From: Camelus dromedarius
Lineage: Eukaryota
Direction: 5' to 3'
NCBI RefSeq assembly: GCF_036321535.1
Contig: NC_087451.1
Location: 37,138,001 to 37,202,000, forward strand
Length of the DNA stretch: 64,000 nt
This document shows, piece after piece, positions 1 to 64,000 of the stretch. How positions within the stretch are numbered: position 1 is the first letter of the stretch; each line of letters opens with the position of its first letter. A program made the translations under genes and the position numbers. The notes beneath the pieces are model-generated. The model saw only the letters and a list, made by a program, of their open reading frames with translations, was not told the DNA's origin and searched no databases.

Positions 1-177
1 CTTGTTCAAAATTATTCCGCTGAGGCCTGAATTCAAAACCTGGCCATCTGACGAGAGATACCACACTCTTAACTACTACAGAATTAAGTCTAGGACCCAG
101 CAAACTATAGGCACTCAATAAATGATACACGTATTTGTGCCTGTCCCAGTGACCAGTATGCAGAAAATAAACAAATT

Positions 178-406
178 GGGAGTTCGACATTTGCAGATAC
201 TAACATATATATATATATTTTATATATATAAATTTTATATATAAAATAAATAACAAGTTCATTCTGTATAGCACAGGGAACTATATTCAGTATCTTGTAA
301 TAATTATGTTGAAAAAGAATATGAAAATGAATATATGTATGTTCATGTATGACAGAAGCATTGTGCTATACACCAGAAATTGTCACATTGTAAACTGACT
401 ATACTT

Positions 407-452
<46 letters not shown>

Positions 453-455
453 AAA
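178..455 (+). mobile_element. L1 3'UTR fragment (older artiodactyl-type), 5'-truncated, with (TA)n/A tail
   Basis: gggagttcgacatttgcagatac...ctgtatagcacagggaactatattcag...cattgtaaactgactatacttcaataa is a typical laurasiatherian L1 3' end. Confidence 0.85.
412..448. repeat. (TA)n microsatellite in the L1 tail
   Basis: Uninterrupted TA run read directly. Confidence 0.95.
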
Positions 456-467
456 AAAACCCCCAGC

Positions 468-680
468 AATAATAGCAGCTAACTTTTAACTGAGCCATTA
501 CTATGTGCCAGGCATTATGCTAAGTGCTTCTTACAGTTTTTTTCTTTTACTCCCCACATCAGCCCTAGGAGGCAGGCACTGTCTTATCCTCATCTTACAG
601 GTGAGGAAATTGAGAACTGGAGAAATTAAGAATGCAGCCAAGGGTGACATGTTACGGACATGACAGGCCAGCCAAGAAAC
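468..680 (-). mobile_element. MIR SINE
   Basis: actatgtgccaggcattatgctaagtgct...catcttacaggtgaggaaattgag matches the reverse-complemented MIR core. Confidence 0.75.
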
Positions 681-1486
681 AAGCACCACTCGGAGGGTTG
701 GAGTACTCAGATTTACGCCAGCGGGTTCAGAGGGACTTCTGCTCCGAAGCTCTGAGCACCTCCAGGACGTGTACATGAGGTTTTACAGGGTTAATTACAA
801 GCTTGGGGTATTCGGCCAATAGGCATGGAACAGCTTTAGCAGAATCATTATCACAAAAGTAGAGGCAGGGAGGCAGCAAACCAACATTTCAAGGCCAGAT
901 ATGTCTCTCTGAAAATCCAGCTGGCTAGCAAAAAACATGAGCAGGGAATCAGCAAACCGACGCTTATGAACTTAGATTTACGAGTTAGCCCAGCAGAACT
1001 CAGATCAGTAACCTGACACTTGCTACACTTAGATTTACAGGTAGGCCCAGCCCGGCTTTTCCTTCACAATACAACCAGTTGGTGACTCAGCAATCATTGA
1101 AGCCCAAGAGCCCTGATTCAAAAGCCCATGTTCTCAAGTAGTACACAGTAACGTCTCTTACGAGGAGCACTGTGAGTGAACGTGTTTCCATTGATCCACT
1201 CCACAGGTATTGCCTGAGCACATACCACGCGCTGCGTGTTATGCCGAGTGCGATGGAAACGGTAAAGAGTAAGAGAAAGGTAGATCAGCCTTCATGGAAA
1301 TTACAATCTGGATGAAAAGCCACCACAAATGAGAACTCTGAAGAACGAAGAGAAAGAACGCCCACATTTACATCCTACCCTTCCCAAAACTCTACTAAGA
1401 TAATGAAATTACAGTGATGATAACGAACATGCATCAAGATGTGTCAACACGGATATGAATGTTCTGCAGGGAAGATAACAATAAAG

Positions 1487-1994
1487 TGTAATAGGGAAGA
1501 ACAAATCTGACTCCATATTGGCTCTGTTTCTTTTTCTTTAACCTTTGGGTTCTGTTGCTTTTACTATAAGTTAATCACTAAAAGGATATTGCCCGTAGCC
1601 TGAAATTTACAGGATAGCCCGTTTTCAAGGCTCTGACCTTGAAAGGTATAACACATCTCCATTCATATAGAGATAAAAAGTTGCAGAGCAGAGAATAACA
1701 TTTGTCTTGTTGGAGCTTTACAGGAACATCGTGACCTGACCTACCTGGACCGCTGCAAGACCAAAGGATTCCAACACCATGAAGTTTGCCAAAAACAACC
1801 ACACCCACCCCCCTTTTTAGTATAAAAGGAGCCTGAATTCTGACTTGGGTGAGATGGTTCTTTGGGACAATGATCCATCATCTTCTTGGTCTGTTGACTT
1901 TTGGGATAAAGTTGCTATTCTCTGCCTTAACAACTCGTCTTTCGATTTACTGGCCTGTCATGTGGCAATCAGTACGAGGTTGGACTTGGCAACA
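1487..1994 (+). mobile_element. ERV1-class solo LTR (MER41-like artiodactyl family by recall), 508 bp
   Basis: Starts TGTAA and ends CAACA. 4-bp flanks AAAG/AAAC form a near-TSD. TATAAAA at 1821-1827; degenerate poly(A) signal GATAAA at 1905-1910. Confidence 0.8.
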
Positions 1995-2004
1995 AAACCT
2001 TATA

Positions 2005-2110
2005 ACAACCTGTTTTACAGATGAAAAATCTGAGGCACAGAGAGGTCAAGTGGCTTGTCCAAAGTCGTACAATTCGTTTGTGGCAGAGCTAGTGTAGGAT
2101 CTAGAGCCAA
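2005..2110 (-). mobile_element. MIR SINE fragment
   Basis: ttttacagatgaaaaatctgaggcacagagaggtcaagtggcttgtccaaagtc is the MIR core. Confidence 0.8.
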
Positions 2111-2957
2111 GGCTTTGATGCACCTCTTTCCACAGTAAAGGAAGGAAAACATAAATTCTCAAGGGCGGAGACTTCAGGAGAAGGGGTATCCAGGACTGGG
2201 AGAGATCAACAGAATTTTAAAGACTGGAAGGCAGGGCAGGAGGAATAACTTACTTAGCAGAACAGAGAACACCATGGATAAAAGCAGAGGACTGAGAACA
2301 GAGCTGCTTCTCCCCAACGCCAGACCTCATAGAGACACACGAATTGGGGACTTTGATGTCACAGAGCGTGGGTTGGGGGGTACACGGAGTCATCCTGGAA
2401 GGTAGGCATCGGTATTCGTAACAGTCAACACCTTCACATGCTCCTGTGTACAGAAGGCCGGGAGCCAGGCACTGACCCCGCTCCGCAAGGAGACATTCGC
2501 AGGGAAAGTTACCAAAGTCTGGTGTCTCCTTCCTCATGGAGACAGGACGTGCTCTTGGTCTCTCCCCGACTCTCACTTGCTCCCACAGGGCAGGAATGGT
2601 TAATCCAGGAAGAACGGATCAGGCTTAGTTCAGCCCCCTTTTCTTCTTGGGAGAGAGTCTGTCCAGGAGAGGGCACTTTTCTTCTGCGCTTCCTGATGTG
2701 AGTCTCTCCACGAGAGGAGGCCTGTCTGGGTCCAGCACTGCCCATGACTGCGTATGTGAGTCACGAAGTCTCCGGGCTTCAGGTCACGGACCCCCTTGGC
2801 TCTCGCTCTAAGCCGCCTCCCTACCTGAGCTTTCAACAGTTTCATAAATGTGATGTTTTCATCTCCCTCCTGCCTTGCTTTTTGGCCCTGTTTCTCAACC
2901 TGCGCAGAACTTAGGTTAATTAAGAAAAAAGACAGAGACAAAGAGACAGAGAGAGAT

Positions 2958-3008
2958 GGAGGGAAAAAGGAAGGAAGGAAAGGGAGAGGGAAGGGAAAGG
3001 AAGGAAAA
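2958..3008. repeat. 51-nt pure purine (GGAA/GGGA) tract
   Basis: No pyrimidine on the + strand between 2958 and 3008. Confidence 0.9.
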
Positions 3009-3059
3009 CAGAGAATGAAGGATTTTTAAAAAAATGTATTAAATAACATCCTTGGAGAG

Positions 3060-3620
3060 ATATGAGGAGATAATGTAGCCACAAAACAAGAATTTATTAA
3101 TCAGAGCAAAGAAGAGTTCTCAGAAAGTAAAGCCAGAGCGCCCAAAATAGAGATTTCTCTTGATGAGCTTGAAGATAAAGCTCGCCCTAGTTTCTCTCCC
3201 AGAAAGAGAACCAACGGAGACAAGGAGATGGAAGATACTGGGTGGAGGGGAGAGAAACAGGAGAGAAGGGATCAATCCCGAAGGTCTAACAGCCAAATGA
3301 GAACGGGAGCTCGAGTTCCCAACAGAAAACAGCAGGCGGGAAGTCTATATATTGTACAAAGGAGCCTCCAGTGTGAAAGGGCATCCTAGGGGCCCAGCAT
3401 CAGAAGCAAACAGAGACCTGCATCGAAGGCATGTCGTCACAGAGTCTTGCAATCGGGGATAAAGAGCTGCAAGGGGGCCTCGCCCCTCCCCCCACGGGGC
3501 ACCGTGAAAGCCAGGCTTGGAGGTTAAGACTGTGAACTTTCTAAATCTTAACACCTTCAAAGCTCTTTATTTTCTGCCATGTCTGGTTTTTTTTTTTTTT
3601 GTTTTTTGTTTTTTAGCAAT
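3060..3620 (+). mobile_element. Ancient HAL1/L1ME ORF1-region remnant
   Basis: cttgaagataaag...ctcccagaaag...gacaaggagatggaa...ggatcaatcccgaaggtctaaca resembles decayed ORF1 coiled-coil/RRM sequence (LEDK...DQSRRSN). Confidence 0.55.
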
Positions 3621-3812
3621 TTCTGACCCTGAAAAAAGCCGAACCTCCATTTTCTCTGTTCCTCCTCTCTGACTGCCAAACACTGCTGCAGAAAATTCTA
3701 AAACCATGCCATAGATTCTGCTACAGATCTGGGGTTTGCACTCTCTATGGCTCATCAGACCCAGAGAACAACTTTCTCACTCCCGCACAGCAGCCAGAGA
3801 ACAGCTGGATGT

Positions 3813-4045
3813 GAGTATATATTCATATATATATATACACTGCTTTATACATAAATATATATATACATACACACAAATACACACAGTTTGTAATGCATAT
3901 TATATTATATAATATGTAAAATGTATTATGTATAGTATATAATTATGTATTAAAAGTATTATTATATTATTACATAATATATTAAAATATATTATATATA
4001 ACATACAATTATATGTGTGTGTACACATACAAATATATATATAAA
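3813..4045. repeat. AT-rich low-complexity, degenerate (TA)n
   Basis: Read directly. Confidence 0.9.
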
Positions 4046-5529
4046 AACTCAGATAGTGATGAGTGCTCTAAAATTCAGACAAGTTGCTCAGTCTCCCCAC
4101 ATTCCTCCATGAATGAGACTTCCTCACAAAATGTCGCCCTGTTCGCTAAGTGGTCACAGGCACCCTTTTGCCTGGATTACTCCTCCTCATTGATTAAAGT
4201 TACTTAATGGTAGCGAATTCACAGGGAGCACTCAGGGATCTTTTTTAATTTCAAGGGAAATCCAGTGGTGGTGGACATCCATCGCACCGTGCGAATTCCT
4301 AGTTCAAGGTGTTTTGCACTTTGAGCATTTCATTCGATCAACTGCATTCTTTTTGAGGACATCAGCTTTGAGCCAAGTTGGGGTTGGGGCCCTTAGAGTG
4401 ATCAAAAAGCAAGAACCATATGAAAATCACGGTGGAAAGGACATGAGGGTGACAGAGTCTGACCTGATTCCAGCATTTGAGAAGTTATCCAGCAGGCACA
4501 CACGTAGCATTAGCAAGCAATCGTTTCTAAAAACAAAGTCAAAGAGTTTTCTCTTGATTTATGTGTGTTATTTTTTAAACTTCTACTAAACTGTTAGGAC
4601 AAATACTTACTAAGCTTTTTGGACCTGACCATTTAACAAACAGAACTCGGGTATTTCTTTTGGCTTCGCGTGCTGTGAAAGAATTACTAAGACACTAAGG
4701 ACCCTGTGAACCCGGAGAGTTTGGAAATCTCTTTCCTGGACTTTTAGACTCTTAACATCTGCCTTTGTAGGGATTTACCTCCCTTCACACAATAGTGGTT
4801 GTCCTTTGCTGCAATCACTTAAGTGACAAAGTGCTTTGATCTGCCTGCTGCTGGTACAGACCATACACACACACACACACACTTCCTTCTGCCTCCTTTC
4901 ACATGCATAGGAGCTTCCTCCATTTATAACTGCATTTGAAAGAGGAAGTTTGGAGAATGTACCAAAAAAAGTGAGGAAGGAACCACGAAGGAAATGAAGG
5001 CAAATGAAACAGTGTCTGTGCGTGGGGTTCCTTGGAGGTCCACGAGGAGGGAAGACACTAGAGGCACAACCCGGGGCAGCTGTTGTGCAACTGTAGGCAG
5101 AAGAGGGATATTTTGCAATTGCAGGAGACAACATGTAGCACAAAGTATAGATAAAGCCCAGTCCAGAGTGACACCCTTGCACATGACATTGATGTTCTCA
5201 CAAGCACAGGTTTTTCAGGCACTGGGACTGGAACAGACAAGTTGGAGCTGGAGGAGGGGGATCCAGGCAGGACAGGTGCACTGTGGCAACTGCAGGGGTT
5301 AGGCTGGTTTCTGGGTCCATCCAGTTGGAGATCTGGGAAATAGTTTAGATGAGGGTTGAGAGCATGCCACTCACAGATGGGGAGATTTTGATCAACCCTA
5401 AGCTGTATGAAGATAAGGACAAGGTCTAACAACTTCACTGCTGTCTCTAGTACCTGAGACAGGGCTCACCGCATAGTAAATGCTTATTTATTTGTTTTTG
5501 TCTGTGTGTGTGTCTTTGTTTATTTCTAA

Positions 5530-6130
5530 CTCCCTGCTAGAAAAGCACACATCTCTCCAAACTAACAAACTCGAAATATATAAAACCAAACTCAATGCCT
5601 TCTCCTCATTTACTCGTCCTTTGTCCTGGAAGGTCCTTTAACTCCCCCTCCCCCTTGTTCTTCGGTACCCCATACCCCATCCTCCACTATGGTTTCGATC
5701 TCTGACCTCTCCCTTGAATTCGGCCTTAGTCAGGTCTCCATCACCTCTTCCACTGAGCCTCTCCTCCAGTCTAGCCCAACCTACGCACTAATTCCCAAAC
5801 CCAACGGTTCACTCCCCTGTTCAGAAACTTTCCATGGCTTCTTATGTCTTATCAAGTAGAAACCAAACTCCTTAATAAAGCTTGTGACGGCCTCGACCTT
5901 CTGGCCCCTTTCAACATCGGTTACTTCCATTTCCCTCCCCCTGCACTGAGGACCACCTGCCCTACACTCGCATCTCTGTATTTCTGCCCACTGCATCATG
6001 CTATTTCTTCTCTGTCATGCTAGATTGCAAGTTCCTTGAACCCTAGGACATGCATTATTTCTCCTTATATCCCCCGGTGCCCCTGCACCCAATACAGTGC
6101 CTTGTTTGGGGAGGGGTACTTAATAAGAAG
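5530..6130 (+). mobile_element. L2 LINE 3' fragment
   Basis: cactcccctgttcagaaactttccatggctt...accaaactcctt...ctagattgcaagttccttga...acagtgcctt...acttaataa is an L2 3'-end pattern. Confidence 0.7.
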
Positions 6131-9100
6131 TCCTTGGGAAGGACATTAATTAGACCCAGACTCTCTCTTCCCTCATCAGTGACCCCCTCCCCCAGGGGAG
6201 AAGATGACTTACCTGATTCATGAGTTTGGCATAAGGATCTGAGTTTTCTCAATTCAACATCCTCATTCTCTCTTTGAGGAACCAGCCACCTATAATTAAC
6301 CTGTATTCTCGCTGAATTCTCCTTTCTTCTTGGCCATCCAGAAACCTTATTGGGGCAGGATCATTCCAGCAAAGAAGGCCTCTAGCTTGGGGAAGGGTTG
6401 CAAGTTTGATCCAGGGTTGGGGGTGGCGTGTAAACAAACCTATTTTCCAGATTAACCCATGCCCTCCCATATAGTGCTTTGTGAGTAAGAAAGGTGAGGT
6501 TTTATCTCCATCTATCTGATTCTTTTGTAAATTTTCCAACTCTTTCCAATTTAGGCAGGTTAGAAGGTGTTAGATTTTAAGTCTTCTCAAAATCTAGTGT
6601 CTCGTACAGACAATGTGTATCCTATACGTGTCCCTGATTTAACTGACTTGAATCCTGTCCCAGAGACTTATTTTCAGCTCTCTCGTGAGATTGGGGAAAA
6701 AAAAAAAAAAAAAAAAAGCCTTACTTTATAAATAGTACAACAGTTAACATGGCATCTTTCAACTGAGGAAATTGAAACATTTTGGGGTTTGAGAAACATC
6801 ATTTGTTATTTCACAAACAGCAGGCGGTTGGGAAAAGCCAAAAATGGATTTTCCATGTCAGATTTCTCTTCATCTAGAAAGCCTTCCCTTCTCAGGGAAA
6901 TTTATAGGTTTCAGGCTTCCTTTTCCCTGTGGTCATCAAATTTAATTTCCCAGGAGTTTTTTTCTTCTTTTTTTTTTTTTAGGTTCTAAACTTGTAAAAT
7001 TTTCCCAATTCTTGACATTCCAGATCCTCTCATCTCCCCTCAATCCATCAATTCTAACCCTTCCTTCCCTCCACTTCTATGCTACACTTTTATTCCTCTG
7101 AACATTGTAGAGACAACCAGACCTCCTGGTTCTCAAAGACCCACTTTGAGCTTTTGCATTTCTTTTGTTATCTCAAAACATCCACCAGCATTTTACATCT
7201 TTCCCTCCAGCCTCCAACTGTAGCCTCTCCTCCTCCAAAAAGTGAGCTTTTCCCCTCTACCTTGCATCAAACCCAGGAGACCTGCTTTTCTCCATTCCTT
7301 TTATACCCTTTTGATTTTGTTTTTCTCCACTGACTCGTTCCCACCGACCTTTAAACATACCCAGATCTCGTTCTGAAAAACCTCCCGCTTTCCTCTTCAC
7401 TTGTTGCCCGCCTCTAGCTGCCTTCCCGTTTCACCCCACTTCCACTCACCATCCAAACCCTAAAAACATTGTTACACAGGTTGTACCTGTATTTCCACAT
7501 CACTGAGTTGCTCCACCACTCCATGACCTTCTGCTTCCAACCCAAGCATTCAACGGAAAGAACTGCTCTTAAAGTTCACCAACAATCACTTCATTGTCAC
7601 ATTCTTCAGTCTTTCTTTAGTCCTCATTCTTCCTGAACCACTTGCTTCATTGACATTCATGGCCCCTTTCTGACCACCCCCCCTTGTGTTAAAGGTACCA
7701 CCCGACAAACCCCACCCACTTATTTGTCTGTCTTTTTTGTCTCGGTCTCATGTTCTTTCCCGAAAAGTTGTGATTCAGACCTGAGTCTTGATGCGCACTA
7801 TGCCAAGTGCCTATATTTGCTGTTCTCACTTCATCTTAATAATAGAATGAGGTGTGCAGCCCAGTCATGGTGAACTGTGCCCATCCGACAGTGACTGGTG
7901 TACGACTGGGCATGTGGCCCTTTTCTGATCAGTGGCAAAAGGAAGGCCTCTTAGGGGTTCGGAAAATCTTTTACTTCTTCTAAAAGAGGCACACAAGGAG
8001 GAAAAACATGTCTCCCTGCCCATCTCTTTTTTCTTTTGCTATCATCACATAAGTACAAAAAGAATTGAGCTGCACCAAGAGGGAAGGGTAAGAGAAAGGT
8101 GTAGAAACCAAAACCGTCCCTTGACATCAAGGAACTTCCAAGCTAATGCTGCAACTTCCCATATGTTTGAATGACAGGTCTAGAGGTAAGTCAGCTACTG
8201 GCTATATTTCTATTACTTGCAGCCAGATACACTGACGCATGCTTCTAAAACTCTCTACATTTCATCCATTCTCACAGAACATACTGTGAAGTCTATGCTG
8301 ACCTCATCAAAACCCTTACCTCCAAATGTCTCTCCCACCCCCAGACTTCCCAAGCACTAGATCTTTCCACTCAGATTTCATGCCATCATCTTAAAGCAAC
8401 ATGTTCAAATCCAAACTCATCAGTTTTTCCCTAACGTCAGCCAGGCTTTTGTCATCTCATAAAGATTAAGAAACCCTTTGAGCCTTTTATAGAAGAACAT
8501 GAGTTTCAACCTAGCTAGAGCTCTCATGGTGGGGGATCATTGTGCAGACAGGTAAGACAGAATTTAGGATTTATATCTTAACGAGGCTTAGCTCTGCCTG
8601 GGTATGCTGAGTATTTCACAATGGATGTGGGTATAAAAACAGGGATGAGACACAGAATACACAGCAGGAAGTGGCCAAAGACAAAGCCAAAATGAGAGGA
8701 GTCATCAGACCATGAGAGATATTTTCCTAAAGAGCGTGGCCCTCGCAGTGTAAGATTTTAAGCTATGGAACAATGTGATCAGATTTACATTTTGCAGAAG
8801 TAGCTTCAGCAAAAGCATGAGGAATGAATCAGAAGGTGAAAAGACAGACACCAGAGCTTTCAAGGGGGTTAACTGAGCAAGGCAGTGGTTGCCAAGATCA
8901 CTTCTTAGCTAAAGTAGCCCTGGTCCGTGATTGAGCAAAGCATGGTGCACAATCCCACCAACAGAGGAGCCTCCATCAGGCACTCTTGGCTCCAGACCTC
9001 TCCACTGGCCTGGCACAGACCATCAGATCTGCCTCGCAGTCACATGGCCCCCTCTGCCCAGCGAATGTTTTGCACTCAGTATTTGCTTCCCAGAGAGCCC

Positions 9101-9920
9101 AACTGGTGCCAGCTACATGAGTTAGTGCCTATTATTCAATTTGATTAAGTAAGGATTTAATAAGCATTAAAATGGAAGAGGCAGGAGATTAGTGATTTGC
9201 TCAACTGACCCAAATTACCAAATACAGGAATCCTTACTCCAAGCAATTCACTTCCTAATTAATGTACTCAGTCTTTCCTGGGTTTTTTGTTTTGTTTTGT
9301 TTTGTTTTTTTCATCTCTGTTAACCCAGAATATAAATAACTATATTCCATCAACACTCCCTCCAAAATATCACCCATTTCTATTGTCTTACTTTCCTCTT
9401 AAATTTTATCTTGCCATCAAATATTACGTAGTAAAAATAAACAAGGATGAACTAGTAAATCGCAGGTAAAAGAATTCATTCAACCCCTTTGGGTATGTCA
9501 TTACTGACTGCTTTCCAGATTGAGCTATATCATGGCATAAACCACAATCACTCAACACATAACTCCATATGGCAAAAGCTCTGTATAGTAAGATGAACGT
9601 ATAAGGCATGTATTAAATCTCTTCCCAGAACATAATGGTCAGAAGTATTGCCAGCAGAATTAATTGAAAAAGGTCTTGTTTCTGAGAATTTAACCATTTA
9701 CTTCACAAAGACAGAGGTTCATTTTCTCTTTCTTCCTTTTACATCAGTCATCATTTATCTCAGGTTAATCTTCCAAGAAGAGCACAGAGAGCTACAAATA
9801 TGTTGGCATTTCCTTCTTACAAGGAAAACTGCAAAGCAGATAAAAATCTGCTTTCCCTGATTCTAGTCAGCCAGCATTGTATTAATTGGTATCCTGTTGC
9901 AACTTTCTGATGTTTTCTTA

Positions 9921-10145
9921 CAGGGATCAGCAAACTACCATTCGTGGACCTAATCTGACCCACCACTTGTGTTTGTAAATAAAGTTTTATTGGAACACAG
10001 AGATGCTGGAGCTTATGTATTGTCTGTGGCTGCTTTCCTACCACAATGACAGCGTTGAATCATTGCAACAGAGCCCACCTCACCTACAAAGCCTAAAATA
10101 GTTACTATCTGGCCCTTAACAACAACAAAAATCTGCCAGCCCCTG
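9921..10145 (+). mobile_element. MER58A (hAT-Charlie MITE), full length
   Basis: Terminal inverted repeats CAGGGATCAGCAAACT...TGCCAGCCCCTG; internal tttgtaaataaagttttattggaacacag is diagnostic. Confidence 0.9.
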
Positions 10146-11250
10146 TCCTGGTTAAAAAAAAAAGTATGATAATTTTCTCACAGTTCAGGTATTTGTTCAT
10201 TCATTATGATTCACTCATAACATTTTAACCGACATTTTAACATGTTAACATCACTGTTAATGTGTCAATATGAAATCAGGAATGATTTTTAAAGATCATA
10301 ATGAATGCTCTCCTTTTCTGTTGATTAATAGGTGATTTTTCTTTTTAATGAACCTAATTAAAAAAAAATCTTCTACCCAGAAGACATTTAGAATCTTAAG
10401 TACAGCCCTTGATATTCATCCATGTTTTAAGCTGGCTTTAAACTTGAAGCTTTAAAACAAAAACAAAGGTTAATCGCTAGAAGAAACTGGAAATATAACT
10501 AGAGCTTTAAGAAATCTTAGAAGCTAATTATGCCCTAACTGCCATGTTTTCCTTTCTTTCTTCTTGGAGAGACTGCCTCTCTGAATAAAAGAAAATGCCA
10601 GCCTTTTAAAATGCCTTCCGTCCCCAGATCTTTTGACGTCATAGACCTTCCAATTTTAATGGAGCAACATGTTCTTAGGAATTCATCAATGAATCATAGC
10701 ATGAGAATGAGGAGGAAAAGGAGGAGGAGGAGGTCTGCACTGAAAGTGATTGCAGACGATCTGCTGCTCTAGACGGCGAGGGCTGCACAGGCCACCAGGC
10801 TGCTCACCTGAGATGCCCAGAAGCTAAGGAAGCGTGGACTTCTGGTCACCAGCTTCCCTGCGTCCAGCTTTCCACTGCAAGTGCTTTAGGTTTGCCCCAG
10901 GGCATAAACAAACATAGGTCTCTGAGTGATGAATTTGCCCCTCCTCCTGAGCTGTTTTACTCCCTCTGATCATTTCCTTCTCTGAGTGGGTATGGTTGTT
11001 TGGGGTTTTGTGAGCTTGGATTCAACTGCATCTTCAAGATGATGAAATCAGCATTCCCCAGTGCAGCCCCTCCAGGGTCATACGCCAAGGACTTTTTAAC
11101 TTTCTTTTTATTTCAAAAGTAATATAAAGATGTTTGCATAAGAATCATAAAAATATTAGTAAGCAAAAAAAAAAATCAGATTATCCACAATCCTACCACC
11201 CAAGGAAGCCACTAGACCATGTAGCTGTATATTTATTTAGTCGTACACAT

Positions 11251-11657
11251 AGTGGATTGAATGGTGCTCACCCACTCCCCTCAGAAATATATCAACCCAG
11301 ACCTATAAATGTGACCTGATTTGGAAAGAAGTTCTTTGCAAAGGCAAGTACGTTAAGGATCTCAAAATGAGATCATCTCAGATTATTGGATAGGCCCTAA
11401 ATCCGATGACACGTGTTCTCGTGAGGAGGGGAGAAAGCGTGTGGAGACAGAAGCAGAGACGGGGGTGATACCGCCACAGGCCAAGGAATGCCTGGAGCCT
11501 CCAGACAAAAAGTCTTCTCCTCTAGAGCCTTCAGAGGAAGCATGGCTCTTGCTTTCAGACTTCTGGTGTCCAGAATTACAAGAGAAACAGATTTCTGTCA
11601 TTTTAAGCTGCCAAGCATGTGGCAATGTGTTACAGCAGCCCTAAGGAGCTAATACTT
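11251..11657 (+). mobile_element. MLT1 (ERVL-MaLR) solo LTR, MLT1C-like
   Basis: tagtggattgaatggtg...gatctcaaaatgagatcatc...ccacaggccaaggaatgcctggagcc...ctagagccttcagagg...ttacagcagccctaaggagctaatac. Confidence 0.85.
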
Positions 11658-11987
11658 CTGTTCAGTAAAGATACATTGAACCAGTGTGAGCTAGATATTA
11701 TACCACAGAGTTAAAGGAAAAGATGAGAAAGACACCAAGCCTTTCAAAGCCTTTTTCTATGCATTCATACAAATAAATGTATACGTATATTTTAATGGGT
11801 TAGCATAATGTAAAAGTTATTATCAATGCATCTTTTTACCTAATCATATAAACTGCTTTTCATGTAATTAATAAATAGAGCTTCATCTTACAGATGAACC
11901 ACTATTTTGCTCGAGCAGTTCTCAATTTTGGAACATTAAGCTTGTCTCCTTTTTTTTTTTTTTTCCCTATACTGCAATAACCATTCT

Positions 11988-12153
11988 CTTTTTTTTTTTA
12001 ATATTTTTTATTGAGTTATAGTCATTTTACAACGTTGTGTCAAATTCCAGTGTAGAGCACAATTTTTCAGTTATACATGAACATACATATAGTCTTTGTC
12101 ACATTTTTTTCGCCGTGAGCTACCACAGGATCTTGTATATGTTTCCCTGGGCT
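11988..12153 (-). mobile_element. Young camelid-type L1 3' tip inserted in an old L1ME
   Basis: T-tail then ttattgagttatagtcattttacaacgttgtgtcaaattcc...; ACCATTCT at 11980-11987 and 12154-12161 is a TSD candidate. Confidence 0.85.
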
Positions 12154-12224
12154 ACCATTCTTTATCTAAATACTTATGTACACCCTTCATTGTTCTCTTA
12201 AGTTGTTAAAAATGGAATTTAGAG

Positions 12225-12870
12225 TTCCAGTCCATGCCGGTTATCAACTTCTTGTCTCTCCAGGCCAAATCGACTCCTCTTTCCCCTGCTTTGTGAAGCT
12301 AGGGCTGGACCCTGCAAACACGCCTCCTCTACCCGTTGGCGCAGCTGGGGCTTTGTCAATAGAGGGTGCTGGAGAAATACCGCCAGCCAGTAGTGGCAGG
12401 AAGACACTTCTTGCAGGGTCCCAGCCCTCCATTTCTGCACCCAGCAGTCCTTGCAGACCAGGTCCAAACACGGTCTCAGGCCACACAAACACACCCGCAG
12501 CAGCTCTGGCCGTGGCTTCCAACATCTGTCCCACCTTCCAATGGACACATCTAGAGACCAACATCGTGCACCATATGGAGAGTTTCTTCACCACCAGTGG
12601 CTGGGTTTCCCAGTGGCAGGCCCAGGATCTTCCAAGAGATCTAAATCTCAACCTTGGGCCAGGGTTGGGAGCACCCTCCTAGTCCTTAATTCCTTCATTG
12701 TCCACTTTTCCTCAGCCCAGATGTAACAGCTTCTTTTCTGCACATGCTAGGTCTGGATCCTTTAGAGGAGCCCTGTCACTTTCACTAGCTAACAATTCTT
12801 TTGATCAAATCTTTCTTGTTCAAATAACCGGTGCACCGTCAGTCTCCTAACTGACCTTGGCCGCTATAAA
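12225..12870 (+). mobile_element. Probable old ERVL LTR (LTR40/41-like)
   Basis: The 3' portion ttcttttgatcaaatctttcttgttcaaataaccggtg...gtctcctaactgacc resembles ERVL LTR U5 ends. Family and 5' boundary are uncertain. Confidence 0.4.
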
Positions 12871-13481
12871 ATCTAAATACATTTACATGACCAAATTAAC
12901 TTCCAGAAGAGTTGCTCCCATTTACAATGCCTTCCCCAAGCTCTAACCCATTCCGGATATTCTTACTCATTTTTAGCAATGAAGACGTGATAAGAAAGAA
13001 ATCATCCCTTGTCAATTATTTTCATTTGCATTTCTTTGATTACGAGTAATGCAGAGGAAAAATTATCTGCATATGTGTTGTACTGGAAGGAGTCATAGTG
13101 ACCCAAAAATAGTTGTCTTCAGGGAAGGGAATGAGATGGAGAAGACGGAGAAGGAAGGGGGACTTCTATTTGTTACTCTAAAACCTTGTATATTGCCCAA
13201 ATATTATATAAAGAGAAAATATTCATGTATTATTTCTATAACTAAGCATATACACATCGTGACAAGGAAGTGCTGTTGAAACTTCTCTCTGACTCCACAC
13301 GGCTGGTACTGGTGAGCGTTGTTACCTTCCTTAGTAGAACTGAGCGACCAACTTTGGAAATGGCTTATCTAGACCTGAAACCTCAGGCTGCACCTAGAAC
13401 ACCAAGAGGAAATGAGGACTCAGCACACGGGCCTGATCACCGCAGCCGTACTTCCTGTATTTTAAGGACTAGGTTACTTTT

Positions 13482-14261
13482 TTGTTTTGTTTTGTTTCAT
13501 GATCACGCATATGTTTGCTCTACCTATTCATCAATATTTTAAGCATAAACATTCTTGCAGATAAATCTTTGTGGACATCCTTAATTTTTTCCTTTTTTTT
13601 TTTTTACACTATTTCACTATTTTATTTTTTTTAACATTTTTTATTGAGCTATAGTCATTTTACAATGTTGTGTCAAATTCCAGTGTAGAGCACAATTTTT
13701 TAGTTATACATGAACATACATATATTCATTGTCACATTTTTTTCTCTGTGAGCTACCACAAGATCTTGTATATATTTCCCTGTGCTCTACAGTATAATCT
13801 TGTTTATCTTTTCTACAATTCGAAATCCCAGTCTGTCCCTTCCCACTCCCCACCCCCTTGGCAACCACAAGTCTGTATTCTATGTCTATGAGTCTGTTTC
13901 TGTTTTGTATTTATGTTTTTTTTTTTTTTTAGAATCCACATATGAGCGAGCTCATATGGTGTTTTTCTTTCTCTTTCTGGCTTACTTCACTTAGAATGAC
14001 ATTCTCCAGGAGCATCCATGTTGCTGCAAATNNNNNNNNNNNNNNNNNNNNNNNNNNNNNNNNNNNNNNNNNNNNNNNNNNNNNNNNNNNNNNNNNNNNN
14101 NNNNNNNNNNNNNNNNNNNNNNNNNNNNNNNNNNNNNNNNNNNNNNNNNNNNNNNNNNNNNNNNNNNNNNNNNNNNNNCAGGTGTCTTTTTGAAGTAGGG
14201 TCCCTTCTGAATATATGCCCAGGAGCGGGATTCCTGGATCCTATGGTAAGTCTATTCCTAG
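13482..14261 (-). mobile_element. Young camelid-type L1 (ORF2 C-terminus plus 3'UTR), 5'-truncated, with a 3'-transduced segment at about 13482-13620
   Basis: Perfect 17-bp TSD AGGACTAGGTTACTTTT at 13465-13481 and 14260-14276. The target reads TT/AAAA on the minus strand. The body matches the 49296-49970 copy. Confidence 0.9.
14032..14178. other. Assembly gap (147 N) inside an L1
   Basis: N run counted directly. Confidence 0.99.
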
Positions 14262-15072
14262 GACTAGGTTACTTTTAAAGCATGTGCAAAACCACGGGCT
14301 GGACCCTAAGGTCCGATTTTCAGTTCACAGGATATGGTCACCACCCATCTTGGGAAGAACAAAGGGAGACTACAGAGACCAACATAGGGTCCCTTTGCCT
14401 TTTCCTGGCTATTGGGTGAACACAGTTGGAGCTTTTGAAATGTGGGACTTAGATCAACCCAGAAAGAAGAGGGCGTGGTTAGCTCAGCATAGAGGTGGGG
14501 CTACCGTCACCTGTCTGGTTCCAAAATGATTAATCATCATTCACACCTTTCATCCTTGCTCCCCAAGTAATAAACAAAAACAGCGTGAAGAGAGTGAAGA
14601 TAGTTAATTGTGTTTATCATGATTGGTAAGTGTATAATTCTCCATCTGATGGGGGCTAAAATATTATAATACTGTAATACAAATATTTGAGATCCTCCTT
14701 CTCAGGAGGAAAGACTCTTTAATTACCCAGCCAACTAACAGACCTCCATCAGGCTGGGCTCTGTAGGATACGGAGAGGGGGACGGGGTGGCAGAGAGTGG
14801 GGTGGGGTGCCCAGGAAGGCAGGGCCCGTCACCCTGCATCATGAAAGGACTCGGGTGGGATGGGATAAAGAGGAGACAACAGGCATGATGGGGTGGAGTT
14901 GGTGGGGATGAAAGACGGAGGGGAAACAGGGGAGGAGGCAGGAGTCTAAAGCATGGACTTTGTGAAGAGAGGGACCTGTAACAAGGACGTTTAGGGAAGT
15001 GCACTAATCACCATATACCTCAGAAATGTAATTCTCACTTCTTCACCCCTTCAAAAGTTATTGAGCCAAGAC

Positions 15073-15120
15073 GTGACTATATTTCAATAAATATATATAT
15101 ACATATATACACACCAAAAA
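15073..15120 (+). mobile_element. Extremely 5'-truncated L1 tip (about 48 nt)
   Basis: gtgactatatttcaataa(ta)n..cacaccaaaaa matches the end of the 178-455 L1. 20-bp TSD with 2 transitions at 15053-15072 and 15121-15140. Confidence 0.8.
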
Positions 15121-16379
15121 AAAAGCTACTGAGCCAAGACATGTTAAGACATGTTAAGACATTTCTATCTATTTCGGCTCTCCTAATATTCTGAGACTGA
15201 GCTTTGAGCTGGAATAAGGTATTTATTTGTGTTACATTTGTTTATGTTTGTCTCACCTACTAGCTGTGAATTCACGGGATGGGTTGCAAGTGGCTAAACA
15301 GCAGTTAAAATGCTTAAAGACATGACTTTCCAAAGACATCCCTCCCCCTAAAACATCACAACTTTCCACCTTCTGAAAATAGTTGTGTTGTCAAGGTAGT
15401 AAAAACTGAACCAGCGCAAACACGTCTGCTGCCGTTTGCTGGGTACAGAAAGCCCATCACACGCACAAGAGTGCTGCTTAGAAAAATCACATGATCTGAA
15501 AGCAGCTACAGGAAAGTTTATGGATTTCTTCCAATTCAAAATAGAATTCAATATTATACAGCTGACTTAAGCCAAGATTGTTCTTATGCATATTCTTTGC
15601 CCTCTGGCATGTTATCTCATTTTAAAAGAAATGGTGCACATTTCTTAACTGCTGAATTTTATGACCCTGCTTAATCTTAATATCAGAGCCCAACTCTTTA
15701 ACTCAACCGTCTCTTAAGAAGCGAGAATAACCCAGCATAGGAGGCTGCAGGGGAAACCAAGTCAAGTTTTTAATGAAACACTGTTAAGCACAGAAACAAG
15801 CAGAATGATATGACCAACATCCACATACTCCCCACTCAACTTTGTCAAGTTTCAACTTTGTAATATGCACTTCAGATCTTTTTTTCTAAGAGATAAATCA
15901 CCACCAACACTAATAAAGCCCCACGTATAATCTTCCACAATCCCACTGCACTCACTTCAATCCCATGCATAACCACTGTGCTGAATTTGGTATTCGTCCT
16001 TCTCACACGTTTTTATAATTTTACTACATCTATATTTATCCATAAATAATATCAAGAATTGCTTTGCCAGTTTTGCAGTTTTTCTAAATAGCGTCATACT
16101 ACCATACACACACACTCACACGCATACACACATATGTATCATCAATAAATGTTCATATCCTTCGCCAACTTGATGATGTATCTATGTTCAGAAAACATAG
16201 TTGTAATTCCTTCATTTTAACTGCTGTTTCCCCTTGTATAATCATACCACGATGTATTTACTTATTCTTCTGTGGATAGACAGAGGTTTTTTTTGTTTTT
16301 TTGTGTTTTGCAATTCTTTGCTACTATAAGCCAGACTGCAGACTGGAAATTCTTTTGAATAGATGTATGCATCTTTTTT

Positions 16380-17700
16380 TATGTTGTTTTTTAACATAAA
16401 GCTAAGAGAATAATATGACCAATAAAATTCACAGTTTTAAAAAGTGTACAGCTCTGAGAGTAAACAACACGCTCAGGATCCTCCTTTGGAGTCACACCTT
16501 CGTCACTGGCCCTAACTGCTGGCAACCACTGGTCTATTCTCTGTCACCACAGTTTTTCCAATTCCAGAATATCATACAGCTGTAACCACATGTTAGCTTT
16601 TGAGACTGGTCTCTTTCAGCATTATGCCTTTGAGATGCATCCATGCTGTTGTTCATATACATACTTTATTCCTTGTAATTACTAAGTAGTATTCCATTGA
16701 ATGGATATACAACACTTCGTTTATCTATTTTGCCCATTGAAGGACATTTGCATTATTTCCGATTTTTGGCAATCATTAATAAAAAGTGCTCTAAACCTTC
16801 ACAGACAGCTCTTTGCACAAACGTAAGTCTTTGATTCATTTCGGTAAATACCTCGCTGTGGGATTATGTTCACCTTTCCAAATTCTTGGAGATTGACCAG
16901 TTATCTTTCTGTAAGTGATTTCTAGTCTATTTCTATTATGATCAGAGAACATAATTTGTATGATTTTGAGTCTTTTAAATTTGTTAAGATTTGCTTTATA
17001 ACCCAAAATATAGTCCATCTTGGCAAATTTCATGTACACTTGAAAATAATATTCATTATGCTGCTATTGAGTGGAGTATCTTTTAATTGGTGTTTTTAGA
17101 CCACTTACATTTAATGTAATTATTGATAAGTTTGCATTTAGATCCACCATTTTATAACTTGTTTTCTGTTTATTCCCTATCCCCATTCCTGCTTTCTTTT
17201 GTGTGATTTGAATATTTTAGGGTCCCATTTTAATATATCTATTGAATTTTGATTATATCTTAATGTAGGTTTTTAATGCAGTTTTTTTATGTTCACTTTA
17301 GGGATTATAATATACAAAGTTAACGTTTCTCAGTCTCCTGAGAATTAGTATTTTACCACTGCAAGTGGAATACAGAACCATTACCAGCATATAGGTTACT
17401 TTACCTTCTTCCTTTTACGTTGTAGTGGTCATTATGTCTGTAGGTATGGAAACTGTAGGTCATTATGTCTGTAGGTATGTAATGCTTTCAACTATCACAC
17501 ATATTCTAAAGGGGAAAAATAATCTACTCTATTTTCCCAGATATTTACCATTTCTGTCGCTCTTCCTTCATTCCTAATGTTCCAGGTTTCCCTCTGGTAG
17601 CATTTGCTTTCCATCTGAAAAACTTGCTTTAGCATTTCTATTACAGTAGGCCTGCTGGCAATAAATTCTCTTAGTTTTTAATCCATATTTCATCATCATT
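16380..17700 (-). mobile_element. Old L1M fragments: 3' region (about 16380-16870) abutting an ORF2 endonuclease/ORF1-region remnant
   Basis: ORF 16836..17039 (KMDYILGYKANLNKFKRLKIIQIMFSDHNRNRLEI) resembles the L1 endonuclease segment IDHILGHK..LNKFK.IEII.SIFSDHN.IKLEI. Confidence 0.8.
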
Positions 17701-17754
17701 TGTGAAGGGTGATAATTCTAAAAGGGGGCTTTGAAATTGTCTAACTTAAAGTAT

Positions 17755-18110
17755 TCATTTTACATACGAGGAAAATGAAGCCCAGAGGCATTAAATAATT
17801 TGCCCCATGTCATTGAGCTAGTTGATGACTGAGCCAGGATCAAAGCTTACGCTTCCTGACTCCCAGTTCAGTGCTCTTCCTCTTCCTGTACAATCTCAAT
17901 CATTTAGTTTACACTGGAAATAAAGTTGTGCAAAATGAGTTTGATTCCTGTATGTTAGTACAAGAAAAATTGTAAATTTATCATTTTTTAGAACAGAAAA
18001 GGACCTTAGAGATCATTCGATTCTGTGTTCCGTGTTTCAGACGAGTAAACTGAGGCCCAGAGAAGGTAATTCACTTTCCCAAGGGAAATTTACTAATAAG
18101 TAGAGCCATG
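17755..18110 (-). mobile_element. Two MIR fragments (about 17755-17875 and 18000-18110)
   Basis: ttttacatacgaggaaaatgaagcccagagg... and tttcagacgagtaaactgaggcccagagaaggtaattcactttcccaagg. Confidence 0.7.
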
Positions 18111-18424
18111 ACTTTTTATAGCAAGATCACACCACATACCTGCTATTTGTAAAGAACAGGCATTGGGGTTGCTTGTTTGCTTTTTTGTTTGTTTGCTTGT
18201 GCTTCCCAGTGACAGTGATGGATTGTACTGGGCTGAACTCTCTCTCTCTCCCCTCCTCCCTCTCGCTCTCATGACTTTATGACACTAGTTGGATGGCCAG
18301 CACTGGACATTGTATCCTCGCTGGACCATTTGGAATCAAATCTACAACTCTCCTGTTCTCTCAACCACTCCCAAACTTCAGTGTGTATCGGAATTGGACC
18401 TCAGTGTGTGTAGAATCTTATAAG

Positions 18425-18585
18425 CTGGTGAGAACTGGCTTATTGAAATTGCACATTCTTGGCCCCACTTCCAAAGACTCTGATTCCCTCGCTCTAGGGT
18501 GTGACCCTGGAATTCCCATGTTTATAAACGCCCCAGGTGATTCGAATCTACAGACTGCACTTTGAGAAATCTCTGGCCTATGTTG
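18425..18585. mobile_element. MER5 (hAT-Charlie)
   Basis: gaaattgcacattcttggccccacttccaaagactctgattc...tttataaacgccccaggtgattc...ctttgagaaatctctg. Confidence 0.7.
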
Positions 18586-19624
18586 AGGCATTATGTCCTG
18601 GTTATGAATAGAAAACTCTGGACTTTCTAGCTCAGAGTAAGAGATGAAAGAGTACAGCACCGAGTCAGTATCAGGTTTCTGCATCTCACTCCAATCTGGA
18701 CCTGCATTCAGAGTACTTTGCCTCCCTCCTCCCTCACTGACTGCTGCTTTACCTGGTAAAGGTTAACATTGTCCTCACACGCATCTGCACAGTAACCAAA
18801 ACTCTTAGGGACACACACACCTGCAGTTAGCATAGTTATTTCATTATATGCCTCTTTCCTATTGTTCTTTCAAGAGGTCCATTAAAATTCCTAAGGTTTA
18901 GATATTCTAATAAATATAATAGTTAATGTTTATCTGGGGCCAGATTTTTTTAAGTCCACATTTTTTTTAAATACTCTTTTTCAAACCACCCGAGCACAGG
19001 CAGACCCACGTATGCAAACATCATTTATTCTACAGGAATTTGTTAATTTCAGTTCAATGCCTTGTGATGTCAGGGGTCCTATGGAAGCAGGAAACAGGAG
19101 GGGGAGGCATGTTGGCCTTGTATTCGTGGAGTTCTAGTTTAGCGTAGAAAACCAACCACACCAACAGGAAACAACTAGTTGTGTTTTAAGTAACATATGA
19201 ACACGTGTGTGACAAAAATAAGAGTGTAACCTTCACAGATTAAAGAACTCTCCTGTTTGAATGTTGACTCTGTTGTTTTCATGGTTTAATTCCTGGAAGT
19301 AAAGGGCTTGATATTTAGCCAGACTGAAAGGAAACACAAGTGCCCTTGGAGTCTGCTCCTTTTAATACAATAGCACAGTTTACCTGAATCTGCTCAGTGC
19401 ACTCTGTCTTAATTGTCTCATGGGTATAGACAGATTTGGTTTCTCAGAGATGCTTGAAGGGAGGAACCATGTCTTCTGTTTCTTCTGTGTCTCCCACAGG
19501 GTCCAAAGCTGTTATTTTATTGTAACCAATAGTTAAGCCCCTACTGTCTACCAGGCCCTGTGCGAGATGCTACAGTTGCAGAGGGAGCCCAAGATCCCTG
19601 CCCTCAGTATTTTCCCTTCATTCA

Positions 19625-19922
19625 CTCTGGTGGTTTGCTCAAAATCCTGGGCCTTCCCTCGCTTGTTGAAGTAGCACCCTGGTCTCTGCCTCCATCTTCA
19701 CATGGAATTCCCTTTGTGTGCATACCTCCGTGTGCAAAATTCCCCTTTTTATAAGGACTCTGGTCATACTGGATTAAGGGCCCACTCTACTCCAGTATGA
19801 CCTCATCTTACCTAGTAACACCTGCAATGCCCCTGTCTCCAAATAAGATTGCATTCTGCGGTATTAAGAGTTGGAATTTAAACATAAAAACTTTGCAGGG
19901 AAACAAAATTCAACCCATAACA
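19625..19922 (-). mobile_element. MLT1 LTR fragment (MLT1B-like)
   Basis: ctctgcctccatcttcacatgg...ataaggactctggtcatactggattaagggcccactctactccagtatgacctcatctta...aattcaacccataaca. Confidence 0.85.
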
Positions 19923-20099
19923 CGTATAAACAACTAAACACAACATGATTGATGCTTTGGTCGGAATGCATGCAAACAGCTATCAGGGTGTAAGAGAGCA
20001 CATGGCACTGATGTTGCAGAGAGAATAAAACTGGCGGCCAAAGTGTGGGTAGACCACGGACATTCTCCAGGTGGGGAAATGGCAATGAGCCTTTGGTTA

Positions 20100-20580
20100 A
20101 AGGCATGTCTGTGAGAGCAGGAAGCACTTGGGGAACTTCAGAAAGTATTACGGGGTGAAAACTGGAGGACACATAAAGAAGAGGTGGGAGATGAGGCTGG
20201 AAAAGAAGTCAGGAGCCAAACCATGAAGAGTCACATCACGAGTGGCCTAATCCAGAGGCAGTGAGAGGCTGTGGAGGCTTTTCAACAGGAGAATATCGTG
20301 GTATCTGTATGCTAGAAAGCTCCCTCTGGCAGGAGTTTTGATTATATCAAAACACGAGATGGGCACTGAAATGGGGCCACAACTGGAAGCAGAAAGAACA
20401 TTCAGGAGGCTGTTTCCAAGAATCGATGCAAGAAACAGATGCATTCAAGAGCAGGAGAAATGGAAAGGGGGATGGCTTTGCAATGGGAGGCCTGAAACAG
20501 AACAATGGGACCTAGTAAACAGCAGTTGGAGAAGACATGGGTGCGAACTGAGGGGATGAAGATGAGGCTGGCGAGGAAGC
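20100..20580 (-). mobile_element. L2 fragment
   Basis: gggagatgaggctggaaaag...gaggctttcaacaggag...agaaagctccctctggcag is reverse-strand L2. Confidence 0.65.
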
Positions 20581-22266
20581 CAGGGCCCCAGACCTGGAGA
20601 GTCAGAGCAGGAGCAGAAGGGGAGGGCTCATTTCTGGGAGGGGGAAGGAGAGATTTAGACAAACCGTGAGGTCAGTGGCATCGGACTGGCCAGCCCTGCC
20701 TCGAGGATTCCCACTCTCCCACTCCGACCTTACACTCCATCTCTGACTTCCACATGCAGTTTTGCCCTTACCTTTATAGGGCAGGGAAGACGTGTTCCGA
20801 TCATTGCTACTTGAGTTAGGGGTAGCTGTTTCCTGAATCGAGGTCACACCAAAGGGTCTCCTGAGAGAGCAGGACTCCACGCAACCCCTCGGGAAGGTGA
20901 GAGTTAAAGTCGTAAGACTTGCAATGGCTTCTTGCCCATGAACTCTGCCAGCCCAGAAATGCAAAGCAGTTTGCCTCATAGTTACTGCAGATGCAACACC
21001 GATGATGCCCGCTCCTGGATCCACTGGCCACGATGCCTAATTAGACACGTCAGAAGTTGCCAAGTTTCTTAGAAACGGGAGGCCAGCTAGAATTTAATTC
21101 CAGATAAAAAGAAGGTGGTTCAAGAGAGCTTAAAAACCCCACCACCACACCCAGCTGAGTGAAGCAGCTGGCAATAGTGTTATATTGGGATTTCTCACTC
21201 AGACTGGGCATTCAGGCCACTACGTCGTGTTCCTGACAATGGTCCCTTTTTGGGACTTTCCTTTTCCGTACTTTTCTATTTTTGTCCCACTCAGGAACAG
21301 TCTCTAACCTATCCCAGTGTACACCAAGAGCCAGGAAGTAATCCTATTTCTAGCAAACACATATTTCACACTTATTCAACTGTGTGCTGGGGGCCATTCA
21401 AAACAAGTTACATACTTTAAGTCACCAAAGTCACACAATAACCCCATGGGGTAGGTTCTATTATTAGCTTCCTTTACAGGTGAGGGATGGCAAAGGCCAC
21501 AAGAATCTCCCACGGAACCACAGTGGGGAAGAACTCTGAACCCACAAGTCAGAGTGTATTTGCGGGTTCTTGACTCCAGTAAGGGAAGGACGGGTTGAAA
21601 AAGCAGGGTTCGCAGACAAGGGAGGCTTTGCTGTCTGGGCAGGCAGCTCGTGGCGAAGATGCATTTTCCTTAACTTTCAGCAGGGTGGGGCTGCCTCCGC
21701 CATCAGATTTGCGCTTCACCATCCTAACAGCTCATTAAAAAGAGGAGCCAGGAGTTCAGGGCTGGGCCACTGCCCCTCCCTCTTTTTTCCTCAAAAGGAA
21801 AACGGGGTGGGGGAGCCTAAATTACCCCATGGGATATCAGGAGAAGGCCCAACACCCGTCCTTCAGTGATTCATTTGGGTGGACCGCGTTCACACCAAGC
21901 TAAATGCCAAAGTTCAGAGTGGGGTCATTGGGAGGACCCTCCCTCCTTCACCGCAAGGAAAATTTCCTCTCGGTAGAGTTGCAGGCACAGTTGGAACCAA
22001 ACTCTATCCAAACAGGAAATCACCACGATTCTAGGTAAAACTGGTGCCTTATTTTGAAAGGTCAAACTTTTTCATTGACTGAGTGGGTGTTTGCTGAGTG
22101 CCTACTACGTGCCAAGCACATGACATGTAGTCCTTACGGATCTAGTAGATGCTCTGTTGGAAGATGCAGAAAAGAACACACACACACACATCTGGCAAAT
22201 CTTACAGGACAAAGGTTTTCAGGGAGTTGTCTTTTTTCTAGAAAATAAACATGGAAATCAAAGGTT

Positions 22267-22322
22267 TCTCTCCCTCTCTCTCCCTCTCTCTCTCTCTCTC
22301 TCCCTCTCTCTCACACACACAC
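22267..22322. repeat. Compound (CT)n(CA)n microsatellite just upstream of the CpG island
   Basis: Read directly; the CT run has three CCC interruptions. Confidence 0.95.
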
Positions 22323-23073
22323 CCCTCTGGAGTCCCCCCAAAGTTTCTGGCCTGAGCCCTGAGCAGAGCAAGTAGGAGGCCTGGGGCGAGGGGGGAAGGG
22401 TGTGAGAAGTGGGTTGGGTGACAAGGTGGAAGGGCAGAGCCGGAAGAGGGATCGGAGTTGGCAGGCGAGCTGCGCCAGAGGCAGGTGCCAGCGGAGAGTG
22501 GGCGGAGGTGCGGGCGCCCGGCCCGGCGGGGAAGGCCCGGCGTCACCCCCGCCTCTAGGAGTCGGGCTCGCAGACCAGCTCGCCCGGAGAAGCCGGGGGC
22601 ACGGGCGTCCCCGCCGCCCGCAGGACGAGCCGCGGGAACGGTCGCCGCAGCCGCGGAGCGACAGCATCCTCAGGAGAGACGCCCCAGGCTCCGCAGCCGC
22701 CTTCCTCCTCCGGGAGGCGAGCGCCACCGCCTGCTCCCTGCACTCCGGCCGCCCGCGGAGGGCAGCCAACACCCGCGCCCCCATCCTCCACCTGCCGCGG
22801 GCTCCCGGGCGGCCGGACGCGGGGGAGAGAAGGTGCGAGAAACAGGGGCCCGGGGGACACCGTCCTCGGTGGCCACTTGGCGCGGAGAAGGGACACCCGC
22901 CCACACCGCGAGCCCCCGGGAGCTCTGCACCCGGTACCCAAGTTCAAGGGCGACACCTCTCGGAGGGGGGCTTTCCCGCGCGGTGGGCGTTTCGGCCCCG
23001 CTGACCCCCGCCAGCCCGCGGGACTCCTGCGCCGCCCGGGTCCTCAGAGACGCCCGCGCGCCCCGGCGGGGCC

Positions 23074-62692
<39,619 letters not shown>

Positions 62693-63012
62693 GGGCTGGA
62701 CGGGTCAACTTTCAGGAACAGCACCTGGAGCCCGCGGTGGACTTGAGTGCGGACCTACTTCCTCACAGCCCCCATCCACGCTGCGGGTCCTGGGGCGGGA
62801 GCGCGTGAAACAGGTGCGGCCCCGGGATGATTCTAAAAGAGCAAAGGAAGTGGGATCCACTAAACTTTCTTCCTCGGTGCACGGCCTTGGCTCCCTCTTG
62901 CCCAGGAAGCTCTGCTCATCAAGGCCACAGACCATCCCTGAGCCCACTGGGAAGTCTGGATACGGAGCAGGCTTGGAAGCCTGGTTCCCAGAAGCGAGTA
63001 TTAACTGTAACG

Positions 63013-63024
63013 AATAAAATTAAA
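63013..63024 (+). terminator. Candidate proximal poly(A) signal of FAM20A (AATAAA immediately followed by ATTAAA)
   Basis: AATAAA 63013-63018 and ATTAAA 63019-63024, about 320 nt after the stop. A longer 3'UTR may run past the window end. Confidence 0.6.
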
Positions 63025-64000
63025 GGACATCAAATGGACACCTAGCTGACCCCTCCAGATCTTTATTATAGCTACAAGGATAATTCCCGAGCCAGATAAA
63101 ATACCTGACATCTCACAAGCAGACAAACAAAAAATCCAGAAAATGGTAACTCTCAAACTGGTTCAAAGTAGACTTCACACTTTGTATTCATATTCCAATC
63201 ACTGTGGCCCAATCTGATTACAATTATCCCTATTGACTGGTCCCCTAAGGTAATTTTTCAGAAACATTACAAGAGGCAAAAATCACATAGGGATCTGCTC
63301 AGAATATCATACAAGGGATGTTTCAATCTGAAAAGTAAACGTCAACAAGTAATATCAAAGTATGTCAAAATTAGCATCCAGTAACAACACAAGGGCAAAC
63401 AAGGGCGGGCTTGGCGGTGGAACAGTGAAAGAATGGGTCCAGCAGGTACGCGAGCCTGGACCAAGGCAGGAGAAATGCCAGGGCTGGCTACGGGCCACCA
63501 ACCAGGATCCTCCTCCCCATACGATCCAGGAATTGCCCCCCACCTGTCCCCAAGAGAAGCTGGGGCCACCTGGAGAAGTCTGACACCCTTAATGCCCCTC
63601 CCCTCAGCTGCTTACTCAGAAAGGACGAAGTCAAGTTTAATTTCCAAGCCTCCCTCAAACGTGGGTATTATCAGGGATTTCCTGTCTCTTCCACCTTCTC
63701 CCTGCTGACCTGCTGATGTTTGAACAGGGGGCTTTGTTTCTTACTCCGTAACTGGTGTCTGAAGACACACATGACAGGAATGCATTCTCATTAATCAATC
63801 AACAAGTAAAAATAGCTGATTTCATCAGATCAACCTTTCTAGTAAAGTCCAGAGGCTCAAATACTGGAAGTATGAGTGGGGCTGGAAGAAGCTGTCATTG
63901 AAGTGGGTACCAGGTCAAGAACTAGAGACGCCATCCACGACTTCTGCAATGTGCCCACAGACAGCCCAATGGGGTAAGTTATGAAAGTCCTTCTGACCCA

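Follow-up and report, generated by a model that had tools for sequence, protein, structure and literature searches.

What accounts for the 151 nt that separate the tail of a 5'-truncated L1 from its target-site duplication (TSD) in the 64-kb stretch of DNA that we analyzed (the window)? The L1 lies on the minus strand, and its own A tail is followed by sequence that is not L1, by a second A-rich tail, and only then by the TSD. Was this additional sequence carried along from a source locus, was it joined to the L1 by another route, or was it already in place when the L1 arrived? We favor an ordinary partnered L1 3' transduction from a putative source copy, to which we assign a probability of roughly 0.7. 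Because the poly(A) signal of L1 is weak, 3' transduction commonly accompanies L1 mobilization; it has long been established and was reportedly first demonstrated by Moran and colleagues in 1999 for human L1.

The limits of the insertion are set by the 17-mer AGGACTAGGTTACTTTT, which occurs exactly at 13465-13481 (the left copy, on the 3' side of the minus-strand insertion) and at 14260-14276 (the right copy, on the 5' side). These two matches are the only ones in the 64 kb at up to 2 mismatches, and a pair of matches was found in 0 of 100 dinucleotide-preserving shuffles. The bases flanking the two copies differ, and therefore the duplication is exactly 17 bp, within the range of ~7 to 20 bp for a TPRT insertion. 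The homology to L1 overlaps the right copy by 2 nt (junction microhomology). The reconstructed empty site reads ...ACTTTT/AAAG... on the plus strand, equivalent to TT/AAAA on the sense strand of the element, and is the L1 endonuclease consensus (TTTT/A), in agreement with the nick consensus 5'-TTTT/AA-3'. Both the 17-bp TSD and the endonuclease site had been put forward in the original prediction, and our analysis recovered both. The inserted block (13482-14259) measures 778 nt, 147 of which are N, and is made up of 627 nt of 5'-truncated minus-strand L1 (13633-14259) and the 151 nt of extra sequence (13482-13632). We also considered a 9-nt repeat, TATTTTAAG (13458 and 13535), as a TSD and rejected it, since chance alone should yield ~0.5 pairs of this kind in 534 nt.

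Is the L1 portion a single continuous copy? Its sequence is homologous to L1 ORF2 and to the family 3'UTR and ends with AATAAA and an A tail, and its identity to other copies in the window is 88.5 to 92.9%. The C-terminal remnant of ORF2 (13929-14259, minus strand) spans 109 codons, including 147 masked bases, and is collinear with a sibling copy at 49 kb. By LINE-1 ORF2p numbering, the truncated 5' end corresponds to about codon 1165 of 1275. The remnant contains a premature TAG at 14243-14241 (TAT to TAG), and its stop codon is at 13931-13929. The stop-free ORF2 pieces of the element itself, which at 20 to 26 aa are too short to score, gave no match in PDB or Pfam. The sibling piece that is collinear with the 5' end of the element (49268-49408) has a stop-free translation, which matches LINE-1 ORF2p at residues 1151-1182 of 1275 with an E value of 1.4e-8. 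Downstream of ORF2, the 3'UTR (13633-13928, minus strand, ~296 nt) contains a G-rich tract near 13836-13857 and its own AATAAA at 13645-13640.

The masked bases form an N run of 147 nt (14032-14178) inside the conserved C-terminal part of ORF2. On one side of the run, minus-strand 14261-14179 aligns with 49328-49410 (91.6% identity), and on the other side, minus-strand 14031-13610 aligns with 49558-49978 (88.5% identity); both belong to the same single plus-strand sibling at 49 kb. The stretch of this sibling left unaligned between them is 147 nt, equal to the length of the N run, in a comparison based only on sibling coordinates and spacing. The ORF2 frame can be followed through 14258-14181 (26 codons), through 2 + 147 + 1 bases (50 codons), and from 14030 through 33 codons to the stop. 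The frame starts on either side of the run (14258 and 14030) are 228 nt apart, which is 76 codons, and the frame is therefore preserved across it. With collinearity to the sibling at equal 147-nt spacing and with the frame intact, the N run thus leaves the element unbroken. The matching TSDs on its outer sides also argue against a mis-join of two loci across the run, which would hardly produce such a match. The exact length match suggests that this run is a deliberate mask rather than an assembly gap of estimated size. Three N runs are present in the window (14032-14178, 33290-33441, and 48515-48730), and all three look like deliberate masks, not assembly gaps. The sequence just after the third run (48732-48986) presumably resembles the antisense strand of L1 ORF2.

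We then asked where copies of this L1 family normally end, using the three other copies in the window. The 49-kb sibling (49296-49970, plus strand), which is 5'-truncated, is flanked by an exact 17-bp TSD, AAGAAATACAGATGCAT, at 49279-49295 and 49971-49987; its tail abuts this TSD, and this copy serves as a plain-insertion control. The second copy is a 154-nt L1 3' end (12000-12153, minus strand) whose A11 tail likewise abuts a TSD, here a shorter one with an exact core of 8 nt (AGAATGGT, at 12161 and 11987). An A16 run located ~25 nt farther on has the look of a second tail, yet it lies outside the TSD and belongs to the target. The third copy is an older L1 3' end (252-412, within the region 252-445, plus strand) of 78% identity, with a (TA)n microsatellite at the position of the tail and no A run. 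In all four copies (the element under study and these three), family homology stops at ...AATAAAAAATGTT plus the A run, or the TA run in the old copy; in the three others, the homology ends as ...CTCAATAAAA(AA)(T)GTT, again followed by the A run or, in the old copy, the TA run. Since the three other copies end at this point and the tails of the 49-kb and 12-kb copies lie against their TSDs, the 151 nt at 13482-13632 are outside the family 3' end. The end point previously assigned to the L1 is the point at which these three copies stop.

How are the 151 nt arranged? Read on the minus strand, the AATAAA of the 3'UTR is followed by AAATGTT, with 7 nt between the signal and a first A run, A8 (13632-13625), which is located at the end of family homology in the alignment with the three other copies. 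Next come a 19-nt spacer, TAAAATAGTGAAATAGTGT (13624-13606), with a perfect 8-nt tandem duplication inside it; a second internal A run, A13 GG A6 (13605-13585); a carried non-L1 segment of 87 nt (13584-13498); and a terminal tail, AAAC(AAAAC)2AA (13497-13482), which merges with the initial AAAA of the TSD. TRF reports the terminal tail as a repeat of period 5 with 3.6 copies and 100% matches, and this A-rich tail lies directly against the 3' TSD. The succession of 3'UTR, A run, spacer, longer A run, unrelated sequence, (AAAAC)n, and TSD is as originally described. TRF also reports a weak period-27 repeat (67% matches) at 13584-13642, spanning both internal A runs, and 'TGTT plus A8' recurs loosely as 'GTGT plus A13'.

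One TSD pair thus encloses the L1 together with the 151 nt of non-L1 sequence that lead from the end of the L1 to the 3' TSD. Could these 151 nt have been present at the target beforehand? No TSD-like match was found after either internal A run, and therefore the L1 did not land beside pre-existing sequence; with the TSD located beyond the extra sequence, we rejected this explanation.

A 3' transduction can explain this arrangement by one L1-driven, endonuclease-dependent retrotransposition event that would have inserted 13482-14259 as a whole. The template would have been an L1 transcript of a source copy elsewhere in the genome, and this transcript would have read past the L1's own AATAAA and the genomic A tract into the downstream flank. 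Such read-through at the source locus is something that we infer. The nicked target (ACTTTT-3') would have been primed on the A-rich end of the RNA, and reverse transcription would have proceeded through the flank and the internal A runs into the L1, where a stop after the last 627 nt would account for the 5' truncation with its 2-nt microhomology.

How does this copy compare with known transductions? In a human L1 survey based on long reads, ~25% of insertions carried a transduction, 71% of transductions were under 100 bp, and 72% of partnered transductions had two poly(A) tails; 79% of transduction endpoints had a signal 10 to 30 bp upstream, and 21% had none (PMC13009371). The camelid copy shares with partnered L1 3' transductions an L1 3' end that has a signal and an A tract of its own, a unique downstream sequence, a second A-rich tail, one TSD pair, and the TTTT/A site, and the length that it carries is <100 bp, as in most human cases. 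It differs from them in that it has no terminal signal (like the 21% minority in human), in that its tail is (AAAAC)n and not pure A, and in its camelid host. Of the transduction originally predicted, then, the anatomy was recovered (one TSD pair, a consensus nick, an internal signal with its A run, non-L1 sequence, and a second tail), and the suggested L1ME resemblance of the carried sequence gained no support.

What of the 3' end of the RNA? None of 16 poly(A)-signal variants was found in the 87-nt segment or in the 40 nt before the terminal tail, and thus none stands 10 to 30 nt upstream of the tail. The weak point conceded in the original prediction, that no canonical AATAAA precedes the final tail, was accordingly confirmed. 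Two possible explanations for a patterned tail with no signal are priming on an A-rich repeat in the source flank and decay of a poly(A) tail to a microsatellite.

Priming on an A-rich tract within a long transcript would fit the same observation. Was the RNA, then, an L1 transcript at all? A host transcript that did not initiate from an L1 (a pre-mRNA or a lncRNA) and that held a dead L1 3' fragment along with its flank could have been retrocopied in trans, giving the same layout with no active source L1. Because the copy is 5'-truncated, it offers no evidence that its template initiated at an L1 promoter. However, L1 proteins strongly favor the RNA that encoded them (cis preference), and trans-mobilized copies are far fewer than L1 copies. 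Moreover, over the 146 columns common to three copies, the L1 part of the element has 4 private changes, the fewest of the three (versus 6 and 13), consistent with a template of a then-active lineage. We consider a host transcript of this kind to be quite improbable.

Within the transduction reading, does the carried sequence record one step or two? A second AATAAA (13626-13621) is made where A8 meets the spacer, and it is located 15 nt upstream of A13. This spacing between AATAAA and an A run is normal for cleavage and polyadenylation, so the second A run can be the true poly(A) tail of an earlier short transduction. In generation one, a 19-nt mini-transduction would have been polyadenylated via the AATAAA at the junction of A8 and the flank, and generation two would have added the 87-nt transduction. 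The carried part is probably a record of two generations, a count that we infer from the arrangement of tags and tails. The original prediction of two successive transductions thus seems to gain some support from the second AATAAA, real though not decisive; on the other side, the 8-nt tandem duplication of the spacer and its weak likeness to the L1 terminus plus tail mean that the spacer could be tail slippage, an equally simple origin. Slippage or re-priming at the L1 terminus may have produced these 19 nt.

Transduction tags that span multiple generations are documented in human L1 (PMC13009371). As in such serial transductions, two unrelated tags succeed one another in the camelid copy, an A run comes after each of them, and an AATAAA stands before the first tag at a fitting distance from the A run of that tag. 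The camelid copy differs in that its first tag is only 19 nt long and contains the 8-nt tandem duplication, and in that its ancestor loci are putative. A fuller version of the two-step scheme, in which a two-generation tag (19 nt and then 87 nt) would owe its last 3' end not to signal-directed polyadenylation but to priming of reverse transcription at an (AAAAC)n microsatellite of the source flank, is possible, but we hold it to be doubtful.

What, then, is the 87-nt segment? Sensitive blastn and tblastx searches revealed no copy of it beyond chance within the 64-kb window. The best match, 67% over 46 nt at 31804-31849, had a score of 16 versus a shuffle maximum of 15.5, in a region that does not look like L1. 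As no copy is present in the 64 kb, a local duplication and an abundant SINE are both ruled out as its identity. Rfam returned no family for 13380-13720 on either strand at E values up to 10, the 22-aa reading of the segment had no match in PDB or Pfam, and its exact 24- and 25-mers had 0 matches in JGI metagenome contigs, where camel gut samples might include host DNA. The resemblance to an ancient L1ME that had been claimed for this sequence found no support from blastn or tblastx in the window or from PDB or Pfam. As a weak hint, the minus-strand composition of the segment (37% A and 11% C) resembles the sense strand of L1 and differs from the balanced flanks of the target.

Could the segment have arrived separately from the L1? 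In a history of two successive insertions, a plain L1 would have landed first, its A13GGA(n) tail at the 17-bp TSD, and a short retrocopy in the same orientation (the 87 nt plus the AAAAC tail) would later have entered its A run. New insertions are known to target A tails, and the A6 found at each edge of the inner block (13590-13585 and 13483-13478) might represent a short TSD made only of A, although an A6/A6 pair inside tails is uninformative. Against this history, the inner nick that it implies, TTTT/CC on the plus strand, has a pyrimidine after the nick and is off consensus. The inner block has no poly(A) signal and does not recur as a repeat family in the rest of the window, and insertion of a 5'-truncated copy of a unique RNA into a target of ~30 nt would be far rarer than transduction. 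We therefore regard two insertions as unlikely.

A second way of joining unrelated sequences is a chimera formed by template switching or RNA ligation, in which reverse transcription would have started on an unrelated A-rich RNA and jumped to the poly(A) tail of an L1 RNA. L1 chimeras generally look like this copy, with one TSD pair around two unrelated sequences that share an orientation and meet at an A run. U6/L1 and Alu/L1 chimeras have a single TSD pair, an endonuclease motif, and two sense-oriented sequences, but in them L1 forms the 3' part (bioRxiv 10.1101/2025.02.02.635956). In the camelid copy, the foreign sequence comes after the L1 tail and matches no small-RNA family. In the catalogued chimeras in general (U6, U3, 5S, tRNA, 28S, Alu, or mRNA with L1), L1 likewise occupies the 3' side, where reverse transcription starts, and not the 5' side as here. 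Together with the negative Rfam result on both strands, this makes a chimera very improbable.

Is the insertion, most probably a transduction, a reproducible feature of the genome? Each of 20 runs (16 samples from 10 studies, one organism) contains 0.87 to 0.90 of the sampled words of 13100-14600, and the insertion-bearing locus is therefore a reproducible and common feature of this organism. ORFs of the left flank and across the right junction had no entry in a gene-position index consulted for orthologous contigs. Judged from the private changes, the private divergence of the L1 part would be about 3%, with a wide error, and a source copy that survives at ~3% divergence should be easily found by BLAST.

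The phenomenon itself is already well known, and the importance of this copy goes little beyond annotation. Within camelid genomes, the 87 nt and the 19-nt spacer could tag the source L1 and its other offspring. The insertion is a possible presence/absence marker if it is younger than some camelid splits, and a divergence of ~3% is compatible with either case. If the scheme of two tags followed by internal priming is true, this copy would document that L1 can naturally prime at an A-rich tract inside an RNA, and one camelid L1 source lineage would be traceable through two hops.
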